Part shown: in pieces, positions 1-64,000 of the stretch | Position numbering within the stretch: position 1 is the first letter of the stretch | How the letters are laid out: each line of letters begins with the position of its first letter | Source: an uncultured bacterium | GTDB lineage: Bacteria > Latescibacterota > MWCZ01 | Reading direction: 5' to 3' | Assembly: GCA_964510105.1 (NCBI GenBank) | Contig: CAZEAI010000003.1 | Span: 31,805-95,804, forward strand | Length of the DNA: 64,000 bases | The notes under the pieces: model-generated | Told to the model about the DNA's origin: nothing | What the model saw: the letters and a program-made list of their open reading frames with translations, nothing else | The model's database searches: none | Program-made: the position numbers and the translations under genes

Positions 1-586
1 GCCGTTGTTCGGGAAGCACAATGTCGCCAACGCCGTCTCTGCGGCAGCGCTGGCGAATCACGTCGGTCTGTCGCTGGACGAAATCGCCGCCGGGCTGGAG
101 TCGTTCGCTGGCGTGCGCCGCCGGCTACAGCGGCTGCCCTCGCGGGAGGGGCTGGTCATCTACGACGACTTCGCCCACCACCCCACCGCGATCGACGCGA
201 CAATGCGAGCGGTGAGGGCGGCGCATCCGGATCGCCGCGTCTGGGCTGTGTTCGAGCCGAGATCGAACACGACGGTGCGGAGTGCGTTCCAGGCCGAACT
301 AGCGCAAGCGCTCTCGCTGGCGGACGTGGTGCTGCTCGGCGGAATTCACCGGCGCGACAGCATCCCGACGGAGCAGCGGCTCGACATAGAGCAGCTTCTG
401 CGCGACATTTCGTCAGCGGGAAGCACGGCAACGCAATTCGACGACGTTGACGAGATCGTCGAATACGCCGTCGGCAACTCCCGCGACGGTGACGTAATCA
501 CGATCATGAGCAACGGTGCATTCGGCGGGCTGGCGAAGAAGCTGCCCGCGGCAACCATGGATTCGCCCGGCTCCGGCCCGGCCTGA
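1..586 (+). CDS. Mur ligase family C-terminal domain (Mpl-like UDP-N-acetylmuramate:tripeptide ligase); 5' end truncated by the window edge
   Basis: The ORF runs off the window start. The YDDFAHHPTAI motif and surrounding Mur-ligase C-domain residues are typical of Mpl/MurC. Confidence 0.6.
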   Translation, partial: PLFGKHNVANAVSAAALANHVGLSLDEIAAGLESFAGVRRRLQRLPSREGLVIYDDFAHHPTAIDATMRAVRAAHPDRRVWAVFEPRSNTTVRSAFQAELAQALSLADVVLLGGIHRRDSIPTEQRLDIEQLLRDISSAGSTATQFDDVDEIVEYAVGNSRDGDVITIMSNGAFGGLAKKLPAATMDSPGSGPA

Positions 587-605
587 AGAACGACGAGAGG
601 ACCGC

Positions 606-1094
606 ATGTTGGAGCCGGATCGCTGGACAATCGCCGAGCGCTACATGGTGCGCCACCACCTCACGCATCTGCTCTGGTGGGCTATAGGCTTCGTCAGCGC
701 CGTGATACTCGCGCTTGGACTGGCGCTCGCGCTGACTACGATCGGCACGACGGCCGCGAACGCGTCGTCCACGTATCTCTGGTACGGGGCCTTCGTTCTG
801 ACACCCCTTATCACCGGTGCGTCGTTCGTGACGAAGGATGCACTCCTCGCGCGCGCCATCGGCGACTGGAAACTATTCCGCCTCGTGACGCACTACAAGA
901 ACGCGCTCGTCTCAACGTACGTGTTGTGCCTGATCGCGGGGTTGTTGCCGTGCATCGTGGCAGTGGCATCCGGGTCGTTCAGCTATCCGCTACTGGTCGA
1001 GCTGGTACCGTTGGGCGCCATGCTGGTCCATTTCCCCCACGACGATCGCTTCCAGTTCTACGTGGAGGACGTCCTGCACGCAGCGTCCGCCTGA
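606..1094 (+). CDS. hypothetical integral membrane protein
   Basis: ATG at 606 (MLEPDRW...) gives an ORF with several hydrophobic helices (WWAIGFVSAVILALGLALAL, LCLIAGLLPCIVAVASG). No recognisable domain. Confidence 0.4.
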   Translation: MLEPDRWTIAERYMVRHHLTHLLWWAIGFVSAVILALGLALALTTIGTTAANASSTYLWYGAFVLTPLITGASFVTKDALLARAIGDWKLFRLVTHYKNALVSTYVLCLIAGLLPCIVAVASGSFSYPLLVELVPLGAMLVHFPHDDRFQFYVEDVLHAASA

Positions 1095-1124
1095 CCGGCA
1101 AGCACCACATTGGCCCGCCGGCCG

Positions 1125-2330
1125 TCAGTCGCGATGGCCAACCGCTATCACGAACCTGCCGGTGCCGCGCTCACCCACGGTATCCATCGTCACACGGGAG
1201 AGCCCCGCGTTGGAGAACCATGTCTCCAACTGTGCTGCCGTGAGGCCCGTGTCCGCGTTCTTTCCCGATTTGAGTGCGTCGCAGACCACGATCCGTCCTC
1301 CGCGCCGTAACGTGCGGACGACGTTGGCGACTGCATCATCGGGCCGCTCCACGAGCCGCAGAACGAGCGAGCAGAACGCAACGTCGATGGAATCCCGACG
1401 CACGGGCAGCGCGAGCAGATCGCCGAACTCCATGAGCACGTTGCGCGAGCCGCTCGACGCGACACGCTCCTTCGCGACCTTGAGCATCGGAAGCGAGCGA
1501 TCGATTCCCACGACGCGGCGCACTCTCGGCGCGACGTGCATCGCGACGATGCCGGTACCGGTGCCCACGTCGAGCGCGTTCTCGTCCGAGCCGAGGCGTG
1601 CCCGGGCGGCAACGGCGGCATCGAGTTCCGACGGCACACTCGACGTGCGGATGCGATCCCACTTCCCGGCAATCCGCGCAAACAGGTCGTGAGCACGGCG
1701 TTCCACCGCGTCGCCAAGATCCAGCGGCGGCGTCAGCGGATCGACCGAGTCCAGCACATCGTCCACCGACCCGGCCTCGCCAAGCGCACGGAGCCATGCC
1801 GGCGCGACCGCGAGGAGGTACCGCCGCTTGAAGGTTGTGCGGGCGCGGTGCAGAAGCGACGTCACAGCGGATTCGCTGAGATCGAGTTCGCGTCCAGCCT
1901 CGGCGTAGGAGCGCCCTTCAGCGTCGCACAGCTCGATGACGCGGGCGTGCCTCGGGTTGAGCGACGCGAGAACCGACATGATCCGGTCGGCCTCTTGAGC
2001 TTGTCCGACGACTTCCGCCGGTGACGGGCCGGTCGCCGCGGGATCGATGGCATCGACCGTAACCGACGCGCGAAACCGCACTTGCCCGCTTGCGACGTGA
2101 TTCAGCGCGAGGCGACGCGCCACGGTTGTGAGCCAGCCGCCCAGGCTGAAGCCGTCCGCGTCGAATGGACGATGCTCCATGTAGCGGATCCAGACATCCT
2201 GGCACACGTCCCTGGCGGCCTCCGCATCCCGCACGATGGGCATCACGACACGGAACATCCGTTCATTCCACGCGTTCACGTCATCGGGCAGACCGGTCAC
2301 CGCATCCTCATGACTGACAGGTTCGAGCAT
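1125..2330 (-). CDS. ECF-type sigma-70 factor fused to a C-terminal class I SAM-dependent methyltransferase domain
   Basis: N-terminal sigma region 2 (DVCQDVWIRYMEH...WLTTVARRLALNH) and region 4 HTH (RVIELCDAEGRSYAEAGRELDLSESAVTSLLHRARTTFKRRY). C-terminal Rossmann MTase motif I (LDVGTGTGIVAMHVA) and post-I/II elements (VVGIDRS...IDVAFCSLVL...LRRGGRIVVCD). Confidence 0.7.
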   Translation of the reverse strand: MLEPVSHEDAVTGLPDDVNAWNERMFRVVMPIVRDAEAARDVCQDVWIRYMEHRPFDADGFSLGGWLTTVARRLALNHVASGQVRFRASVTVDAIDPAATGPSPAEVVGQAQEADRIMSVLASLNPRHARVIELCDAEGRSYAEAGRELDLSESAVTSLLHRARTTFKRRYLLAVAPAWLRALGEAGSVDDVLDSVDPLTPPLDLGDAVERRAHDLFARIAGKWDRIRTSSVPSELDAAVAARARLGSDENALDVGTGTGIVAMHVAPRVRRVVGIDRSLPMLKVAKERVASSGSRNVLMEFGDLLALPVRRDSIDVAFCSLVLRLVERPDDAVANVVRTLRRGGRIVVCDALKSGKNADTGLTAAQLETWFSNAGLSRVTMDTVGERGTGRFVIAVGHRD

Positions 2331-2499
2331 TGATCCGCACGGGCACTCGGCTGAACATTAGATGTACGCAAGAACAGTTCTGGTGGGCTGCCCTTCCGGG
2401 GCTATGGCTTCACGCACCTAAGATAACGCACCGCGATTGGGCAACAACGACCCAGCGACCGCGATCGGTCGGCGGAGATGGGACATCGGACACACCCCC

Positions 2500-3462
2500 A
2501 TGACACACACCGCCGGTATGCCCCGCGGATGGGCCGTTCGAGTTCCGGCCACCGCCGCGAACCTCGGCCCGGGGTTCGACTGTTTCGGTCTTGCGTTCGC
2601 GCGGTACCTGACACTCTCGGCGACGGTAGCCACCGACGATGACGGTGATTTCGTCGCCCGCATCGAAGGCGAAGGCGCCTCGGCGCTGCCCACGGACAAG
2701 TCCAACCTCATATACCGTGCGATGCTCGCCGGCTTTGGCGGCGACGGATCGGATGTCCCGGCTCTGAGCATCTCCGTGGAAAACGACATACCGCTATCGC
2801 GTGGGTTGGGCTCCAGCGCCGCCGCGACCGTGGCGGGCATCGCGATCGGGCAATTGCTCTCGATGGGCAAGGTCGAGTTGGAGCGCCTGGTCGATATCGC
2901 GGCCCACATCGAGGGACACGCCGACAACGTCGCCGCTGCGGCGTACGGTGGACTCATCGTCGCACGCGGTGAGGCCGGCAGCCCGATACAGGTCAGGCAC
3001 GTTCCGACAGCTCCGGGAGCGACCTTCGTCTGCGCTGTGCCGGCGTTCGAGTTGAGCACTAGCGACGCGAGGCATATCCTCCCAACGGAGGTCTCGCTCG
3101 CCGACGCGGTGTTCAACCTGCGGGCCGCGTCATGGATGGTCGCCGCCTGGGCCGCCGGAGACTGGCCGTCCGTTGCCGAGGCTATGGATGACCGGCTCCA
3201 CGAAGCCCACCGCACGCCGCTCATACACGGCTTCGACGCCGTTCGGAGCGCAGCGCGAGAGGCCGGCGCTCTCGGCGTGTGCGTTGCCGGATCGGGTCCG
3301 ACTCTGCTCGCGTTGACTCTCGGCGATTCCGACGCGGTCGCGAACGCGATGGTCCGAGCGTGGTCCGAGCGCGGGATCGAGTGCACGGCGGGCGTCGCAT
3401 CGGTGGATACGGATGGAATACTCGTCACAGAGCTTGGGTTGGAAGGGCGTTCACATGAATGA
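2500..3462 (+). CDS. thrB: homoserine kinase (GHMP kinase family)
   Basis: VRVPATAANLGPGFDCFGLA N-terminal motif and GHMP ATP loop (PLSRGLGSSAAATVAGIA). Length about 320 aa from the internal ATG at 2500. Confidence 0.8.
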   Translation: MTHTAGMPRGWAVRVPATAANLGPGFDCFGLAFARYLTLSATVATDDDGDFVARIEGEGASALPTDKSNLIYRAMLAGFGGDGSDVPALSISVENDIPLSRGLGSSAAATVAGIAIGQLLSMGKVELERLVDIAAHIEGHADNVAAAAYGGLIVARGEAGSPIQVRHVPTAPGATFVCAVPAFELSTSDARHILPTEVSLADAVFNLRAASWMVAAWAAGDWPSVAEAMDDRLHEAHRTPLIHGFDAVRSAAREAGALGVCVAGSGPTLLALTLGDSDAVANAMVRAWSERGIECTAGVASVDTDGILVTELGLEGRSHE

Positions 3463-3700
3463 TGGAAGTCGACGGGCAAGCGGCGCTCCCAGGCAATCGG
3501 ACGATCCGCCGAAAGGACTCGCGCCGGGTGAGTGGTGGGAATGGATTGCCATCTTCCTGGCCATCGCGGCACTCTGGCCCTGGATCCTGGGGTGGGAGAG
3601 CATCATCTGGGACATCGTTCTGTTTGGAGCCCTGGCCGCGATGGTAGTGGTGTTCATCCGGCGCTCCCGCCGAATGCGTCAAGCGTGGCGAGATGATTGA
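3455..3700 (+). CDS. small hypothetical membrane protein
   Basis: Short ORF with two hydrophobic helices (WEWIAIFLAIAALWPWILGW, IVLFGALAAMVVVFI). No homology recognised. Could be spurious. Confidence 0.3.
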   Translation: MNDGSRRASGAPRQSDDPPKGLAPGEWWEWIAIFLAIAALWPWILGWESIIWDIVLFGALAAMVVVFIRRSRRMRQAWRDD

Positions 3701-3742
3701 CGCAACGCCGTTGGCGATGCGCATGTACGCCCGGGACAGGCG

Positions 3743-5860
3743 TTGATGGAATCGGACTGGACGCTGTCGTTTCGAGCGTACGCGCCGCTCTGGTTCTCTC
3801 TCGTATGCGTCGTCGCGGCGGTCGCATGGTACGCGTATCGCGAAACAGTCCCCCCCGTTCCTGCTCGGACTCGCAGAATACTCCTCGCACTCCGCCTGAG
3901 CGCGATCGCCGCCATGGCGGTTGTCGCCCTGGGGCCCCGACTCGTTACGACAGGACTGCACGCACGTAGCCCGCGGCTGAGCATCCTCGTGGACCGCAGC
4001 GAGAGCATGTCGTTCACCGACGCCCTCGGAAGCCGCCGAGACGCCGTCGTCGCCTTGAACGCAACGCCAAGCATGGAACGTCTCCGCGAGCGGGCGGAGA
4101 CTCGATCCGTCTCCTTCGCTCGAAACGCCACGCCGTTTGACGACCAGCTACCCGCATTCGACGGCGACGCGACAGCGATAGGCGATGCCCTCCTCAGCAT
4201 GCGCCGACGGATGCCCCCACCGGACCGCGTGGTACTCATCACCGACGGAGTCAGCAATACCGGGCCCGATCCCGTGCGCGCTGCCGCCGAAGCCGGATTG
4301 CCCGTGACCGCGATCGGAGTGGGAAGCGACCTACCTCAGCGCGATGTCCGTATCGCGGGAGTCTCCACGCCGGAGATCGCGCTTGCCGGGAAACCAGCGA
4401 CACTCACCGCAACCGTGGAGAACACTGGCACGCCGGGCCGGACCGTCGCGTTGCGCGCCATAGTGGCAGGCAGAACCGTCGCACGTCGCGAGTTACGCCT
4501 CCCGGCCAACGGCCTGCGAATCGACGTGGAACTCGAACTGCCTCCGGCGTCGCCGGGCGTCCTGACAGGCCTGGTCGAGGTCGACGCGGTACCGGACGAG
4601 ATCGTCACGGAGAACAACAAGCGCCCGTTCTCGTTGGAGGTGCTCAAGGCCGAGCGCCGTGTGCTGGTGCTCGCCGGAGCGCCCAGCGCCGACCTCGCAT
4701 TCCTGCTCAGGCTCCTCGCAAGGCGCAACGGCACCCGCGTCCGGCTCTGGATGCCGCCACATAGATCACATCGGGACGGGCCTGCGCCGCTGGACCCCGA
4801 CAGCCTGGCGGATACGGACCTCGTGATCTTGCACGAACTGCCGGAGAGAGCGCTTGCCGCGCGGGAGCTTCAGTCGCTTACCGACGCCGTCGGCGACGGA
4901 GCCGGGCTGCTCGTCATACCGGGGCGCTCGCCCATCCCCGCGATGATCGCGGCGATTCTGCCGGTGGAGCTGAATCGCTCCCGGCCTCTCGAGCTTGAGC
5001 TGTCAACGCGCATCTCGACGGGGCTGGAGCGCCACCCCGCATTCGCGGACGACCCGGAATTCTCGCGATGGGCGCTCGACTGGAACGCCCTCCCACCGTT
5101 GCTGGCGGCAACGGTCGGCGCCACCGTCCGACCGGGCGGGTCCGAGCTACTTGCGAGCGAGAACGGAACGATCGCCGCCACCGGCAGGCATGGCGCGGGA
5201 CGGGTCGGGACGTTTCTCGGGCGCACGCACTGGCGTTGGGAGACGATCCCGGCGGGCATGGGTTCGCCACAGTCGCCCGCGGTTGGATTCTGGCAGGCGT
5301 TGGCCCGCTGGCTCGCCACCCGCGAGCCGGTGAGCCGTGTCCGACTGCAGAGCGACCAGGCGCACTACCGCCTTGGCGAGCCGGTCCGACTGCTCGCGCA
5401 CGTGTTCGATGACGAACACTCGCCGCTCAGCGACGCGACGGTTCGGATCGACGTGGACAACGGCGCCATGACGGCGTCCGCCGACGCTCGCCGCCGGGGC
5501 AGATACGGCGCGGAGTTTCTCGGGCTGACACCGGGCGAACACAGCGCGATCGCCGAGGCCAGGAACGGCAGCGGCTCCCTCGGCACGGCGACTGTGGAAT
5601 TCTCGGTGTCGGCCGGCGGCCTGGAACATGAGGAAACCCGCCAGCGCCGCGATGTTCTTGAGCGGATCGCGGCGGCGACGGGTGGAGACTACGCGCCTGT
5701 CGCATCCGCCGACAGCCTGCTTGCAGCGATGCAACTCGACGAGATACTCGAACCGCGCGAACGGCGCATCGATATTGGGGCGTCACCATGGCTGCTCTTC
5801 TTCATCATCGCGACGCTGACGGCAGAGTGGATCGTCCGGCGCACGCGTGGCCTGCTCTAG
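3743..5860 (+). CDS. von Willebrand factor type A domain membrane protein (BatA-like, N-terminal double-TM anchor)
   Basis: Two N-terminal TM helices followed by a vWA MIDAS motif (LSILVDRSESM) and a C-terminal TM helix (WLLFFIIATLTAEWIV). Full-length 705-aa ORF. Confidence 0.6.
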   Translation: MMESDWTLSFRAYAPLWFSLVCVVAAVAWYAYRETVPPVPARTRRILLALRLSAIAAMAVVALGPRLVTTGLHARSPRLSILVDRSESMSFTDALGSRRDAVVALNATPSMERLRERAETRSVSFARNATPFDDQLPAFDGDATAIGDALLSMRRRMPPPDRVVLITDGVSNTGPDPVRAAAEAGLPVTAIGVGSDLPQRDVRIAGVSTPEIALAGKPATLTATVENTGTPGRTVALRAIVAGRTVARRELRLPANGLRIDVELELPPASPGVLTGLVEVDAVPDEIVTENNKRPFSLEVLKAERRVLVLAGAPSADLAFLLRLLARRNGTRVRLWMPPHRSHRDGPAPLDPDSLADTDLVILHELPERALAARELQSLTDAVGDGAGLLVIPGRSPIPAMIAAILPVELNRSRPLELELSTRISTGLERHPAFADDPEFSRWALDWNALPPLLAATVGATVRPGGSELLASENGTIAATGRHGAGRVGTFLGRTHWRWETIPAGMGSPQSPAVGFWQALARWLATREPVSRVRLQSDQAHYRLGEPVRLLAHVFDDEHSPLSDATVRIDVDNGAMTASADARRRGRYGAEFLGLTPGEHSAIAEARNGSGSLGTATVEFSVSAGGLEHEETRQRRDVLERIAAATGGDYAPVASADSLLAAMQLDEILEPRERRIDIGASPWLLFFIIATLTAEWIVRRTRGLL

Positions 5861-6720
5861 CGGCGGCAGCGCTCCTCATCGTCGGAGCCGCGCGCCCGGA
5901 CGTGCTCATCACGGAGATCATGGCGAATCCCGCCGGCGACGAACACACGGGCGAATGGGTCGAATTGTACAATACAGGGACCCGTTACGCCTATATCGCG
6001 CGCTGGTTCATCGGTGTCCAGCACGCGGACACGGTCTACTCCGACGCAGTACACCGCGTCGGCACGCATCAATGGGTCGCGCCCGGCGGATACGCGGTTG
6101 TCGTCGACCCGGGTTGCGCCACGGAGGGCGGGCTCTGTCTGGACGTGCCGGACAGCGTGACGGTATTCACCATCGAGAGCGCCGGCTTCGGCAGATACGG
6201 TATCACGAACGACGGTGGCACGATTCGCCTCACGGGTTGGACTGTGCATGACGTCCAGAATCCAGAGGACGAAGTCACGTACCCGGGCTCGGCCGTCGTC
6301 GAGGGATTCTCCGTCGAGCGCATCGACTTCTCACGCAGCGGGCTGGAGCCGGACAACTGGCGCACGTCCCACGTCCCTGGCGGCACTCCCGGCGCACCGA
6401 ACCATGTTGGCCGCGAACTGCCGGCGAAGGTCGTCCTGCGGATCGGGCCCGACATCCCGACAGACCACGTCACCATCGCCGTGGAGCTGCCGGCCGCGCC
6501 GGTACAGCTCACGGTGAACGTCTTCGACCGGCACGGACGCCGCGTGCGGCGTATCGTCGACGGCACACAGCAGACAGCCGTCGTGGCGCTCGTCTGGGAC
6601 GGGCGTGACGAGCGCGGGACGCCGGTATCGACGGGGCCCTACATCGTGCGCGTCGAGGCTGTCGGGACGGAAACGTCGCAGACTTTCCGAGCGACGAAAC
6701 GGGCCATTATCGCACGATAA
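5827..6720 (+). CDS. lamin-tail-domain (LTD) protein with C-terminal FlgD-Ig/T9SS-type beta-sandwich sorting-like domain
   Basis: LTD signature (ITEIMANPAGDEHTGEWVELYNTG). C-terminal segment VNVFDRHGRRVRRIVDG...WDGRDERGTPVSTGPYIVRVEA resembles the FlgD Ig-like / type-A CTD fold. The start is uncertain: ATG 5788 or in-frame GTG 5827 preceding a signal-peptide-like stretch. It overlaps the upstream gene. Confidence 0.55.
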   Translation: MDRPAHAWPALAAAALLIVGAARPDVLITEIMANPAGDEHTGEWVELYNTGTRYAYIARWFIGVQHADTVYSDAVHRVGTHQWVAPGGYAVVVDPGCATEGGLCLDVPDSVTVFTIESAGFGRYGITNDGGTIRLTGWTVHDVQNPEDEVTYPGSAVVEGFSVERIDFSRSGLEPDNWRTSHVPGGTPGAPNHVGRELPAKVVLRIGPDIPTDHVTIAVELPAAPVQLTVNVFDRHGRRVRRIVDGTQQTAVVALVWDGRDERGTPVSTGPYIVRVEAVGTETSQTFRATKRAIIAR

Positions 6721-6786
6721 CAACACTGGAAACCCAACTCCGATACAAGCGATGAACGAGTCAGCGGGAGACCGAAGGAGAGACAC

Positions 6787-7206
6787 ATGGCGATCCCCAT
6801 GCACTACGAGACAAGCTTCGCCTGGAGCGGCGCGGATGAGCACGGGAACATTGCGTTCAAGGCGCTCGAACACCCGACGGGTTCGCCGGGCGACTCGGAT
6901 CGGCTCGACCCGGAGCATATGCTGCTCGGCGCGGCGGAAATCTGCCTATTCAACACGTTCGCGGCGATTGCGGCCAACTCGAATCTGACGATCGCCGGGT
7001 ACAGCTCCTCCGCGAGCGGCGAGCTGTCGTTCACGAAGGGGGAGGGTTACCGGTTCGAGTCGATCACCGTGAAGCCGACGGTGACCGTCGCCGAAGCCGA
7101 CCTCCGCAAGGCGGGGCGCATCCTGGAGAAAGCGCACTCGGCGTGCCTCATCACACGATCGCTGTCGTGCGAGGCCACGATGGAAGCCGAGTGGGTTACG
7201 CAGTAG
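6787..7206 (+). CDS. OsmC/Ohr family peroxiredoxin-like protein
   Basis: 139-aa protein of OsmC-family size and pattern, including the conserved Cys-containing segments (EICLFNTF, AHSACLITRSL). Confidence 0.75.
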   Translation: MAIPMHYETSFAWSGADEHGNIAFKALEHPTGSPGDSDRLDPEHMLLGAAEICLFNTFAAIAANSNLTIAGYSSSASGELSFTKGEGYRFESITVKPTVTVAEADLRKAGRILEKAHSACLITRSLSCEATMEAEWVTQ

Positions 7207-7262
7207 TGCCTGCCTGCACAGGAAAGCGTCACTATCAGAATGCCTCGCAATGAATCTTCGAT

Positions 7263-7335
7263 GTCATTCTGAGCGCAGCGAAGAATCGTTCCTGTGCTGA
7301 GGATGTTAGAGATTCCTCACTTCGTTCTGAATGAC
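7263..7335. repeat. low-GC imperfect inverted-repeat element (possible dispersed small repeat or structured RNA) in the intergenic spacer
   Basis: GTCATTCTGAGCG...CGTTCTGAATGAC outer arms with nested CGAAGAATC / GATT..CTTCG arms. Local GC is clearly below that of the surrounding sequence. Confidence 0.3.
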
Positions 7336-7394
7336 GGCGTCCTGACGTAGTCTGAGGAACGCTGATATGCTCGGTACTACCGGCGCATTCGAAG

Positions 7395-9932
7395 TTACGT
7401 CGAACTGCGCAAGCAAGTAGTAGTAGCCTCGGGCTCCTGCGCGGCGAGCACCGGGTAGCTCGTCAGCGCGCGCCTGAGCCACGCGAATCGCCCCTCCTCG
7501 ATTGCGGCGACGATCCCGCGTTCGATCGAGTCCGCGCCGGGAATGCTCCGACCGGATTCGCGAACGTGTCGGAGAGCGTTAAGCGCCGCTTCGGCGTCCT
7601 GCTCTACCGCCTGACGCGCGTCGTCCGGGAGGGTGACGCGAGCCGACGTTGGGGCGTCGGTGCAGGCGCATGTGAACGACCGCAACTCGTACGAGCCAAG
7701 CTCGAAACGGGCGGCGGCATCGTCGATGGACTCTCCGCTGGCAAGATCGGTCAGCGCGCACGGTGAATTGCCGAGGGAGAGTTCCACCGTCGCTCCAACG
7801 TGGTCGCGATTCACCGCGTAGACGTATCGCTGTCCGTCGACAAGCGCCGTTCGCACTGCGACGGGATCGTTCGACGGGCCGACCTGCTTGAACTTGACGG
7901 CGGGCAGGGCCCGGTACGCCCGGGCGAACGCGGCGATCTCGCCAGTGTGCGCTTTGTCGAGGAATAGCCCGCCGCGCGTGATTTCCAGCGCGTCGAGTTC
8001 GGCCAGCGCGTGGGCGTATGGCTCCAGAAAGTGCTGTGGCGCGGGAAACGCGGGCGTGATACGCAGTTGGGAGTCCCACCAGAACCCATCGTCCGGGTAC
8101 TCGGAGTTGACGCGAAAGATGCCTTCCGCCGGCTCGCCGCCCATGACCGCCAGATCGCGGGCCTGATCGTCGTCGGCGTCCGCCGGGAACCACCGGTGTT
8201 TGCCCCACGCCTCGTGCCACGCGTTGAAGATGAACGCCGACGGCCGCTCCTGCGCCGCTACCGCGCGTAGGGTATCGCCATCGAGGTAGTCGTGGTCACG
8301 GTACATCGTGAACGCGGAGAGGGGTGCGTCCTCCTCAATGGAGGATCCGCGATCGCGGCCACCACCTTCGAGTTGAAGCGTCAACCGGATGCCCGACTCA
8401 TCCTCGTAGAGCGCCGGGTCTATGCCGCCCTCGCGGAACAGCTCGACATTGGTGGGGCGCGCGCCGAGCTGGTGCTCCGGGCCGCCGCTGCCAATCACGG
8501 CGGGGATAAACGGCTCGGACCAGAGGTCCAGCCCCAGCACGAGATCGCTCCGAACGCCGCGGAGTTCGTCGCGCAGCCCGCGCATAAGGTCGCGAACCTT
8601 CGCGCATCGCCACGCGATCCAGGCGGAGCGGCAACGGCTCGTCAGGAACTCGTATCGCGCCGCGAACCGCCCGGGATCACCATCCTCTCCGGGAACGCTG
8701 ACGCCCGTCTCCTGCTCGAACAGGGAGATCGTAAGATCGTCGTATCCGGTGCGAAGAGAGCCGAACCACGTAATCGCCGGCGCCCACATCGAGAGACGCA
8801 CACCGCGGAAAGCCTTGTACGATCCGTACCGCTCGGCGATCTCGCGAACCAGCCCACGGATCGCGTCCTGAACGGTGGGATGCAGGACGTTGAACATCGG
8901 CCCCACGGGATACGGCTGGCGCGTCTTCTCGCCATATGCGTACTGGAAATCCTTCGCGACGCCGACCGATTCGTCGTTCGCCACTAGCTCGTCGTAGTTC
9001 CGGACGTTGTACGTGGGTGTCCAGTCCTGCGTGCCCGCCTGAACATGCCCCGTGGACCGCACCGCGTTGATCGTCTCGGCTCCCGCGTCGACTGCCTGCT
9101 GATCGATGTTCATCCGCTCCATGAGGCTGCCCAGACGCAGGAGCGTCATCACGCCCTCAACCCCGACACCCGCGTCGCCGGCTCGATCAAGCATCATCGC
9201 GAACCAGTCCGCGGGCCGCGAAGTCCAGCGTACGTACTGCCTGCGGTCGGCGGCGACGACCATGTCGAAGTCGCTCACGGGCTCGCGCTCGGAGGGATAG
9301 TGCGGCCCGTGGTACCATACGATGGGGTAGGCGAGGAGATCCTGCCCCGAATGCCGGGCATACGTCAAAACGTTTTCCATCCACTCCTCGCGGCTCGCGG
9401 CGCCCTCGGCGGCGCCGGTTCCGCATGGATCCTCGTACTGAATTCCTATGGCCCGGCGAGGCGTGGCATAGTCCGGGGAGGGAGGCTCGAACGCCGGGAG
9501 ATCGTCGAGTTCGTACACCTCGATCGATGCGGCCGCCGCCGGCTCATCGTGGCCCCACGTCATGAAGACGACGCTGCAATCGGTCCATCGCGGCCAGAAG
9601 ACCTGGCGAACGGTTCGCATCCCGCCGCTGAGCGGATGAGCGAAGCCCGTGTGTACGCCCGTGGACAGATCGTATCCGGTGCCGTCCTGGATGCACATGA
9701 ACCGGCGACGATCGTCCGGGAATGTGATGACCAGCGCGTGCGGGCGCCCCGTCTCCCGGACGGCGAATCGGTAGCCGAACCGCGAGAGCGGGACCCCTTC
9801 GGCTTCCCGATACCGCCCCGCCGGGCCGTCGATAACGCGGACCGCGCCGTTCGCGAAACAGCGTTCGTGCCCGTACTCATCGGTGCAGTCGATCCGCTCA
9901 AGAAGGCGGCCCTCGGTGGTTGCGGGCATCAT
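7395..9932 (-). CDS. large (about 845 aa) hypothetical protein, putative cytoplasmic glycoside-hydrolase-like enzyme co-transcribed with two GH2 genes
   Basis: Long intact ORF; the probable start MMPATTEG at 9932 directly abuts the stop of the upstream GH2 gene. No signal peptide. No family recognised by eye. Confidence 0.5.
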   Translation of the reverse strand: MMPATTEGRLLERIDCTDEYGHERCFANGAVRVIDGPAGRYREAEGVPLSRFGYRFAVRETGRPHALVITFPDDRRRFMCIQDGTGYDLSTGVHTGFAHPLSGGMRTVRQVFWPRWTDCSVVFMTWGHDEPAAAASIEVYELDDLPAFEPPSPDYATPRRAIGIQYEDPCGTGAAEGAASREEWMENVLTYARHSGQDLLAYPIVWYHGPHYPSEREPVSDFDMVVAADRRQYVRWTSRPADWFAMMLDRAGDAGVGVEGVMTLLRLGSLMERMNIDQQAVDAGAETINAVRSTGHVQAGTQDWTPTYNVRNYDELVANDESVGVAKDFQYAYGEKTRQPYPVGPMFNVLHPTVQDAIRGLVREIAERYGSYKAFRGVRLSMWAPAITWFGSLRTGYDDLTISLFEQETGVSVPGEDGDPGRFAARYEFLTSRCRSAWIAWRCAKVRDLMRGLRDELRGVRSDLVLGLDLWSEPFIPAVIGSGGPEHQLGARPTNVELFREGGIDPALYEDESGIRLTLQLEGGGRDRGSSIEEDAPLSAFTMYRDHDYLDGDTLRAVAAQERPSAFIFNAWHEAWGKHRWFPADADDDQARDLAVMGGEPAEGIFRVNSEYPDDGFWWDSQLRITPAFPAPQHFLEPYAHALAELDALEITRGGLFLDKAHTGEIAAFARAYRALPAVKFKQVGPSNDPVAVRTALVDGQRYVYAVNRDHVGATVELSLGNSPCALTDLASGESIDDAAARFELGSYELRSFTCACTDAPTSARVTLPDDARQAVEQDAEAALNALRHVRESGRSIPGADSIERGIVAAIEEGRFAWLRRALTSYPVLAAQEPEATTTCLRSST

Positions 9933-11752
9933 TCGGACCACATCTTTCGCACCGCGTGCGCGGCGTCTTTGGGGCGCCGGTGGAAGTTGAACAGCCCGTA
10001 GCCGAGGTGATATTCGTACGACCAAAGGAAGCGGCGATGCACGTCGTAGTCGGCGAAGCACCAGATGAACCCGCCAATGACGTTCTCCTCGTCCTCAAAG
10101 GCCTCCCAGAACGCGCGAATCTTCGCCGACTGGAAGTACTCGCCGGGAGGATGGTCCGTCATCAAGCCGAACTTCGTCCACTCGCCGAACTCCGCCGCGA
10201 TGATGGGACGATTCGGTACCTGCGCCCGGAGCCCACGCATCTTCTCTCGCAGCCTCGCGACGGGCTGGTCGATGAACTCCGCGCGCGGCGGCTGAGGGCT
10301 GCCCACGTACACGTTTACCGCGCTGATGTCAGTGTGCTCGTGCACCGGGTCGTCCGGCCACTCGTTGCTGCACTCGACGACGGGACGGGTCGAATCGAGT
10401 TCGTGTGCCAGATCCACGAGTTCGACGTTCCCATCCACCGTCTGCTTGGCCAGCGCGACGGAGTCCGGGTCGTCAGGCTTGTGCGACTGCGTGAGGCTCT
10501 CGTTGCTCACGCTCCAGATGAATACGCAAGCATGATTCTTGTAGGTCTTGACGATCTCGCGAAGCTGACCCTTCGCCTGATCCAGCGCCGCCGGGTCGTC
10601 GGTCTCGACCAGCGGCCGGCCCCACTGCCAGAGCGGCACCTCGACCATGTTCAGGATGCCGCGCTCGTCGCACAACTCGTAGAAGCGGCGGTGGTTGGGA
10701 TAGTGGCAGCGCAACGCGTTCGCGCCGAGCCACTGCACGAGATCGAGGTCCGTCCCGAGCTTCGCCGCGTCATGCGTCCGTCCGCTGCCGGGATAGTCCT
10801 CGTGGCGGTTCACACCCTTGATGAAGAACGGTTCGCCGTTGAGCAGCAGCCTGCCACCGTCGACCTTGAATGTCCTGAGCCCGATTCGGTGCGACCACGA
10901 ATCGGCCACGCGATCGCCATCGCACAGCTCAATGCGCAAGTCGTATAGCTCGGGAGAGTCCGGCGTCCAGAGCGACGCATCCGGCACGTCGAAGCGCAGC
11001 TCGGCCCGCGCGGAGCCATCCTCGACGCGCAGCGCGTGGGCACGGACATCCGCCGGTATTTCGACGGGCATTCCCGCCGGGTCCACGAACATCGCAACGA
11101 TGTCCCGATCAGCCGGAGCGCTTGATTCGCTTCGTACATCGACCGAGACGCTCACCGATGCGGCGGCGCCGTCGATATCCGTAACGACGGTGACGTCATC
11201 GATCCACGTCGTGTCCGTGACGCGGAGTGAGACGTCGCGATACAGACCGCCGTGATTCCACCATCCGAACTGGCGCCCGGGCGCTCGGCTCGGCATGGGC
11301 AGGTTGTCCACAGCCACGGCGATGAGGTTGTCTTCACCGTACCGAAGCAGGTGATGCACCGGCATCTCGAACGGGTTGTACCCACCGTCGTGAGCGCCCG
11401 CGTATTCGCCGTTGACGTACACGACCGTGCGGTAGTTCGCGCCCTCGCTGTGGAACACGACCCGGCGACCCTCCCAACCCTTGGGTATCCGGATGGAGCG
11501 ACGGTACCAGCCGTTGCCCTCATAGCTCCATAGGTCGTCGATGGCGGCGTTCCAGCTTGCGGGCACCGGTATGTCGAGCCATTTGGCGTCGTCGAAGCCC
11601 TCGGCAATCCATCCGAGATGCTCGCCCGACATGGACACGACGTTCGGATTCGACGGATCGAAATCCGGATCCATCCACCGCTGGTCGGCGCTGATTTCGT
11701 CGAACGCAGGGCAGAAGCGCCACTGTCCGTTCAAACTCATTTCACTTCGCAT
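9929..11752 (-). CDS. glycoside hydrolase family 2 (beta-galactosidase/beta-glucuronidase-like)
   Basis: GH2 sugar-binding N-terminus (LNGQWRF...WYRR), GH2 TIM-barrel motifs (NALRCHYP, LCDERGILN, WSVSNE). No signal peptide. Confidence 0.8.
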   Translation of the reverse strand: MRSEMSLNGQWRFCPAFDEISADQRWMDPDFDPSNPNVVSMSGEHLGWIAEGFDDAKWLDIPVPASWNAAIDDLWSYEGNGWYRRSIRIPKGWEGRRVVFHSEGANYRTVVYVNGEYAGAHDGGYNPFEMPVHHLLRYGEDNLIAVAVDNLPMPSRAPGRQFGWWNHGGLYRDVSLRVTDTTWIDDVTVVTDIDGAAASVSVSVDVRSESSAPADRDIVAMFVDPAGMPVEIPADVRAHALRVEDGSARAELRFDVPDASLWTPDSPELYDLRIELCDGDRVADSWSHRIGLRTFKVDGGRLLLNGEPFFIKGVNRHEDYPGSGRTHDAAKLGTDLDLVQWLGANALRCHYPNHRRFYELCDERGILNMVEVPLWQWGRPLVETDDPAALDQAKGQLREIVKTYKNHACVFIWSVSNESLTQSHKPDDPDSVALAKQTVDGNVELVDLAHELDSTRPVVECSNEWPDDPVHEHTDISAVNVYVGSPQPPRAEFIDQPVARLREKMRGLRAQVPNRPIIAAEFGEWTKFGLMTDHPPGEYFQSAKIRAFWEAFEDEENVIGGFIWCFADYDVHRRFLWSYEYHLGYGLFNFHRRPKDAAHAVRKMWSE

Positions 11753-11776
11753 TGTGAGCGTCCCCTGGTATCGTCG

Positions 11777-13639
11777 TCAGTCGCGGAAGGTTGGCAGCGC
11801 CGTCCAGACATCGTGCATGGTGTGTGCGCTCACCTTCGCGTTGCGATGGATATCGAACATGCCGTACGCGCAGCGGTACTCGTACACCCACAGGAAGCGC
11901 CGGTGCACGTCGGAGTCGGCGAACGCCCAGACGAAGCCGCCGATGACGTTGTCCTCCTCGAGCATGCCATCCCAGATCGCTTTGATGTTCGCGGCCTGGT
12001 ATTCCTCGCCGGGGAAGTAGTCCGTGCGCATGCCGCGAACTGCCCACGAACCCCATTCCGTCGCGAGGATCGGCTTGTCGGAGAGTTCCGTCCGCTGCTC
12101 GGCGATCTTGGCGCGCGCACGTTCGACGGTGTCGGGAAGCCCGCGCTCGTCATTCACGTTCGTGCCGACGTAGATGTTGATCGCAGTCACATCCGTGTGC
12201 TGGTGCACGGGATCACCGGGCCAGCAGTTGCTGACCTCCACGGCCGGGCGTGTGGGGTCGAGTTCGTGCGCGAGTTCGACAAGCTCGATGTTGCCGTCAG
12301 CGGTCTGCTTCGCCAGCGCCACGACCTCCGGATCATCCGAGCGCGGCACAACGAGGTTCTCGTTGCTCACGCTCCACATGAAGACGCTCGGGTGGTTCTT
12401 CAGAGCGCCGATGATCTCCGTAAGCTGGGCCTTCGCGGCCACCAGCGCGTCGGCGCTTGCCGTTTCGACGAGCGGCCTGCCCCACTGGTAGAGCGGTAGC
12501 TCGACGAGGTTCAGTATGCCGCGCTCGTCGCACAACTCGAAATGGCGCCGGTGCGGCGGGTAGTGACTCCGCAACGCATTCGCGCCGAGCCACTTCACCA
12601 GATCGAGGTCGCGGCTGAGCAACGCCTCGTCGTGCGTGTGCCCCGGACGTCCGTGCCCGGGGTTGTCGCCGGAGTAGTCCTCGTACCGGTTGATCCCCTT
12701 GATGAGGAGCGGTCGGCCGTTGAGCAGCAGCCTGGGGCCATCGACGCGTATCTCCCGCAGGCCGATGCGCATGCTCCACGTATCGCCGTTGTGCTCGTGC
12801 ATCGTGTCGTTGACGGTGAGGACGAGACGATAGAGATGCGGCTCATCCGGCGTCCAGAGCAGGGCGTCGGGCACCGGAAGATTGAGTTCCGCGGCAGCGT
12901 GTCCATCCGCCTCGGCGAGCATCTGCGAACGCGCCGTAGCCGGAAGCAACACGGGCTCACCGGCCGGGTCGAAGAGCTGCACGTCGATGGCGCGATTCGT
13001 TACTTTGCCGCCGTCGCACCTGGCGGTGACGCTCACGCCGACCGAGGCCCCGCCGTCCTCAAGTTTCGTGTCAACCGTCACGTCGTCGATATAGACATTG
13101 TCCGTAATTCGCAGCGACACATCGCGATAGAGCCCGCCGTGGTTCCACCAGTCGAACTGGCCGCCCGGCACGCGATCCTTCTTCGGCTGGTTATCGCACG
13201 AGACGGCGATGACGTTCTCCTCGCCGAATTTCAGCAACCGGTGAATCGGTATCGCGAACGGCGTGTAGCCACCTGAATGCTCGCCGGCTACCTGCCCGTT
13301 GACCGAGACCACGGTACGGTAGTTCGCGCCCTCGCTGAAGAACTCGACGCGCCGGCCTTCCCATTCTCTCGGGATCGCCACGACGCGCCGGAACCATCCG
13401 TGCCCCTCGTAGCTCCAGAGGTCCTCGAATTCGCTGTTCCAGCTTCCGGGAATGGTGATGTCCAGCCAACCGGAATCATCGAAATCGGGGCGCACCCACC
13501 CGATGTCGCCCTCGGTGACCGGCGTGAGATCGGGATTCGCCGGGTCGAAATCCGGATCGAGCCAACGCTGATCCGCACTGATCTGGTCGAACGCGGGACA
13601 GAATCTCCATCGACCGTTCAGGCTCATTTCGATGCGCAT
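11777..13639 (-). CDS. glycoside hydrolase family 2, tandem paralog of the downstream gene
   Basis: Close paralog (N-terminus MRIEMSLNGRWRFCPAFDQISADQRW versus MRSEMSLNGQWRFCPAFDEISADQRW; same motifs NALRSHYP, LCDERGILN, WSVSNE). Confidence 0.8.
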   Translation of the reverse strand: MRIEMSLNGRWRFCPAFDQISADQRWLDPDFDPANPDLTPVTEGDIGWVRPDFDDSGWLDITIPGSWNSEFEDLWSYEGHGWFRRVVAIPREWEGRRVEFFSEGANYRTVVSVNGQVAGEHSGGYTPFAIPIHRLLKFGEENVIAVSCDNQPKKDRVPGGQFDWWNHGGLYRDVSLRITDNVYIDDVTVDTKLEDGGASVGVSVTARCDGGKVTNRAIDVQLFDPAGEPVLLPATARSQMLAEADGHAAAELNLPVPDALLWTPDEPHLYRLVLTVNDTMHEHNGDTWSMRIGLREIRVDGPRLLLNGRPLLIKGINRYEDYSGDNPGHGRPGHTHDEALLSRDLDLVKWLGANALRSHYPPHRRHFELCDERGILNLVELPLYQWGRPLVETASADALVAAKAQLTEIIGALKNHPSVFMWSVSNENLVVPRSDDPEVVALAKQTADGNIELVELAHELDPTRPAVEVSNCWPGDPVHQHTDVTAINIYVGTNVNDERGLPDTVERARAKIAEQRTELSDKPILATEWGSWAVRGMRTDYFPGEEYQAANIKAIWDGMLEEDNVIGGFVWAFADSDVHRRFLWVYEYRCAYGMFDIHRNAKVSAHTMHDVWTALPTFRD

Positions 13640-13729
13640 GTAGTAGTCCTCGTGGTATGTGTCAAGCAGTCGGGAAATGCGTGCTGTGGGAAGATCGCCC
13701 TGTATGTGTAGATATCCGCGACGGACGAG

Positions 13730-14326
13730 TCAACGGGCGGCGGGCGGTTCTTCGAGAGAATCGGTGTGCACCAGAAACGTGACGATATTCCGACCGTACG
13801 TACGCTGGTCTCGCATGGCCAGCGATACAGGGGCGATGCCACCGTCGGTACCCTGCTCGTGGTGGTACACGAGCAACCCTGTGAGTTCGAGCAGGTCCCG
13901 AGCTATCGTGTCGGCAAGCTCGTCGAGCACACCGCGACGCTCCTCCGTCCCCAGTGGAAACGGCGGATCGAAAATCACGACGTCCGCGCGTTCGCCTTCT
14001 TGCGCAATCTGCCGAACCGCGGACGCAGCATCCGTGTTCAGGATGCGGGCGCGATCGGCGACGCGGGTGCGTTCGAGATTCCGCGCGATCGTCTGCGCGC
14101 AGTCGCGGTCGCGATCCACGAACGTGCAGAACGTCGCGCCCCGGCTCAGCGCCTCGATGCCGAGCCCGCCCGTCCCCGCGTAGATATCGATCACCCGTGC
14201 GCCGATCAGGCGCGGGTCGAGTATGCTGAAGACCGACGTCTTCACCCGGTCGGTCATCGACCGCGTCGTCGCGGCGCGAACCTCGTACAGCGGCACGCTT
14301 CGGGCAGTCCCCGCGATCACTCTCAT
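13730..14326 (-). CDS. rsmD: 16S rRNA (guanine966-N2)-methyltransferase RsmD
   Basis: MRVIAGTARS...VIDIYAGTGGLGIEALSRGA...VVIFDPPF motifs typical of RsmD-type N6/N2 MTases. About 198 aa from the internal ATG. Confidence 0.75.
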   Translation of the reverse strand: MRVIAGTARSVPLYEVRAATTRSMTDRVKTSVFSILDPRLIGARVIDIYAGTGGLGIEALSRGATFCTFVDRDRDCAQTIARNLERTRVADRARILNTDAASAVRQIAQEGERADVVIFDPPFPLGTEERRGVLDELADTIARDLLELTGLLVYHHEQGTDGGIAPVSLAMRDQRTYGRNIVTFLVHTDSLEEPPAAR

Positions 14327-14569
14327 CGAACGGATGCCCTGCATATAGTCCCGAACATTCCTTGCCTGCTCCCCGACATGCTGGTATCTTCTGTGGAACC
14401 CCAATCGGTTCCGGTTATTTCCCCATCATTGAAGAATGTAGTGAGGTCGCTCGGCGGAGGCACCCGTTCCTTCGACGGTTTCTCCGCGCGTCCGCGAATC
14501 CGACCTGACCGGATGTCGGAACGGTCCACGACCGTCTCCAGCCGAAAATGCGGATAGAAGGAGTATCAC

Positions 14570-15403
14570 ATGGGTTGTACACTCTTCTGGGAAGCTCAGG
14601 AATTCAGCGGACTTATGCAGGTTCGATGCCGCGACGAACTCATCGCGCTTGCCGAATCGGCCGGCTGGGAGTATGAGGTCACCGAGGACGTTTGGAAGGG
14701 CATCGCGGTGAACCTTAACGCCCGCCCGGAGCGCGCTCGGCCGTTTCGCGCGGAGCTCAGTACGATCGGCGTCACGATGTTCCCGTTCGGCCGCGGCGAG
14801 GATGACTCGCGCCCGCGCCTGCCGTTCGTGTTCGACAACACGACCCTGAACGACCCGGATCTGCGCAACCGCCTCATCACCATCGGCCCGGCGTCGTACT
14901 GGCGCGAGTGGATGCCGCGAGTGAAGAGCCAGTATCCGATTCTCGCCGACGACCGCGAGGAGCCCGTGTTCGGCATCCGCGGCGACGGGCACATGCGCGT
15001 CCGGCGCACTGAGCTACCGGGATTTATCAAGTTCCTGAACACATTGAAGGCCACGGCGCTGCCGCTGCTCGACATCCGCACCAGCGACCGTCTGGCTCGA
15101 AAAATGATCAACGATCCGAACCAGAACCCTCTCGGTCGAGGTGGTCAGCACCGCGTAATCGATCAGGCGACGCTCGACGAACTCGCCGAGGGCCTCGGCG
15201 TGCTGTTCAACGAGTCGAAGTTCGACGACTGGAAACTTGGCCTCGAAACGGAAGACGAGATGGAGCGCGAGCAGGCGAAAGCAAACCGCGCCGCGACGAT
15301 TCCGGACAGAGGCAGGGGGCCACGCGACGGTGGACGAGACACGGGACGAGACGGCGGGCGCGGCGGAGGCCGTGGGGTCTTCGGCGGACCGCGAGGATTC
15401 TGA
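14570..15403 (+). CDS. hypothetical protein with C-terminal RGG/RG-rich low-complexity tail
   Basis: Intact 277-aa ORF preceded by AGGAG. C-terminus DRGRGPRDGGRDTGRDGGRGGGRGVFGGPRGF. It is the first gene of the operon that continues into the polyamine genes. Confidence 0.45.
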   Translation: MGCTLFWEAQEFSGLMQVRCRDELIALAESAGWEYEVTEDVWKGIAVNLNARPERARPFRAELSTIGVTMFPFGRGEDDSRPRLPFVFDNTTLNDPDLRNRLITIGPASYWREWMPRVKSQYPILADDREEPVFGIRGDGHMRVRRTELPGFIKFLNTLKATALPLLDIRTSDRLARKMINDPNQNPLGRGGQHRVIDQATLDELAEGLGVLFNESKFDDWKLGLETEDEMEREQAKANRAATIPDRGRGPRDGGRDTGRDGGRGGGRGVFGGPRGF

Positions 15404-15416
15404 CGCAAGACCGCAG

Positions 15417-16592
15417 ATGACACCGACCGAGATCCTGGAAAGCGCCGCTGTCGGCGCTCGTGTGCGTGAGGGCGCGGAGGGCGTCCGGGCGGTGCTCCGC
15501 GCGGTGCACGTCGCCGGGACGATCGCCACTCGCGATCTCGCCCAATCCGCGAGGCTGCCGCTCCCCGTGGTGGCCGCGATACGAGGCGAACTCGCCAAGC
15601 TCGACGTCATCGAGAAGCGCCCGTCTGGCGCAGGTCTCACCCCGCGCGGGCAGCAACTCGCCGACGAGATGTTCGGAGAGTCGGCAAGCGTCCCGAACGC
15701 CGCGCATTCATCACCCGATGCACCCACCGACCTGCTCGCGAGAGTCCGCGACTTCACGTCCCAACGGCCCGACGCCGACACTACACTCGACCAGGCGAAG
15801 GCAACGCCCGAGACACTCGTTCGGCGGGTCGCCTACCTCGCATCCCACGACGCGCTTACTGGACGCCGCGTGCTCTGCCTCGGCGACGACGACTTCGTCA
15901 CCGGTGCGATTGTAGCATGGACGCAGCTTGAGTCCGATGCCGGGCGAAAGGCGAACCCGGATCGGCTGTGCGCGCTGGACATCGATCCGCGAATCGTATC
16001 CGCGCTCGCTGCACGGGACGGCGTCGAAGCGCACGTCTGGGACGCGCGCGATCCGGTGCCCGACGACCTACGCGGCGCGTTCGACGTGGTCGTTACCGAT
16101 CCGCCGTACACGCTGCCGGGAACGGAGCTGTTCCTCTCACGTGCCGCGGAGGCCGTCGGCGCGCGGCCGGGAACGCGCTGCTACTTCTCCTTCGGACACG
16201 TCGCGCCCCAGGACATGCGAGACATTCAGGCCGCGATGCTGGACATCGGCTGGATCGTGAGCGAGTGGACGCCCGCGTTCAACGAGTATGAAGGGGGCGG
16301 CCTAATCGCCGGTACGTCGCTCCTCGCGGAACTCGTCCTCGCGCCGGACGCGGAATCCATCGTCCCAGGGCATTACGAGGGCGATCTCTACACGTCCGAC
16401 GTGCGTCCAGCGATCTCGACCTACCGGTGCCGCGAGTGCGGTGCGCTCTGCGCCGTGGGTCCGGGCGCGCCGATTTCCACGATTGCCGATCTCAAACGTG
16501 CCGGCTGCTCCGAGTGCGGCGCCGACCGCTTCGTCCGCACGGGGCGGCGAACGGGTGGCGAGCAAGCAAGCGCCCAGGATAGCGCGTCGTGA
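15417..16592 (+). CDS. DUF43-family aminopropyltransferase-like protein (BpsA-like branched/long-chain polyamine synthase) with C-terminal CxxC...CxxC zinc ribbon
   Basis: Class I MTase-like core (RVLCLGDDDF...AFDVVVTDPPYT) characteristic of DUF43/BpsA. C-terminal YRCRECG...GCSECG. ATG at 15417 lies just after the upstream stop; the ORF-track N-extension from 15237 overlaps the upstream gene and is rejected. Confidence 0.55.
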   Translation: MTPTEILESAAVGARVREGAEGVRAVLRAVHVAGTIATRDLAQSARLPLPVVAAIRGELAKLDVIEKRPSGAGLTPRGQQLADEMFGESASVPNAAHSSPDAPTDLLARVRDFTSQRPDADTTLDQAKATPETLVRRVAYLASHDALTGRRVLCLGDDDFVTGAIVAWTQLESDAGRKANPDRLCALDIDPRIVSALAARDGVEAHVWDARDPVPDDLRGAFDVVVTDPPYTLPGTELFLSRAAEAVGARPGTRCYFSFGHVAPQDMRDIQAAMLDIGWIVSEWTPAFNEYEGGGLIAGTSLLAELVLAPDAESIVPGHYEGDLYTSDVRPAISTYRCRECGALCAVGPGAPISTIADLKRAGCSECGADRFVRTGRRTGGEQASAQDSAS

Positions 16593-16966
16593 CCCACGCG
16601 CCGATACACCTCCTTGCGGACTTCATCGTGCAGGATACCGACCTGCTCCACACGCCGGAGCCGGGCGTGCGACACCTCCGGGAGGCCGTCATCGCAGGCG
16701 GTGCCACGGTGCTCCAGCAGCACACGCATCAATTCGAGCCGCGCGGATACTCCGCCGTGCTGATGCTCGCCCAGTCGCATGCCAGCATCCACACGTGGCC
16801 GGAGGATTTTCTCATCTCCATCGACGTGTTCGGCTGCGGCCCGCTCGACCTCGACGCCGTCCTGGACTCGCTGCGTGAGCGGTATCAGCCCGACGCGGAG
16901 CGCACCGTCCGGCACGATCGCGCTGCGGCAGGCGTCACGAATCGTACCGTTCGTACCGACGCCTGA
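16589..16966 (+). CDS. speH: S-adenosylmethionine decarboxylase proenzyme, small pyruvoyl class (SpeH/SpeD-like)
   Basis: Diagnostic proenzyme processing-site motif QSHASIHTWPE (ESHxSIHTWPE). About 125 aa. GTG start overlaps the upstream stop (GTGA), suggesting translational coupling. Confidence 0.75.
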   Translation: MTHAPIHLLADFIVQDTDLLHTPEPGVRHLREAVIAGGATVLQQHTHQFEPRGYSAVLMLAQSHASIHTWPEDFLISIDVFGCGPLDLDAVLDSLRERYQPDAERTVRHDRAAAGVTNRTVRTDA

Positions 16967-16971
16967 GACCC

Positions 16972-17964
16972 ATGTCCGGCCCACTCTCCGAATCCACTGA
17001 ACTCGCAGGAGCGTCGTTCCATCCCATCGCACGCACCGATGTGGGGCGGCTGGTGCGCGCCGCTTCAGCCGCACAGACCTGGCTCTGGGCGGCGTACGGC
17101 CCATTCCTTGTCAGCTACGGACGTTCGCCCTCGCGCGCGGTGCTCATTGGTGAGATGGACGACGCGCTGGTCGTGCTGTTGCGGCGACGCATCCGCGGAC
17201 AGGGCCACGTCGATCTCATTGTCCCGCCGCTCGCCGCAGAGCCGCTCCCGGCTCTCACCCGCATCACCGATGCGCTCGCCGCGCACAATGGCGGTGAGCT
17301 GGAAACGCGGCTGCTCTGGGCGGACCTGCCCGCCGCCGCACTGCTGGCGGACAAGCCGGGCTGGCGCGTGACGCCGTACGAGCGCGAGTACCTGTACGAC
17401 CGCGACGCCGTGCTCGCCATGAGCGGGGGCGCGTTCCGGACCCTTCGCAAGCGCGTCAACCGGTGCGAGCGCGAAGCGTTCCCGCTCGTGCGCGACTACA
17501 CCGCCGCCGTCAGCGACGGTCGCACCGACCGCGACGCGTGCGCGGATCTGTTACGCGAGTGGCAGGACGTCCGCGAGCCTGTCGTCGAGCCGGTGTTCGA
17601 CTTCGGCTACACCATGGCCGCGTTGGACGTAGCGACGGAGATCGGCCCTCCGCACCTGACCGGGATCGTCGTCGAGGTCGACGCGCGGGTGCGGGCGTTC
17701 GCGTTCGGAGGCGTGCTGCGGGATGACGTCGCGTGCTTCTTCATCCTGAAGAGCGATCCGACGATTCACGGTCTCGCCGAGTTCGCGCGCGTGGGGCTCA
17801 TGCGACGTCTCGACGGCTGCCGGTACGTGAACGACGCCGGCGATCTCGGCCACGAGGGATTGGCGCGGCACAAGAGCGCGTTCCGCCCGGTGGGGTTCGT
17901 GCCGACGTGGAAGATGGGGTATTCCTGCGGGTGTCGCCCCGACACTCCGCAGGCTAACTCCTGA
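16972..17964 (+). CDS. DUF2156-like protein (MprF C-terminal aminoacyl-transferase-like fold), tentative
   Basis: About 330 aa. Segments (GGAFRTLRKRVNRCERE; FFILKSDPTIHGLAEF...HKSAFRP) resemble the DUF2156/LPG-synthase C-domain. Assigned from memory of family features. Confidence 0.4.
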   Translation: MSGPLSESTELAGASFHPIARTDVGRLVRAASAAQTWLWAAYGPFLVSYGRSPSRAVLIGEMDDALVVLLRRRIRGQGHVDLIVPPLAAEPLPALTRITDALAAHNGGELETRLLWADLPAAALLADKPGWRVTPYEREYLYDRDAVLAMSGGAFRTLRKRVNRCEREAFPLVRDYTAAVSDGRTDRDACADLLREWQDVREPVVEPVFDFGYTMAALDVATEIGPPHLTGIVVEVDARVRAFAFGGVLRDDVACFFILKSDPTIHGLAEFARVGLMRRLDGCRYVNDAGDLGHEGLARHKSAFRPVGFVPTWKMGYSCGCRPDTPQANS

Positions 17965-18373
17965 CGAAGAAGGCGCCAAGGGATGACACTACGACCGCTT
18001 GGGCCACCGCCAGACGAACACCGTATTCACGCATGACATCGAGAGACTGAACTGGCGCGAAGGCTTTCGACACGACGATGGCACCGACGAATAGCAAGTA
18101 TGCTAGCGACAGCACCAATGCTACCCAGAATAGGTACGAATTCACCTGCTTCCTCTGCTTCCTACGGTCTTGGAGATCTACGACCACAGCGCTTACCGTG
18201 AGGCTAAGCGTCGGCAGGATCGTCGCCAGCAACCAGTCCCACGCCTCCTCTGTTCTCTCGCCGTAGTGTCCTAGGTAGGTTCGCGTGAGTACAAGGGTCG
18301 CCAGCAGCAGGGCACCAACCAGCCAGGTTGTGACAAGGCGTTTCTCGCACTCTACTACGGGACGTTGTGCCAT
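17954..18373 (-). CDS. hypothetical small membrane protein (3-4 TM), third gene of the low-GC island operon
   Basis: ATG at 18373 (MAQRPVVE...). Hydrophobic helices TWLVGALLLATLVLT, LLATILPTLSLTVSAVVV, LFWVALVLSLAYLLFVGAIVV. Lower GC than its surroundings. Confidence 0.4.
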   Translation of the reverse strand: MAQRPVVECEKRLVTTWLVGALLLATLVLTRTYLGHYGERTEEAWDWLLATILPTLSLTVSAVVVDLQDRRKQRKQVNSYLFWVALVLSLAYLLFVGAIVVSKAFAPVQSLDVMREYGVRLAVAQAVVVSSLGAFFVRS

Positions 18374-18377
18374 CGCA

Positions 18378-19052
18378 TCACTCCATGAATGACCAGAGCC
18401 CAGCTCTCCGCAGATGGGTTCTTGCGGTGTAGTGGCTCGCAACCAACGCAGGTGTCTCGCCCGAAGGTGGCCTGCGGAAAACATAGACAAGAGCTACGCA
18501 TGCATGCTCCTCCGTGTACCTCTCGCTGGCGATAGTCCGCGGCAGTCTATTCAACCCTCCGTCAGACCATGATCCTGCCCTATCATACGACACCGGTGTT
18601 CGCTCTTGTGAGAAGGCATCCGAGGTCACGGCAAACACGAGGACACGGTAGTACCCGTTTGTCGCCGAGAAGAGTGCCCTGATATAATCCATCAGGGAGA
18701 AATCGTCATCTGACATGGGTGAGAGGTGCCATCGCTCGGGCTCGGGCTTTTTCGACGCATCCCCTCCGATTCTCTCCATTGGAGTCACAAGCGCGAATCC
18801 GCCCGGTACAATGTAGTAGTTGGCGCTGAAATACCCTGCGCCTTTCAGAGCGCCACGTAGCGCATCATCCACGTCCGACAATCGACAGTGGCTGCCGATG
18901 GAGGATCTGACGCTATCCAGCGTGACCGTTGCCACAGCGGACGCTACCGGCGGGGGCCAAGGGAATCTAGGGTATGGCCGGGCTTCGGTAGGCGAAGTAG
19001 CAGGCGGTTGGGGCTGCGCCATGCTAACATCCTCAGACACAGTATCGGGCAC
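18378..19052 (-). CDS. hypothetical protein, second gene of the low-GC island operon
   Basis: Intact 224-aa ORF 21 bp downstream of the DUF4062 gene and 5 bp upstream of the membrane-protein gene. No recognised domain. Confidence 0.4.
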   Translation of the reverse strand: MPDTVSEDVSMAQPQPPATSPTEARPYPRFPWPPPVASAVATVTLDSVRSSIGSHCRLSDVDDALRGALKGAGYFSANYYIVPGGFALVTPMERIGGDASKKPEPERWHLSPMSDDDFSLMDYIRALFSATNGYYRVLVFAVTSDAFSQERTPVSYDRAGSWSDGGLNRLPRTIASERYTEEHACVALVYVFRRPPSGETPALVASHYTARTHLRRAGLWSFME

Positions 19053-19073
19053 TTGCCCAGCAACGGGCGCAGA

Positions 19074-19838
19074 CTAGCGTGGACGGTACTGCCGACATGT
19101 CCTGAATAGCAGGACCCCACTCAGGATCGCCGCAGCAGCGACAGCGAAGAGGATTCCTGACCATCTCACTCGCCCCTCTTCGTACCACTCCCAGAACCAC
19201 ACAAGCAAGGCAGCTAGCACCGCCGCGCTCACCCAAAGCGCCGACATAGGCGCGCGCGCCCAGATGGCAAGAGCGATCGCTGCGGCGACGAGGACGGATA
19301 GAAGCGGGACGAGGACGTGTAGTAAGAGGACCGAGCGACGTGGGTCACAGACGGTCGCCCTCACCGTCCGTAGACGGCTCTGCTCCCAGTTGTGCAATGC
19401 TCGTGTAACTCGGCGCGAGAGATCGTCTGGTGTGCTGAACGCCTCACGAATCGACTCCCTGCTCACGCGGTTCCTGAAGGCACGTTGGCGGGCGCGGTAC
19501 TCGTCTGCTTCGACAAGCCCAGGTGGCATCGGGAAATCTTCGGGAGCAAGGAACATGAGGCGCGGAATACCAGCCGCGATAGCTTCATCATGTTCCCGTT
19601 CGGCATACGACGTTTCACTTCCGGCCGGGATGGCTCCGTACGTGTGGCCCAACACCCCAACGAATACGTCGCAGCCTGAGACGGCGGCATGATCGAACTC
19701 AGCAGCCCCCTGATCACGGGCACCGAAGTCCTCCATGCGTACACAGTGGTATCCGTCTATTCCCTCGATAGCAGCATAGACGGCCTCGCGGTACGCCGTG
19801 AGGTCGCGACCGGTGGAACTGAGGAAGACTGTCGTCAT
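19074..19838 (-). CDS. DUF4062 (TIR/nucleoside-deoxyribosyltransferase-clan) domain protein with three C-terminal transmembrane helices
   Basis: The N-terminus matches DUF4062 closely: TVFLSSTGRDLTAYREAVYAAIEGIDGYHCVRMEDFGARDQG...CDVFVGVLGHTYGAIPAGSETSYAEREHDEAIAAGIPRLMFL. ATG 19838 is preceded by AAGGAG at about 8 nt. The C-terminus carries three TM helices. Confidence 0.6.
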   Translation of the reverse strand: MTTVFLSSTGRDLTAYREAVYAAIEGIDGYHCVRMEDFGARDQGAAEFDHAAVSGCDVFVGVLGHTYGAIPAGSETSYAEREHDEAIAAGIPRLMFLAPEDFPMPPGLVEADEYRARQRAFRNRVSRESIREAFSTPDDLSRRVTRALHNWEQSRLRTVRATVCDPRRSVLLLHVLVPLLSVLVAAAIALAIWARAPMSALWVSAAVLAALLVWFWEWYEEGRVRWSGILFAVAAAAILSGVLLFRTCRQYRPR

Positions 19839-20002
19839 GTCCGGCTCCTTCACACATTTCCTTACCACGATTGTATCGCACGACGGATCGCGGAACAAGC
19901 CGTCACTCCACGTTCCGTCACACTTCTTTCGTATTGCCCCTCCCATCCCCCACCGTACCTTCTCTCCCCGTCCCTTCGCCACGCCTCGCACGGAGCCCGA
20001 CT

Positions 20003-21733
20003 ATGCCCGACACCCCGCGTCCCGAACACCCGCGTCCCGACCTGACACGCGACCGCTGGATCAACCTGAACGGCCGGTGGGAATTCGAACTCGACCCCGG
20101 CCTGTCAGGCGTCGCGCGCGGCCTGCCAGACGCTGCGCGTCTGGTAAGCGAGATCATCGTGCCGTTCTGCCCGGAGTCGCGGCTCAGCGGCGTGGAGAAC
20201 ACCGACTTCATGCCCGGCGTCTGGTACCGACGCACGTTCACCGTGCCGGAGGAGTGGAGCGAGATGCGTGTCATGCTGCGCTTCGAGGCGGTGGACTACC
20301 TCACGCAGGCATGGGTGAACGGGCAACACGTCGGGACGCATCGCGGCGGGTACACGCCGTTCGGATTCGACATCACGAGCGCACTCAAGCGCGGTGAGAA
20401 CGTGCTGATGGTCTTCGCGCAGGACGACACGCGGTCGCCGCTCCAGCCGTCGGGCAAGCAGTCGGAGCGGTACGAGTCGCACGGGTGCCACTACACGCGG
20501 ACGACGGGCATCTGGCAGACGGTATGGCTCGAGGCGGTGCCCGCTGCGCACGTCGAGCGGCTGCGCATCGTGCCGGTACCGGAGGCGGGCGTGATGCGGG
20601 TGGATGTCCACGCGGCGGGCGCGGCGTCGGGCGGCGAGGTGCGTCTGCACGTGCAGGCCGAGGGCGAGACGGTCGCGGACGTCACGGGGCGAATGCAGGG
20701 CGGTGTCGCGCTCATGGGATGCCATGTGCCTGACGTCCACTTGTGGACGCCGGAAGACCCGTTCCTCTACGACGTTGCGGTCACGCTCACGGGGCGAGAC
20801 GGCACGCGCGATGAAGTCCGCAGCTACGCAGGCATGCGCGACCTCGGCATCGACGGTCCCGCGCTGCTGCTCAACGGGAAGCCGAAGTTCCAGCGGCTCG
20901 TGCTCGATCAGGGCTTCTACCCCGAAGGCATCTACACCGCGCCCACCGACGACGACCTGCGCAACGACATCGAGATATCGAAGGGTCTCGGCTTCGATGG
21001 CGCGCGCCTGCACATGCGGGTGTTCGAGCGGCGCACGCTCTACTGGGCGGACAAGCTCGGATACCTCGTCTGGGACGAGTTCCCGAACTGGGGTCTCGAC
21101 TTGCGCGATCCCGCCGCGCTGGCCCGCGTTCACGAGGAATGGTCGGAGGTGCTGGAGCGCGACATGAATCACCCGTCGATCGTCGGGTGGTGCCCGTTCA
21201 ACGAGACGGCGACTAGTCAGGACCCCGACACGCTCCGCGCGATCTACCGCGCGACGAAGCTCGCCGATCCGACGCGTCCCTGCATCGATACGTCGGGCTA
21301 CGTGCACACGGAGTCGACCGACGTTTACGACTGCCACTGTTACGAGCAGGACGTGCAGAAATTCGCCGAGCGCTTCGAGGCCATGTCCGACGGCGGCGAC
21401 GCATGGTACAACTTCCCCGAGAACGACGTGCCGTGGCAGGGCCAGCCGTATTTCGTCAGCGAGTACGGCGGCATCTGGTGGAACCCCGGGCAGGCGGGCG
21501 ATGCAGACTGGGGATACGGCGAGCGCCCGAGGTCGGCGCAGGAGTTCATCGAGCGTTACCGGGGCCTCTCCGAGGCGTTGCTGCGGCATCCGAAGATGTG
21601 CGGCTTCTGCTACACGCAGCTCACCGACGTGGAGCAGGAGGTAAACGGCCTGTATACGTACGACCGGAAGCCCAAGTTCGACCCGGCGATCATTCGGGAG
21701 ATCAACCAGCAACCGGCGGCGATCGAGGCGTAA
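20003..21733 (+). CDS. glycoside hydrolase family 2 (third GH2 in the window)
   Basis: WINLNGRWEF N-terminus, GH2 core (GGYTPFGFDIT, MRDLGIDGPALLLNGKP, FNETATS). The internal ATG at 20003 (MPDTPRPEH) is chosen over the 19871 extension. Confidence 0.75.
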   Translation: MPDTPRPEHPRPDLTRDRWINLNGRWEFELDPGLSGVARGLPDAARLVSEIIVPFCPESRLSGVENTDFMPGVWYRRTFTVPEEWSEMRVMLRFEAVDYLTQAWVNGQHVGTHRGGYTPFGFDITSALKRGENVLMVFAQDDTRSPLQPSGKQSERYESHGCHYTRTTGIWQTVWLEAVPAAHVERLRIVPVPEAGVMRVDVHAAGAASGGEVRLHVQAEGETVADVTGRMQGGVALMGCHVPDVHLWTPEDPFLYDVAVTLTGRDGTRDEVRSYAGMRDLGIDGPALLLNGKPKFQRLVLDQGFYPEGIYTAPTDDDLRNDIEISKGLGFDGARLHMRVFERRTLYWADKLGYLVWDEFPNWGLDLRDPAALARVHEEWSEVLERDMNHPSIVGWCPFNETATSQDPDTLRAIYRATKLADPTRPCIDTSGYVHTESTDVYDCHCYEQDVQKFAERFEAMSDGGDAWYNFPENDVPWQGQPYFVSEYGGIWWNPGQAGDADWGYGERPRSAQEFIERYRGLSEALLRHPKMCGFCYTQLTDVEQEVNGLYTYDRKPKFDPAIIREINQQPAAIEA

Positions 21734-21744
21734 GAGTCGTAGGG

Positions 21745-21826
21745 GCGAGCGGCGCTCGCCCGGTAACAGGATCCGCGCCACCGTCCCGTCTCGGTGTCCG
21801 GTAGGGGCAGGCCCCCGTGCCTGCCC
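21745..21826. terminator. two GC-rich hairpins between the convergent GH2 and priA genes (probable bidirectional terminators)
   Basis: GGGCGAGCG-GCG-CTCGCCC at about 21745-21766 and GGGCAGGC-ccccgt-GCCTGCCC at about 21803-21826. Confidence 0.4.
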
Positions 21827-21852
21827 TGGAATGCCACACGGCCTCCACGCCT

Positions 21853-24309
21853 CTACAATAACGTCATCGGGTCGACGTCGACTGCGAGATGGACGTTGCG
21901 CGCGTGCGGGAGCTTCACGTAGCGCAGCTTCAACTCACGCGCGACTGTGCGCAACGAGCCACCCGACGCCCCCTTCAGCAGAACGTGCTGGCGCCAGTGA
22001 TTCTTGATCCGCGCAAGCGGCGCCTCCGTCGGGCCGAGCACCTCGACATTCGCCGGCGCGAGTCTGCGGGCGATGTTCCCGATCTGCTCCGCCGCGGCGA
22101 TCGTCTTATCCTGATCGGTGCCCTTGAGCAGGCATTGCACGAGCTTCCCAAATGGGGGATTTCCAAGCTCCTCGCGCTCGGCGAGCTCCGCCCGAGCAAA
22201 CGTCGCCACGTCGTGATTCCGGGCCGCCTGTACCACCGGGTGCTCGGGCTGGTACGTCTGGATCACGACTTCGCCGGGCTGCGAGCCGCGCCCCGTCCTG
22301 CCGGCGACCTGGGTGAGAAGCTGGAACGTGCGCTCAGCGGCGCGGAAGTCCGGCATCCACAGGCCGATATCCGCCGATATCACGCCAACGAGGGTCACGT
22401 CTGGAAAATCGAGCCCTTTCGACACCATCTGCGTGCCGAGCAGGATCGACGCGTTGCGCTGCCGGAACTGCTCCAGCAACCGGTGGTGAGCACCCTTGAG
22501 ACGAGTGGTATCCTGGTCCATGCGGATCAGCGGCGTATCGGGGAACGCCCGGGTGATCTCGTCCTGCACCTTCTGCGTACCGGACCCACCGTATTTCAGC
22601 CCTTGCTCGCCGCAGTCGGGACACGCCGCCGGAATGCGCTGCGTATCGCCGCAGTAGTGGCATTTCAGCCGCTCATCGGATTGGTGATACGTCATCGTCA
22701 CTTTGCAGTTGCGACACTCTACGGCCTTGCCACAGTCCGGACCCCGGCACTGTACCACCGGTGAGAATCCACGGCGATTCTGCAGAATGACCACCTGCTC
22801 GTCCCGGTCGAGGCGCTCTCTGAGTTCAGCGCGCAGCGTCCTCGACAGGCTCGACCAGTTCTGCGTATCTCGCTCGTGGCGCATGTCCACGATCTCCACG
22901 CGGGGCATGGCGCGCCCATCGACGCGTGACGGCAACTCAACGAGCGCATATTTGCCCTGCTTCGCGTTCTCAAGCGACTCCATCGACGGCGTTGCGGTAC
23001 CGAGGACCACTACCGCGTTGGCGTGCTGAGCGCGCACAACCGCAACATCCCGGGCGTGGTAACGCGGGTCGGGCTCGTCCTGCTTGTAGCTGCCGTCGTG
23101 CTCCTCGTCAACAACGATTAGTCGCACGTCGCGTACCGGCGCGAAGACGGCTGAGCGCGGCCCGACCGCCACGCGCTTCTTCCCGGAGTGGAGCTGACGC
23201 CAGGCGTCGTACCGTTCACCGACGGATAGCTGACTGTGGATCACCGCGACTTCGTCTCCGAAGCGGGCCTTGAATCGCCGCGTCGTTTGCGGAGTAAGCG
23301 AGATCTCCGGCACCAGAACGATTGCGCCGCCACCGTCGGCGATAGCACGCTCGATGGCGTCGAGGTAGACGCGCGTCTTCCCGCTGCCGGTAACGCCATG
23401 GACGAGCACCGCGGAGTAGGCGCCCGCGTCGAGATGCGATTCGATGAGCGACAGGGCGCTACTCTGATCCGACGTAAGTTCGTGGTCGATTTCGGGCTCG
23501 GCGGGGCCCATGTCGGGTTCACGAACAACTTCCCGCTCCTCGATCTGGACCACGTGACGGCGCTCCAGACGCCGGATGGTATCGCCGGAAATGCCCCACG
23601 CCCGCCGTATCAGCCCTGCCGGCACGGCATCGCCGGCAGAACGCAACGCGTCGATGAGCCGGCGTTGCTCGGGGCCGAGCCGCTGTTCGTCCTCGTCGGC
23701 GCCCGGGATGAGACGAACGGTCTTCTCGATCTTGATGGCGGGATCGATGTCCGGCGCCTCATCGCGCACCTCAACCCGTCCGTCGCTCTCCAACGCGCTC
23801 AGAGCAGATCGGAACCCGGCTCCGCCGTAAACCTTCCGGAGCTGCTCCAGCGTGATTTCACCGCGCTCCGCGACAAGCCGCAGGAGCTTCGCCTGTGCCG
23901 GAGCCCGACCCGCGAGGATCGACGCGACGGCAAACGGCGCCGGGTCGGTCGGACGCACTATCCAACGACTCTTCTGCGTGATCCCCTGAGGGAGCGCCGC
24001 GCGAAGGGCCTCGCCCCAGCTACTCAGGTAGTAGCCGGCCACCCATTTCGTGAGTCGAAGCATCTCCGAATCGAATACGGGTTCGGGGTCCGGCAGGTCA
24101 CGCACGGGGCGGGTCTTGAAGCGAACCGGATTCCGGGCGGGGTCGCGTTCGCCGACGATCACTCCGGTAAGATGCTCTCGCTTGAAGGGTACGATGGCGC
24201 GCATGCCCGGCTCGATCGCGTCGTGAAATTCCGGAGGTACGTGGTAGGTGAAGAGGTCGTCGATGGGGAGTGGTAGCGCCACGTCTATGAGACGAGGCTT
24301 GTCAGTCAT
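21853..24309 (-). CDS. priA: primosomal protein N' (PriA helicase)
   Basis: MTDKPRLIDVALPLP N-terminus, Walker A (HGVTGSGKT), DEEH box, Cys-rich zinc-binding insert (CRNCKVTMTYHQSDERLKCHYCG...CPDCG). The ORF-track N-extension to 24873 is rejected. Confidence 0.85.
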   Translation of the reverse strand: MTDKPRLIDVALPLPIDDLFTYHVPPEFHDAIEPGMRAIVPFKREHLTGVIVGERDPARNPVRFKTRPVRDLPDPEPVFDSEMLRLTKWVAGYYLSSWGEALRAALPQGITQKSRWIVRPTDPAPFAVASILAGRAPAQAKLLRLVAERGEITLEQLRKVYGGAGFRSALSALESDGRVEVRDEAPDIDPAIKIEKTVRLIPGADEDEQRLGPEQRRLIDALRSAGDAVPAGLIRRAWGISGDTIRRLERRHVVQIEEREVVREPDMGPAEPEIDHELTSDQSSALSLIESHLDAGAYSAVLVHGVTGSGKTRVYLDAIERAIADGGGAIVLVPEISLTPQTTRRFKARFGDEVAVIHSQLSVGERYDAWRQLHSGKKRVAVGPRSAVFAPVRDVRLIVVDEEHDGSYKQDEPDPRYHARDVAVVRAQHANAVVVLGTATPSMESLENAKQGKYALVELPSRVDGRAMPRVEIVDMRHERDTQNWSSLSRTLRAELRERLDRDEQVVILQNRRGFSPVVQCRGPDCGKAVECRNCKVTMTYHQSDERLKCHYCGDTQRIPAACPDCGEQGLKYGGSGTQKVQDEITRAFPDTPLIRMDQDTTRLKGAHHRLLEQFRQRNASILLGTQMVSKGLDFPDVTLVGVISADIGLWMPDFRAAERTFQLLTQVAGRTGRGSQPGEVVIQTYQPEHPVVQAARNHDVATFARAELAEREELGNPPFGKLVQCLLKGTDQDKTIAAAEQIGNIARRLAPANVEVLGPTEAPLARIKNHWRQHVLLKGASGGSLRTVARELKLRYVKLPHARNVHLAVDVDPMTLL

Positions 24310-25247
24310 CTGCCGATGACTCCCGACGGACCGATCAGAAAGACGCTCACATTGCGCCCTGCCTGGCCGGGAACGTCGAGCGTGTCGCCGTCCAGCGACA
24401 TGGCCACAGCCCAATGCCGTCCGAGTGTGACCTGGACCGTGTCGGAAAGGACCCATTCCCGCCGTCCACCCGGAGGCAGGAACGAGTCGTACCGCACATC
24501 CTCGGTAAGAGCGTCGACCATCTGAATCCAGACGGAATCCCGCGCGGCAACGGCGAATCTGGCAACCTTGATCGCAGCCGGTGTGGTCGATGGTGGACTC
24601 CACGCGCCAGGCGGCGGGGGAGGCGGCGCCTCTTTCCGCTCGCGCAGCTCCGGCTCGCCCTCCAGTCCCGGATTTGGCGTGTCTATTGTATCGACCCTTC
24701 CCGTCACGGAGTCGGTCGAGACAACGATCGCCGGGAGCGGCAACGATTCGGAAGGCGCCGCTCCGACCAGTTCGGGCTCCGGCGCATCGGAGACGAACCA
24801 GCTCCACGGCTCGGTCGTCCAGAGTACGCCGAGAGCGACAATGGCGACGAGCACGCGACCGATTGTCCGCCACGGAATGCGGATGCGGCTCGGAATCGGA
24901 ATCGCGTGAACATCCTCCCCTTCCTCGGGCTCCTCCACGACGGCCTTCGGTTCGGGAAAGACGTCCTCGACTTCCTCCATGGGAACTCCGACCGCTTTCG
25001 CGTACGTCTTCAGGAACGCTCGGACGAAGGGCGTTTCGACGATGCCGAAGTCGCCGTGCTCCAAGCCGACAACCACATGCAAGCTGATCCGGGTCCGATC
25101 GGAGAGGTCTTCGGCGGACCAGCCCTTCTCTTCGCGCGCCTCCCGCAGATGCCCGACGAGCACCAACGCGCGATCTTCATCGTGGGAGTATTCGGGGGCG
25201 GGGAGACCCTCCGCGCCTACCGACTCGTCATCATATGGCGAAGACAT
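24306..25247 (-). CDS. RodZ-like helix-turn-helix membrane protein (HTH_25 + DUF4115-like C-terminal domain)
   Basis: N-terminal HTH (EAREEKGWSAEDLSDRTRISLHVVVGLE), single TM (VLVAIVALGVLW), Pro-rich linker, C-terminal DUF4115-like segment. 4-bp overlap with the priA start. Confidence 0.55.
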   Translation of the reverse strand: MSSPYDDESVGAEGLPAPEYSHDEDRALVLVGHLREAREEKGWSAEDLSDRTRISLHVVVGLEHGDFGIVETPFVRAFLKTYAKAVGVPMEEVEDVFPEPKAVVEEPEEGEDVHAIPIPSRIRIPWRTIGRVLVAIVALGVLWTTEPWSWFVSDAPEPELVGAAPSESLPLPAIVVSTDSVTGRVDTIDTPNPGLEGEPELRERKEAPPPPPPGAWSPPSTTPAAIKVARFAVAARDSVWIQMVDALTEDVRYDSFLPPGGRREWVLSDTVQVTLGRHWAVAMSLDGDTLDVPGQAGRNVSVFLIGPSGVIGR

Positions 25248-25831
25248 TCAATCACCCTGTGTATGGGTAGTCCCACGACGTTGAAGTAGCAGCCTTCCAC
25301 ACGCGTAACCAGTCCGGCGCCATACCCCTGGATACCATAGGCACCGGCCTTATCATGCGGCTCGCCGGTAGCGATATAGGCACCAATCTCGGCGTCCGTC
25401 GCGCGCCGCATGGTCACTCGCGTCGACTCGCTGGCGGTCATTTCGCCGGCGGCGCCGCCGTCTCGAATCGCAATGCCCGTCACAACGTCGTGCGATCGTC
25501 CGCCCAGCCGACGCAGCATGCGAAAGGCCTCGTCGTCGTCGGCCGGCTTGCCGAGGGTCTCCCCATCGACGACAACCATCGTGTCGGCGCCCAGGATCAC
25601 CGCGTCCTGGTGGTGCTCATGCGCCGCCAGTGCCTTGCGTAGCGCCAACATCTCGACGGCTTCACGAGGAGCCGCACCCGGCGGAGGGCGTTCGTCGGTA
25701 TCCTGCGGGCTCTGTATGAATCTCAGCCCGATCTGTTCGAGAAGCTCGATCCGCCTCGGCGACCGCGACGCCAGCACGAGCGGCTCAGGCTGCCCCTCGG
25801 GGAACCATGGCGACGCTGGACGTCCGAGCAT
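25217..25831 (-). CDS. maf: Maf family nucleoside-triphosphate pyrophosphatase / septum formation protein
   Basis: LVLASRSPRRIELLEQIG ... ILGADTMVVVDGETLGKP ... GAYGIQGYGAGLV motifs. Confidence 0.8.
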   Translation of the reverse strand: MLGRPASPWFPEGQPEPLVLASRSPRRIELLEQIGLRFIQSPQDTDERPPPGAAPREAVEMLALRKALAAHEHHQDAVILGADTMVVVDGETLGKPADDDEAFRMLRRLGGRSHDVVTGIAIRDGGAAGEMTASESTRVTMRRATDAEIGAYIATGEPHDKAGAYGIQGYGAGLVTRVEGCYFNVVGLPIHRVIECLRHMMTSR

Positions 25832-26164
25832 GTCGTTGTGCCGTGCCTCCGCTGCGGACCCCATCGAACCTCTCCCGCCTCACGCCCTTATTTCCGGGCG
25901 TTCGTCGTCGCCGACATGCCCGCCCTGTTGCGTACCGGGAGCCGGGAGACCTATGTTCCATCGGTGTGGCGTGAGTCCGTACTTGACCCGGTTTGGACCG
26001 CTCAGATCGTCGTGTTCAAGCTACGACGGTACCCGATTAAGCCCCTGTGACTGATGGCTGAAGATAAGACACCCGCGGCGGTACACCAACCGAATTCACT
26101 GGCACGTGTCCCCCGCCGGCGACTCACACGATCGAGCGCTACGACGCCGGGCATTGCGCGAGTC

Positions 26165-26989
26165 ATGAGGTTTGCGTGTGTCGCGCTCATCGCGGCGGCA
26201 CCCGGCACCATCCAGTCCCGTGAATCCGTGACGCGCGACCAGCGCGGTGTAGAGATGGTGTTCGTTCCCGGTACGTCGTTCACCATGGGCAGCTCAGAGG
26301 CCGGAGCGGACGCACGACCGGCTCACGAGGTCATGGTATCCCCGTTCTATGTCGACCTGACAGAGGTCACCTACGCGCAGTTCCATGCGTTTCTCGTCGA
26401 GAACCCGCAGTGGCGCAGGGAGACTGTCGAACCCTCGCTTGCCGACGTCTACTATCTGCGGGACTGGACGGACCTGAGCTATCCGCCCGAGCTGTCGAAC
26501 CATCCCGTCGTATGGGTCAGTTGGGCCGCGGCGAATGCGTATGCCGAATGGCGCGGCGCCCGCCTGCCGACTGAGGCAGAATGGGAACTTGCGGCGCGCG
26601 GCAGCGATGGACGCGTGTGGCCATGGGGCAGCCACGCTCCGGATTCGGGCTCGACGTACTACTGCAACTACCGCGCCGGAGGACGCACGGGTGACGGTCA
26701 TGTTCGCACGGCGCCGGTGGGCAGTTTCCCGCGCGGAGTCAGCCCGTTCGGCGTGTTCGACATGGCCGGAAACGTGTGGGAGTGGACCGCGGACTGGCAC
26801 GACCCGGAGTACTACGTCGAGAGCACTTCACGCGACCCAACCGGGCCGGCGACGGGAACATACCGGGTTGTGCGCGGCGGCTCGTGGAGCGTGCCCGCGC
26901 CGTGGACACGCTCGACCGTTCGGCTCAGGGCGCCCCCATCCCGATGTTCCGATCAGGTCGGATTTCGCTGCGTCGCCCCCATAGATTAG
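26165..26989 (+). CDS. formylglycine-generating enzyme (SUMF1/FGE) family protein, secreted
   Basis: Signal peptide (MRFACVALIAAAPG). FGE-sulfatase domain motifs (WRGARLPTEAEWELAARG, GNVWEWTADW, RVVRGGSW). Confidence 0.7.
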   Translation: MRFACVALIAAAPGTIQSRESVTRDQRGVEMVFVPGTSFTMGSSEAGADARPAHEVMVSPFYVDLTEVTYAQFHAFLVENPQWRRETVEPSLADVYYLRDWTDLSYPPELSNHPVVWVSWAAANAYAEWRGARLPTEAEWELAARGSDGRVWPWGSHAPDSGSTYYCNYRAGGRTGDGHVRTAPVGSFPRGVSPFGVFDMAGNVWEWTADWHDPEYYVESTSRDPTGPATGTYRVVRGGSWSVPAPWTRSTVRLRAPPSRCSDQVGFRCVAPID

Positions 26990-27181
26990 CGTTCACGACG
27001 ATTCGGACGATCGGCAGCCTGATTCTCTACCTAGAGATGTACACACGGTCCGATCCGAGGCCGTCGGGCAACCGATTCGACAGAGAATGGCGTATCTTCA
27101 TTTTGATTGTGCGAGGCCGTCCGGCACCGAAAGCTGGCGCCGACGGCTTGGTCCCATTTCGTCTTTCGGAGGACGAACTAC

Positions 27182-29524
27182 ATGACATCGACTGCAAAGA
27201 GATGTGGCTCGGTCGGGCTCGCCGCTGTGGCGGCGTGGGCGATCGCGGGCTGCGAAATGCCGAGCACCCTTTCTCCGAGTGTGGAGATCGCAACGAATCT
27301 GCCACTGCTGGAAGAGCGGGTGAGCATCGGCGAGGATATAGACGGCTCCGCGGCCGACATTCAGTCAACGGTCGACAACAGGCTCGAGATTCACCTCGTC
27401 GAGGATGAGATCGATCTCGGTGACAACGGATCGGTTGGAAGCGATCGATTCGCCGTTGACGACCAGGCGCCCGAGGTGACCGGCGCGACTGTCGGGCTCA
27501 TCAACGTTGACGACATCCCTCCCGAGACGACGAACAACGTCGCCATAGCGGATGTCGCGCCGGATCTCGTCGGGCAGTTCCCGCCGGGGACCACGATTCC
27601 CTTCATGCCGGGCCAGGAGCTGCCCATGAGCAAGGAGGAGATCACGTTCGAGAAGATCGATAGCGTGAGGTTCTCGGACGAGCAGAGCCCCGACCTGAAT
27701 CGCGTCGTGGTCTCGTTCGAGAACAACACCCCGCTCACCATGGGGCCGGTTTCAATCTATCTCAGCAACAACCCGGATACCACCGCCCAGGGCGATATCA
27801 TCGACCCCTATGCCCAGGTGACACTCACCGATGTACCGCCGGGGCAGACTCGGGCGGCGCCGCCGATCATTCTGAGCGGTGTCACGGTCGCGAGCCCCAC
27901 ATACGTGTTCACGGAGTCGGCGTTCCAGTCGGGCACGAATGTGTCCGCGGACGACCTGTCGGCCGGCTCGTTCGCGACTACCGTGGATATCTCGGCGCTC
28001 GAGGTGGTCTCCGCGGTCGCCGAGATTCCAGAGCAGTCCACTCAACGGAATCGAACCATATCATTCAGCAACGACAAACTCGACCTGATCCAGGTCGACC
28101 TCGCCACGACGGACGCGCAGGACGACAGCAATGAGTTCGTGCTGACGTTCCGCAACGACATCCAGACGCCCATCACGCTCGGATATGAGCTGCCGGACTT
28201 CACCATTCCGAAAACACCTCCCGTCGGCGCAGGCGCCATATCAGGAGTGGTAGGGGGCAACTACGCGAAGGGGGTAATGTCGTTCGCAGCGGGCCAGGAG
28301 CAGGTGATCAGATTCGATCTCGATGGAGCGACGCTGGCAAACGGCACCAGCCCCGGTGATCCGGTCGACGATATCAACATAAACCTGCTGGTCACGGTGG
28401 AAGGCACGGGGAGCACCAGAGTGCCCATAGCGTCCACGGACAGCGTAAACGTCGTCGCGGACGTAAGTGGGCTGGCGATCGAGCGCGTCTTCGGTCGCGT
28501 TCCGCCGGACAGGCCTATTGAGATCTCGATCTCGGAATTCAACATCGGAATCGACCAGAACACTCCCGCCGGAGTGAAAGCGATCCATGCCGTCGCCTTC
28601 GCCTCGTCACTGACGATCGCTACGTTCAGCACCGTCGCGGACGCCGAAGTCGACTTGACCATGGCGGTGGCGGCGTCAGACGGCAGTGGCAGCACGGAAT
28701 ACAGTCGAATTCTGCGCAACGAGATCACCGATGGCGCGGTCATCGAGTTCCGTACCACCGAGGACAGCCTTGGCACCGATGGAGTAACCTCGCCGCTCGA
28801 CATCATTAACGCCGCGCTGGACAACGTGATCGAGACGGGCACGGCGGACATCAGCGTCCGTGGTACTGTGACGATCCGGGGCGATGTGGAACTCATCCGC
28901 AACCAGAGCCGCATCGAAGCCGGAGACATGACCGTCGATATGCCGCTGCAGTTCGACGTTCCAGCTATCACGTTCGATGCGAAGTCCGAGGATTCGGACG
29001 CGTTCAGCATCAGCGTGGGTCAGGGCGTGCGGGACGACATCATACCCAAGGCGCGGTCAGCCGCGCTCGTCGCGCACGTTGAGAACCATTTCCCGCTCGG
29101 CGGCGCGCTGGTCATGTTCGTAAGCCCGGACCCACGCCTTACGCGTCTCCGAAGCGAGTACCCAGCTGACGATCAGGATGCGGTAACGTCCATCCCGAAA
29201 GCTCTGCCGGCAGGCATAGACATCACCGACGTCGACAACTTCGTGGCGCAGAACGGTGTCTACAAGCTCATCGAAATCACGTTGCCGGAACCGCAGCGTC
29301 TCGCCGATGGGTCGATCGACAACGACAACCCGGGCGTCGACACGATAGTGATCTCGCTTGGCGAGGAGGAGCTACAGCTCTTCACGTCGCAGAATCTCTA
29401 TCTGCTGCCACGCATACAGCTAGTGCAGGCACCGGGAGTTGTTCAGTTACGAGCTGACGATCATCTGAACGTGTCCCTGTGGATGCAGTTGAACGCCGAA
29501 ACGAAGAGCGGGGAGGGGTCGTGA
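27182..29524 (+). CDS. large (about 780 aa) Asp/Thr-rich lipoprotein of unknown function
   Basis: Signal peptide with lipobox LAAVAAWAIAGC. Long acidic, repetitive beta-rich sequence. Its stop overlaps the next start (TGATG). Confidence 0.55.
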   Translation: MTSTAKRCGSVGLAAVAAWAIAGCEMPSTLSPSVEIATNLPLLEERVSIGEDIDGSAADIQSTVDNRLEIHLVEDEIDLGDNGSVGSDRFAVDDQAPEVTGATVGLINVDDIPPETTNNVAIADVAPDLVGQFPPGTTIPFMPGQELPMSKEEITFEKIDSVRFSDEQSPDLNRVVVSFENNTPLTMGPVSIYLSNNPDTTAQGDIIDPYAQVTLTDVPPGQTRAAPPIILSGVTVASPTYVFTESAFQSGTNVSADDLSAGSFATTVDISALEVVSAVAEIPEQSTQRNRTISFSNDKLDLIQVDLATTDAQDDSNEFVLTFRNDIQTPITLGYELPDFTIPKTPPVGAGAISGVVGGNYAKGVMSFAAGQEQVIRFDLDGATLANGTSPGDPVDDININLLVTVEGTGSTRVPIASTDSVNVVADVSGLAIERVFGRVPPDRPIEISISEFNIGIDQNTPAGVKAIHAVAFASSLTIATFSTVADAEVDLTMAVAASDGSGSTEYSRILRNEITDGAVIEFRTTEDSLGTDGVTSPLDIINAALDNVIETGTADISVRGTVTIRGDVELIRNQSRIEAGDMTVDMPLQFDVPAITFDAKSEDSDAFSISVGQGVRDDIIPKARSAALVAHVENHFPLGGALVMFVSPDPRLTRLRSEYPADDQDAVTSIPKALPAGIDITDVDNFVAQNGVYKLIEITLPEPQRLADGSIDNDNPGVDTIVISLGEEELQLFTSQNLYLLPRIQLVQAPGVVQLRADDHLNVSLWMQLNAETKSGEGS

Positions 29525-31053
29525 TGAAGAAGCTGACTCAAGTCATCGGAGCGGTCGCGATCTGCCTCACGCTATCGGGACCGCAAGCGGGCGCCGTCGG
29601 CATGGGATACAGCCAAGCCGAAGCAACCGGAATGGCCGGGGCGTACTCGGCATTCGCGGACGGAATACATGCTCCTTTCTGGAATCCGGCGAATCTCGCG
29701 GCTGATTCCACTGGGCCGAACGTGGAGATCGGGCTGTTCAACGTGGGCGTCCTCGTTGGCAACGACGGAATCGGCTGGAGCGACTACGTCGGCTGGGTCG
29801 ACGATGGTGTCCTGACGACGAGTGAGATCCAGAGCGCGCTCGACCAGTTCCCCGGAAGTTCGCTCAGCATTCACCAGAGCATGGAATTCGGCGCACCGTT
29901 CTCGATGGCTATCGGGCGCTGGGCCTTCTCGTGGAGCTTCGTGCAGATGGTCGAGATCGGCCTGGCGCGCGGCTTCGTCGACATGATCACCGACGACCCG
30001 CTCGCGGATGTCGACGTGAACGACGTGGCGGCTCGCGACCAGGCGATTCTTGATCGTTATAACGATGCCGAGGCAGGGAACATCGTCCGCGATCTCTCGG
30101 GGATGAAGGCCGACGTGTGGGCGATGAGCACGCTGGGCATCTCTCACGGACGCCTCATCGACGTGCCGATGTTCGAGCGGTTCGCCGTTGGCGGATCGTT
30201 CAACGTCTACCTCGCGGGGCCGCGGATGCGGATCGTGCGATCCGAAGGTGAAGCCGTCGTTCGGGGTAACACCTGGGACGCCGATGCACTGGTGCAGATG
30301 GAGCTTTCCGGCGCCGAGATCACCACGACCGAAGACAGCTCGTGGCAGAGCGACTGGTCCTGGGGCGGCTCTGGGGGCCACTGGGAGCACAACACCGAAC
30401 GCGAGTTAAGCGTGGACCAGCCCGTCGCCTGGGGCCTCGGCGTGAACATCGGCGCCGCGGGGACGTGGCAGGACGAAATCGACTTCAGCGTCGCGATCAT
30501 GAACCTGCCGATCCGGATGATCACCTGGACGACCGGCGAGCGGCGCACGTTCCACATCCAGAACGACACGGATGTGAACGCGAAGTCGATGTTCGACGAC
30601 AAGCCCGACGGTCAGGACATGCTGGACTACCTCGACACGCTCTGGGCTCCGAGCGGAGCCGGCGTCGCGTCGCACGAGCGCCTCAGCTCCACGACCGCCG
30701 CTCCGCCGACGTACATCAGGGCGGGCGCCGCGAAGAACTTCTTCGGTCCGCTGTTGACGTGGACCGTGGACATCGAGCAGGCTTTCGCGGAAACGGCGAT
30801 AACGTCGACAACGCCGCGCCTCTCCACGGGCGCGGAAGTGCGGCCGCTCGGGAAGTGGGTGCCAATTCGAGCGGGCATGTCGGTGGGAGGCCGAACAGGC
30901 CACTTCGCCTCGCTCGGGTTCGGGATCCACATACCGGGATTCCAGTTCGACACGGCGTTCGTGAAGGAGGGTGCGTTCACTCCGTTCGAGGTGCCGTTCT
31001 CCGGTGCCTCAACCGGCGTAGGATTCGCCGCGGAGATGAAAATCTCGCTCTGA
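29524..31053 (+). CDS. outer-membrane beta-barrel protein of the FadL/PorV-like (OMPP1) superfamily
   Basis: Signal peptide (MKKLTQVIGAVAICLTLSGPQAGA) followed by the family N-terminal signature GMGYSQAEATGMAGAYSAFADGIHAPFWNPANLA. Alternating beta-strand-like composition. Confidence 0.5.
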   Translation: MKKLTQVIGAVAICLTLSGPQAGAVGMGYSQAEATGMAGAYSAFADGIHAPFWNPANLAADSTGPNVEIGLFNVGVLVGNDGIGWSDYVGWVDDGVLTTSEIQSALDQFPGSSLSIHQSMEFGAPFSMAIGRWAFSWSFVQMVEIGLARGFVDMITDDPLADVDVNDVAARDQAILDRYNDAEAGNIVRDLSGMKADVWAMSTLGISHGRLIDVPMFERFAVGGSFNVYLAGPRMRIVRSEGEAVVRGNTWDADALVQMELSGAEITTTEDSSWQSDWSWGGSGGHWEHNTERELSVDQPVAWGLGVNIGAAGTWQDEIDFSVAIMNLPIRMITWTTGERRTFHIQNDTDVNAKSMFDDKPDGQDMLDYLDTLWAPSGAGVASHERLSSTTAAPPTYIRAGAAKNFFGPLLTWTVDIEQAFAETAITSTTPRLSTGAEVRPLGKWVPIRAGMSVGGRTGHFASLGFGIHIPGFQFDTAFVKEGAFTPFEVPFSGASTGVGFAAEMKISL

Positions 31054-31077
31054 TTCCGGTGCCGCGATATAGCGCAG

Positions 31078-31110
31078 GGAGAAGGCGTGCTCGATTGGGC
31101 GCGCCTTCTC
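31078..31110. terminator. hairpin between convergent genes (bidirectional terminator)
   Basis: GGAGAAGGCG-(12 nt loop)-CGCCTTCTC inverted repeat. Confidence 0.45.
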
Positions 31111-31124
31111 TGCGTACCGTGAGG

Positions 31125-32849
31125 TCACTCCTCAACGATAATCGGCACGTCCAGAACGAACTCGGCCTCTGCCGGGACGCATTCCACTCCGCGTTCCAGA
31201 GCGGCGCGCAGAAGCTGCACCGCCATGCCGGACGGCGCGTTGCCTGAGACCGATACCAGCGTAACGGACCCATCCGGCGCGATCCTCACTTGAGGCACGA
31301 CGATCAGCGGATTCGGCCGCTGCGGGGAATATTGAGCTGCAACCCACATCGCCTGCAACACCGACTTCACCGGTCGAAGCGACCGTTCGAGCGAAGGAAT
31401 CGAACGCGGGTGCTGCACGGGCAGATCTGCGTCAGGCAGCAGAAGCGAATCACCATCCGCCTGCACGGCACGCGCCTCTGCCAACCGGTTCTGGACCAGA
31501 ATCTGCCGGAGGTGCACCACGCGAGGCGACGCCTGGTCCTGCCGTACGATGCTCCGAGCGATCTCGGCGATCCGCTCCGAGGACTCCGCGCGGAGACAGC
31601 TCTCGAACAGCGCGGCGAGCGCATCGGTCGCGGGGAGCAATTCCGGCGCCGGTGACGACCATGCGGTATCCGCCACGAATTCGGGTGGGTACGGCGGCGC
31701 GTAGGGTGGCAGCGGCGTCAGGAGGTCGCGCAACCTGATCGCCGGGTCGCGCGACCAGTAGCTGAGGTCGGTCTCGGTACCTGCCAGCCCCATCCACGGT
31801 CCCGCGAGTGCGGATACGTAGAGCGAATCGAGCGCTTGGAGGTCCGCCAGGCGAGCGAACTCAGCGTATTCCCGGACTACGATCGGCGGCGCGTCACCTC
31901 GATTCTCGATGCGTTGCCGCGCGAGGAATGTGCCCAGTTCGCCGGCCTCGCCCGTAGGCATCGCGAAACGAGTCAGGCGGCTCACCGGAGCCGACTCCCA
32001 CCCGCGCATGCGTTCGTTCAGCCATTCGGATCGAGCGATGCCGCCGTCCGCGCGCCTCCTCGCGCCATAGAGCTTCGCCAGATCGTGCCAGACGATCGAG
32101 CGAGCGGTGTCCGATACGCCCGTCTGCCGCAGGAGCACATCCTGACGCCGCCTCGCCTCTTCGTCCATGGGCACGAGGCCGTGAGCCCGCGCATCGCGGA
32201 GGTTCACCGGCCGCGACGTCGCGGTGAACAGGAGGACGTGAAACGGGCCGACTCCCGACTGCGCGCGCAGCGGCAGCACCAGCTTGTCGGTTGGGAAGGC
32301 CACCCTCAGGGCGGGAAACACTCCGGACCCCGGCGCGTGGACTCCCGGCCGCGGGCGTGCGGTGACGAACGAGAAGCCGGCGTAGTGCTCAAGCGACGAG
32401 TTCGACGGCGGCGCGACGCCGTTCGAGGCACACCACTCTCGCACGCTCGCGACGCCGCTCAGGACCGTGACCTCCCACGCATCGGCCTGAGCAGCAGGCA
32501 CGGGATCGACATCGCTAGGAGCGGCGCCGTTGACGTCGTCCACCGGCACTGCGACGCGATCGATCCATCGCCACGCGGAATCAAGAAGCGAGTCGTCAGC
32601 AGCTTCGGCTACGCTCGGCGGCGATTGGACAGGAAGCAGCCACGCGTCCGGTCCCGGTCGCGAGGCGGGATCACCGGCGAACACGGGCTGGATCACGATG
32701 TGCTGCCACCCGCCCTGCCAGAACGCGAGCGCCACCTCCACCGCGAGCCTGCCCGACGCAGGCGCGGGCCGCGCGGGTCTGTCGGCGTGCGCCACCGCGA
32801 CGCAGAGCGCCGCCGCTATCAGGGCTCGTAGTATGCGGGCCGGTCTCAT
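31125..32849 (-). CDS. hypothetical secreted protein (possibly DUF2330-like)
   Basis: N-terminal signal peptide (MRPARILRALIAAALCVAVAHA). Intact 574-aa ORF. The weak resemblance to DUF2330 is uncertain. Confidence 0.4.
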   Translation of the reverse strand: MRPARILRALIAAALCVAVAHADRPARPAPASGRLAVEVALAFWQGGWQHIVIQPVFAGDPASRPGPDAWLLPVQSPPSVAEAADDSLLDSAWRWIDRVAVPVDDVNGAAPSDVDPVPAAQADAWEVTVLSGVASVREWCASNGVAPPSNSSLEHYAGFSFVTARPRPGVHAPGSGVFPALRVAFPTDKLVLPLRAQSGVGPFHVLLFTATSRPVNLRDARAHGLVPMDEEARRRQDVLLRQTGVSDTARSIVWHDLAKLYGARRRADGGIARSEWLNERMRGWESAPVSRLTRFAMPTGEAGELGTFLARQRIENRGDAPPIVVREYAEFARLADLQALDSLYVSALAGPWMGLAGTETDLSYWSRDPAIRLRDLLTPLPPYAPPYPPEFVADTAWSSPAPELLPATDALAALFESCLRAESSERIAEIARSIVRQDQASPRVVHLRQILVQNRLAEARAVQADGDSLLLPDADLPVQHPRSIPSLERSLRPVKSVLQAMWVAAQYSPQRPNPLIVVPQVRIAPDGSVTLVSVSGNAPSGMAVQLLRAALERGVECVPAEAEFVLDVPIIVEE

Positions 32850-32925
32850 GTCTCAGGATCCTCTCGGGACGTCATGTGCGCAACTCCGTAATATGCGCGG
32901 CCTGGTCGCCACGCTCAACGCCGAG

Positions 32926-33034
32926 CAGTTGTCCCGCAGCCAGCAGGCAGTTGTCCCGCAGCCAGCAGGCAGCTGTCCGACGGCCAACGAGTAGTTGTCC
33001 CGCGGCCAACGCCTGTTGTCCGGCGACCAGCCTG
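32926..33034. repeat. tandem array of about five 22-bp direct repeats (two perfect CAGTTGTCCCGCAGCCAGCAGG units plus three degenerate units)
   Basis: Directly visible in the sequence at 32926-32947 and 32948-32969 (identical), then degenerate copies to about 33034. Located in the divergent promoter region between the 31125..32849 gene and lysS. Confidence 0.7.
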
Positions 33035-33102
33035 AAAGGTACATTCAAAGGACCGAAACGCCCGTCTTTCCTTTGAGTTCCCCCAACGTCGCGAGGGCGC
33101 AC

Positions 33103-34620
33103 GTGGAGTATCAGCAGCAACTCATCGACCAGCGAATCGCAAAGCTCGAACGGCTTCGCGAACTCGGCGTCGAGCCATATCCGTACCGGTATGAGCCGAC
33201 GCATATCAGCCGCGATATTGTGGAGAACGCCGAATCTCTCGACGGCGGGCAGGTATGCGTCGCCGGGCGCCTGCGATCGATTCGGGGGAAGGGGAAGACC
33301 GCCTTCGCCCACCTCCAGGATGCCGAGGGACAGATTCAGCTCTACGTCCGCCGAGATATCGTGGGAGACGACGTCTACGCCGCGTGGAAACAGCTTGACA
33401 TCGGCGATATCGTCGGCGTCGAGGGACCGGTCTTCAGCACCCGGACGGGCGAGGTCACGGTCCAGGCGGATCGGCTCACTATCCTGACGAAGAGCATCCG
33501 CCCGCTGCCGGTGGTGAAGGAACGCACCGTCGACGGCGAGCGCGAGACCTACAACGACATCGCGGAGAATACCGAGCTACGCTACCGGCATCGCGCGGTG
33601 GACCTCACGGTGAATCCGAGCGTGCGAGAGGTATTCCGCAGCAGGGCGCGAGTCATGCGCGCGCTACGGGATGTGCTCCATGATCGCGGCTTCATCGAGG
33701 TCGAAACGCCGACGCTCCAGCCGCTCTACGGCGGGGCGAACGCGCGCCCGTTCAAGACGCACCACAACGCGCTCGATCTCGACCTGTACCTCCGCATCAG
33801 CCCGGAGCTGTACCTGAAGCGCCTCATCGTCGGCGGGCTCGACCGCGTGTATGACCTGTCGAAGAACTTCCGCAACGAGGGGATCGACCGCACGCACAAT
33901 CCCGAGTTCACCATGCTGGAAGTGTATCAGGCGTATGCCGACTACACCGACATGATGGCGCTCACCGAGGATCTCTACGCGGCGGCGGCACAAGCGGTAC
34001 TCGGCGGCCTGAGCATCACGTACCAGGGCACGGAACTCGACTTGACGCCCCCGTGGGAACGGCTCACCATGGCCGATGCCATCAAGCGACACACCGGTAT
34101 CGACGTGGATGCCATCGACGAGGACGAGCTACGGCGGCACGTCGCCGAGCGCGACCCCGATATCGCGGACGACCTGCCGCCCGGCCTGCTCATCGCGGAG
34201 CTGTTCGAGCAGCGCGTGGAGCAGCACCTCACCGGTCCGGTGTTCATCACCGAGCACCCGCTGGAGACGACGCCCCTCTGCAAAGCGTCGAGGACCACGC
34301 CGGGACGGATCGAGCGCTTCGAGCCGTATATCCTCGGCTGGGAGATCGGCAACGCGTATTCCGAGCTTAACGACCCGGTCCGGCAGCGCGAGCTGCTGAC
34401 GGATCAGGCGGCGGATCGCGATGTGGATGGCGAGGTGCCGCCGCTCGACGAGGACTTCCTGCAAGCCATCGAAACGGGCATGCCGCCGACCGGCGGTCTC
34501 GGGCTGGGCGTCGACCGTCTCGTGATGTTCCTGACGGACCAGCCTTCGATCCGCGACGTCATAGCGTTCCCCACGCTCAGACCCGAACGCGCGGACACCG
34601 GCGCTCCGGACGAGAAGTAG
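33103..34620 (+). CDS. lysS: lysine--tRNA ligase (class II)
   Basis: Class II aaRS motifs, OB-fold anticodon-binding N-domain (CVAGRLRSIRGKGKTAFAHLQD), catalytic core (FRNEGIDRTHNPEFTMLEVYQAY; motif 3 region GLGLGVDRLVMFL). The start is set to the in-frame GTG 33103 with GAGGG upstream because the annotated ATG 32995 lies inside the repeat array. Confidence 0.8.
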   Translation: MEYQQQLIDQRIAKLERLRELGVEPYPYRYEPTHISRDIVENAESLDGGQVCVAGRLRSIRGKGKTAFAHLQDAEGQIQLYVRRDIVGDDVYAAWKQLDIGDIVGVEGPVFSTRTGEVTVQADRLTILTKSIRPLPVVKERTVDGERETYNDIAENTELRYRHRAVDLTVNPSVREVFRSRARVMRALRDVLHDRGFIEVETPTLQPLYGGANARPFKTHHNALDLDLYLRISPELYLKRLIVGGLDRVYDLSKNFRNEGIDRTHNPEFTMLEVYQAYADYTDMMALTEDLYAAAAQAVLGGLSITYQGTELDLTPPWERLTMADAIKRHTGIDVDAIDEDELRRHVAERDPDIADDLPPGLLIAELFEQRVEQHLTGPVFITEHPLETTPLCKASRTTPGRIERFEPYILGWEIGNAYSELNDPVRQRELLTDQAADRDVDGEVPPLDEDFLQAIETGMPPTGGLGLGVDRLVMFLTDQPSIRDVIAFPTLRPERADTGAPDEK

Positions 34621-34772
34621 CACTTCGGATCGCGCCTATCCGCCGTATTGGCAGAGCGACGCGACATATCAGCATGACAACGCGCATGGCACCGGTATTG
34701 CACCAGCGAACGAGGCGTTCCGCGCACCGGATACCTTGCAGCGCAACACACCACGCAAGATGAGAGGCCCGC

Positions 34773-36290
34773 ATGGCACTGACACCTCAGGACGCATATC
34801 AGAAGCTCATCGAGCGGTCGAAGCAGGTTGGTCTCCTGGCCACGGTCGGAAGCCTGCTCCACTGGGATATGGAAACCGGCATGCCCGACGGCGGCTCGCA
34901 GCACCGCGGTGAGCAGCTCTCGCTGCTCTCGGGGATGGCGCATGAGCAGTTCGTCGACCCCGCGATGGGCGAATGGCTTGGCGCAGTGGAGGGCAGCGAC
35001 GTCGTCGCCGATCCCGCTTCCGACGCGGCGGTGAACGTCCGCGAATTGCGGCGCGAGTACGACCGCGAGGTGAAGGTGCCGAAAAGGCTGGTCGAGGAAC
35101 TCGCCCGCGTGACCTCGGAGGCGCACGTCGTCTGGCGGGATGCACGCGAGGAGAGCGACTTCCCCGCCTTCGCGCCGATACTGCAGCGCATTGTCGAACT
35201 CACCCGCGAGCAGGCCGACGCCATCGCCAGCGGCACGACGCGCTATGAAACGCTCATGGACGCCTATGAGCCCGGCATGACGACCTCGGAAATGCAGGGC
35301 GTCTTCGACAGTCTCATCAACGACGCGAAGCCGCTTCTCGACGCGGTGATGGCTTCCGGCAAGAAGCCTGACAAGACGATTCTCACGCGGTACTACGAGC
35401 CGGATGGCCAGGAAGCGCTGACGGGTATCATCGCGCAACTTGTCGGGTTCGACCTGCAAAGCGGCGCCATCGCGGAGAGCACCCACCCATTCACCACGGG
35501 GATCGGCGCCGGAGACACGCGTTTCACCACGCGGTACTATCCGAACGAGCTGAACGTGTCGGTCTTCGGCACGCTGCACGAGGCGGGCCACGGGCTCTAC
35601 GACCAGGGGCTGCTCGTCGAACAGCACGGTACGCCCATGGGCGAATCGGTTTCGCTGGGCATACACGAGTCGCAGTCTCGCATGTGGGAGAACCTCGTCG
35701 GCAGGAGCCGGGCGTTCTGGAAGTTCGCGCTCCCGATAGCTCGCGGCGTCTTCCCGCAGAAGCTGGCGGGCGTGTCGCTGGACGACTTCGTATGGGCGAT
35801 CAACGACGTGGAGCCATCGTTCATCCGCGTCGAGGCCGACGAAGCGACGTATAACATGCACATCATGCTTCGCTTCGAAATCGAGCAGAAGATCATCGCA
35901 GGCGATCTCGACGTAGCCGATATCCCGTCCGCATGGAACGAGCGATTCACCGAGCTTCTCGGCATCACGCCGCCGGACGACGCGCACGGCTGTCTGCAGG
36001 ACGTCCACTGGTCGGGCGGGATGTTCGGCTACTTCCCGACGTACACCCTGGGCAATCTGTACAGCGCGCAGTTCTTCGAGAAGGCCCGTGAGGACCTGGG
36101 CGACCTCGACGAGATGTTCGCGCGCGGTGAGTTCGCGCCGTTACTCGGCTGGCTGCGCGAGAACATCCACGTGCACGGGATGAAGTATCGGGCGAGCGAG
36201 TTGGTGAAGCGCGTCACCGGTAAGCCGCTCAGCCACGAACCGCTGGTGCGTTACATGAAGGCGAAGTTTGGGCCGCTCTACGGCATCTGA
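34773..36290 (+). CDS. M32 family carboxypeptidase (Taq-type metallocarboxypeptidase)
   Basis: HPFTTG motif, zinc site HEAGHGLYDQG (HExxH), IRVEADE and GYFPTY conserved segments of M32. Confidence 0.8.
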   Translation: MALTPQDAYQKLIERSKQVGLLATVGSLLHWDMETGMPDGGSQHRGEQLSLLSGMAHEQFVDPAMGEWLGAVEGSDVVADPASDAAVNVRELRREYDREVKVPKRLVEELARVTSEAHVVWRDAREESDFPAFAPILQRIVELTREQADAIASGTTRYETLMDAYEPGMTTSEMQGVFDSLINDAKPLLDAVMASGKKPDKTILTRYYEPDGQEALTGIIAQLVGFDLQSGAIAESTHPFTTGIGAGDTRFTTRYYPNELNVSVFGTLHEAGHGLYDQGLLVEQHGTPMGESVSLGIHESQSRMWENLVGRSRAFWKFALPIARGVFPQKLAGVSLDDFVWAINDVEPSFIRVEADEATYNMHIMLRFEIEQKIIAGDLDVADIPSAWNERFTELLGITPPDDAHGCLQDVHWSGGMFGYFPTYTLGNLYSAQFFEKAREDLGDLDEMFARGEFAPLLGWLRENIHVHGMKYRASELVKRVTGKPLSHEPLVRYMKAKFGPLYGI

Positions 36291-36313
36291 GCGACCCGGG
36301 TCACGGAGCACCG

Positions 36314-37573
36314 ATGGGTTACGAGTTCTTCATCGCGAAACGCTATCTGCGGCCCAAGCGCTCGCAGCTATTCGTCAGCCTGACAACGGTGTTGACGATG
36401 CTGGGCGTGACGTTGGGCGTCGCGGCGCTGATTGTCGTGCTCTCCGGCATGAATGGCTTTGCCGGAGAGATACTGCGGCAGCTCATCGGGATGAACGCGC
36501 ATCTGTGGGTGCGCTCGCACTCGACGCTGCTCGTTCCGACGGACAAGATGATACAGCGCGTCCGCGGAACGCCGGGCGTAACCGGCGTCGCCCCGACGAT
36601 CTACGAGGAGACGCTCCTGACCAGCCGCTACGGCAAGCAGACCGGAGCGCAGATCAAAGCGGTGGATTCGCTCTCTATCGGCGAGGTGTCGAACATCATC
36701 GAACTGCTCGACAAGGACACCGTCAACAGCGTCGGCTACTTCGACATTGGGCGCAACGCCGAGAGCGGGAACGTGCCGGGTATGGTCGTGGGCTGGCAAC
36801 TCGCGCACAAGCTGGAGGTGTACATCGGCGACCAGGTGTTCGTCGTGATACCTCCGACTGATACGTCGGCGCCGGTCTGGATGGCGCAGCCGCGCATCGT
36901 GCCGTTCCGCATCACGGGCATATTCAAATCCGGCTTCTTCGAGTTCGACGCGGCGCTTGCCGTTATCGACATCGCGGAGGCGCAGGACATCTTCGACATG
37001 GGGGAGAACATCTCCGCCATTGAGGTAAAACTCGAGGACGCGTTCACCGCCGAAGCCGTGGCCGGAGAGATCAGGGAGAAGTTCGGAGGCTACCCGTACT
37101 ACACCACGACGTGGGTGGAGCTTAACGGCGGATTGTACAAGTGGCTCATGATTGAGAAATGGTTCGCCTTCGTCATTCTCAGTCTGATCATCATCGTGGC
37201 CGCGTTCAACATCGTGAGCACGCTGAGCATGGTCGTCCTGGACAAGACGCGTGAGATCGGCATACTGAAAGCGATGGGCGCCACCGCCAGGGAGATATCC
37301 CGCATATTCCTCTGGCAGGGGCTGGTCGTAGGGGTCGTCGGCACAATGAGCGGCGGCGCGCTCGGGTATTTCCTCTGCTGGCTGCAGGACGAGTACAAGG
37401 TCGTGCGGCTACCGGCGGAGCTGTACCAGGTAAGCGCGTTCCCCGTTCTGATGCAGATCAGCGACTTCGTGGCTATCGGATCGGCGACGCTTGTGATCTG
37501 CCTCGCATCGGCGGTCTACCCTGCATGGAAAGCGGCTCGGCTGAAGCCGGTGGAGGCGATTCGCCATGAGTAG
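36314..37573 (+). CDS. lipoprotein-releasing system permease LolC/LolE (FtsX-like/MacB periplasmic domain)
   Basis: N-terminus FIAKRYLRPKRSQLFVSLTTV, four TM helices, large periplasmic loop, C-terminal FtsX motif. It precedes lolD. Confidence 0.75.
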   Translation: MGYEFFIAKRYLRPKRSQLFVSLTTVLTMLGVTLGVAALIVVLSGMNGFAGEILRQLIGMNAHLWVRSHSTLLVPTDKMIQRVRGTPGVTGVAPTIYEETLLTSRYGKQTGAQIKAVDSLSIGEVSNIIELLDKDTVNSVGYFDIGRNAESGNVPGMVVGWQLAHKLEVYIGDQVFVVIPPTDTSAPVWMAQPRIVPFRITGIFKSGFFEFDAALAVIDIAEAQDIFDMGENISAIEVKLEDAFTAEAVAGEIREKFGGYPYYTTTWVELNGGLYKWLMIEKWFAFVILSLIIIVAAFNIVSTLSMVVLDKTREIGILKAMGATAREISRIFLWQGLVVGVVGTMSGGALGYFLCWLQDEYKVVRLPAELYQVSAFPVLMQISDFVAIGSATLVICLASAVYPAWKAARLKPVEAIRHE

Positions 37574-38321
37574 TCAGGCGACTTCCCCTCCGGCGGAGAT
37601 CGCCGTTGAGTGCCGCGCTCTCGTGAAGAGCTATCCCACGCCGGAGGGCGATCTGCCGGTACTCACCGGCGTCGATCTGGAAATACGACGTGGCGAGATC
37701 GGCGCGGTAACCGGCGAATCCGGCGCGGGCAAGAGCACGTTGCTGCACCTGCTCGGCGGACTCGACCGCCCAACATCCGGCGAGATCGCAGTGGACGGCG
37801 TGGAGCTGTCGCGGATATCCGACGGCGAGCTTGCGACGTTCAGAAACCGGCAGATCGGCTTCGTATTCCAGTTCCACTACCTGCTCCCCGACTTCACCGC
37901 GGTGGAGAACGTCGCGATGCCCGGCCTGATGGCCGGCGTACCGGCCTCGGAAGCCCATGCAACGGCTGAGGCGCTCCTCGAGGCCGTGGAGCTGTCGACC
38001 AGAAGACATCACCGCCCGAGCGAACTCAGCGGCGGGGAGCAACAGCGCGTCGCCGTGGCGCGCGCGCTCTTGAACAGCCCGTCCGTGGTACTCGCGGACG
38101 AGCCGTCGGGCAACCTTGATCACCGGCACAGCAAGCAGCTCCATGATCTCATGTGGAGTCTCGCTCGGGAACGAGGAGCGACGTTCGTGATCGCAACTCA
38201 CGACCGGGATCTGGCAATGCGCGCGGACAGGCAGATCGCGCTTGCGGACGGCGTAGCACAGGAACTTTCGGATGCAGGCAGGGCGTCGTACCTTATGGAC
38301 GGTACGCCCTCCGAACGGTAG
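37566..38321 (+). CDS. lolD: lipoprotein-releasing system ATP-binding protein LolD (ABC ATPase)
   Basis: Walker A (GESGAGKST), ABC signature (LSGGEQQRVAVARAL), Walker B (VLADEPSGNLD). 8-bp overlap with the permease gene. Confidence 0.8.
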   Translation: MSSQATSPPAEIAVECRALVKSYPTPEGDLPVLTGVDLEIRRGEIGAVTGESGAGKSTLLHLLGGLDRPTSGEIAVDGVELSRISDGELATFRNRQIGFVFQFHYLLPDFTAVENVAMPGLMAGVPASEAHATAEALLEAVELSTRRHHRPSELSGGEQQRVAVARALLNSPSVVLADEPSGNLDHRHSKQLHDLMWSLARERGATFVIATHDRDLAMRADRQIALADGVAQELSDAGRASYLMDGTPSER

Positions 38322-38394
38322 GCGACAGCCTGCGAAGCACTCAGCGCGCCTCGTCGCGGGGCGGCGATTCCCCTCATATCGGTAACGGGCAGCC

Positions 38395-38931
38395 ATGCAG
38401 TGTCAGCGGTGTAGTGAAAACGAAGCGACGGTCGCCGTAACGACCGTGGTCGAGGACGACCGTTCGACCGAGCACCTCTGCCGCGTCTGCGCAAAAGAGG
38501 CCGGTGTGGAACTTGGCGCGGAGTGGTCACCGGCGAAGGAGACAACGTCGCCCATGCAGGATGCGAGTGGCGAGCCGATTGCGCACGACGAAGAAGAGGA
38601 ACTCGTGTGTCCGCGATGCGGGCTTTCGTTCCGGCAGTTCAAGGAACGATACCGGGTAGGGTGCGCCGAGTGCTACGATGCATTTCGCGAGCGCATGTCG
38701 CCGCTTCTGCGAAAGGTCCACTCCGCCGATGCTCACACCGGCAAACGGCCCGGCGGAACGAAGCAGGCCGGAGCGGCTGAGAACGACGCCTGGGCGATAG
38801 AAGTGCTGAAGCGACGACTGCAAGCCGCGGTTGAGCGTGAAGAGTTCGAAGAGGCGGCGGGGCTGCGCGACCAGATCAACGAGTACGAGCGTCGCCAGAG
38901 CGCAGACCTCGAGGAGCCGGACGGGCAATGA
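38395..38931 (+). CDS. mcsA: McsA-like protein-arginine kinase activator (double CxxC zinc fingers + UVR motif)
   Basis: CQRCSE...CRVCAKE and CPRCG...CAECYDAF zinc-finger pairs. UvrB/C-like motif (EEFEEAAGLRDQINEYE). Confidence 0.7.
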   Translation: MQCQRCSENEATVAVTTVVEDDRSTEHLCRVCAKEAGVELGAEWSPAKETTSPMQDASGEPIAHDEEEELVCPRCGLSFRQFKERYRVGCAECYDAFRERMSPLLRKVHSADAHTGKRPGGTKQAGAAENDAWAIEVLKRRLQAAVEREEFEEAAGLRDQINEYERRQSADLEEPDGQ

Positions 38932-39986
38932 AGCTCCATGACCTGGTAGATCATTCCGCGGCGTGGCTGGACGCCTCGGGCCCGTACTCCGATGTGATCG
39001 TGTCGAGCCGCGTCAGGCTGGCCCGTAATCTGAGAACCGTACCGTTCACGACTCAGAGCACGCCCGACGAAGAGATCGGGGTCGTCGAAGCCGTGCTTGG
39101 CGCCGCGCAATCGTCCCCCCATCTGCGGGACGGGACGTACTTCGACGTGGCTGCCATGACGGAGGACGACCGGCAGCTCCTGGTCGAACGGCGCCTCATC
39201 AGCCCGGCGCTGGCCCTGCGGAAGGGGCGAGGCGGCGTGCTCGTGGGGCCCCACGAACGTTTCAGCATCATGATCAACGAGGAGGATCACCTACGTTTCC
39301 AGGCGCTCTTCGCCGGGTTTGAGCCGGAGACCGCGTGGTCGCTCGTTGACAGCATCGACGACGATATCTGCGGCGGTCTGGACATCGCTTTCGACGAACA
39401 GATGGGCTACCTGACCGCGTGCCCGACGAACATCGGCACGGGACTGCGCGCCTCAACGCTCATCCATCTGCCGGGACTCGTGCTGGTGGAGTCGATCGAA
39501 GAGGTGCTCCGAGGGATCAACCAGGTGGGCCTCACCGTAAGAGGATTTTACGGGGAGGGCACTGAAGTCGTCGGTAGTTTGTTTCAAGTATCGAACCAGG
39601 TGACGCTCGGAACGTCCGAGTCGGATATCCTGGAAATGCTGGCACGAGTCGTGCGACAGATCATCGACTACGAATACGACGCTCGGCAGACGCTCCTACG
39701 GGACGCAGAGGCGCAGATTGAGGACAAGATCGGCCGGGCAATCGGGATACTCACTCACGCGCACGTTCTGAGCGGCCAGGAGTTCATGAACCTGACCTCG
39801 GCAGTCCGGCTCGGAGTCGGGCTCGGCATACTGAAGCGCCCTGAGACGAAGTTGCTGAACGAACTCATGGTGCAGACGCAGCCGTCGCACATTCAGCGCC
39901 GGGCGGGTTCCCCGGTTGAAAGCGACGAACGCGATCAGCACCGTGCGGAGCTAGTGCGTTCCCGGCTCGCCAACGGCACGACGTAA
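38928..39986 (+). CDS. mcsB: protein-arginine kinase McsB (ATP:guanido phosphotransferase)
   Basis: Phosphagen-kinase active-site motif CPTNIGTGLRAS and flanking conserved segments. 4-bp overlap with mcsA. Confidence 0.85.
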   Translation: MKLHDLVDHSAAWLDASGPYSDVIVSSRVRLARNLRTVPFTTQSTPDEEIGVVEAVLGAAQSSPHLRDGTYFDVAAMTEDDRQLLVERRLISPALALRKGRGGVLVGPHERFSIMINEEDHLRFQALFAGFEPETAWSLVDSIDDDICGGLDIAFDEQMGYLTACPTNIGTGLRASTLIHLPGLVLVESIEEVLRGINQVGLTVRGFYGEGTEVVGSLFQVSNQVTLGTSESDILEMLARVVRQIIDYEYDARQTLLRDAEAQIEDKIGRAIGILTHAHVLSGQEFMNLTSAVRLGVGLGILKRPETKLLNELMVQTQPSHIQRRAGSPVESDERDQHRAELVRSRLANGTT

Positions 39987-40097
39987 GCGAGTCGGCTATC
40001 GCAGCAACGTAGCGCTCCGGAAGGCAGCGAGTCAGCGTCAGGGCAACACGTTACCTCAACACTACCCGCAGTACATAATGAGTCGGAGGCCATCTCC

Positions 40098-42608
40098 ATG
40101 GATCAGATGTTTACGGAACGCGTCAAGAAGGTGATGATTCTCGCTCGCGAGGAGTCTCAGCGTCTCGGGCACGACTATGTCGGCACCGAGCATCTTCTGC
40201 TGGGACTCATCAAGGAGGGCGAGGGAGTCGCCATCACGGTCCTGACTAACCTCGGGCAGGACCCCGATACCATTCGCCAGTCCGTAGAGGACGCGGTGGC
40301 TCAGACCGGCGGCCAGATGCTCATGGGGCAGGCGCCGTTCACACCGAAGGCGAAGGAGATCCTCGATCTCGCGACGAAAGAGGCGAAGGAGATGAAGGTG
40401 CAGTACGTCGGCACCGAGCATCTCCTGCTGGCGCTGACGAAGGATCGCGAGAGCGTGGCCGCGCAGATACTCACGGCGCTCGGCGCGGACTACAAGACGA
40501 TCAAGGAAGAGATCATCTCCGTCATCACCGGCGGCGGCAAGGCGGGGCAGCCTAAGGACAAGAAGAGCAAGACGCCCTTCCTCGACCACTTCGGCCGCGA
40601 CCTCACGAAAATGGCGCGCGAAGACGCACTCGATCCCATCATCGGTCGCGAGAAAGAAATCGAGCGAGTCAGTCAGGTGCTCAGCCGGCGGAAGAAGAAC
40701 AATCCGGTGTTGATCGGGGAACCGGGCGTCGGTAAGACGGCGATCGCCGAAGGACTCGCGCAGAAAATCATCGCGAAGGAAGTACCCCACGTCCTCGAGA
40801 ACAAGCGTGTGGTGACGCTCGACATGGGCGGCATCGTCGCGGGAACGAAGTACCGCGGTCAGTTCGAGGAGCGCGTCAAGGCGATCATGAATGAGCTGGT
40901 GCAGAACCGCGAAGTGATCATCTTCATCGACGAGCTGCACACGATCGTCGGCGCGGGGTCCGCAGAAGGGACGCTGGACGCCTCCAACCTGTTCAAGCCG
41001 GCGCTTTCGCGGGGCGAGCTTCAGTGCATCGGCGCGACGACACTCGACGAGTACCGGAAGTACATCGAGAAGGACGGAGCGCTCGAACGACGGTTCCAGA
41101 CGATCATGATCGAGCCGCCCTCGCAGGAGGACACAGTCCAGATACTGCTCGGATTGCGCCCGAAATACGAGGAGCATCACCGGGTGCAATATCCGGACGC
41201 TTCGATCGAGTCCGCGGTCATTATGGCTGAACGCTACCTCCACGACCGGTACCAGCCGGACAAGTCGCTCGACGTGATCGACGAAGCTGGGTCGCGCGTG
41301 CGTCTCAGTCGCGTGTCCGTCCCCGATGAAGTGAAGGAACTCGAGGTCCAGATCGCCGACATCGAACGCCAAAAGGAAAGCGCGGTCAACGAGCAGGAGT
41401 TCGAGAATGCCGCGAACCTGCGCGACACGGAACGGCGCCTGCTCGAACAGCTTGCGGCTGCGCGCAAGGACTGGGAGCAGTCGCGCGAGCACGATGTCGT
41501 GGAGGTCACCGAGGACGATATCGCATACGTCGTCAGCAACATGACGGGCATCCCGGTGTTCCGGCTGGCGAAGGACGAATCGACGAAGTTGCTTCACATG
41601 GATGACGAGCTTCAGAAGCGAGTCGTCGGACAGGAGAACGCGATCAGCGCCGTCTCGCGAGCCATCAGGCGGTCTCGCAGTGGGCTGAAGGACCCGAACA
41701 GGCCCATCGGTTCGTTCGTGTTCCTCGGCCCGACCGGCGTTGGCAAGACGGAACTTGGCAAGGCTCTCGCGTCGCAGCTTTTCGACGACGAGGACGCGGC
41801 GATCATCATCGACATGTCGGAGTTCATGGAGAAGTTCGCTGTAAGCCGTCTCGTGGGAGCGCCCCCGGGCTACGTCGGATACGACGAAGGCGGGCAGCTC
41901 ACGGAGAAGGTGCGGCGGAAGCCCTACTCGGTGATTCTCCTGGATGAGGTGGAAAAGGCGCACCCGGATGTGTTCAACATCCTGCTCCAGGTGCTCGACG
42001 ACGGCCGTCTCACCGACAGCTACGGTCGGAAGGTCGATTTCCGGAACACGATCCTCATCATGACGTCGAATCTGGGTAGCCGGGATATCGGCGACCTGAC
42101 GGGGTTCGGCTTCACGGCCCGCGATGGAATCCCCTCGCGCTCCGAGATGGAGACGGCCATTAACCGTGAACTCAAGCAGGCATTCAATCCGGAGTTCCTG
42201 AATCGTATCGACGAGGTCGTGATCTTCAACACGCTCACACATGAGAACATGCTGGAAATCTGCGACATCGTCATCGCCGACGTGCGGAAGCGCGTGGTGG
42301 ACCGCGCGCTCTCGATCGAGCTCGGCGACGATGCGAGGAATCTCCTGGCGGAGAAGGGCTTCGATCCGAAACTCGGTGCCCGTCCCCTGAAGCGCACCAT
42401 CCAGCGACTGCTGGAGGATCCGCTATCGGAGGAGATTCTCGCCGGGAAGTTCGCCGATGGCTCGACGATCCTCGTGGGCACAGACGGCGAAGCTTTGACC
42501 TTCACGTTGGCGGACACGCCGGATGCTGGGTCGGACAACGGCGGGGATGGAGGCTCGGGAACCGCCGAGCCGACGGAACCTGTCTCCGTCGACGCGGAAT
42601 CGAACTGA
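40098..42608 (+). CDS. clpC: ATP-dependent Clp protease ATP-binding subunit ClpC
   Basis: Double Clp_N repeats, two AAA+ modules (GEPGVGKT; GPTGVGKT), UVR motif between modules, sensor and ClpB_D2-small. 836 aa. Confidence 0.9.
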
Positions 42609-42632
42609 GCCCGGGCCGCACGTAACGGACCA

Positions 42633-42678
42633 CCGGAGTCCTGTCTCTCAACGAGGCGGGACTCCGGTTCTCGTTCTG
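42633..42678 (+). terminator. rho-independent terminator downstream of clpC
   Basis: CCGGAGTCC-(loop)-GGGACTCCGG stem followed by TTCTCGTTCTG. Confidence 0.6.
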
Positions 42679-42797
42679 CCCAAGCGAATGATCGCGCCTG
42701 GGCAGCCTCGCCGTGGCGGACCGGACGTGTTCCAGCTATTCTTAGAGATTGGCCCCCAACTCGCAATCGTGCGACTCAACACTCGCGGTAGTCCCTT

Positions 42798-45700
42798 ATG
42801 GCCCAACCTGTGCGACACCGACACCGGTGGCTGACGCCGACGCTGATCGTCGTCGGCGTGCTGACGATCGCAGTGGGACTGTGGGCGGCTCGCACGGTAT
42901 ATCTGCTGGCGGAGAACCTGCGGGAAATCGTCTCCTCGGAGTTCTCGGCTCGAACCGGAGGAACGGTTCGGGTGGCCGATCTCTCGTGGAACTGGCGCTA
43001 TCTGGAGTTCACGTCTGTCGAAGCGGACGCGCCGATGCTGCCCGGCGCGGTGCACCTCCCGACGGTGCGCGTGCACGTGCGGCTTCGCGCCGCGATGGCT
43101 CGCGATCTTCTGGCCGCGGTCGACCGCATCGAACTCGCCTCTCCCACCGTGGTTGTGGACAGAAGCATCGTCGAGCGGGCGAAACAGTGGCGCGACCAGC
43201 CCCCCGTGGACGATGTCGGGCCAATCCCGCGAATGGAGATCGTCGTCGATGATGGCACGGTTCTCTGGCGCGAGGAAGGCACTGACAGCACGGTAGCCGT
43301 CGCGACAGGCATTTCCGGCTGGGTGTCCGTCTCGGATGACGTCGTCCTGAACGTGAGCGGCAGCCTGCTCAGCGGTGAGGTGAACGCGGCAGCCCGGGGA
43401 GTGATCCCGCTCAACGGCGGCAGGCCCGAGGTGGAGCTGTCGGCCGTTCACGTCGATCTGCGCCGCTTCGATCTCGCGGCCGTCGGTTCCGCGGAGGGTC
43501 GAGCGGACCTCTCCGTATCGCTGAACGAGGAAGTGACGGCGCGCCTGGCCCTCACGGGCGCCGAGTTCATCACACGTGACGACATACGGATCGGTCCGAT
43601 CACTACGGAAGTCGCGATCGATGGCAACGCGGCAAGCTGGACGCAGACGGACCTGCCCATCGGCGGGCTGATCCTGAGCACAGTCGGATGCGTGACCTGG
43701 GGCGATGAGCCGTTCATCGACGCACAGGCACGCTGGTCCGGCGACGTGGATCGGCTTGGCAATCTAGTGAGCGATCGGCTGGCGGAACTGCGCGGGAACG
43801 TTCGCGGCAGAATCGACGTGTCGGGACCGCTCAAGAGCCCATCCATCGTATTCGACGCCATGTCGGATTCGCTCCGAGCCGGTCGCCTGATCCTCAGCCG
43901 CATCGGACTCCGAGGGCACACGGAGCCGATGGCCGATGGGCAGGATTCACCGCAGCTAACGTTGGACACGTTCGGCGCCACGTTCGGCAACGACCGCATC
44001 GACGGGACCGGCAGCGCGACGCTGTCTCCTCTCGACGTAGCACTACGGCTGCGCCCCGCCCGGATCCGTCTGGCGTCGCACGAGTCACTTGCCGACGCGG
44101 AGATCACGGGCAGCGTCGTCGTATCTGGCGAAGCCCGGCTGCGCCCCTCCGGGTCCACCGCGTCGCTCCGCATCTCGGATGTCGACGCGCGGATCTCGGG
44201 CCGTTCCCCACCGCTGAGAAGCATCACGGCCACGTATGACTCCTCGGGCATGCTCAGCCTCGCCGGGCATGGACCGGGCCTCGTACTCGCGGCGATCGTC
44301 GACGAAGACAGTCTGCTTGGCGCCCGCCTGACGGGCTCGCTGGACATCTCCGACTACTCGCTGCCGCTCGGCGACCCGCCGGCGGGTGCGCGTGGAGCCC
44401 TGGCGTTCTCGGCAGACGCCAGCGGCCTGCAGCTTGGCGGCGACGTGATCCTTCAGCCTCACAACAGGGACGCGTTCCCGGTGTCCGTCCAGGTGGAGAG
44501 CCGATTCTCGGAGCCGGGCAGTACGACCGTGCGGCTCGCAACGACTTCACTTCCGTACTCGGTGCTGAGACTGGATGCGAACGCCGTGCTCACACTCGAA
44601 AACGGCTCGTGGAGCGTTCAGGGATGGGCCTGGCGCGGCGCGCTGCAGTTCGGCGGGAGGATCGGCGGCGCACGAGATTTCGCCGCGCTTATCCGTGTGC
44701 ACAGAGCCCCCGTGGAGGAGTTGTCCGGCGTCATCCGGATGGACAAGTTCATGACCGCCGGCACCGTCTCCGGGCGTCTGCGCATTGAGAGTACACCCAC
44801 GCGCGGGCTCTCCGGAAGCGGCGATTTCACCATCAGCGACATGACCATGAAGCAAGTGGACTCTCTGCAAGCAAGCGCCAGCATCAACATCACTCCGGCA
44901 GAGGTGTCGTGGAAATCGGGTCCGGTCACGCGAAACGGACGGACCATGGCGTTCACCTCGGGCTCGTACGCCATCCGCAATCGAGTCGCGTCCATAGACA
45001 TCTGGGGCCCTCCGGACGGAAGGATAGAGCATGGTCTCGCGCTCGGGGGGGTATCGCTCAACGCATCGGGAGACGCGCTCTGGTCGGTCGGCATAGTCGA
45101 TACCACGGGCGACGTTCACCCGGCCCGCCTCGACATTGAAGTCCTCGCCACCGACGGCGAACTGCTCACCATACCGTTCGACACCACGCAGATACGCCTG
45201 AACGGAAACACGCACTGGCTGGACTTGGAATACGCGTATCTCTCGAAACACAGATTCTACACGGCTGCGGCCGACGTGGGGCGAGTGCCGGTGGCCCCGC
45301 CCGATGGTGGCGAGTTCGACATCCCGATTCACGTCCGCGATGAGCCTGGGAACGACGTTCTCTGGCTGCTCACACGGCTCATCGACCAGGGCGTCGACGG
45401 CAACGGCTCGGGGCAGGCGTACATCCGAGTGGCCGGGCCGAGCTCGGAGGTCGTGATCGGGGAGGGCTGGGTCCAGATCGACGACGGCACGCTGCGATGG
45501 CCCGGGGGCATCTGGCCTGAGTGGCAACAACTCACAGGTAGGGCTGCGATCGCGCCGGGAGAGCGCTTCATCCGGCTGGAGAACCTGTCGGCCTCCGTCG
45601 GAACCGGGTTCGTGACGGTGAGCAACACTCCGGCGAGCGGGATGGGCGCCACGGCACTCACGATTCCGGCCATAGGGGCGAGCCTGGGAACGCTCCAGAT

Positions 45701-47015
45701 CGAAACGCCCGAGCCCATCCCGCTGCACGTGCGAGGGGGAATGCCGGAGGGCGAATCGCTTGATATCGACCTCAGCGGCAACGAGGTCGTTGAGCGCTTC
45801 ACGATCGCAGGCCCGTGGGAGCACCCGCTTTTCGTCGGCAGCTCCACGCTCAGCAACGGGTTCTTCACGTATCCGCTTGAGGGCGCGTCCGACTCCGACA
45901 CGTTGGATGCAGATGGCGGCAGCTTTGTCGAGAACGTCAACTGGCAGGTGGACCTCGTATCCGGACCCAATCTGACGTACGAGACACGATCCACGCAGAC
46001 GTTGTGGCGCGGCCTGATGCGGGACCCGATAGAACTTCTCGGCTCGATGGCCGCTGAGATGGAGGCGCGTCTCAGCGAGGGGGGTAGAGTCGAACTTCGC
46101 GGCATCTACGCCGACAGCAGCCTGAGCATCATCACGGACAACCTGGTAAGCGATCAGGGACGCATGTCGGTACTCGACATCGACTTCCGCCCGGACGGCC
46201 CCCTCGTGCTGGACTGGGATACACGCGCCGATCCGGAGCCGCTTATCAGAGGTCGCGGCGTCGCGGAGGTCGAGATCGACCAGGATGCCTATGGCGAGCC
46301 GGATGCCGGCTCGGGAAGCCTCAGCCGCGAACGCCAGTACCAGAAAATCTACGCCCGCCTCGTGAGTGTAGATCCGCTGACCGGCGTCGTTCGGGAGGGC
46401 GGCAGGCTGGGAGAGCTACGCGTCGAGCTTGACACGGATGCGAGTCGTCAGGGACCCGTCGGCGAGCGCCAACAGCTCGCGGTCTTGCGCATGCTCGGGT
46501 ACCACGCTCCGGTACTCGGCGAGCAGGACTACGACCCGGCGGAGTCGCAGAGCATCGATCCGAAGGACATTGTGACGGCGGGCTATCGGACGCTCCTGAG
46601 ACGGAGCGAGCAGCAGGCGTGGAGGTCGCTGTTCTACCCGTTCCGGCGACAGATACGCAAACTCACGCGCATCGACGTTGTGGAAGTCGAACCATCGTTC
46701 GTGCTAAATCTGCTCGATCGCGATACATACAGCCGGCAGGAACTCACTCCCGAGCAGGCGTACCTGACCTATCTGCAGGGCACGAACTGGACCGTGGGCG
46801 AGTACGTGTGGGGACGATTCCTCTTGTCGTACCATGGCGAACTCGAGCTGACGAGCATCGCACGACCCACTATCGGCGCACGTCACGAGATCGGCGTCGA
46901 GTGGGCCATCAGCCCGCAGACTCGACTCGAACTCAGCCGCGATATCGATGTACCCATCGGCGAGCCAGATACTCGGATCGGCCTGTCGCATCGGTTCGCA
47001 TTCCAGTCATACTAG
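42798..47015 (+). CDS. tamB: translocation-and-assembly-module TamB-like protein (AsmA/DUF490 family), 1405 aa
   Basis: N-terminal signal anchor (LTPTLIVVGVLTIAVGLWAA). Very long beta-rich repetitive body. C-terminal DUF490-like end (...RIGLSHRFAFQSY). Confidence 0.6.
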   Translation: MAQPVRHRHRWLTPTLIVVGVLTIAVGLWAARTVYLLAENLREIVSSEFSARTGGTVRVADLSWNWRYLEFTSVEADAPMLPGAVHLPTVRVHVRLRAAMARDLLAAVDRIELASPTVVVDRSIVERAKQWRDQPPVDDVGPIPRMEIVVDDGTVLWREEGTDSTVAVATGISGWVSVSDDVVLNVSGSLLSGEVNAAARGVIPLNGGRPEVELSAVHVDLRRFDLAAVGSAEGRADLSVSLNEEVTARLALTGAEFITRDDIRIGPITTEVAIDGNAASWTQTDLPIGGLILSTVGCVTWGDEPFIDAQARWSGDVDRLGNLVSDRLAELRGNVRGRIDVSGPLKSPSIVFDAMSDSLRAGRLILSRIGLRGHTEPMADGQDSPQLTLDTFGATFGNDRIDGTGSATLSPLDVALRLRPARIRLASHESLADAEITGSVVVSGEARLRPSGSTASLRISDVDARISGRSPPLRSITATYDSSGMLSLAGHGPGLVLAAIVDEDSLLGARLTGSLDISDYSLPLGDPPAGARGALAFSADASGLQLGGDVILQPHNRDAFPVSVQVESRFSEPGSTTVRLATTSLPYSVLRLDANAVLTLENGSWSVQGWAWRGALQFGGRIGGARDFAALIRVHRAPVEELSGVIRMDKFMTAGTVSGRLRIESTPTRGLSGSGDFTISDMTMKQVDSLQASASINITPAEVSWKSGPVTRNGRTMAFTSGSYAIRNRVASIDIWGPPDGRIEHGLALGGVSLNASGDALWSVGIVDTTGDVHPARLDIEVLATDGELLTIPFDTTQIRLNGNTHWLDLEYAYLSKHRFYTAAADVGRVPVAPPDGGEFDIPIHVRDEPGNDVLWLLTRLIDQGVDGNGSGQAYIRVAGPSSEVVIGEGWVQIDDGTLRWPGGIWPEWQQLTGRAAIAPGERFIRLENLSASVGTGFVTVSNTPASGMGATALTIPAIGASLGTLQIETPEPIPLHVRGGMPEGESLDIDLSGNEVVERFTIAGPWEHPLFVGSSTLSNGFFTYPLEGASDSDTLDADGGSFVENVNWQVDLVSGPNLTYETRSTQTLWRGLMRDPIELLGSMAAEMEARLSEGGRVELRGIYADSSLSIITDNLVSDQGRMSVLDIDFRPDGPLVLDWDTRADPEPLIRGRGVAEVEIDQDAYGEPDAGSGSLSRERQYQKIYARLVSVDPLTGVVREGGRLGELRVELDTDASRQGPVGERQQLAVLRMLGYHAPVLGEQDYDPAESQSIDPKDIVTAGYRTLLRRSEQQAWRSLFYPFRRQIRKLTRIDVVEVEPSFVLNLLDRDTYSRQELTPEQAYLTYLQGTNWTVGEYVWGRFLLSYHGELELTSIARPTIGARHEIGVEWAISPQTRLELSRDIDVPIGEPDTRIGLSHRFAFQSY

Positions 47016-47040
47016 AGCCCGTCGCACGGAGAAGGCCACC

Positions 47041-48084
47041 ATGGAATGGACACCCAACGATCCCGTCTCGCCTCTGGGTCGGGCACTCGCCGACCGGACT
47101 CAGTCGCACCGGTTCGACGCGACGACGCCGGACGAGGCCGCCGCGTGGAGACGCAGCCTGCGACCGGTCGTTGAGCACCTGCTCAGCCTGGACAGGATCG
47201 CCCCGTGCCCACTCAGCGCGCGAACCGTCCGCACGGAGGATTGCGGCTCCTACACCGTCGAACACCTGCTGTACGACAGCGAGCCGGGCGTGACGGTCCC
47301 CGCCGCTCTCCTGGTGCCGAAGGAGCTTTCCACGCCCGCGGCAGCGATGCTCTGCCCGCCCGGTCATGGTCGCGGCCTGAGCGATCAACTCGACAGCGAT
47401 CCCGATGGGCGCGAAGGCGTCCGCGCGCTGAACTACGACTACTCCCGCCAGTTCGCTGAACGGGGGTACGTCGTTCTCACGTGCGAGATACGTGGCTTCG
47501 GCTCGCTGGCGGACCTGGAGATCGCCGAACGAGGCATGGTCGGCAACTGTGAGCATCTCTTCCGTTACGAGCTCATGCTCGGCCGCGTCCTTGCCGGAAT
47601 TCGCACGTGGGACCTGATGCGAGGCATCGACTACCTGGTCACCCGCCCGGAAGTCGACGCGTCGCGAATCGGGTGCGCCGGACTGTCCATGGGTGGTGAG
47701 CTGTCGATGCTCGTCTCCGCGCTGGACGAGCGCGTGCGCGTCGCGATGATCAGTGGATTCCTCTGCACGTACCACGGCCTGCAGATCGAGAAGACGAACT
47801 GCGTCTGCTACACCATTCCACACATCTGGGACGTTTGCGATATGCCGGATATCGCTGGGCTCATCGCGCCACGGCCGCTCGTCATCGAAACGGGTATTCG
47901 GGACGGCTGCTTCCCTTGGAACGCAGTGAACGAAGCATACGGAAGGCTTGGGGATATCTACGCCGCGTACGGCGCGAGCGATATGCTCGTGCGCGATATC
48001 CACGAGGCCGGGCATCGCTTCAGCGGCGTCGTGGCATTCGACTGGTTCGACCGGTGGCTGCGTCCGGCGCAGGTGGGTTCCTGA
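47041..48084 (+). CDS. alpha/beta hydrolase, acetyl-xylan-esterase/cephalosporin-C-deacetylase-like (AXE1/CE7-like)
   Basis: GxSxG nucleophile elbow (GLSMGG), His near the C-terminus (HEAGHRF), fold-typical spacing. Start at ATG 47041 just after the tamB stop. Confidence 0.55.
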   Translation: MEWTPNDPVSPLGRALADRTQSHRFDATTPDEAAAWRRSLRPVVEHLLSLDRIAPCPLSARTVRTEDCGSYTVEHLLYDSEPGVTVPAALLVPKELSTPAAAMLCPPGHGRGLSDQLDSDPDGREGVRALNYDYSRQFAERGYVVLTCEIRGFGSLADLEIAERGMVGNCEHLFRYELMLGRVLAGIRTWDLMRGIDYLVTRPEVDASRIGCAGLSMGGELSMLVSALDERVRVAMISGFLCTYHGLQIEKTNCVCYTIPHIWDVCDMPDIAGLIAPRPLVIETGIRDGCFPWNAVNEAYGRLGDIYAAYGASDMLVRDIHEAGHRFSGVVAFDWFDRWLRPAQVGS

Positions 48085-48178
48085 CACCGAAAGCCGCCCC
48101 GGCTGTGCCACCCGTACATGAAAGAGCGGCGCACCCGGACTGGAGTGCGCCGCTCGCGAACATGCTGTGAACAGTTCC

Positions 48179-49981
48179 TCAGGCCTTGTTGAGCCGCTCC
48201 TCAAGCAGATCGACCTGCTTCACCAGCCGCTCGGGAAGGCGCTCGCCAAACCGAGCAAGATGCTCTCGTATCCCAGGGATCTCCTGTTTCCATGCCTCGA
48301 CATCGACGGCCGTCAGCTCGCCGATATCGTCCTCGGAGATGTCCAGTCCGGTAAGGTCCAGGGCGCCGTCGTCCGGCATGGATCCGAGTGGCGTCTCCTT
48401 CGCACCGGCAACACCGTCCACGCGCTCGCACATCCACTTCAGGACGCGAATGTTCTCGCCAAAACCCGGCCACAGCCACCGGCCGTCCGCATCCTTGCGG
48501 AACCAGTTGACGCGGAACATCCGCGGGCCTTTGTCGCCGAGGCGAACTCCCATCTCCAGCCAGTGACCGAAGTAGTCGCCCATATTGTATCCGCAGAACG
48601 GGAGCATTGCGAACGGATCGTACCGCAGGTTGCCCACGGACCCGATGTTCGCCGCTGTCGTCTCCGAGGCCGTCGTCGCCGCGATGCATATGCCGCGATC
48701 CCAGTCGGTGGCTTCAACAACGAGCGGAGCGACCGTCGTGCGCCGCCCGCCAAACACCATGATGTCGATCGGGACGCCTTGCGGGTCTTCCCAGTCCGGG
48801 GAGATGACCGGACACTGGCTCGCGGGAGTCGTGAAGCGAGCGTTCGGGTGCGCCGCCGGTACATCGCTCTCCGGCGTCCAGTCATTTCCCTTCCAGTCGA
48901 TAGCGTGCTCGGGCGGGTCGCCGTCCATGCCTTCCCACCAGATGTCGCCGTCGTCCGTGAGCGCGCAGTTGGTGAATATCGAGTTCTCGCGAACGGTATC
49001 CATCGCCATCGGGTTTGTGTCGTAGGACGTGCCGGGCGCGACGCCGAAGAATCCCGACTCCGGGTTGATCGCGTACAGCTTGCCGTCCTCGCGGACGTGC
49101 ATCCACGCAATGTCGTCGCCAATGCACTCGCACTTCCAGCCGGGAATCGTCGGCTGCATCATGGCGAGATTGGTCTTACCGCACGCCGACGGAAACGCAG
49201 CCGCAACGTGGTACTGCCGCCCCTCGGGGTTGGTAAGGCGGAGGATCAGCATGTGTTCGGCAAGCCAACCCTCACGGCGCGCGGCATTCGATGCGATCCG
49301 AAGCGCGAGACACTTCTTTCCGAGTAGCGCGTTGCCGCCGTACCCGGAGCCATACGACCAGATGAGATTCTCGTCGGGGAAGTGGCTGATGTACTTGCTC
49401 TCGATTGGAGCGCACGGCCAGACGGCATCCTGCTCACCTTCCTGCAGGGGCGCGCCGACCGAGTGCAGACATGGGATGTACTCTCCGTCGGTGCCGAGCC
49501 GCTCAAGGGCGCTGCCACCGACGCGCGCCATGATATGCATGTTACAGACCACGTACGGACTATCCGTGATCTCCACTCCCACACGGGACATGTCGGAGTC
49601 GACAGGACCCATCACAAAGGGGATCACGTACATGGTCCGGCCCGCCATGCATCCATCGTACAAGCCGGTCATGATGCCCTTCAGCTCGTCGGGATCGATC
49701 CAGTTGTTTGTCGGACCAGCTTCCTCGGGCTTCGCCGTGCTGATGTACGTCCGGGCCTCGACGCGCGCCACGTCCGACGGATCGGATCTGAACAAGTAGC
49801 TGCCGGGGCGCTTGTCGAGAGGAATCGCCATACCGGTCCCAACCATGCGATCCATCATATCCGCGTACTCCACCGTGGAGCCATCGCACCAATAGACCTC
49901 GTTGGGCGTACACATTTGTTCCACTTCGTCGACCCATGCCGCGAGTCGCGTGTGATTCACATTTCGTCGATCAATGCCCAT
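48179..49981 (-). CDS. pckG: phosphoenolpyruvate carboxykinase (GTP)
   Basis: PEPCK-GTP motifs: kinase-1a (AFPSACGKTN), P-loop-like region, FGVAPGTS, WEDPQGVPI, FGGRRTT. 600 aa. Confidence 0.9.
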   Translation of the reverse strand: MGIDRRNVNHTRLAAWVDEVEQMCTPNEVYWCDGSTVEYADMMDRMVGTGMAIPLDKRPGSYLFRSDPSDVARVEARTYISTAKPEEAGPTNNWIDPDELKGIMTGLYDGCMAGRTMYVIPFVMGPVDSDMSRVGVEITDSPYVVCNMHIMARVGGSALERLGTDGEYIPCLHSVGAPLQEGEQDAVWPCAPIESKYISHFPDENLIWSYGSGYGGNALLGKKCLALRIASNAARREGWLAEHMLILRLTNPEGRQYHVAAAFPSACGKTNLAMMQPTIPGWKCECIGDDIAWMHVREDGKLYAINPESGFFGVAPGTSYDTNPMAMDTVRENSIFTNCALTDDGDIWWEGMDGDPPEHAIDWKGNDWTPESDVPAAHPNARFTTPASQCPVISPDWEDPQGVPIDIMVFGGRRTTVAPLVVEATDWDRGICIAATTASETTAANIGSVGNLRYDPFAMLPFCGYNMGDYFGHWLEMGVRLGDKGPRMFRVNWFRKDADGRWLWPGFGENIRVLKWMCERVDGVAGAKETPLGSMPDDGALDLTGLDISEDDIGELTAVDVEAWKQEIPGIREHLARFGERLPERLVKQVDLLEERLNKA

Positions 49982-50324
49982 ACCGTTTGGCCCTTCTCTC
50001 TATGCCCGCTCAAGACGCCCTTCGAGCATGACGATGGATTCGCGGCACGCGTCCGGAAAGTTGATAGTGTCTCTTATACACTAAGTCGCACGCCGAGAAC
50101 ATAACACTTCCGAGCGCCCATTGAGAACTCCCCCGCGCTCGAAATCTGTATCTCTACCGATTGTAGCCCGCTGAAACGGCTCCGCTGACCCGGCGTGGAA
50201 ATGGTATGCTGCCCATACGGCCCCGTTGGAGGTGAGACCAAGGCCAAGAGAAGATACCGCCGCGAGCATGCCCGTCAAGCGCGAGTAACGAACCTCCCGC
50301 TTGACGGCGGCATCGGCGACGGAT

Positions 50325-50347
50325 ATCTTCATACATCGATGAACAAT
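50325..50347. promoter_or_regulatory. candidate Rrf2-type operator (imperfect palindrome) immediately upstream of the Rrf2 regulator gene
   Basis: TTCATACATCGATGAACAA contains the CATCGATG core palindrome flanked by TTCAT/ATGAA arms. It sits about 10 bp before the start codon in an AT-richer divergent promoter region. Confidence 0.35.
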
Positions 50348-50357
50348 TCACGAAGGG

Positions 50358-50771
50358 GTGCCAATGCTGTCGCAGACCTCGCTGCACGCGCTCCGCGCGC
50401 TCGCGCACATGGTCGAACACCGCGACGAGGAGCCGATCCTGTCCAGAGAGATCGGCGAATCGACGGACATACCGGCGAACTACCTGTCGAAGATCATGCA
50501 CGCGCTGGGCGCGGCGGGCGTACTCACCGCGGTGCGAGGCAAGAACGGGGGGTACCGATTCGCTCAGGACCCCTCGCGGACGCGGATCGTGGATATCGTG
50601 AACCTCTTCCAGAACACGGAGCAGTTCCGCGTGTGCCTGCTGGGAAACCAACGGTGCTCCGACGACAAGCCGTGCCTCATACACGAGCGTTGGAAGCCAG
50701 CGTCGGAGGCCATGTTCAAGTTCCTCGATGAGACGAGTCTGGCGGATCTGCGCGCGCCCGATATACCGTAA
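50358..50771 (+). CDS. Rrf2-family transcriptional regulator (NsrR/IscR-like, three-Cys cluster ligands)
   Basis: N-terminal wHTH (SLHALRALAHMVEH...REIGESTDIPANYLSKIMHALGAAGVLTAVRGKNGGYRF) and C-terminal CxxxxxxCxxxxxC ligand set (CLLGNQRCSDDKPC). Confidence 0.75.
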   Translation: MPMLSQTSLHALRALAHMVEHRDEEPILSREIGESTDIPANYLSKIMHALGAAGVLTAVRGKNGGYRFAQDPSRTRIVDIVNLFQNTEQFRVCLLGNQRCSDDKPCLIHERWKPASEAMFKFLDETSLADLRAPDIP

Positions 50772-50831
50772 CACTGCGAACTACGCTTACGCACACACGA
50801 CCACATCCAGCCCACTCGGGAGTTACCAAGC

Positions 50832-51380
50832 ATGGACGCAATCGAACAGCTCATGGCGGAGCACAGAATCATAGAGTCAGTCATCTCGGCGCTCGATGCA
50901 TACGTGGCTCGCGTCGCAGCCGGCGACGACGTTCCCTCCGAGGACGCGGCCCGTTTCGCGGAGTTCTTCCGTGAGTACGCCGACAGGTGCCACCACGGCA
51001 AGGAAGAGGATATCCTGTTCATCTCCATGATCGAGCATGGATTCCAGAAAGAGGCCGGCCCGCTGGCCGTCATGTACCAGGAACACGACGCCGGGCGAGC
51101 GCACGTACGCGGGCTGCGCGAAGCGGCATCCGCCGGAGCATGGACCCCGGACAGTCGCGATGCTGTCGTCGAGCATGGTACTCAGTTCGGAGAGCTCCTG
51201 CGCGCCCACATCCAGAAAGAGGACGGCATCCTCTACCCCATGGCCACCACCCGCATCCCCGAGGCGCGCATGTCGGCGATGGCCGGGGAATTCGACGCCT
51301 TCAATCGAGACGACGTCGGCACCGAAGTCCAGATCAAGCTCCAGGCTCTCGCGGACGAGCTTATAGCGCTATATCCGTAA
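50832..51380 (+). CDS. hemerythrin HHE cation-binding domain protein (di-iron; likely nitrosative/oxidative-stress related)
   Basis: H..E/HH..EE spacing (EHRIIE...HHGKEEDILF...HIQKEDGILYP) typical of hemerythrin-like domains. Immediately downstream of the Rrf2 regulator. Confidence 0.6.
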   Translation: MDAIEQLMAEHRIIESVISALDAYVARVAAGDDVPSEDAARFAEFFREYADRCHHGKEEDILFISMIEHGFQKEAGPLAVMYQEHDAGRAHVRGLREAASAGAWTPDSRDAVVEHGTQFGELLRAHIQKEDGILYPMATTRIPEARMSAMAGEFDAFNRDDVGTEVQIKLQALADELIALYP

Positions 51381-51546
51381 CGTATCACCCACGCGGATTG
51401 TCGCCGCACTTCCTTCGCAGTATATTTTAAGTTTGCGCCGATGCCGGGCGCGACGGTTTCATCGTCCGGCGTCATCGCGCGCGGGCACGCTCGGAAACGG
51501 TGCTGGTCCGCGCGACGGGTTACCACCAATGGAGGGTACTCTACGG

Positions 51547-51747
51547 ATGCCAGGTGTTCTAGTTCGCGAGAGAGAACCATTCGAGAAGGCACTCAAGCGC
51601 TTCAAGAAGGCGTGTGAGAAGGCTGGAATCATGTCCGACATGAAGCGTCACCAGCACTTCGAGAAGCCGAGCGAGCGACGCAAGCGCAAGCTCAACGCGG
51701 CACGCCGAAAGATGCGCAAGCAGCAGCTCCTGGACGAGGGGCGATAG
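51547..51747 (+). CDS. rpsU: 30S ribosomal protein S21
   Basis: MPGVLVREREPFEKALKRFKKACEKAGI...RRKMRKQQ matches S21. GGAGGG RBS. The longer upstream ORF extension is rejected. Confidence 0.85.
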   Translation: MPGVLVREREPFEKALKRFKKACEKAGIMSDMKRHQHFEKPSERRKRKLNAARRKMRKQQLLDEGR

Positions 51748-51762
51748 TTCGGAGCACACTCG

Positions 51763-52215
51763 ATGTCAGCTATCGAGACCCGGCTGCAGGACGACCTCAA
51801 GGTCGCCATGAAGGCCGGTGACAAGATTCGCGTCGGCACACTGCGACAGATCAGGTCCCAGCTCCAATACGAGAAGATGGACGCCGGTGACTCGTGGTCC
51901 GAGCAATCCGCGCAAGCCGTTCTGATGAAGGCGGCGAAGATGCGAGCCGAGTCGATGGAGCAGTTCGAGGCGGGCGGACGGGATGACCTCGTCGAGAAGG
52001 AACGCGCCGAACTGGATATCATCGAGGAGTACCTTCCGGACCAGATGAGCGACGACGAACTCGACGCGTTGGTCGCGGCGGCGGTTGAGGAGATTGGCGC
52101 CACGGGGCCCCAGGACATGGGCAAAGTCATGGGTGTCGTAATACCCAGGACGAAGGGCCGCGCCGACGGCGGCAACGTCAGCGCGCGCGTCAGACAGAAA
52201 CTCGCGGGCTTGTAG
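51763..52215 (+). CDS. yqeY: GatB/YqeY domain protein
   Basis: Full-length match to the YqeY pattern (LQDDLKVAMKAGDK...EKERAELDIIEEYLP...MGKVMGVV). It commonly follows rpsU. Confidence 0.8.
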   Translation: MSAIETRLQDDLKVAMKAGDKIRVGTLRQIRSQLQYEKMDAGDSWSEQSAQAVLMKAAKMRAESMEQFEAGGRDDLVEKERAELDIIEEYLPDQMSDDELDALVAAAVEEIGATGPQDMGKVMGVVIPRTKGRADGGNVSARVRQKLAGL

Positions 52216-52347
52216 TTCGCTCGACGGGAATAGACATATCGCGATGGACATGGGAAGGGCCGCATCCGCAGCAACGCGGTGCGGCTTCTCGCATTTCTGT
52301 CGACAATGGCGGCGCTCCTGCGCGGGGTCCCAGGGAGTTGGACGGCG

Positions 52348-52941
52348 ATGGACGGCGGTATCTTCGGTCTCCTGATAGTAGATGCGGCGGCACTCGCGCT
52401 CATCGGCATTCTGGCGGTGAACGGCTGGCGACGTGGTCTCGTGAGTTCGTCGATCGGCATCGTGGGCTTCTTCATCGCGATCTGGGCGGGAGCGCGCTAC
52501 GCGCCGTCGATCAGTGGGCTGTTCGGCGATGAGTTCGCCGAGCCGGTTCGTTTCGGCCTGTCGTTCCTCGTCATACTGGTCGGAGTCGTCGCGGCCGTGA
52601 CCATCGCGGGCAGAACACTATCCGCGATCATGAACGCGACGCCGCTGGGCATAGTCGACCACGCCGGTGGTGCGGCGATTGGCGCGCTAAAGGGCTTCGT
52701 TCTGGTATCGGTCGTCGCGATCGTGATCGCGCTCGCGCCGGTACCGAGCGCATGGCAGTCGACCTACATGGAGTCGAAGACCGTTTCGGCGTCGACGAAG
52801 GTAACCGGATTCGTCGTTCGACTGGCGCAGCCGTACGTATCGGAGCCACTACGCCAGTTCATGGACGCGGTCGACCGTTACATCGGCCCGATTCCGGAGG
52901 ACCTCCCCGACCTGCCGGGCTCCGGCCTCGACCAATCGTAG
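52348..52941 (+). CDS. cvpA: CvpA family membrane protein (colicin V production protein-like)
   Basis: MDGGIFGLLIVDAAALALIGILAVNGWRRGLV N-terminus and four TM helices in the CvpA arrangement. Start at the internal ATG. Confidence 0.6.
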   Translation: MDGGIFGLLIVDAAALALIGILAVNGWRRGLVSSSIGIVGFFIAIWAGARYAPSISGLFGDEFAEPVRFGLSFLVILVGVVAAVTIAGRTLSAIMNATPLGIVDHAGGAAIGALKGFVLVSVVAIVIALAPVPSAWQSTYMESKTVSASTKVTGFVVRLAQPYVSEPLRQFMDAVDRYIGPIPEDLPDLPGSGLDQS

Positions 52942-52956
52942 GCGGAGCTTCTACCG

Positions 52957-55326
52957 ATGACCGGCACGCATACTCTCGACGTCCTCGAATTCCCTCGAGT
53001 GAAGACTCTCATCGCCGAACTCGCGGCTTCCGCGTTCGGGCGGGAGGCGGTTGAGCAGTCCGAACCCTTGTCCGACCCCGATGACATCCGTGAGCAACTC
53101 GCGTTTGCCGACGAGATGGCGCAGGCTGTCCGCTGGGGTGACCCGGTTCCCATGGGCGGACTGCGCGACATCCGGAACGCGCTCGCAGTCGCCGAGCACC
53201 CCGGCTCCCGAATAGATCCGACTGAACTCCTCGAACTAGGCGACACGATCCGTTCGACGGGTCGCATCAAGTCCCATTTTGGCTCTCGGCGGGAGAAGTA
53301 CCCACGCATCGCCGACATCGCGTCGGCGATCGAGGACGCAAGCGATCTCGCGGCCAAGATCGACCGAATCGTCGACGGAGGCGGCTTCGTGAAGGACTCG
53401 GCCAGCTCGAAGCTGGCGCGCCTCCGACGCGACCTCGATCAGGAGCGGCAATCGTTGCGCTCGGGGCTCGACCGCATGGTGAACCGCCTTTCGGACGACG
53501 TGATCGGGGACCGGGTCGTGTCGTTCCGGGCCGGGCGGCCGGTCATACCGATTCGCGCAACTCACCGGAACCGGCTGCCGGGCATCGTGCATGACCAGTC
53601 CGCCACAGGTCAGACGATCTTCGTCGAGCCGATGGAATCGGTTGAGCAGTCGAATCACATACGACAGCTTGAGCTTGACGAAGAGCGCGAGGTCGAACGC
53701 ATCCTCACCGAGCTGACCGACGCCGTCAGGGAGCACGTCCCGGCCATACGTTCGACGCTGACGGTGGTGCGGGAGCTGGACCGTCTCTACGCCATCGCGT
53801 CGTACGCGGACACATCGAACGGCGTCGCTCCGACGATCAGCGACGACGGCACGTTCAAACTCGTCGAGATGCGACACCCGCTACTCGACGAACGTCTGCG
53901 CGCCGAGGGTGGCGAGGGCGCCGTTCCCGTCACGGTACGTCTGACCGGCGATCAGCGAATCGTGGTCGTCAGCGGCCCCAATGCCGGCGGCAAGACCGTC
54001 GCGCTGAAGACCATCGGGCTGGCAAGCGTGATGGCGCAGGCGGGATTCCTCATTCCCGCGGGCCATCTCACCGTATTGCCCACGTTCACGACCGTATTCG
54101 CGGAGATCGGCGACGAGCAGTCCATCGAGCAGGATCTTTCCACGTTCAGCTCTCGCATGGGGCACCTTGCCCGCATTTCCGAGGAGGCCGACAGCGATAC
54201 CCTCGTGCTCATCGACGAGCTTGGCTCAGCTACGGACCCGGAGCAGGGCGCCGCTCTCTCGCGCGCGCTGCTCAGCCGATGGGGAGATCGGGGCGCGCTC
54301 GCGATCGTAACGACTCACCTCGGCGCGCTCAAGGAATTCGCCCACGAGCATCCCCGCGCGGCGAATGCATCGATGGAGTTCGATCAGGAGTCGCTCAGTC
54401 CGACGTTCCGGCTGCACCTCGGAATCCCCGGATCCAGCTACGCGCTGGAGATATCGCGGCGAGTCGGGTTGGAGCAGGAGATCATCGACGACGCGGAACG
54501 CCAACTCGGCGAGGATGTCGTCCGCACGGAAGAACTCATCGCCGACCTCACGAGGCGGCTCGAACGGGCTGTCGAGCGCGAACGCGAGCTGGAACGGCGG
54601 GCTCGGGAGCTTGAGACCCGCGAATCGGAATACGAGGAACGATTCTCCGCCGTGCGCGCCGACCAGAAACGGCTGGTTCGCGAGGCCAACGAGAAGGCGG
54701 AGAAGATCCTGCTCGATTCCCGTGCGCTCGTGGAGCGGACCGTCGCGGAGCTGCGTCGGACGCAAGCTTCCAGCGACGCCATACGCGAGGGGCGGCATTC
54801 GATTCAGGAGTCGCTTGCCGAGACTCGAAAGGCCATCGAGGCAAGTGCGCCGGAGCCGGTGGTCCGCACCGACAAGCTTGAGGTTGGTGATTGGGTGCGT
54901 GTGGCAAGCCTGGGCCTGACTGGCGAACTCGTGGCGCTCGACAAGCACCGTGGGGCCGTCCAGACGGACACCGCCCGGATGGAGGTCTCCGCCGATCAGA
55001 TCGAGCGCGCGGGGGAACGTCCACGCGGCCGCGCGACGAAGGGCGGCGGCGTCTCGGCCCAGACGTCCGCGGCAGACACGTTCAAACCCGAGATCGACGT
55101 GCGCGGCCTGACGTTCGACGACGCGTGGACACTCGTCGACCGGTATCTCGACGACGCCGTGCTGGCCAGGTATCCCCGCGTGCGCATCATTCACGGCAAG
55201 GGAACCGGCGCACTGAGGAAGAAATTCGGCGAGCAGCTCGCCGGCGACGACCGCGCGGGTTCACATGCGCTCGGGGAACTGCACGAGGGCGGCATCGGCG
55301 TGACCGTCGTGAACGTGCGGAGTTGA
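52957..55326 (+). CDS. mutS2: endonuclease MutS2 (MutS domain V ATPase + C-terminal Smr domain)
   Basis: Walker A (SGPNAGGKTV), ST..DELG.ATDP, long coiled-coil, C-terminal Smr (IDVRGLTFDDAW...IIHGKGTGALR). Confidence 0.85.
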   Translation: MTGTHTLDVLEFPRVKTLIAELAASAFGREAVEQSEPLSDPDDIREQLAFADEMAQAVRWGDPVPMGGLRDIRNALAVAEHPGSRIDPTELLELGDTIRSTGRIKSHFGSRREKYPRIADIASAIEDASDLAAKIDRIVDGGGFVKDSASSKLARLRRDLDQERQSLRSGLDRMVNRLSDDVIGDRVVSFRAGRPVIPIRATHRNRLPGIVHDQSATGQTIFVEPMESVEQSNHIRQLELDEEREVERILTELTDAVREHVPAIRSTLTVVRELDRLYAIASYADTSNGVAPTISDDGTFKLVEMRHPLLDERLRAEGGEGAVPVTVRLTGDQRIVVVSGPNAGGKTVALKTIGLASVMAQAGFLIPAGHLTVLPTFTTVFAEIGDEQSIEQDLSTFSSRMGHLARISEEADSDTLVLIDELGSATDPEQGAALSRALLSRWGDRGALAIVTTHLGALKEFAHEHPRAANASMEFDQESLSPTFRLHLGIPGSSYALEISRRVGLEQEIIDDAERQLGEDVVRTEELIADLTRRLERAVERERELERRARELETRESEYEERFSAVRADQKRLVREANEKAEKILLDSRALVERTVAELRRTQASSDAIREGRHSIQESLAETRKAIEASAPEPVVRTDKLEVGDWVRVASLGLTGELVALDKHRGAVQTDTARMEVSADQIERAGERPRGRATKGGGVSAQTSAADTFKPEIDVRGLTFDDAWTLVDRYLDDAVLARYPRVRIIHGKGTGALRKKFGEQLAGDDRAGSHALGELHEGGIGVTVVNVRS

Positions 55327-55451
55327 CAACCCACCGCCTCGTTGGTTCATTTTGTATGACTGCTGGAACCGCCAGCACCCTCGCTCGTCACACAGTACAG
55401 CCCGGGAACCGCACGTCCTGTTCCTCGGTGGTCAGCAGGGAGGTGGCCGGT

Positions 55452-56237
55452 ATGAAACGCGAGACCCTTCTGCGGTTCACGCTCCTGGTGGCGCTGTCAC
55501 TCGCCGCCGGTGGATGCTACACGGTTCTCACTCACCCGCAGACTACGCCGGAACAGCACGTCACTGACACCGGTGACGTGCTCGCGCCGAACGACTGCTC
55601 GGGATGCCATTCGGGCAGCGAACTCTGGTCATACCACCACGACGCCTACTGGCTCGCCCCGAGCCATCATAGCAGCCTGTCCGGCCCGAGCCATCGCAAC
55701 AGCCTGTCGGGCTACTACGCCTACCGCTACGACCATCTCTTCGTCGGACATCGCTGGTACAATCGCCGTTACTACGATCGCTGGGCATGGTATTACTACC
55801 AGCCGTGGTGGATGTATGACCGCCATCCGCAGCGAGGAGACCATTACGGTCGGCCTGCCGAACAACGACCCACTAGGCATCTCGGCGACCGTCGCGATGG
55901 GTACGACCGTCAGGAGCCGCGCAGCGAGTTCACGCCATATATCGGACCGGGCACCGGCCCCATGACATTCTCGTCTCCGCTTCAGCCCGCGGCGTCGACC
56001 GGCTCGACGGGGCGAGCGCGAACCACTGGCGGCGGCGCTGAAGTGAACGCTGACACGTCGAACGAGCGCAAACTCGGAGATCGGCGGGCCGATCCTCCGG
56101 CTGCTGCGCCCACAACAACTCAGCCGTCGTCGTCCGGTGGCAGCAGGCCAGCGCAGGACGGCGCCAGCAGCGACTCCAACGACGACGGTGACGATGAGCA
56201 ACCTCAGCGGCGACGGCTAGGGGATCGACGCCGCTAG
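55452..56237 (+). CDS. lipoprotein with a single CxxCH motif and an extreme Trp/Tyr/Arg/His-rich low-complexity region
   Basis: Lipobox LAAGGC. NDCSGCHSG (CxxCH). RWYNRRYYDRWAWYYYQPWWMYDRHPQRGDHYGRP. C-terminal Ser/Asp-rich tail. The ORF-track N-extension from 54891 runs inside mutS2 and is rejected. Confidence 0.45.
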   Translation: MKRETLLRFTLLVALSLAAGGCYTVLTHPQTTPEQHVTDTGDVLAPNDCSGCHSGSELWSYHHDAYWLAPSHHSSLSGPSHRNSLSGYYAYRYDHLFVGHRWYNRRYYDRWAWYYYQPWWMYDRHPQRGDHYGRPAEQRPTRHLGDRRDGYDRQEPRSEFTPYIGPGTGPMTFSSPLQPAASTGSTGRARTTGGGAEVNADTSNERKLGDRRADPPAAAPTTTQPSSSGGSRPAQDGASSDSNDDGDDEQPQRRRLGDRRR

Positions 56238-56267
56238 TCGCCGGAAGTGGCACTGGAAGGTGATACC

Positions 56268-57593
56268 ATGACGGGTGCATGGCTTCGGCGAGTCGGCCTC
56301 ACGTTTGCCGGTCTCTTGGTCGCGACACAGACGGCCTCTGCTCAGCAGATTCTGGATATCCGGGATTTCCGAATGGACCTCGGTTTCCAGATCACGGGCG
56401 GATTCGTCGGCGTCGGTGCACGGGAAATGGGGATGGGGGGCGCAGCTCTGGCTGGCGTGTCAGACGGGAGCGCCCTGTACTGGAACCCGGCGGCGCTCAC
56501 GAGAGTTCGCAGAATGGAGCTTCTCGCTGGCCTATCGCGCGCGGGCTCTTCACCCACCACTACCATGGGTCTCGCTCATCCCGTGGATGCAAGCGCATCC
56601 GCAGCGTTCACGCGACTCAACGCCGCCGTCATCACAGCGCCCTATCCTGCATACCGGGGCGGACTGACATTCGCCATCGGATATGATCGTCCTGGCGACT
56701 ACACCTATCGTTCCGAGCAACGGGGACCCTTTTCCCGGAACGGCGCTGACTACGACCAAGTAGATGATGTCCGTCAGGAGGGAGGGCTTTCCCAGCTTTC
56801 CATCGGGTTCGGAGTCGAGATATCTCAGCAGGTGGCAGTCGGCTTGTCAAGCACTTGGTACCGTGGCGATCTGAGCGTTCGTCGCGAACTGACTCTGGCA
56901 CCAACCGACGGAGGCGGGCAGCTCTACGGGGTGTTCAGGCAGAACTCCGATATCAGCGGCTACATGGTCACTGCCGGAACTACGGCTCAGCTCCCCCATG
57001 GACTTGTTCTTGGTCTCGCAGCAACACCACCCGTGACGTACACCGTCGACGGCACCTTCGGTGACGCCTACAACGATTTTCCGGAAGAAGAAGAGGGCCA
57101 GTATCGATACAAGGTGGAGGGCCCGTGGGTCCTCGGCACGGGGTTGGCGTGGACAACGTACGCTCTCACCATCGCCACCGACATCTGGTTCGTCGACTGG
57201 AGCCAGGCAACGTTCAAGGAAAGCCCGTTCGCGGCGGGGTCCGAGGCGTCACCGGGCACGCCGAACGCAGACACATATTTCAGAGACTACTACGACAGCC
57301 CCATCCGATGGCACGTGGGCCTGGAGGCGCTCCTGCCGTGGATAGCCACCGTGGCCCGCGTGGGCTACTACTCGAATCCCGATCCGTTCGCCGGCCCGGT
57401 GCTTTCCACCGGCGAAGCCGTCACGTACACCGAGCGCGCGGGCTACTTCACGGCCGGGCTGGGCTGGCTCATCGACGACACGGTGACCGTGGATCTCGCT
57501 TACACCACCGGCGGGGACGAGTATCGCGCGGGCACGCTGACCGAGACCCGCAACAGCGATTCCGCGTTCCTCACCGTCGGATTCAGGCTCTGA
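56268..57593 (+). CDS. outer-membrane beta-barrel protein of the FadL/PorV-like superfamily (second copy in window)
   Basis: Signal peptide (LLVATQTASAQQ). Family signature GMGGAALAGVSDGSALYWNPAALT. Amphipathic beta-strand-like composition, C-terminal TVGFRL. Confidence 0.5.
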   Translation: MTGAWLRRVGLTFAGLLVATQTASAQQILDIRDFRMDLGFQITGGFVGVGAREMGMGGAALAGVSDGSALYWNPAALTRVRRMELLAGLSRAGSSPTTTMGLAHPVDASASAAFTRLNAAVITAPYPAYRGGLTFAIGYDRPGDYTYRSEQRGPFSRNGADYDQVDDVRQEGGLSQLSIGFGVEISQQVAVGLSSTWYRGDLSVRRELTLAPTDGGGQLYGVFRQNSDISGYMVTAGTTAQLPHGLVLGLAATPPVTYTVDGTFGDAYNDFPEEEEGQYRYKVEGPWVLGTGLAWTTYALTIATDIWFVDWSQATFKESPFAAGSEASPGTPNADTYFRDYYDSPIRWHVGLEALLPWIATVARVGYYSNPDPFAGPVLSTGEAVTYTERAGYFTAGLGWLIDDTVTVDLAYTTGGDEYRAGTLTETRNSDSAFLTVGFRL

Positions 57594-57745
57594 GCGCCAA
57601 CCCATGACTCGTGGCGGGTAGGGTTACCCGGCCCGCCGCGCTACCTTCCTACGTCGCTCGCGCCGATGACAATCGCGGCGCTCTCCAGATCGCTTACCGA
57701 CGACGTGCGACTCGCGTGCGAGTTCCTCGACGTACCTGAGATTCA

Positions 57746-58897
57746 ATGCGATACGCAATTCTCTACTTCGCGCATTTCTTCGCATACGGCTGTTACGGCC
57801 CGTACCTCTCGCTCTACCTCGGGCGCACGCTGGGTTACGGCCAGACCGAGATCGGCTGGATACTCGCAATCTTCGGTCTGACGGGACTCGCCGGGCCGTT
57901 CCTGTGGGGTCCTCTCGCCGAGCGCACCTCCCGCCGCCGGGCGATGTTCGTCGTCGGCTTCGCGCTGAGCGCGGTGATCTACCCGGTGTACATCGTGACG
58001 GGCTCCGTTACATCAGCGCTTATCCCGACGGTGCTCCTCGGCGCGGTGTTCATGCCGATCATCCCGCTCATCGACGACATCACGATGCGGCACGTCCGAG
58101 AAGCAGGCGCGGACTACGGTCACATCCGGCTCTGGGGATCGCTCTCGTTTATCGCGGCGAGTCTGACCGTCGGCTGGGCGATGGAAGCGCACGAGTGGGT
58201 TCAGTTCCCCGTGTTCGCGCTCGCTGAAATCATCGGGCTGGTCGTCATACTGACGTTCCCGGCGTCGGCGCTGAACTACCGCGCCGCGGAAACGAAGGAC
58301 CTCCACTTCTGGCGCGCGATGAGCGGCTCGTTCGTGATCTTCCTGATCGCTGCTTTCATCGGCCGTCTGGCGAACGTGGGGCACTACGTATTCTTCAGCC
58401 TGTATCTTGAGAGCATCGGCGTCGCAGACTCGATCAAAGGCGTGGCCTGGTCGGTCGGCGTGGTCGCCGAGATCGCCATGATGATCGTCGCGGGGCGTTT
58501 CATCGGACGATTCGGCGCTCGTGTGTTGTTCACCATCGGCCTCGTCGGCTCGGCGATCCGGTTCCTCGTCTACGTCTACCAACCGACCGTGGAAGGCGCG
58601 CTTGTCGGGCAGCTATTCCACGCGTTCTCTTTCGGCGCGCTCCACATCGGGTCGGTGACGCTGGTCTCGCAGCTAGCTCCGGAGGGACGCACCGGCACCG
58701 GTCAGATGGCGCACGCCGCGCTCTGCATTGGCGTCGGAACGACGGTCGGTTCGACGCTTGCGGGATATATGGCGGACGCGTGGGGATATCACGGCATGTA
58801 TCTCTGCTCTTCCGGCCTGGCGATACTTGCGGCGCTTGTCTTCGTGCCGCTGCTCCTGCAGCGCACCGCGGCACCGGTAACGGAGAGCGGAACATAG
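57746..58897 (+). CDS. MFS transporter
   Basis: 12 predicted TM helices. MFS loop motif between TM2 and TM3 (GPLAERTSRRR). Confidence 0.7.
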   Translation: MRYAILYFAHFFAYGCYGPYLSLYLGRTLGYGQTEIGWILAIFGLTGLAGPFLWGPLAERTSRRRAMFVVGFALSAVIYPVYIVTGSVTSALIPTVLLGAVFMPIIPLIDDITMRHVREAGADYGHIRLWGSLSFIAASLTVGWAMEAHEWVQFPVFALAEIIGLVVILTFPASALNYRAAETKDLHFWRAMSGSFVIFLIAAFIGRLANVGHYVFFSLYLESIGVADSIKGVAWSVGVVAEIAMMIVAGRFIGRFGARVLFTIGLVGSAIRFLVYVYQPTVEGALVGQLFHAFSFGALHIGSVTLVSQLAPEGRTGTGQMAHAALCIGVGTTVGSTLAGYMADAWGYHGMYLCSSGLAILAALVFVPLLLQRTAAPVTESGT

Positions 58898-59002
58898 CCT
58901 GCGGTGGAGCGCTTGCGCGCAACGCGGTAGCGCTCAGCCGCGATAGACGGGCGCTCGCCGGCCCATCACACGTCCGCGCTCAACCGTGACACGTGGGCGC
59001 AG

Positions 59003-59107
59003 GCAGGCTGCGTGGCGACAGCCTGCGCCTGACGGCGACGAAGTCGCCGCAGAACGTTTTCGCGTCGGCACTCGACGCGAAAACGTTGAACGACGCGCTT
59101 GCGCGTC
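59003..59107. promoter_or_regulatory. cluster of four consecutive GC-rich palindromes/hairpins between the MFS and DAACS genes
   Basis: GCAGGCTG/CAGCCTGC (59003-59026); GGCGAC-GAA-GTCGCC (59034-59048); perfect 15-bp stem AACGTTTTCGCGTCG-gcact-CGACGCGAAAACGTT (59053-59087); GACGCGC-TT-GCGCGTC (59092-59107). Confidence 0.5.
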
Positions 59108-59191
59108 GCGGGCTTGTTGAGCCGGGGCCACCCCCATAGCTTAAGATTGATCGAACGATTCCCTACGAACCTCCGAGCAAAGGCGGCCGGC

Positions 59192-60433
59192 ATGGGCAGC
59201 GGGCAAAGATGGCTCTTCCGCGCGATGATCGTCGGTATCGTCGCGGGAGGAGTGACGGGCTACTATTTCGGCCCGGAGATGATGGCAGTCGGCTGGATCG
59301 GAGAGCTGTTCCTCCGCGCGCTGAAGATGATCATCGTTCCGCTCGTCGTGAGCTCGATGGTTGTCGGCATCGGCACGCTGGGGGATGTCCGGAAGATGGG
59401 CCGGACGGGTGCGTACACCGTCGGGTACTACGCGGCGACAACGGGCCTCGCGGTGGTCCTCGGCATCATCCTCGTAATCATCATCCAACCCGGATCGCGC
59501 GTCGCGCTCGGCGCGGCGGCTATTCCTGACCGCGTGGTGGGCAAGGAGTCGATCGGCTTCACCGACATTATCCTGAGCCTGTTCAGCACGAACATCATGA
59601 AGTCCATGTCCGACATGGAGATACTCCCCGTCATCGTCTTCTCGCTTGTGTTTGGCGGTATCCTGACGACGCTCGGAGAGAAGGGCCGGAAGGTCCTGGC
59701 GATCTTCGACGGCGTCAACGAAGCCATCATGAAGATGGTGCACCTCATCATGTATCTCGCGCCGGTGGGAGTGTTCGCGCTCATCGCGGCGCGGCTGGGA
59801 AGCGCCGGCGGCGGGGAGCTGTTCCTCGCCGAGGTTATGAAGATCGGCATGTACTCGCTGACCGTCATCACGGGCCTGGGCTTCCACGCGGTCGTGACAC
59901 TACCCCTGATCCTGTTCCTCATCGCTCGTCGCTCGCCACGCGAGTACGCGCTGGGAATGGGGCAGGCATTCGCCACCGCGTTCTCCACGGCATCGAGCTC
60001 GGCGACGCTGCCGGTGACGCTTGAGGGAACCATCGAGAACAATCGTGTGACGCCGTCGTCCGCGAAGTTCGTCTGCCCGCTCGGGGCAACGATCAACATG
60101 GACGGCACCGCTCTGTACGAGGCGGTCGCAGTGATCTTCATCGCCCAGGCGTCGGGCATCGCGCTGGGACCGTATGAGCTGATCGTCATCTTCCTGACGG
60201 CCACGCTGGCCGCCATCGGAGCGGCGGGCATCCCCGAGGCCGGGCTCGTGACGATGGTGATCGTCCTGCGCGCGGTGAATCTCCCGCTGGAAGGCATCGG
60301 GCTGATCCTCGCCATCGACTGGTTCCTCGACCGGTGTCGCACGACGGTGAATGTCTGGGGCGATGCTGTCGGCGCCGCCGTGGTGGACCGCCTGGCCGGC
60401 CCCGCGCAGGGCGCTGAGCCTGACGAATCCTAG
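59192..60433 (+). CDS. dicarboxylate/amino acid:cation symporter (DAACS/GltP family)
   Basis: Family-typical helical hairpins and motifs (PVGVFALIA, TASSSATLP, AVIFIAQ, GIPEAGLV). Confidence 0.8.
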   Translation: MGSGQRWLFRAMIVGIVAGGVTGYYFGPEMMAVGWIGELFLRALKMIIVPLVVSSMVVGIGTLGDVRKMGRTGAYTVGYYAATTGLAVVLGIILVIIIQPGSRVALGAAAIPDRVVGKESIGFTDIILSLFSTNIMKSMSDMEILPVIVFSLVFGGILTTLGEKGRKVLAIFDGVNEAIMKMVHLIMYLAPVGVFALIAARLGSAGGGELFLAEVMKIGMYSLTVITGLGFHAVVTLPLILFLIARRSPREYALGMGQAFATAFSTASSSATLPVTLEGTIENNRVTPSSAKFVCPLGATINMDGTALYEAVAVIFIAQASGIALGPYELIVIFLTATLAAIGAAGIPEAGLVTMVIVLRAVNLPLEGIGLILAIDWFLDRCRTTVNVWGDAVGAAVVDRLAGPAQGAEPDES

Positions 60434-60443
60434 AGGTGCGCCC

Positions 60444-61544
60444 ATGAAGCACCTGCGTCCGCTCCGTATACTCCTCACCGGCTCCGGCGCCCCGGGCGCA
60501 TGGGGCCTCATCGGTGCGCTCCGCTCCGGTGCCGACCGCGACGTAGCCATCGTAGGGGTGGACATGCGCTCCGACGCCGTCGGCTTCGCCATCTGCGACC
60601 GGTCTCATGCTATCCCGTCCGCGTCGTCGCCCGAGTTCGCAAGTCAACTCCTCGGTCTGTGCGAAGCGGAGAAGATCGACGTCGTACTGCCGCTGGTGAC
60701 GCGTGAACTGCCGATTTCCGCAGCGCGCCGCGATGAGTTCGAGGCCGTCGGCACACACGTGGTCGTCTCGCCGCCCGAAGTGATCGCGCTCATGAACGAC
60801 AAGGCGGCGGCGATCGAGACCGTTCGCGCCGCCGGCCTTCCGGCGCCGGATTCACACGCTGTCCATAGCGTGGACGAGATGCGCGACGCGGCAACGGCGC
60901 TCGGGTATCCGGGCGTTCCCGTTGTTGTGAAACCATGCAGCGCCAACGGCGGACGCGGGGCTCGCATCCTCGACCCGTCAGTCGATCGATTGCGTCTGTT
61001 GCTTGAGGAAAAGCCGTCATCGCTACTCAGCACGCTCGACGACGTGACCGAGACGCTGCGCGGCGCGGACCCGTTCCCGCCGTACGTCGTCATGGAGTAT
61101 CTGCCCGGCGACGAGTACTCCGTGGACTGCCTCACCGACGGCCCACGCGCGCTGGCTGTAGTGCCGCGCAGCCGCGACCACGTTCGGTCGGGCGTCTCCT
61201 TCATCGGCACCGCGGTCCACGATACCGCCATCATCGACCTGTGCGAGAAAATGACGGCGGTGTTCCAGCCGTACGGGCCCGTGGGGTATCAGCTTCGCCG
61301 CGACGCAGCCGGTGTCGCGAAGCTCATCGAGGTGAACCCGCGCCTTCAGGGCACGACGGCGCTCGCGGTCGCCGCCGGGGCGAATATCCCGTGGCTCGCC
61401 GTTCGACTCGCGCTCGGCGAGTCGGTCGACGTCGGACCGATCGCGTGGGGCACGCGCATCATCCGGTACTGGGGCGACACATTCCGCGCGCCGGACGGCC
61501 GAATCATCGAGCCGCCGTCGGCCGGACCGGAGTCTACGTCGTGA
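60444..61544 (+). CDS. ATP-grasp domain protein (carboxylate-amine ligase-like)
   Basis: Pre-ATP-grasp and ATP-grasp elements (VVVKPCSANGGRGARIL; YVVMEYLPGDEYSVD; LIEVNPRLQG). AGAGG RBS before the ATG. Confidence 0.65.
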   Translation: MKHLRPLRILLTGSGAPGAWGLIGALRSGADRDVAIVGVDMRSDAVGFAICDRSHAIPSASSPEFASQLLGLCEAEKIDVVLPLVTRELPISAARRDEFEAVGTHVVVSPPEVIALMNDKAAAIETVRAAGLPAPDSHAVHSVDEMRDAATALGYPGVPVVVKPCSANGGRGARILDPSVDRLRLLLEEKPSSLLSTLDDVTETLRGADPFPPYVVMEYLPGDEYSVDCLTDGPRALAVVPRSRDHVRSGVSFIGTAVHDTAIIDLCEKMTAVFQPYGPVGYQLRRDAAGVAKLIEVNPRLQGTTALAVAAGANIPWLAVRLALGESVDVGPIAWGTRIIRYWGDTFRAPDGRIIEPPSAGPESTS

Positions 61545-61557
61545 GGCTCGAACGCTG

Positions 61558-63468
61558 ATGTGTGGAATCGCCGGGCTGTGGCATCGGGACGGCAAACCAG
61601 TCGACCGCGATACACTCGCGCGGATGACGACTATACTGGCGCACCGCGGCCCGGATGATAGCGGCCTGCACGTCGATGGCGAAGCCGGCCTGGGCCATCG
61701 ACGACTCTCCATCATCGACCTGTCTCCTGCCGGTCATCAGCCCATGGCGAACGACGATGGAACCCTCCACATCACCTACAACGGCGAGATATACAACTAC
61801 ATCGAACTCCGCGACGAGCTGAGTTCGTACGGCGCGTCGTTTCGTTCGTCGTCGGATACGGAGGTGCTGCTCAAGGCGTACAAACACTGGGGCGCGGAGT
61901 GCGTAACGCGGCTCAACGGGATCTGGGCGTTCGCGGTCTGGGACTCGCAGAAGCGGGAGCTGTTCTGCTCGCGCGACAGGTTCGGCGTCAAGCCCTTCCA
62001 CTACGCCGAAGTCGGCGACACGTTCGTCTTCGGGAGTGAGGCGAAGGCGGTTCTCGCGTCGGATCTCGTGGAGAGAGCGCCGAACTGGGAAGTCATCCAC
62101 CGGTATCTCGCGCTGAATCTCACACACGTGAATTCGCAGACGTTCTTCCGGGATATCCGCGAGCTTCCCGCGGCGCACAACCTCACCGTGACGCGACACG
62201 GCCTCGAACTGGTCCGGCACTGGGACCTGCCTCCGGTGGGGCCAGCGGACGAGCGGTCCGACGAAGCGTGGATGCGCGAGTACTCCGACCTGCTCGACGA
62301 TTCGACTCGACTCCAGATGCGCAGCGACGTGCCGGTGGGATGTTGCCTCTCAGGCGGCCTCGACTCGACGTCGCTCACGCAGCGGGCCGCCGAGCGGTCG
62401 TCGATTCCGATGGAGACGTTCACCGCATACCTCCCGCACCCAAGCTACGACGAGCGGGAGCCTGTACACGCATTCGCCGAGCGGATGAGCGGGCAGATCT
62501 CACCGCACCTCGTCGCCCCGGATCTCGATTCCTGGTTCGACGAGCACAAACGCGTCGTCTACCATCACGACGAACCCCACGCGGGGCTCATCGCCGCGGC
62601 GCAGTGGGAAGTGATGCGGAGGGCGCACGACTGCGGCGTGAAGGTGCTGCTGGATGGCCAGGGCGCGGACGAGTCGCTGGGCGGGTACAACTTCTTCATC
62701 GAGAGCCTCGCGGCGGATATGCTTCGCGGCGGAAACGTAGTCGGCACGATGCGCCTCCTGACCGAATTCGAGGACCGGCGCGGATCCGGTGTGCTGACCG
62801 GCCTCGGTCGGCTCGGGAGAACGGCGCTCAGGGCGACACGGTCGCGGTCGAGCCTCTACGCGCTTGAGGGGGCGGTCGCACAACGCGCGCTGCCTCTGGA
62901 CGCGAGCTGGCTGGGAGAGATGGGCTCTCTTCGCGTTCCGACGATTCAGCGCGCGGGCTCGCGGCTGGATTCCGAAATCGCCACCGCTCTGCAGACGACT
63001 ATGCTGCCGACACTCCTCACGTTCGAGGATCGTTCGAGCATGGCGTTCTCCATCGAATCCCGCGTTCCATACCTCGACCACCGACTCGTCGAACTTGCGT
63101 TCGGCCTGCCACGGCATCTGCGTGTGGAGGGAACGCGCACGAAGGTCATCCTGCGCCGAATCATGGAGAATCGGCTACCGGCGGAGATCGTCGACGCGAA
63201 ACTCAAGAAGGTGTTCGGCACGCCGTACCAACTCTGGTTCAGCCCGGCGCTCATGGGCGCTGCTCGGGAGCTGCTCGGAGACAGGGCGTTCAGAGAGCGG
63301 CCGTTCGTCGACGGTGAGCGGCTGGAGCGCTGGATGGGAGGCTGGCCCCGTGGCGCCGGCGACCGAAGGATGGCGTTTCAGGTGTGGAACATGGTGAATC
63401 TGGAACTGTGGTTCCGCATAGCGGTCGACCGTACGCTCTCGGTGACTCCCGCAACGACCAGCGCGTAG
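61558..63468 (+). CDS. asnB: asparagine synthetase (glutamine-hydrolysing) family amidotransferase
   Basis: N-terminal MCGIAG Ntn nucleophile, GHRRLSIIDL, PP-loop SGGLDS, C-terminal synthetase domain. Confidence 0.85.
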   Translation: MCGIAGLWHRDGKPVDRDTLARMTTILAHRGPDDSGLHVDGEAGLGHRRLSIIDLSPAGHQPMANDDGTLHITYNGEIYNYIELRDELSSYGASFRSSSDTEVLLKAYKHWGAECVTRLNGIWAFAVWDSQKRELFCSRDRFGVKPFHYAEVGDTFVFGSEAKAVLASDLVERAPNWEVIHRYLALNLTHVNSQTFFRDIRELPAAHNLTVTRHGLELVRHWDLPPVGPADERSDEAWMREYSDLLDDSTRLQMRSDVPVGCCLSGGLDSTSLTQRAAERSSIPMETFTAYLPHPSYDEREPVHAFAERMSGQISPHLVAPDLDSWFDEHKRVVYHHDEPHAGLIAAAQWEVMRRAHDCGVKVLLDGQGADESLGGYNFFIESLAADMLRGGNVVGTMRLLTEFEDRRGSGVLTGLGRLGRTALRATRSRSSLYALEGAVAQRALPLDASWLGEMGSLRVPTIQRAGSRLDSEIATALQTTMLPTLLTFEDRSSMAFSIESRVPYLDHRLVELAFGLPRHLRVEGTRTKVILRRIMENRLPAEIVDAKLKKVFGTPYQLWFSPALMGAARELLGDRAFRERPFVDGERLERWMGGWPRGAGDRRMAFQVWNMVNLELWFRIAVDRTLSVTPATTSA

Positions 63469-63484
63469 ACACGCCCTGCATCGA

Positions 63485-64000
63485 CTACCGTGGAGCAACC
63501 TCCGTCTCGTGCTCGTCGAGCACTTCCACGTCGTAGGCGCGCCCTTCACGCCCGTGAGAACTATCGCACTGCCGTTCGCACTCGCGCTTGTAGATGGTCT
63601 TTCCGGCCTCGCTTGGGTAGTCCGCGGTGACGCAGGCGGTGCATAGGTGGTCGTGCTTCAGCCCTATCGACGGTGCTACATCCGGGACGGGCAGGTACCG
63701 CAACGAATCCGCCTCAAGGCGCTCGGCCATGGCCGCGCTCATCCGATTCAACTCCTCGCCTGAGTATCCCTGCGAGAGGAAGTTGGGCGCGAACAGCTCG
63801 TTGAGCGTGGACATGTCGATCCCGTAGAAACAGGGCGCTATCACCGGCGGAGAGCCGATGCGAACGTGTACCTCCCGCGCCCCTTCTTCACGCGTCCGGC
63901 GCACGAGATCGCGCAGCGTCGTCGAGCGCACGAGGCTGTCCTCAACGAGGAACACGCGCTTGCCGCGCATGACACTCGGAAGGAGCGTGTATTTGCGCCG
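63485..64000 (-). CDS. purF: amidophosphoribosyltransferase, C-terminal part (gene continues beyond the window)
   Basis: PRTase motif VFLVEDSLVRSTT and flanking PurF C-domain residues. The ORF is open at the window edge. Confidence 0.75.
   Translation of the reverse strand, partial: RRKYTLLPSVMRGKRVFLVEDSLVRSTTLRDLVRRTREEGAREVHVRIGSPPVIAPCFYGIDMSTLNELFAPNFLSQGYSGEELNRMSAAMAERLEADSLRYLPVPDVAPSIGLKHDHLCTACVTADYPSEAGKTIYKRECERQCDSSHGREGRAYDVEVLDEHETEVAPR

Follow-up and report, generated by a model that had tools for sequence, protein, structure and literature searches.

A rare ECF sigma factor with a SahR-type methyltransferase-fold domain and its proposed link to the SAM cycle

Introduction

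ECF sigma factors make up one of the major signalling systems of bacteria. The inputs known for them comprise anti-sigma factors, phosphorylation and a few fused extensions (SnoaL, TPR, Cys-rich and transmembrane). To our knowledge, the ligand of most of these extension types is unknown. One gene in the window (the whole stretch of 64,000 nucleotides analysed here, from an uncultured Latescibacterota bacterium) raises the question of what a class I SAM-dependent methyltransferase (MTase) fold does at the C-terminus of such a sigma factor. A preliminary description of this DNA had called the extension unusual and had suggested that it might sense SAM or a small molecule, or might act as an anti-sigma-like regulator within the same protein. 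Its rarity is borne out by the literature: no methyltransferase extension is mentioned in the ECF classification 2.0 paper, its preprint or the later ECF reviews searched, and further full-text searches for a methyltransferase-extended ECF were also empty.

An intact and rare fusion gene

1125..2330, minus strand: coding sequence of the fusion of an ECF sigma factor with a SahR-type MTase-fold domain (open reading frame list; Pfam and NCBIfam matches)

The gene starts with ATG and encodes 401 amino acids followed by a stop, in an unbroken frame without internal stops according to the open reading frame list. Both parts of this single open reading frame have Pfam or NCBIfam matches above the cut-offs, as expected if an ECF sigma factor and a class I SAM-MTase are joined in one polypeptide, which is how the gene was initially read. 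The frameshift or sequencing error that might have undone that reading is not seen: an identical 401-aa protein is encoded on three independent contigs from three samples, and ten fused orthologs of 399-424 aa, 47-68% identical to the window protein, share its length and frame. A frameshift or an assembly chimera of two adjacent genes is ruled out by these identical contigs and full-length orthologs.

Fused proteins thus occur elsewhere, a point that the preliminary description had left to be checked, and the family is rare. It comprises about 35-40 clusters at 50% identity among 1.84 billion representatives, the architecture was found in 2 of 185,579 species genomes, and a profile search of a 5.8-billion-protein database added a single protein (P0154). 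The bacterium itself was placed by LysRS. A set of 43 fused proteins is about 22-30% identical to the window protein, and the C-terminal extension of 230 aa is conserved in all 43. Within the window clade the MTase core is the best-conserved region (mean pairwise identity 0.65; 39 of 108 positions invariant), followed by sigma2 (0.58), the linker (0.55) and sigma4 (0.53). On this pattern of conservation, both halves of the fusion are intact and under purifying selection. The AF2 model has a pLDDT of 86.7 with all three modules confident, and its pTM of 0.65 seems above expectation for freely tethered domains. An NJ tree built from the MTase domains did not separate a single from a multiple origin of the fusions.

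The sigma factor half

2088..2261, minus strand: sigma region 2, aa 24-81 (PF04542, Sigma70_r2, 42.7 bits versus GA 24; pLDDT about 90)
1836..1988, minus strand: sigma region 4, aa 115-165 (PF08281, Sigma70_r4_2, 45.9 bits versus GA 25.7)

Sigma regions 2 and 4 are both intact, as first described, with PF04542 and PF08281 scoring above GA; region 4 is also matched by PF04545 (40.7 bits versus GA 24.1). The NCBIfam model TIGR02937 (sigma70-ECF) scores 61.5 bits against a cut-off of 42.9, and the 401-aa protein has no Pfam match to Sigma70_r1 or r3 at E<=1. The N-terminal 207 aa match the solved ECF sigma factors SigE, SigL, SigK, SigJ and SigW over aa ~19-174, with an E value of 4e-6 for the SigJ structure 5xe7. 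By domain content, the N-terminal half is accordingly classed with the ECF (group IV) sigma-70 family; specific NCBIfam equivalogs all score below their cut-offs, the best being NF058625 (67 versus 130). Regions 2 and 4 are separated by a spacer of about 33 aa with low pLDDT in the AF2 model. Region 4 contains the family-wide recognition-helix motif S-A-V-T-S-L-L-x-R-A-R, in which R162 is invariant among the 43 fused proteins, with at least 90% conservation at S158, L159, L160, A163 and R164. The N-terminal 170 aa form an ordinary sigma2-sigma4 module, which should bind core RNA polymerase and choose promoters.

The C-terminal half and its kinship with SahR

1716..1820, minus strand: linker from sigma4 to the MTase fold, aa 171-205, with the motifs 'YLLAxAPxWLRxLA' and '(I/V)DP.xPP.DL' (window-clade identity 0.55, like the sigma domains)
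1128..1715, minus strand: SahR-type class I MTase-fold domain, aa 206-401 (Pfam Methyltransf_11/25/31, AF2, Foldseek)
1647..1661, minus strand: W224-D-R-I-R228 signature of the N-terminal helix (alignments; common to SahR proteins)
1551..1577, minus strand: motif I, A252-LDVGTGTG-260, the glycine-rich SAM/SAH loop (conservation in 43 fused proteins)

The linker, initially put at about 100 aa, is shorter: that length arose because the Pfam model covers only a short core, and the interval consists of a conserved, partly helical linker of about 35 aa and the N-terminal helix of the MTase fold. The linker motif is common to fused clades A, B and C and absent from ArsR-type SahR. The MTase-fold domain comprises a long N-terminal helix from about aa 206 and a seven-strand Rossmann-like core (aa 251-400 in the AF2 model, with pLDDT >90 over most of the core). 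It is matched by Methyltransf_11 (aa 253-349, 67.7 bits versus GA 21.2) and Methyltransf_25 (63.1 bits versus GA 27). The best 50 Foldseek matches in the PDB are all SAM-MTase-fold proteins, and among solved structures BH2331 and YcgJ are closest to it in sequence (E ~1e-10). Motif I, the acidic end of strand 2 (D277, at the end of beta2) and the post-II motif (a G303-D304 pair after beta3) are present and conserved, as had been claimed: D254, G256 and D277 are invariant in the 43 fusions and G258 and G260 are at least 90% conserved.

Outside the fusions, the C-terminal half finds its best relatives almost exclusively among proteins that combine an ArsR-HTH with an MTase fold. A Rhizobium SahR is 43% identical to the window protein over 136 aa (aa 217-351; E 7e-27), and the gene of this homolog lies directly upstream of metF-metH. 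Nine further loci of the ArsR+MTase type have ahcY downstream, with an ArsR-type HTH in all eight full-length open reading frames. Because these context-verified genes lie directly upstream of ahcY or metF-metH, they were taken as SahR-type regulators. An alignment with four SahRs shows that the 'WDxxR' helix is common to the ahcY- or metF/metH-linked SahRs and the window protein; W224 and D225 are invariant in two alignments (A1 and the whole-family A3), and F217 of the same helix is also common to SahR proteins. The domain shares its fold and SAM-binding motifs with generic Methyltransf_11/25 enzymes (UbiE/UbiG/YcgJ/BH2331-like), but it groups with the regulator-fused, SahR-type domains and not with characterised enzymes. 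By these sequence relationships, the C-terminal half is a member of the SahR effector-domain subfamily and no generic methyltransferase. The window protein as a whole has no Pfam match to the ArsR/SmtB winged HTH (HTH_20, HTH_5) and carries sigma domains instead. Lacking the N-terminal ArsR wHTH, it is not a member of the SahR family.

SahR is described in PMC4239095 as a SAH-responsive ArsR regulator of ahcY, metH, metF and metK. The same paper cites Novichkov et al. 2014 for SahR as a repressor of SAM-cycle genes. SahR is reported to let go of DNA on binding S-adenosylhomocysteine. The fusion and SahR have in common the MTase-fold subfamily, the 'F..A..WDxxR' helix, motif I, the acidic beta2 residue and the GD motif. 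They differ in the DNA-targeting module, which is an ArsR wHTH in SahR and an ECF sigma2-sigma4 unit in the fusion, and in the conserved linker, which is specific to the fusions. An ECF sigma unit in this position would make the fusion an activator that recruits RNA polymerase, unlike the repressor SahR.

The window clade also departs from SahR around the ligand pocket. It has LRL or LRH (LRL in the window protein) instead of 'LHH' after beta4, and it is without about eight residues of the family segment 'H-x12-D-L-W-L-G-F' after beta5, a region that is the clade's least conserved part (0.26). Fused clades B and C keep both 'LHH' and 'H-x12-D-x-W-x-G-F', as do the ahcY-linked SahRs, and clades D and E largely keep them; the Rhizobium SahR is itself partly divergent at these positions. 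No solved SahR structure was found for a comparison of pockets. The two segments lost in the window clade are close to the methyl-transfer side of the pocket. Because these segments are lost and the region is so poorly conserved, SAH specificity is not simply transferable to the window clade. Catalysis by the window domain is putative, and its nearest relatives are reported as ligand sensors. We know of no universal catalytic residues in the class I SAM-dependent methyltransferase family.

Gene neighbourhoods

2500..3462, plus strand: thrB, homoserine kinase, divergent from the fusion gene (TIGR00191, 254.5 bits versus cut-off 168)

The divergent pairing of the fusion gene with thrB was found in the window and in seven orthologous loci, down to 49% identity. 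Homoserine kinase acts at the threonine/methionine branch point. No other neighbour accompanies the fusion gene across the whole window clade, which makes thrB a candidate target; the linkage could also be inherited synteny. None of ahcY, metK, metF and metH was found in the 64-kb window or at any window-clade locus at E<1e-8; the link of this clade is to thrB and not to ahcY.

In the sister clade, fused clade B, ahcY, whose product removes SAH, lies directly downstream of the fusion gene on the same strand at all eight loci long enough to tell; the fusion gene is therefore placed directly upstream of ahcY, as sahR is. Fused clade D adjoins genes of a DmsABC-type oxidoreductase, which suggests that inputs and outputs have diversified within the fused family.

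The gene downstream of the fusion gene is convergent. No anti-sigma domain was found in the four neighbouring open reading frames (162, 81, 705 and 888 aa), a scan that divergent anti-sigma factors could escape. According to ECF classification 2.0 (PMC7826278), ECFs under the control of a C-terminal extension typically lack an anti-sigma gene. The result was therefore counted as support for extension-based regulation.

Promoter and RNA elements

2331..2499, no strand: divergent intergenic region of 169 nt between the fusion gene and thrB (no Rfam match)
2418..2425, minus strand: candidate -10 element of the fusion gene, a TATCTTAG box some 85 nt upstream of the ATG (TATCTT conservation)

The 169-nt intergenic region must hold the promoters of both the fusion gene and thrB. 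TATCTT is present in six of the seven orthologous loci, against a maximum of five over 30 shuffles, and is accompanied by a weak TTG/TGGAC-like -35. The TATCTTAG box is the only TATCTTWG in 64 kb. An assignment of the box to the Bacteroidetes-type 'TAnnTTTG' housekeeping elements was rejected, as TAnnTTTG occurs once in 64 kb versus 2.8 times expected, and a scan for the sigma-70 consensus found nothing. The TATCTT box is a locus-specific element. Another 8-mer, GCACGGGC, occurs in four of the seven loci with inconsistent position and orientation.

The preliminary description had proposed looking for an AAC-N17-CGT-like ECF promoter upstream of the gene. No such element and no other autoregulatory promoter of the GGAAC/AAC-N16-17-CGT type was found there. 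One GGAAC-N16-CGT points toward thrB at 2252-2275 (plus strand), inside the sigma coding region, and because it overlaps a conserved coding peptide it allows no judgement as a promoter. Clade B has a sharply conserved candidate promoter, 'CGAAAG-N16-TGTATA', which is absent in clade A. At two loci (L101 and L102) the sequences upstream of the sigma gene and of ahcY are apparently alike, in flanks rich in short low-complexity repeats. No SAM/SAH riboswitch or other known RNA was detected in the leader or the window, even at E<=1, and the window contains no tRNAs.

A proposed ligand-gated sigma factor and its alternatives

From the architecture, the conservation of the ligand motifs, the family relationships and the gene linkage, we infer ligand binding, allosteric gating with its sign, and the target genes. 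The C-terminal MTase-fold domain would bind SAH and/or SAM, ligand occupancy would alter the packing of this domain and the linker against sigma2/sigma4, and the repacking would turn an auto-inhibited sigma factor into an active one or the reverse. The chances are about even that the fusion works in this way, as a one-component ECF sigma factor that is gated when SAM/SAH binds and has no anti-sigma partner. A sigma factor switched in cis by its own domain would need no separate anti-sigma factor, and since a sigma factor can only activate, a SahR-like physiology would need the ligand as an activator. The fusion gene probably ties promoter choice to the methylation status of the cell. Its output in clade B is almost certainly ahcY; in the window clade, the divergent thrB would be the best candidate. 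The remodelling of the methyl-proximal side of the pocket in the window clade suggests that the domain may there favour SAM, or an adenosyl compound related to it, over SAH. The sensing or anti-sigma-like role suggested at the outset thus gains comparative backing, from the SahR effector family and from the sister-clade fusions upstream of ahcY.

Two known kinds of ECF offer parallels. ECF41 proteins (for example, M. tuberculosis SigJ, with a SnoaL-like extension) are likewise soluble ECFs with no anti-sigma factor and a fused fold of a small-molecule-binding type. The ECF41 extension is thought to touch sigma2/sigma4 and the linker and to gate activity by conformational change (PMC8999054). 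It is a SnoaL/NTF2-like domain, whereas the fusion carries an unrelated Rossmann-like MTase fold of about 195 aa, and its ligand is unknown, whereas homology points the fusion to the SAM/SAH class. The metal-sensing ECFs CorE and CorE2 (ECF238) do their own sensing, in that a ligand bound to the extension switches the activity of the sigma factor (PMC8999054); a sigma factor with a built-in sensor is the same concept as is proposed for the fusion. The CorE ligand is a metal ion bound to a Cys-rich tail of about 20 aa (PMC7826278), and the putative sensor of the fusion differs from this tail in being a full nucleotide-cofactor-binding domain.

The protein might instead be bifunctional, an active methyltransferase acting on a small molecule, the sigma factor itself, RNA polymerase or the nascent transcript, in which case transcription would be coupled to turnover (a 'trigger enzyme') and not to mere ligand occupancy. 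The canonical SAM-binding motifs are all intact, the structural neighbours found by Foldseek are mostly real methyltransferases (15-25% identity in structure-based alignments), and the MTase subfamily also occurs standalone (about 210 aa) or fused to a second, cysteine-rich MTase-like domain, which we take to be ArsM-like; the standalone and double-MTase forms look more like enzymes. An active enzyme is nonetheless unlikely, because the SahRs, the nearest relatives with known biology, are reported as sensors, because 'LHH' and 'H..DLW', by the methyl-transfer side, have both been lost in the window clade, and because the genes linked to the fusion include none for a candidate substrate.

It is a good deal more doubtful that the protein is a non-sigma repressor in which the sigma4 HTH stands in for the ArsR wHTH and the RNA polymerase core is not bound. 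Profile alignments of some ArsR-MTase proteins do extend through the sigma4 region, and the recognition helix TSLLxRAR is without two basic residues that we take, from the E. coli sigmaE sequence, to be common in ECF sigma4. A mere HTH donor would need no sigma2, however, and sigma2 is retained above the Pfam cut-off and conserved like the rest of the protein, while the N-terminus matches TIGR02937 and the solved ECF sigmas end to end. Just as improbable is a ligand-independent MTase fold serving as a structural or protein-interaction extension (compare the TPR of ECF42), with control exerted mainly through the gene's own transcription. The conserved TATCTT box with its weak -35 and the lack of an apparent ECF-type autoregulatory motif would fit this explanation, but the ligand-contacting residues D254, G256 and D277 are strictly invariant in a family of great divergence, which would be difficult to account for if no nucleotide ligand were bound. 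An artefactual joining of two adjacent genes by frameshift or chimera has next to no probability in the face of three identical contigs and about 35-40 full-length fusion clusters with a conserved linker and a continuous frame.

Conclusions

Returning to the ligand-gated sigma factor, its parts can be read jointly as follows. The fusion would be the first sigma factor directly gated by SAM/SAH, made of a SahR-type sensor and an ECF core. Clade B would have an autoregulated sigma-ahcY operon that clears SAH, and the Latescibacterota-like window clade would instead control thrB, at the homoserine branch point, by SAM status. This joint reading is tentative, and possible rather than probable as a whole.

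For the MTase-fold extension, a characterised homolog suggests a specific ligand class, SAM/SAH, and clade B adds ahcY as output gene together with a candidate promoter that is sharply conserved. Together these make the family a tractable model for the switching of a sigma factor in cis by a small-molecule-binding domain, and synthetic biology may gain from it a sigma part that is compact, orthogonal and gated by a metabolite. Plant threonine synthase is activated by SAM, and control of thrB by SAM status, if true, would echo this activation. If the proposal holds, the fusion would be the sigma-factor counterpart of SahR and of the SAM/SAH riboswitches, and would represent a new layer of methionine/SAM-cycle regulation in uncultivated FCB-group bacteria.

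Architecture of the fusion protein

The fusion gene (window 1125-2330, minus strand) is one 401-aa ORF with an ATG start and no internal stops. The preliminary description of an ECF sigma factor and a class I methyltransferase (MTase) in a single polypeptide is borne out by Pfam, whose domain calls all exceed their gathering scores, and by the NCBIfam ECF superfamily model TIGR02937 (61.5 against a cut-off of 42.9). Solved ECF sigma factors match aa 1-207 end to end, with SigE first (6e-12), then SigL, SigK, SigJ and SigW. The MTase motifs originally named are also present.

Features of the window fusion protein
aa 24-81, Sigma70_r2 (Pfam, 42.7 bits)
aa 115-165, Sigma70_r4_2 (Pfam, 45.9 bits)
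approximately aa 248-353, Methyltransf_11/25/31 (Pfam, 63-68 bits)
A252-LDVGTGTG-260, motif I
D277, acidic end of beta2
G303-D304, motif after beta3

Three contigs, each from a different sample, encode the identical protein. Thus a frameshift and an assembly chimera are ruled out, and a sequencing or assembly artefact is refuted with near certainty.

AF2 models built from 12 sequences (pLDDT 80.9) and 43 sequences (pLDDT 86.7, pTM 0.65) extend the sigma4 recognition helix to about aa 175, place two short helices at aa 178-193 and assign the long helix of aa 205-231, which bears the F217...W224-D-R-I-R228 motif, to the MTase-fold domain. In these models the linker between sigma4 and the MTase measures about 35 aa (171-205); the length of about 100 aa first proposed was a product of the short Pfam core model. 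Two linker motifs, YLLAxAPxWLRxLA and (I/V)DP.xPP.DL, are common to the fused clades A (that of the window), B (its sister) and C, and are absent from ArsR-type relatives in the alignment, which points to a single fusion ancestor for the three clades. Neighbour-joining on the MTase domain by itself did not resolve the deep branching.

A rare family of fused proteins

A word-indexed search of 5.8 billion proteins recovered ten more full-length fused orthologs (mostly 399-424 aa, 47-68% identity) and one fused protein at 30% identity. A profile search covering all 1.84 billion cluster representatives gave about 35 full-length single-stretch matches (390-440 aa) and three fragments. Full-length relatives occur in only two of 185,579 species-representative genomes, both of them MAGs. 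Fused orthologs therefore exist elsewhere, as it had been proposed to check, and the fusion is a rare family, not a singleton. The database entry for one ortholog (P0005, 378 aa, locus L090 7907-8000) appears to begin too late: starting at an in-frame ATG 94 nt (about 31 codons) further upstream recovers the N-terminal '...EEEYVAWNRRI' conserved in the other orthologs.

The early impression that a methyltransferase extension is unusual agrees with the ECF literature. Such an extension is unmentioned in the main text of the ECF classification 2.0 paper, its preprint and later reviews of non-canonical and stress ECFs, where the lone 'methyltransferase' is a neighbouring O6-methylguanine-DNA methyltransferase gene of ECF122. 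A full-text search of non-subscription literature found no ECF-methyltransferase fusion, and sources naming these proteins call them 'RNA polymerase sigma factor (sigma-70 family)'.

The C-terminal domain is related to SahR

All of the best 50 Foldseek matches of the C-terminal domain in the PDB are SAM-MTase folds (14-25% identity), so that its predicted fold is that of an ordinary class I methyltransferase; its nearest solved sequence relatives, BH2331 and YcgJ, are uncharacterised. After the fused orthologs, the best matches are nearly all proteins of about 320 aa in which an ArsR/SmtB HTH precedes this MTase-type domain. A Rhizobium sp. Q54 homolog (43% identity over aa 217-351, E 7e-27) is encoded directly upstream of metF and metH. 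In nine metagenomic loci ahcY lies downstream of a gene with this type of domain; the eight full-length ORFs among them have an ArsR-type HTH, and ahcY is immediately next to most of these eight. Because ahcY, or metF and metH, follow downstream, these ArsR-HTH relatives bear the signature of SahR, which passages of PMC4239095 describe as an S-adenosylhomocysteine (SAH)-responsive ArsR-family regulator of ahcY, metH, metF and metK. By sequence, the C-terminal domain belongs to the SahR-type subfamily. Novichkov and colleagues are said to have found in 2014 that SAH releases SahR from DNA.

The SahR-type subfamily looks like a mobile module. Its domain also occurs standalone (about 210 aa; P0151, P0153) and fused on either side to a further MTase-like domain, rich in cysteine, that we take to be ArsM-like (P0135, P0138, P0140, P0143, P0145, P0150).

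Clade A was aligned with fusions of clades B, C, D and E, four SahRs and one standalone member. Like these, it keeps the N-terminal WDRIR helix, motif I, D277, the GD motif and strands beta4 and beta5. However, it has LRL/LRH after beta4 where most others have LHH, and lacks about eight residues of the H-x12-D-L-W-L-G-F segment after beta5, its least conserved region (identity 0.26). In the class I fold generally, these sites lie alongside the methionine/methyl end of the cofactor. Thus the adenosine-binding part of the pocket is conserved, and the part that would discriminate SAM from SAH, or hold a substrate, is remodelled. An MTase that is catalytically active, as in a 'trigger enzyme', would fit the intact SAM motifs and the standalone relatives; this is nevertheless unlikely, given that the closest relatives to have been characterised are described as sensors and that pocket signatures are lost in clade A.

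Conservation of both halves

Among 43 fused proteins, which are about 22-30% identical to the window protein, four residues are invariant: D254, G256 and D277 of the ligand loop and R162 of the sigma4 recognition helix. Conservation reaches at least 90% at G258 and G260 and in the motif S158-L-L160 / A163-R164. Within clade A (n = 10), mean pairwise identity is 0.65 in the MTase core (39 of 108 positions invariant), 0.58 in sigma2, 0.55 in the linker and 0.53 in sigma4, which indicates purifying selection on both halves and their joint. A SahR-like repressor that borrows sigma4 merely as an HTH is improbable because sigma2 is conserved, and the invariant ligand residues make a ligand-independent structural extension equally doubtful.

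Gene context in clades B, C and D

Clade B fusions share about 25% identity with the window protein. In all eight loci long enough to tell, ahcY follows the fusion gene directly on the same strand (gaps of 54-293 nt; 81-86% identity among the eight ahcY), and the two genes probably form an operon. Immediately upstream of the fusion gene, each of the 12 loci with upstream sequence has a single CGAAAG-N16-TGTATA(T), with no other copy in clade B loci and none in clade A or C loci.

Features of clade B loci
ahcY: L096 9248-10504, with equivalent sites in L098, L099, L100, L102, L105, L106 and L109
CGAAAG-N16-TGTATA: L096 7972-8001; L098 5972; L100 3589; L101 386; L102 29; L103 515; L104 171; L105 4416; L106 5955; L107 1029; L108 1099; L109 3558
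Low-complexity repeats: L101 150-260 and 1590-1700; L103 300-400 and 1715-1800

The element overlaps the start codon in some loci and precedes an AAGGA Shine-Dalgarno in others; it could serve as a promoter or operator, or as a signal for leaderless mRNA. It is a strong candidate for the cognate, autoregulated promoter or operator of the sigma-ahcY operon. The short tandem repeats flanking some clade B fusion genes are GGGAACT-like, GGTTGAAT-like or AAAGA-rich.

Two clade D fusion genes adjoin DmsABC-type molybdopterin oxidoreductase operons (L094 402-4147; L167 9568-13343), a hint that this clade differs in both input and output. The L167 gene also neighbours genes for a methanol:corrinoid methyltransferase (MtaB) and for B12-binding proteins. 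One clade C member lies in the array holB-PSP1-[fusion]-DUF494-topA. These differing contexts suggest that the outputs of the family have diversified.

The window and its clade

The only constant neighbour of the fusion gene in clade A is a divergent homoserine kinase gene, thrB (TIGR00191, 254.5 bits; cut-off 168), a pairing present in the window that recurs in seven orthologous loci, the most distant at 49% identity; the downstream side varies. None of these eight stretches contains ahcY, metK, metF or metH, and no anti-sigma factor was found among four neighbouring ORFs scanned. The remaining window genes are housekeeping (priA, lysS, lolCE, mcsB, Clp ATPase, mutS2, asnB), and the LysRS points to Candidatus Latescibacteria (68% identity) as the nearest lineage of the organism.

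Other features of the window
2418-2425, TATCTT element
2500-7206 (+), gene string beside the fusion gene, conserved in most of clade A: thrB, membrane ORF (about 81-95 aa), VWA/Ig-like protein (about 705 aa, weak BatA similarity), LTD+FlgD_ig protein, OsmC-family peroxiredoxin; odd company for a lone thrB
7395-10061 (-), 888-aa ORF whose sole match, to the glycosyl-hydrolase-like GHL10, is below threshold; it lies upstream of two GH2 genes and is conserved in locus L001, there with no recorded Pfam family
38928-42605 (+), McsB protein-arginine kinase gene (above its NCBIfam cut-off) adjoining a Clp-family AAA+ ATPase gene, a pairing best known from Firmicutes and here seen in a Latescibacterota-like genome

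In the 169-nt region between the fusion gene and thrB, one element, TATCTT, stands clearly above shuffles (6 of 7 loci); it has no second TATCTTWG copy elsewhere in the 64 kb, follows weak TTG/TGGAC-like -35 candidates and does not meet a sigma-70 consensus scan. Its identity with the Bacteroidetes-type TAnnTTTG motif used genome-wide was rejected. The suggested AAC-N17-CGT-like promoter did not emerge upstream of the fusion gene, and our scans defined no ECF-type promoter for clade A. A loose ECF-like pattern, GGAAC-N15-18-CGT, has 23 copies in the whole window where 12.1 +/- 3.3 are expected, a count that none of 100 shuffles attained; the copies are probably mostly within coding sequence, and codon bias or many ECF-type promoters are possible causes.

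A putative one-component sigma factor

The data show the architecture of the fusion, the conservation of its motifs, its family relationship and its gene linkage. The best-supported reading is that the fusion is a one-component sigma factor with a SahR-type SAM/SAH-sensing domain, for which we infer ligand binding, allostery and its sign, and target genes. The domain would bind SAH and/or SAM and, once ligand-bound, would act via the conserved linker to switch the sigma2-sigma4 module between inactive and active; this switching in cis would replace an anti-sigma factor. The proposed switch parallels ECF41 and CorE, for whose SnoaL extension and Cys-rich tail, respectively, comparable cis switching has been proposed (PMC8999054). 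In clade B, SAH accumulation would activate the sigma factor and yield more sigma factor and AhcY, mirroring the logic of SahR. For the window's clade we favour the same sensing principle, thrB being the likeliest target nearby, although confidence in both ligand and target is lower. ECF sigma factors with a regulatory C-terminal extension are known; what is new here is an extension apparently built from a SahR-type domain, which would act as the sensor.

Follow-up and report, generated by a model that had tools for sequence, protein, structure and literature searches.

The four tightly packed genes at positions 14570-17964 on the forward strand of the 64,000-nucleotide window (the whole stretch of DNA analysed) probably constitute an operon that makes its own decarboxylated S-adenosylmethionine (dcSAM), transfers an aminopropyl group to an amine, and uses charged tRNA as the source of an amino acid with which an amine is capped. 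In the proposed pathway g3 would decarboxylate S-adenosylmethionine (SAM) to dcSAM; g2 would transfer its aminopropyl group to an amine acceptor (the likeliest candidates being common di- and polyamines), with release of MTA; and g4, a soluble double-GNAT protein, would aminoacylate an amine of this acceptor molecule, with aminoacyl-tRNA as the most likely donor, to yield an N-aminoacyl-(aminopropyl)amine. The remaining protein, g1, would be an accessory specific to the lineage, with a tail that binds polyanions. We give about even credence to g1-g4 being a self-contained module of this type, in which a small amine is first aminopropylated and then aminoacylated. Its basis is domain identities, motif conservation, gene order, gene fusions and phyletic co-occurrence, from which we infer the use of dcSAM and aminoacyl-tRNA, the small-molecule acceptor, the order of the transfers and the choice of an amino acid. 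The initial annotation had regarded such a pathway as undescribed for a DUF43 cluster, and the literature searched contained no description of this route to a modified polyamine, of a link between DUF2156 proteins and polyamines, or of this cluster.

All four open reading frames were confirmed. Gene g1 (14570-15403; 277 aa, preceded by AAGGAG) is of unknown family; g2 (15417-16592; 391 aa) encodes a DUF43/BpsA_C protein, a putative dcSAM-dependent aminopropyltransferase; g3 (16589-16966; 125 aa, GTG start) encodes a homologue of class-1b pyruvoyl AdoMetDC (SpeD); and g4 (16972-17964; 330 aa) encodes a stand-alone DUF2156/LPG_synthase_C double-GNAT transferase resembling the MprF synthase domain. 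The mechanically called g2 frame opens at a TTG (15237) overlapping g1, and the start consistent with its homologues is the ATG at 15417, 13 nt past the g1 stop. The g3 start overlaps the g2 stop in the sequence GTGA (16589-16592), as proposed previously, and g4 begins 5 nt past the g3 stop. The same gene order is found in independent contigs and MAGs whose proteins are 39-55% identical, and the DUF43-AdoMetDC-DUF2156 order is maintained over this same range, such that the arrangement is not due to chance.

The g2 product matches the BpsA_C profile (PF01861) with E = 9e-38 (130 bits against a cutoff of 27) and Thermococcus kodakarensis BpsA (Tk-BpsA; PDB 5xnc) with E = 4.8e-24, and is composed of an N-terminal winged-helix-like domain, a Rossmann domain and a C-terminal zinc ribbon. 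Motif invariance was assessed in an alignment of 24 family members. The GDDD motif (G156-D159; 15882-15893, forward strand) is invariant and aligns with the LGDDD of Tk-BpsA, in which G157-D160 positions the aminopropyl amine of dcSAM (PMC12979288). Relative to BpsA, g2 also retains DID and D209, which are cofactor positions, together with FNEY and the TDPP Asp. Of the four BpsA residues that activate the acceptor (Asp225, Glu259, Tyr290 and Tyr316), Asp225 (in TDPP) and Tyr290 (in FNEY) have aligned, conserved counterparts, Glu259 is opposite a gap, and Tyr316 lies beyond the alignable region. The DPPYT motif of g2 (D228-T232; 16098-16112, forward strand) has D228, P230, Y231 and T232 invariant and P229 nearly so, and corresponds to DPPET in the Tk and Pf BpsA proteins and DPVEG in that of Tth; the residue following DPP is Tyr in g2 and Glu in BpsA.

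The C-terminal regions are organized differently. Both the profile and the pairwise alignments of g2 with BpsA stop at FNEY, before the zinc ribbon (Y336-x-C338-x2-C341...C364-x2-C367...F372; 16422-16532, forward strand), in which Y336, C338, C364, C367 and F372 are invariant in the family alignment and C341 is nearly invariant, and for which relatives give sub-threshold matches to Pfam Zn_ribbon_8. In BpsA, a flexible C-terminal acidic cluster (E339 and D342-E345; the DEE motif) acts as the aminopropyl carrier of a ping-pong mechanism, but no conserved DEE was found in the approximately 100 C-terminal residues of g2, where the zinc ribbon is located instead. Because this acidic tail is lacking, the g2 mechanism may differ from that of BpsA.

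Comparison with BpsA itself (N4-bis(aminopropyl)spermidine synthase, EC 2.5.1.128; T. kodakarensis TK1691 and the Thermus thermophilus enzyme; PDB 5xnc and 6j27) reveals a common framework of PF01861, winged-helix-like and Rossmann domains, GDDD, the TDPP Asp, the FNEY Tyr and pairing with a dcSAM supply. The BpsA_C domain and GDDD, and the label 'N4-bis(aminopropyl)spermidine synthase' given to some homologues by JGI and NCBI, would be in accord with a simple BpsA/SpeD pairing of g2 and g3 that produces branched-chain polyamines, as known from Thermus or Thermococcus, with g1 and g4 being unrelated neighbours; the initial annotation had considered a long or branched polyamine plausible, DUF43 being the family of BpsA. 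However, in a neighbour-joining tree (constructed without bootstrap) the BpsA group of Thermococcus, Pyrococcus and Thermus, represented by the Tk, Pf and Tth proteins, falls outside the clade that is formed by g2 and all 80 loci of our scan, and within which the DUF2156-linked DUF43 genes form one subclade. Furthermore, bpsA orthologues are reported as confined to thermophiles, whereas members of the g2 clade occur in Aurantimonas, Aureimonas, Streptosporangiaceae, Latescibacterota and Bathyarchaeia, spanning many lineages not known as thermophiles, and regularly have an acyltransferase as a linked gene or fused domain. Together with DPPYT in place of DPPET or DPVEG, the gap at Glu259, and a CxxC...CxxC ribbon in place of the acidic aminopropyl carrier, this identifies g2, as judged from its sequence, as a member of a separate and widespread zinc-ribbon clade rather than a BpsA orthologue. 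The fusions and conserved synteny of DUF2156 and GNAT domains with DUF43 also show that g4 is no chance neighbour, and we consider a simple BpsA/SpeD pair to be very improbable.

Co-occurrence was examined at the 80 species-level loci of the g2 clade. An AdoMetDC homologue lies within 4 kb of the DUF43 gene at 57 of the 80, and an acyltransferase of either the DUF2156 or GNAT type is adjacent or fused to it at 49. The GNAT-type loci often contain FkbH and a carrier protein, giving a parallel DUF43-GNAT-AdoMetDC-FkbH-carrier protein architecture, and bathyarchaeial relatives have DUF43-GNAT domain fusions. At one locus, L049, BpsA_C, the zinc ribbon and LPG_synthase_C are joined in a single 702-aa open reading frame, preceded by an MTA phosphorylase gene (TIGR01694; 297 bits against a cutoff of 274.85) and followed by an AdoMetDC homologue. 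This single protein indicates that DUF43 and DUF2156 act together, and further aminoacylation or acylation of a polyamine, as suggested in the initial annotation, continues to be the best reading. There are exceptions, and some loci have DUF43 and DUF2156 genes with no adjacent AdoMetDC, or AdoMetDC and DUF2156 genes with no DUF43.

The g3 product matches PF02675 with E = 1e-24 (87 bits against a cutoff of 25) and PDB entries 2iii and 1tlu with E of about 1e-15, and it passes TIGR03330 marginally, by 1.4 bits (77.0 bits against a cutoff of 75.65). The expected diagnostic motif QSHASIHTWPE is present (16772-16804, forward strand), with Ser63 the predicted pyruvoyl precursor and His68 predicted to be catalytic, and Cys83 is located downstream in FGCG. 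The numbering of S63 (QSH), H68 (IHTWPE) and C83 (FGCG) is identical to that of the self-processing and catalytic residues of Thermotoga maritima SpeD (PMC10407285), and the cleavage site in the g3 clade is QSH, not ESH. Small SpeD homologues have repeatedly been turned into ornithine or arginine decarboxylases (SpeDA/SpeDC), but the coupling of g3 to a GDDD transferase and the MTA phosphorylase beside the L049 fusion favour SAM as its likely substrate. The g2-g3 pair resembles classical speD-speE operons, where translational coupling links a small pyruvoyl AdoMetDC to the aminopropyltransferase that consumes its product, but differs in having DUF43 rather than SpeE and in including an acyltransferase in the unit.

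The g4 product matches PF09924 (LPG_synthase_C) with E = 5e-19 (68.9 bits against a cutoff of 27.5) over profile positions 40-293 of 298, so that profile searches recover the DUF43, AdoMetDC and DUF2156 assignments of g2, g3 and g4 made in the initial annotation. It also matches PDB 2hqy in sequence (E = 1e-8), and an AF2 model (pLDDT 90.8, pTM 0.88) has a double-GNAT fold, for which Foldseek returns 2hqy (1e-17; TM 0.74-0.81), the MprF-type synthase A-PGS (4v34; 1e-12) and Sbb17 (9wqx; 5e-11), with A-PGS, L-PGS, 5vrv and MprF ranging from 1e-12 to 1e-10. The closest solved folds are DUF2156 or aminoacyl-tRNA-dependent enzymes, and include Sbb17 with bound streptothrisamine, the compound that is converted to glycylthricin by the Gly-tRNA-dependent enzyme Orf11. 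Between the two GNAT halves of the model is a basic helix (residues 153-169, GAFRTLRKRVNRCEREA; 17428-17478, forward strand) with R159, K160, R164 and R167 invariant and R156 and R161 nearly so. Its location and charge match those of the alpha(+) helix with which DUF2156 transferases bind aminoacyl-tRNA, and which likewise lies between GNAT I and GNAT II (PMC7334510). All DUF2156-type enzymes with a described function in the literature searched are users of aminoacyl-tRNA, and from the sequence and model this is most likely the donor for g4.

The same pathway logic could operate with a tRNA-independent g4, in which acyl-CoA or a different thioester would be the acyl donor and an N-acyl (for example N-acetyl) aminopropylated amine the product. 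The sister architectures have ordinary GNATs, either fused or accompanied by the FkbH and carrier-protein donor system, an acetyl-CoA-binding tandem GNAT (2wpw) is among the fold matches to g4 at 1.6e-10, and the pI of g4 is near neutral (~6.2), the protein overall being not notably basic. Nonetheless, the better fold matches and the conserved basic helix point towards aminoacyl-tRNA, and on reading of the sequence no R/Q-x-x-G-x-G/A CoA-binding motif was seen in the second GNAT half of g4; we thus regard a thioester donor as possible but unlikely. A different acceptor is implied if g4, like the MprF synthase domain, aminoacylates lipids, with the polyamine genes modifying the same lipid head group or merely being co-regulated. 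Membership of PF09924 and the fact that the best fold matches include MprF synthase domains are consistent with this, but the 330-aa stand-alone g4 has no membrane or flippase domain, its relative in L049 is fused to a soluble DUF43 enzyme, small soluble GNATs take its place in the sister clusters, and the DUF2156-like fold of Sbb17 is seen with a soluble small molecule; a lipid acceptor seems quite improbable.

The DUF2156 aminoacyl-tRNA transferases (the MprF synthase domains A-PGS, 4v34, and L-PGS, 4v36, and fungal ErdS/ErgS) share PF09924, the double-GNAT organization and the positive inter-GNAT helix with g4, but g4 lacks a membrane or flippase domain and a fused aminoacyl-tRNA synthetase, its partners are of polyamine type rather than lipid enzymes, and its predicted acceptor is a soluble amine (forming an amide) rather than a lipid hydroxyl (forming an ester). 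The natural-product transferases with GNAT folds, Orf11/Sbb17/Sba18 (streptothrisamine to glycylthricin with Gly-tRNA), VlmA, PacB and DhpH/DhpK, are like g4 soluble double-GNAT proteins, and move aminoacyl groups from tRNA onto small-molecule acceptors; however, they are found in actinomycete antibiotic clusters, share only ~18% sequence identity with g4, and none is reported beside an aminopropyltransferase or AdoMetDC. Polyamine amines are N-acylated by the SpeG/SSAT/PaiA acetyltransferases, glutathionylspermidine synthetase and the gamma-glutamylpolyamine synthetase PuuA. These differ from the predicted g4 activity in using acetyl-CoA or ATP-dependent ligation rather than aminoacyl-tRNA, and generally serve catabolism or homeostasis instead of forming part of a biosynthetic operon.

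The first gene, g1, has no Pfam or NCBIfam match in profile searches. Its product combines an alpha/beta core, conserved at the N-terminus (MGCTLFWEAQEFS), with a long helix that is acidic (TEDEMEREQ) and a disordered tail rich in Arg and Gly (residues 244-277; 15299-15400, forward strand) in which 8 of the 34 residues are Arg and 14 are Gly, with a pI of 11.8 and pLDDT below 50. Among homologues the composition of the tail is kept but its sequence is not. The RG-tailed upstream protein described in the initial annotation is real and conserved. However, of the 11 DUF2156-linked loci scanned only four have g1, and its distant relatives are in unrelated contexts without linkage to DUF43; g1 is therefore a lineage-specific accessory, and not a core part or obligatory target of the system. 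We also note that one distant g1 relative is fused to an RNA polymerase alpha C-terminal domain.

The DPPY motif typifies enzymes that alkylate macromolecules at exocyclic or amide nitrogens, and its occurrence in g2 raises the prospect that the acceptor might not be a polyamine. In such a scheme the exocyclic or amide nitrogen aminopropylated by g2 would belong to a nucleic acid or protein, g4 would carry out its aminoacylation, and the g1 RG tail would aid targeting. The combination in g2 of an invariant DPPY(T) with winged-helix and zinc-ribbon modules, its weak Pfam matches to N6-adenine and RsmD-type methyltransferases, and the RG-rich tail and polymerase-domain relative of g1 are compatible with this, and a tRNA-dependent enzyme hypermodifying DNA at adenine has been reported (PMC13219725). 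But BpsA also has a winged-helix-like N-terminal domain and yet acts on free polyamines, g1 is absent from most of the DUF2156-linked loci and unlinked to DUF43 elsewhere, the FkbH, carrier protein and GNAT of the sister clusters reflect small-molecule logic, and restriction, phage and RNA-modification genes are not consistently nearby; a macromolecular target is accordingly improbable. Slightly less probable still is the specific version in which the DPPY-type DUF43 protein would aminopropylate a DNA, RNA or protein nitrogen, DUF2156 would aminoacylate the new primary amine from aminoacyl-tRNA, and g1 would bring the enzymes to nucleic acid. In a weaker variant, the invariant acidic helix of g1 (TEDExERE) might supply in trans the aminopropyl-carrier function of the BpsA C-terminus.

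Four open reading frames (ORFs) follow one another with almost no spacing on the forward strand at 14570-17964. The first, g1 (14570-15403; 277 aa), has an AAGGAG Shine-Dalgarno sequence upstream and matches no Pfam or NCBIfam family. The second, g2, contains a BpsA_C (DUF43) domain (Pfam, 9e-38) and starts at the ATG at 15417, 13 nt past the g1 stop codon; a mechanical ORF call begins at a TTG at 15237, but homologues agree with the ATG instead. The third, g3, is a small S-adenosylmethionine decarboxylase (AdoMetDC) homologue (AdoMet_dc, Pfam 1e-24) whose GTG start at 16589 lies within the GTGA that ends g2. The fourth, g4 (LPG_synthase_C, Pfam 5e-19), starts 5 nt past the g3 stop codon and ends at 17964, where a convergent reverse-strand ORF begins. 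The initial annotation had proposed a four-gene operon with a QSHASIHTWPE motif in the decarboxylase, GTGA coupling of g2 and g3, and a DUF2156-type fourth gene; the ORFs, the Pfam matches and the motif bear this out, and only the g2 start is corrected. The RG-rich tail ascribed to g1 is likewise real (8 Arg and 14 Gly in 34 residues).

The expected synteny in related genomes is also found. A g1-like gene followed by BpsA_C, AdoMet_dc and LPG_synthase_C genes occurs in the same order, at 39-55% g2 identity and on independent contigs, in the contig of the homologous protein P0006, in locus L001, in the Latescibacterota loci L002 and L003, and in L093; locus L004 carries the last three genes without g1. 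Overlaps of stop and start codons recur across loci of these types (the P0006 contig, L001-L004 and L093).

Alignment of g2 to the N4-bis(aminopropyl)spermidine synthases (BpsA) of Thermococcus (5xnc, E = 4.8e-24) and Thermus (6j27) extends no further than the FNEY motif. Within that region the proteins share the GDDD motif, with which BpsA positions the aminopropyl amine of decarboxylated S-adenosylmethionine (dcSAM) (PMC12979288). Also shared are the acidic DID and D209 (ribose and adenine positions), together with the Asp of TDPP (T. kodakarensis Asp225) and the Tyr of FNEY (Tyr290). The proteins differ in that the g2 clade has an invariant DPPYT where BpsA has DPPET or DPVEG, and T. kodakarensis Glu259 falls in an alignment gap in g2. 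The C-terminal acidic cluster of BpsA, which carries the aminopropyl group in a ping-pong mechanism (PMC12979288), has no counterpart in the g2 clade, whose C-terminus has in its place a conserved LYT motif and a CxxC...CxxC zinc ribbon. In a neighbor-joining tree of the shared region, which carries no support values, g2 and all 80 loci retrieved in the scan described below group in one clade that excludes the three characterised BpsAs, and the DUF2156-linked members form one subclade. According to a 2026 review bpsA orthologues are confined to thermophiles, whereas among the best 80 of 448 loci the g2 clade is present in Aurantimonas, Aureimonas sp. Leaf454, Streptosporangiaceae, Latescibacterota, Binatia, Bathyarchaeia and Heimdallarchaeia. 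The tree, the motifs and this spread argue that g2 would work like an aminopropyltransferase and is not a BpsA orthologue. The earlier assignment to DUF43 thus stands, with GDDD kept, and the BpsA orthology does not; nor do the g2 data specifically support the branched or long-chain polyamine product that had been proposed. A plain BpsA pathway would fit the shared motifs and is set against both the C-terminal differences and the tree; we regard it as highly improbable.

In g3, Ser63, His68 and Cys83 lie at the exact Thermotoga maritima positions for pyruvoyl formation and catalysis, and by these residues g3 is a predicted class-1b pyruvoyl decarboxylase in which all processing residues are kept. 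The choice of substrate requires more care. Small SpeD homologues have turned into ornithine or arginine decarboxylases several times (PMC10407285), g3 exceeds the AdoMetDC equivalog cutoff by no more than 1.4 bits, and in its subclade the cleaved Ser is preceded by Gln instead of Glu. We favour S-adenosylmethionine as the probable substrate because the decarboxylase is almost always paired with a GDDD enzyme and because a 5'-methylthioadenosine (MTA) phosphorylase gene neighbours the fusion at locus L049, discussed below.

The AF2 model of g4 (pLDDT 90.8, pTM 0.88) matches a Bacteroides DUF2156 protein (2hqy; E 1e-17, TM 0.74-0.81), MprF synthase domains (A-PGS, L-PGS, 5vrv and full-length MprF; E 1e-12 to 8e-9), the aminoacyl-tRNA-dependent peptide synthases Sbb17/Sba18 solved with streptothrisamine (E 5e-11 to 1e-10), the acetyl-CoA-binding tandem GNAT 2wpw (E 1.6e-10) and FemX (E 2e-8). 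The defining features of DUF2156 transferases are a pair of GNAT halves and, between them, a positively charged helix that binds aminoacyl-tRNA (PMC7334510). Residues 153-169 of g4 (GAFRTLRKRVNRCEREA) form a positively charged inter-GNAT helix in the model, with six basic positions that vary little or not at all across the family. Aminoacyl-tRNA is moreover the donor for all DUF2156-type enzymes with a function described in the literature examined (MprF, ErdS and VlmA). Isoelectric point was considered as a proxy for tRNA binding and abandoned as non-discriminating (family pI 5.1 to 8.6). A CoA-dependent g4 within the same pathway logic, as the match to 2wpw might suggest, would have to be reconciled with the basic helix and appears unlikely. 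The MprF matches could likewise point to a lipid target; g4 is not an MprF, however, since it is without a membrane domain, and the Gly-tRNA-dependent GNAT-fold enzyme Orf11 converts streptothrisamine to glycylthricin, so a soluble small molecule can serve as acceptor. A lipid target is accordingly given little credence here.

The strongest link tying DUF43 to DUF2156 is the fusion at L049 (4924-8492), a single 702-aa ORF with BpsA_C, zinc ribbon and LPG_synthase_C domains, which belongs to the DUF2156-linked subclade of the tree. It is preceded by an MTA phosphorylase gene (TIGR01694, 297 bits versus a cutoff of 274.85) and followed by an AdoMetDC homologue. Aminopropyl transfer releases MTA as a by-product, and the phosphorylase neighbour therefore fits dcSAM chemistry. 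A plausible scenario is that g3 would make dcSAM, that g2 would move its aminopropyl group onto an amine acceptor, and that g4 would aminoacylate an amine of the g2 substrate or product, probably from aminoacyl-tRNA. Homology, motifs, synteny and fusions are observed; donor and acceptor, the amino acid used and the sequence of the two reactions are matters of inference.

Comparison with a wider set of genomes provides a context for this arrangement. A scan of one genome per species gave 448 loci with g2 relatives, of which the best 80 were retrieved and examined; these span Latescibacterota, Chloroflexia, Actinomycetota, Alphaproteobacteria, Binatia, Bathyarchaeia and Heimdallarchaeia, and the closest match among them is 50% identical to g2 across the whole protein. 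ORFs were called in the 80 loci and searched, up to 4 kb from the DUF43 gene, with profiles from the sequences of this analysis, the GNAT counting profile being built from domain envelopes. An AdoMetDC homologue was found at 57 of the 80 loci, and an acyltransferase of any type adjoins or is fused to DUF43 at 49. DUF2156 is near DUF43 at 11 loci and a GNAT at 38 (10 of them fused to DUF43), and FkbH-domain proteins (22/80), phosphopantetheine carrier proteins (16/80) and g1 (4/80) also occur within 4 kb. Pfam and NCBIfam agree on the GNAT, FkbH (TIGR01686) and PP-binding assignments and on the DUF43-GNAT fusions. Seen against these counts, the window carries a rare variant of a common theme, in which a predicted DUF43 enzyme is accompanied by a dedicated decarboxylase and by an N-acyltransferase that draws on one of several donor systems.

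The fusions with GNAT are DUF43-Zn ribbon-GNAT proteins of about 540-580 aa in Bathyarchaeia (L041, 1159-2832; L083, 5926-7671; and eight other loci), each followed by an AdoMetDC homologue. A sister cluster with the order DUF43(Zn ribbon)-GNAT-AdoMetDC-FkbH-domain protein (TIGR01686)-phosphopantetheine carrier protein occurs widely among Chloroflexia, Streptosporangiaceae, Binatia and some Alphaproteobacteria (L006, 6001-9499; L007, 5535-9021; and many of L014-L088), and no description of it was found in the literature searched. Its gene content suggests acylation from a carrier-protein thioester, glyceryl by analogy. The 315-aa gene of the actinobacterial variant was considered as an amino acid:carrier-protein ligase and dropped, being an FkbH-domain protein (TIGR01686). 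The partner GNATs have generic PDB sequence matches, with NATA1, PaiA, SSAT2 and SpeG weakly present among N-terminal acetyltransferases. These sister architectures suggest that the two steps are kept while the donor differs, being either acetyl- or acyl-CoA, through the GNAT, or a carrier-protein thioester loaded by FkbH.

In five Latescibacterota loci, DUF43 and DUF2156 occur with no AdoMetDC adjoining. In complete Latescibacterota genomes of this type that also lack g1 (L064, 4289-5984), two family-less ORFs of 197 and 362 aa directly precede DUF43, with a CCA-adding/poly(A) polymerase-type gene farther upstream. At L094 (3863-5975) a HAD hydrolase, AdoMet_dc and LPG_synthase_C genes occur with a 4-nt overlap and with neither DUF43 nor g1 nearby, and a decarboxylase-DUF2156 pair can therefore exist without an adjoining DUF43.

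The superfamily of each of the three enzymes is known; what is new is their combination and the product predicted from it. No paper joining DUF2156 with polyamines came up in full-text searches, none of the DUF2156 papers found seems, by title or abstract, to deal with the g1-g4 cluster, and the cluster was not found in the DUF43, PF01861 and BpsA literature searched. This agrees with the earlier claim of an undescribed pathway; literature coverage is incomplete, so the novelty is absence of evidence only. If correct, the proposal would be the first case in which a polyamine-type amine is aminoacylated in a tRNA-dependent manner; it would bring a new class of small cationic metabolites and show charged tRNA in a new role outside translation. 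DUF43 would no longer be simply a family of thermophile branched-polyamine enzymes, and its clade would pair dedicated dcSAM supply with three acyl-donor systems (aminoacyl-tRNA/DUF2156; GNAT; and FkbH, carrier protein and GNAT). The sister architecture has cultured carriers, Aurantimonas marina and Aureimonas sp. Leaf454, so the chemistry of the clade is directly testable.

The role of g1 is less readily placed. It has 16 close homologues (65% mean column identity). Its confident model (pLDDT 84) combines an alpha/beta core, in which the conserved N-terminal MGCTLFW is part of the first strand, with a long helix bearing an invariant acidic stretch and with an RG-rich tail that is disordered; a structure search gave no convincing relative. 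A profile search of 1.8 billion representatives found 7 distant relatives in all, each starting MGCD.FW, and the wider family sharing the core (proteins P0075-P0081 and loci L089, L091 and L092) has the N-terminus MGCD(I/V/A/L/F)(F/W/R)W throughout. P0081 reaches 740 aa, and P0076 carries a fused RNA polymerase alpha C-terminal domain. On contigs long enough to judge (that of P0075 is 919 bp), the neighbours of the distant relatives are transposases and small hypothetical genes, and neither DUF43 nor polyamine genes occur there; the distant relatives do not account for g1 function. Most DUF2156-linked loci are without g1, which is treated here as a putative accessory, possibly binding a polyanion or nucleic acid. 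Such binding would be compatible with a macromolecular target of g2 and g4, a reading we consider improbable.

Among other features of the window, we note that rsmD (13730-14404, reverse strand) is divergent from g1 and that a terminator-like hairpin with a 7 bp stem and T-rich tail lies in the intergenic region (14394-14413, forward strand). Rfam and tRNA scans of the window gave no matches, hence no riboswitch or tRNA clue, and Pfam gives no match for the 888-aa ORF at 7395-10061 (reverse strand). Three reverse-strand ORFs at 17954-19991 (178 aa, membrane-like; 224 aa, without a family; 305 aa, DUF4062, E = 1e-16) separate g4 from a glycoside hydrolase family 2 (GH2) gene. The GC content of this segment is 0.597 versus about 0.65, and it looks like an insertion because the GH2 gene directly follows the DUF2156 gene in the P0006 contig and L001. 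Three GH2 genes flank the operon (9929-11752 and 11777-13639, reverse strand; 19871-21733, forward strand), the first two being tandem paralogues with near-identical N-termini.

Follow-up and report, generated by a model that had tools for sequence, protein, structure and literature searches.

In the 64,000-nucleotide stretch of DNA analysed here (the window), three genes on the minus strand, designated A, B and C, make up a 1.9-kb islet of atypical composition that adjoins housekeeping genes on both sides. The features of this islet are the following.

17954 to 19887, no strand assigned: islet of atypical composition (by GC3) with genes A, B and C
19845 to 19851, minus strand: Shine-Dalgarno-like GAAGGAG, 6 nt before the ATG of gene A (read from the sequence)
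19074 to 19838, minus strand: gene A, a 254-aa DUF4062-stalk-3TM protein (open reading frame and translation)
19074 to 19076, minus strand: TAG stop of gene A, the sole stop between A and the in-frame B reading frame (single-frame translation of 17954-19838)
18378 to 19052, minus strand: gene B, an 'FPWPPPxASA' domain protein (reading frame open from GTG 19052)
17954 to 18373, minus strand: gene C, encoding 139 aa with four hydrophobic segments; its start lies 5 nt beyond the B stop

The GC3 of A, B and C is 0.63-0.70, versus 0.83-0.86 in the flanking genes, which encode GH2, PriA, RodZ, Maf, BpsA, AdoMet decarboxylase, RsmD-like and LPG-synthase-C-like proteins. Two metagenome contigs end exactly at position 19887, and searches for direct or inverted repeats bounding the islet yielded nothing convincing. 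No tRNA or RNA family was detected in the window, and neither a defence island nor any PADLOC match was found around A. A phage origin was unsupported, since IMG/VR contained no relatives of A or B.

Gene A extends from an ATG at 19838 to the TAG at 19074-19076. The encoded protein is identical to an NCBI record (P0001) and differs by one substitution from an ENA record (P0048), and one allele of the gene is common to three independent datasets. A preliminary description of positions 19074-19838, made from the sequence alone, had reported a DUF4062 domain in the N-terminal 95 residues followed by three C-terminal transmembrane helices, and both observations were confirmed by a full-length domain match and three hydrophobic helices. 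The conserved N-terminal module is longer than had been proposed, comprising about 155 residues that include the domain, a short strand and a stalk helix.

19581 to 19829, minus strand: DUF4062 (PF13271) TIR-like domain, residues 4-86 (Pfam E=8.3e-17)
19599 to 19601, minus strand: codon of Glu80 (motif S77-Y-A-E80-R-E82), aligned with KpSwz Glu97 (HMMER)
19350 to 19580, minus strand: conserved extension, residues 87-163, with the last strand and helix, a short strand (131-133) and a stalk helix (137-163) (relatives' alignment with 45-66% identity to about residue 155, KpSwz alignment, AF2)

The Pfam search matched protein A to PF13271 with 61.6 bits (curated cut-off 24.7 bits) over profile positions 2-82 of 82. 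The solved TIR/DUF4062 structure of KpSwz in the PDB was also matched (E=1.9e-20 for the profile, 6.7e-6 for the sequence alone), in an HMMER alignment spanning residues 4-149 of A and reaching residue 152 of the KpSwz chain. An AF2 model of A had a pLDDT of 86, with values above 90 in the DUF4062 domain, and its alternating strands and helices form the five-stranded parallel beta/alpha arrangement of a TIR-like fold. The top PDB matches of this model in Foldseek were the TIR domains of RPS4, RPP1, SARM1 and SfSTING, followed by NDT, with modest E-values (4e-5 to 1e-3). These results bear out the earlier placement of the protein in the DUF4062/TIR clan.

DUF4062 has been described as a TIR-like NAD+ hydrolase, which consumes this cofactor in the defence against phages, in 2026 preprints dealing with Swarozyc/KpSwz (10.64898/2026.05.01.722283), Evangelion (10.64898/2026.06.25.731849) and TEP1. 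In KpSwz, E97 is the catalytic glutamate (Osinski et al. 2026, 10.64898/2026.05.01.722283). The 'SYAE' of A lies opposite 'SFTE' of the KpSwz chain in the HMMER alignment, where E82 of the 16-C construct corresponds to E97, so that a glutamate equivalent to the catalytic one, as sought in the preliminary description, is Glu80. The acidic-S(Y/F)T-E motif is thus present in A at the position of KpSwz E97, Eva01 E87 and TEP1 E1008. The strand-1 aromatic motif ('VF.SS', Eva01 F11) is likewise present, as V4-F5-L6-S7-S8 in A versus VFVSS in KpSwz, and L6, S7 and S8 are invariant across the clade. Of 40 strongly conserved columns across the head, 37 are retained in A, a count inside the spread seen among its relatives (three deviations, versus a median of two). 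The sequence SYAE departs from the usual SYTE or SFTE, as 160 of 165 relatives have Thr or Ser at that position. Because T79A and Y83H, both beside the catalytic glutamate, differ from the clade consensus, activity of A is not assured. Family membership is no guarantee either, since the human DUF4062 proteins NWD1, NWD2 and NPHP3 are reported to have been inactive for NAD+ hydrolysis. The head of A is nonetheless predicted, from its sequence, to be a TIR-like (DUF4062) NAD+ glycohydrolase, which would split NAD+ into ADP-ribose and nicotinamide, and the NADase-like character suggested earlier is backed by the activity of homologues together with the aligned Glu80.

The head belongs to a clade that is usually found at the N-terminus of NACHT/STAND proteins. 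Its closest relatives are DUF4062-NACHT-FGE-sulfatase, DUF4062-STAND-TPR and DUF4062-TIR_2 proteins, in agreement with the link to STAND NTPases that had been drawn beforehand. Pfam gave no NTPase match in protein A, though its relatives have NACHT, nSTAND3 or nSTAND5, and tblastn with the relatives found no remnants of NACHT or of their other domains near A. The only other tblastn match in the window was an unrelated FGE-sulfatase gene at 26054-26989. Among the approximately 160 relatives and loci checked, none had a multi-helix tail, and only two (L165 and L035) carried a single-TM tail on the same head; a homologue search with the L165 tail showed it to be an orphan as well. No locus of a relative contained B or C. 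Altogether, the head has recombined promiscuously, with NACHT, TPR, FGE-sulfatase, TIR_2, a beta-rich domain and single-TM tails as partners, and three TM helices here.

The tail of A contains three hydrophobic segments on the Kyte-Doolittle scale, at about residues 169-193, 198-217 and 227-245.

19260 to 19334, minus strand: TM helix 1, residues 169-193 (Kyte-Doolittle, Hessa scale, AF2)
19188 to 19247, minus strand: TM helix 2, residues 198-217 (Kyte-Doolittle, Hessa scale, AF2)
19104 to 19160, minus strand: TM helix 3, residues 227-245, followed by RTCRQYRPR (Kyte-Doolittle, Hessa scale, AF2)

Hessa-scale sums, calculated over 19 residues, were -1.3, -0.4 and -1.0 kcal/mol for these segments, compared to a minimum of +7.9 in the soluble part, and AF2 placed helices at 166-195, 198-220 and 227-250. 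An Arg-rich segment (5 K+R in residues 151-168) lies ahead of the first helix. A frameshift or composition artefact was rejected as the origin of the tail, since the other two frames contain stops and none of 516 stop-free 105-aa blocks from the six frames of the window had even two such segments. The GC pattern of the tail is coding-like and the same as in the rest of gene A. An exhaustive HMMER search of 1.84 billion representative proteins with residues 150-254 returned, apart from the protein itself, a single spurious repeat protein; no conserved family of tails was found, nor any diverged orthologue with which selection on the tail could be tested.

The presence of these helices raises the question of whether they could themselves kill the cell, with the DUF4062 head acting as a ligand-binding or oligomerising switch, as in the TM effectors of Thoeris, CBASS and Pycsar. 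Many signalling defence systems do join a nucleotide-binding domain to 2-4 TM helices (10.64898/2025.12.03.692087), the DUF4062 fold is related to the nucleotide-binding TIR and NDT folds, and the T79A and Y83H changes could mean that catalysis has been lost. However, neither the islet nor its flanks contain a signal-producing partner (TIR/ThsB, CD-NTase or cyclase), the catalytic glutamate and invariant core are kept, the tail is not conserved, and the characterised DUF4062 proteins KpSwz, TEP1 and Eva01 act by NAD+ hydrolysis or depletion. We therefore regard killing by the helices as highly improbable, and nothing was found in support of the 'membrane-disrupting executioner' that the preliminary description had offered as one option.

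Gene B, which follows A, probably starts at the ATG at 19022, preceded by a Shine-Dalgarno-like GAGGA. Its product keeps every family-invariant column as well as the Pro/Thr-rich linker of the family, and is without a signal peptide or anchor. A hydrophobic segment precedes the motif in 66 of 83 B homologues, some of which (P0059, P0077 and P0127) have anchors of two or three TM helices. Two homologues that appeared to be anchorless were re-examined, and both gained lipoprotein signals once their open reading frames were extended; a few others (P0115 and P0119) may, like B, be anchorless. None of the 86 homologues had a Pfam domain over the B region, and none contained PF13271. The B family is one of exported lipoprotein-like domains. 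In four independent loci (L002, L167, L085 and L083), none of which has a DUF4062 or any TIR-like gene, B is followed by a homologue of C, and B and C are therefore a conserved pair elsewhere without DUF4062. Comparison of B and C with Pfam and PADLOC gave no significant family, the best weak matches having E-values of 0.007 and 0.056.

Genes A and B share one reading frame, which would be expected by chance in one case out of three, and are separated by a single TAG. A sequencing error at this codon was ruled out, as the same stop is found in two independent metagenome contigs and hence in all three datasets. Stop-codon reassignment was also ruled out, as TAG ends 15 of 42 genes as an ordinary stop. 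One continuous membrane-spanning A-B polypeptide is accordingly not encoded, and an intact DUF4062-TM-B protein was not encountered. Measured from the FPWPPP motif, the TM block of A occupies the position of the signal peptide or anchor in B homologues, with the helices lying exactly one linker-length upstream of the motif. Compared with the multi-TM anchors found in B homologues, this block showed no significant similarity (z 0.06-0.8 versus shuffles), and the colinear BLAST extension over it therefore provides positional evidence only.

Because the helices of A sit at the position of the B anchor, and A and B lie in one frame with a single TAG between them, we consider the best explanation, at somewhat better than even probability, to be a lineage-specific fusion that put a NADase head on the anchor of an envelope module made up of B and C and is now split by a stop codon. 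The 'standalone' status given to the protein in the preliminary description is doubtful because of the in-frame gene downstream. The TM block is in frame with B and appears to replace its missing export anchor, and A is probably not an autonomous design.

An autonomous A would be a single-gene, membrane-anchored DUF4062 NADase whose helices form its own sensor or oligomerisation ('AUX') module, perhaps sensing membrane perturbation in infection, with B-C as an unrelated neighbour and the shared frame as a coincidence. DUF4062 systems are indeed described as single genes with highly diversified AUX regions (10.64898/2026.06.25.731849), and such independence agrees with the strong Shine-Dalgarno sequence and normal stop of A, the plausible ATG and Shine-Dalgarno sequence of B, the one-in-three chance of a common frame, the occurrence of B-C elsewhere without DUF4062 and the unrelated single-TM tails, one of them also an orphan, on other relatives of the head. 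It leaves unexplained, however, why B alone is without the signal peptide or anchor that nearly all members of its family have and why the helices lie exactly one linker-length before the FPWPPP motif, and it has to contend with a tail that has no homologue anywhere searched and with the lack of a defence context. We consider it unlikely.

The stop codon between anchor and domain can also be taken as a sign of decay. The locus would then be a remnant, in which a rearranged 5' part of an NLR-type DUF4062 gene and the B gene were joined and later hit by a nonsense mutation, leaving a sensor-less NADase stub and a non-exportable B, neither of them functional. In addition to the TAG, the orphan tail, the deviations beside the catalytic glutamate, the atypical composition of the islet and the break of two assemblies at its edge would fit such a history, and most complete relatives (approximately 160 checked) are 900-1,200 aa long and have NACHT/STAND plus repeat or FGE-sulfatase parts that are missing here. 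By contrast, the reading frames of the head, B and C are intact and their family-invariant residues preserved, A deviates about as often as its relatives do, a single allele recurs in three independent datasets and the tail has a coding-like GC pattern. We consider a decaying remnant unlikely, though slightly less so than an autonomous A.

Under the favoured reading of a split fusion, the head would derive, by its sequence, from the clade of N-terminal effectors of NACHT/STAND (NLR- or TEP1-like) proteins, and the three helices would represent the membrane anchor of the downstream B. The stalk helix (137-163) is predicted to run straight into the TM helices, so that A as encoded would be a membrane-tethered NADase facing the cell interior, without a recognisable sensor domain. 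If the enzyme is active, it would be expected to act as its characterised relatives do: clustering or re-packing, relayed by the stalk, would open the active site, after which NAD+ would be hydrolysed and cell arrest and abortive infection would follow. The odd number of helices would place the C-terminus of A outside, where B belongs; the four Arg residues after TM3 count against this location.

In a more elaborate version, the three proteins together make up, or did so until recently, a transmembrane receptor, in which the exported B and the four-TM C would sense an envelope event (phage adsorption, DNA injection or wall damage) and signal through the three helices and the stalk to the cytosolic TIR-like NADase, the chain being produced by low-level read-through of the TAG or by reassembly of the split parts. 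We consider this quite improbable; if true, it would represent Toll-like-receptor logic ending in NAD+ depletion.

The identification of DUF4062 as a TIR-like NADase, acting in bacterial immunity and present in the human vault protein TEP1, is very recent, and the DUF4062 systems known to date are soluble and respond to phage proteins or to replication within the cell. An NLR-clade head joined directly to membrane helices would extend the DUF4062 effector to the membrane, and the location of these helices in place of an exported-domain anchor hints that such heads can be wired to extracytoplasmic sensors. A large caveat is that the arrangement is seen in one lineage only, where the tail is an orphan and a stop codon lies mid-locus, and that it may be no working system but an accident of evolution.

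Among known systems, the TM effectors (type II Thoeris ThsA, Cap15 and PycTM) resemble A in having a nucleotide-related domain and a few helices. They differ in having a signalling partner gene in the operon, whereas the A locus has none. A Toll-like receptor is built as an outside domain, a TM segment and a cytosolic TIR, a layout that would be similar only if A and B were one chain; in contrast to it, A has three helices instead of one, its TIR-like domain is N-terminal and the chain is interrupted by a stop. A-B showed no homology to the ectodomains of TLRs or to known TM effectors.

Evangelion (Eva01 and others) comprises single-gene DUF4062 plus AUX systems (Ibarra-Chavez et al. 2026, 10.64898/2026.06.25.731849). 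Compared by description, these are like A in that a compact DUF4062 core precedes a C-terminal region that is short and highly variable, and their N-terminal aromatic and acidic-SYT Glu motifs are present in A (F5 and S77-Y-A-E80). In the region of the DUF4062-specific Q/W/E motif, A has GAAEF versus EQWEF in KpSwz, with only the Glu kept, at a position that is variable across the clade of A. Evangelion systems differ from A in being plasmid-associated and in having soluble AUX regions.

Swarozyc (KpSwz), a DUF4062 TIR-like NADase defence protein with solved structures (PDB 10wc, 11cq and 11cv; Osinski et al. 2026, 10.64898/2026.05.01.722283), shares with A a single polypeptide in which the head is N-terminal and the specificity part C-terminal. 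The two can be aligned over the DUF4062 head and into the first part of the helical stalk, a stalk that is proposed to transmit activation in KpSwz, and the catalytic glutamate is conserved, at a low identity (28 bits in the single-sequence match). The alignment ends at about residue 150, and the Swarozyc C-terminal AUX part was not found in A: residues 166-250 are three hydrophobic helices, in place of the soluble helix-turn-helix/winged AUX domain with which KpSwz binds the phage portal. KpSwz occurs in defence islands and gene A does not, and membranes are not mentioned in the Swarozyc or Evangelion papers.

The TEP1-like or NLR-like DUF4062-NACHT (STAND) proteins go on from the head to a NACHT/nSTAND NTPase and then to TPR, FGE-sulfatase or other repeats, with lengths of about 900-1,500 aa, whereas A has no NTPase and stops at 254 aa. 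It is these proteins that are the closest relatives of the head of A, sharing 45-69% identity with it over about 150 residues, and their extended module ends in the same ...NWEQ stalk.

The preliminary description had read 19074-19838 as a DUF4062 domain fused to three C-terminal transmembrane (TM) helices, and this architecture was borne out by Pfam, the Kyte-Doolittle and Hessa hydrophobicity scales and an AlphaFold2 model. The gene lies head to tail with two others in a 1.9-kb block, here called the islet:

19074-19838, minus strand: gene A, DUF4062 head, stalk helix and three-helix tail
18378-19052, minus strand: gene B, FPWPPP-motif domain protein
17954-18373, minus strand: gene C, protein with four hydrophobic segments

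Gene A runs from ATG 19838 to TAG 19074-19076 (254 aa), with GAAGGAG located 6 nt 5' of the start codon. Pfam PF13271 (DUF4062) matched residues 4-86 (E=8.3e-17; 61.6 bits, cut-off 24.7) over profile positions 2-82 of 82, i.e. the whole profile; searches of PADLOC (2023) and NCBIfam gave no match. When a profile of the gene A protein and 44 homologues was compared with solved structures, one family was matched, 'KpSwz TIR/DUF4062' (PDB 10wc, 11cq, 11cv; E=1.9e-20 over residues 3-151), to which the single sequence aligned with E=6.7e-6. The nearest Foldseek neighbors of the AlphaFold2 model (45-sequence alignment; mean pLDDT 86, head above 90) were TIR domains (RPS4, RPP1, SARM1, SfSTING) and nucleoside 2-deoxyribosyltransferase, with E values of 4e-5 to 1e-3. 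The sequence matches and the modeled fold agree in assigning the predicted protein to the DUF4062 domain family, and the KpSwz match and Foldseek neighbors supported the proposed placement in the TIR/nucleoside 2-deoxyribosyltransferase clan.

In KpSwz ('Swarozyc'), which defends by abortive infection, binding of the phage portal to the C-terminal AUX domain triggers activation, and Glu97 is essential for activity (Osinski et al. 2026, 10.64898/2026.05.01.722283). Because 'SYAE' of gene A lies opposite 'SFTE' of the KpSwz chain in HMMER alignments (E97 is numbered E82 in the chain of the 16-C construct), Glu80 of gene A is the predicted equivalent of this catalytic residue. The suggestion that the protein is NADase-like thus gained support through its homologues. 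Of the 40 columns strongly conserved in the clade, gene A departs from the consensus at three (C49D, T79A, Y83H), an ordinary count given a median of two among relatives; T79A and Y83H both flank Glu80. Among DUF4062 proteins in general, human TEP1 is an active NADase whose activity climbs with concentration, and three of the four human proteins tested were inactive (10.64898/2026.05.01.722283).

The last 90 residues of gene A contain three hydrophobic segments by Kyte-Doolittle (169-193, 198-217 and 227-245), modeled by AlphaFold2 as helices 166-195, 198-220 and 227-250. Hessa-scale 19-residue sums were -1.3, -0.4 and -1.0 kcal/mol, against a minimum of +7.9 in the soluble part (scale values reported by Hessa et al. 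2005). A high-GC artefact was ruled out as the source of the tail by stops in both other frames; its codon-position GC pattern is that of the remaining gene, and none of 516 stop-free 105-aa blocks in six frames of the whole window held two or more such segments. An exhaustive HMMER search of 1.84 billion representative proteins with residues 150-254 returned only the tail itself and one spurious repeat protein.

The conserved unit of the head spans about 155 residues (domain, short strand and stalk helix ending in ...NWEQ) and was recovered at 45-69% identity from 47 database proteins and about 160 genomic or metagenomic loci. Its C-terminal partners are highly varied, including NACHT plus FGE-sulfatase, STAND plus TPR, nSTAND5 plus repeats, TIR_2 and a beta-rich region of about 130 aa. 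The 134 complete proteins are mostly 900-1,200 aa long, and none carries a multi-helix tail. In two relatives the stalk is followed immediately by one TM segment:

L165, 67-1047: head and one TM, followed by about 135 aa of helical sequence, an orphan like the gene A tail
L035, 1473-2168: head and one TM, truncated

Membrane-spanning forms of this DUF4062 head therefore arose more than once.

Other architectures were also observed. L101:6001-7254 and P0007 join the head to a canonical TIR_2, giving two TIR-type domains in chains of about 300-420 aa. Recurrent proteins of about 290 aa (P0021, P0024, P0030, P0034, P0035, L036, L052 and others) join it to the unannotated beta-rich domain, with the motif LLFPFVTNQxGFDTGIAISN...DPFGT, apparently a separate single-gene architecture that is fairly common. 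Additionally, 26054-26989 (plus strand), at a distance of 7 kb from gene A, encodes a stand-alone FGE-sulfatase-domain protein (Pfam E=3e-60). Many DUF4062-NACHT relatives end in sensor-like domains that share 30-40% identity with it, apparently no more than a case of a shared domain.

The B family (86 hits) is uncharacterised, with no Pfam domain over this region. At its core are the invariant motif FPWPPPxASA and a domain of roughly 190 aa, for which AlphaFold2 gave a confident model that resembled no solved structure significantly. Nearly all members open with one of three elements, namely a lipoprotein signal peptide, a signal anchor or 2-3 TM helices (three in P0059 and P0127, two in P0077), and continue into a Pro/Thr/Ala-rich linker. 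A hydrophobic segment precedes the motif in 66 of 83 members, and upstream ORF extension of two apparent exceptions, P0057 and P0091, revealed classical lipobox signals. Since members start with export signals or anchors, the domain is extracytoplasmic. A C homologue follows B in four independent loci (L002, L083, L085, L167); such proteins have four TM segments in about 140-160 aa and are usually translationally coupled to B. None of these four loci encodes DUF4062 and, conversely, neither B nor C occurs at any of the about 160 loci that encode gene A relatives. B-C is, by gene content, an autonomous envelope module. This two-gene module is widely distributed. A rival reading is that gene A works on its own as a membrane-anchored defence gene and that B-C lies beside it by chance.

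The gene A locus is not a defence island. Its flanks are housekeeping (GH2 glycosidases, PriA, RodZ, Maf, BpsA, AdoMet decarboxylase, an RsmD-like methyltransferase and an LPG-synthase-C-like gene), with GC3 of 0.83-0.86 against 0.63-0.70 in the islet. Two metagenome contigs from other studies (JGI Ga0118720_1002468 and an ENA scaffold) match the window at 99.9% identity or more, and both stop at exactly 19887, on the upstream side of gene A and 49 nt away from it. This shared end point hints at strain-level structural variation at the islet edge. No repeats were found flanking 19887, and neither contig supplied a diverged orthologue of the islet on which selection could be measured. Elsewhere, no ORF in 55326-57746 (about 2.4 kb) passed the high-GC3 coding filter used on the rest of the window; this could be a further atypical or non-coding region.

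Single-frame translation of 17954-19838 places A and B in one frame, separated by one TAG and seven codons (...TM3-FRTCRQYRPR*SAPVAGQVPDTVSEDVSMAQPQPPATSPTEARPYPRFPWPPP...). Three datasets carry the stop, confirming that it is real, and TAG is in ordinary use in this genome, ending 15 of 42 genes. Window B retains the linker and every family-invariant residue, and its lack of a signal peptide is explained by the shared frame with A's helices upstream, exactly where its anchor is expected. Given a cytosolic N-terminus, three helices would put the chain after TM3 outside the membrane, and the read-through sequence aligned colinearly by BLAST with the 3-TM homologue P0059 through TM3. A fusion now split by a stop codon is rated likely, not proven, because the TM block is not significantly similar to the anchors of P0059, P0052 and P0077 (z<1 against shuffles), four arginines after TM3 disfavor an outside location, no B family hit is an intact DUF4062-TM-B protein, a shared frame is expected by chance one time in three, B has its own plausible start (ATG 19022, GAGGA Shine-Dalgarno-like sequence), and two family members, P0115 and P0119, may lack anchors. 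The same stop codon also bears on a second rival, that gene A is a non-functional remnant of rearrangement.

The best-supported reading is that gene A encodes a putative TIR-like NAD+ hydrolase anchored on the inner face of the membrane. Its stalk would run straight into the first TM helix, and clustering or re-packing of the helices could serve as input, as a counterpart of KpSwz, where TIR-like heads sit on helical stalks proposed to relay activating movement from the sensor (10.64898/2026.05.01.722283). The output would be NAD+ depletion. A pore-type effector with the DUF4062 head as a switch would also use the helices, but it has no partner gene and nothing in support. The protein as encoded contains no recognisable sensor, and an envelope sensor of Toll-like-receptor style that acts through NAD+ depletion is improbable.

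Evangelion systems consist of one gene each, in which a DUF4062 core is joined to a diversified AUX region (Ibarra-Chavez et al. 2026, 10.64898/2026.06.25.731849), and the word 'transmembrane' is absent from the 2026 accounts of both Swarozyc (10.64898/2026.05.01.722283) and Evangelion (10.64898/2026.06.25.731849). Unlike Swarozyc, gene A has neither an AUX domain nor a defence-island context and is therefore not Swarozyc; lacking an NTPase, it is likewise not an NLR-type DUF4062-STAND protein. What is new in gene A is the joining of a DUF4062 head of the NLR clade to a three-helix membrane anchor, with an exported domain following in the same frame past a stop codon.
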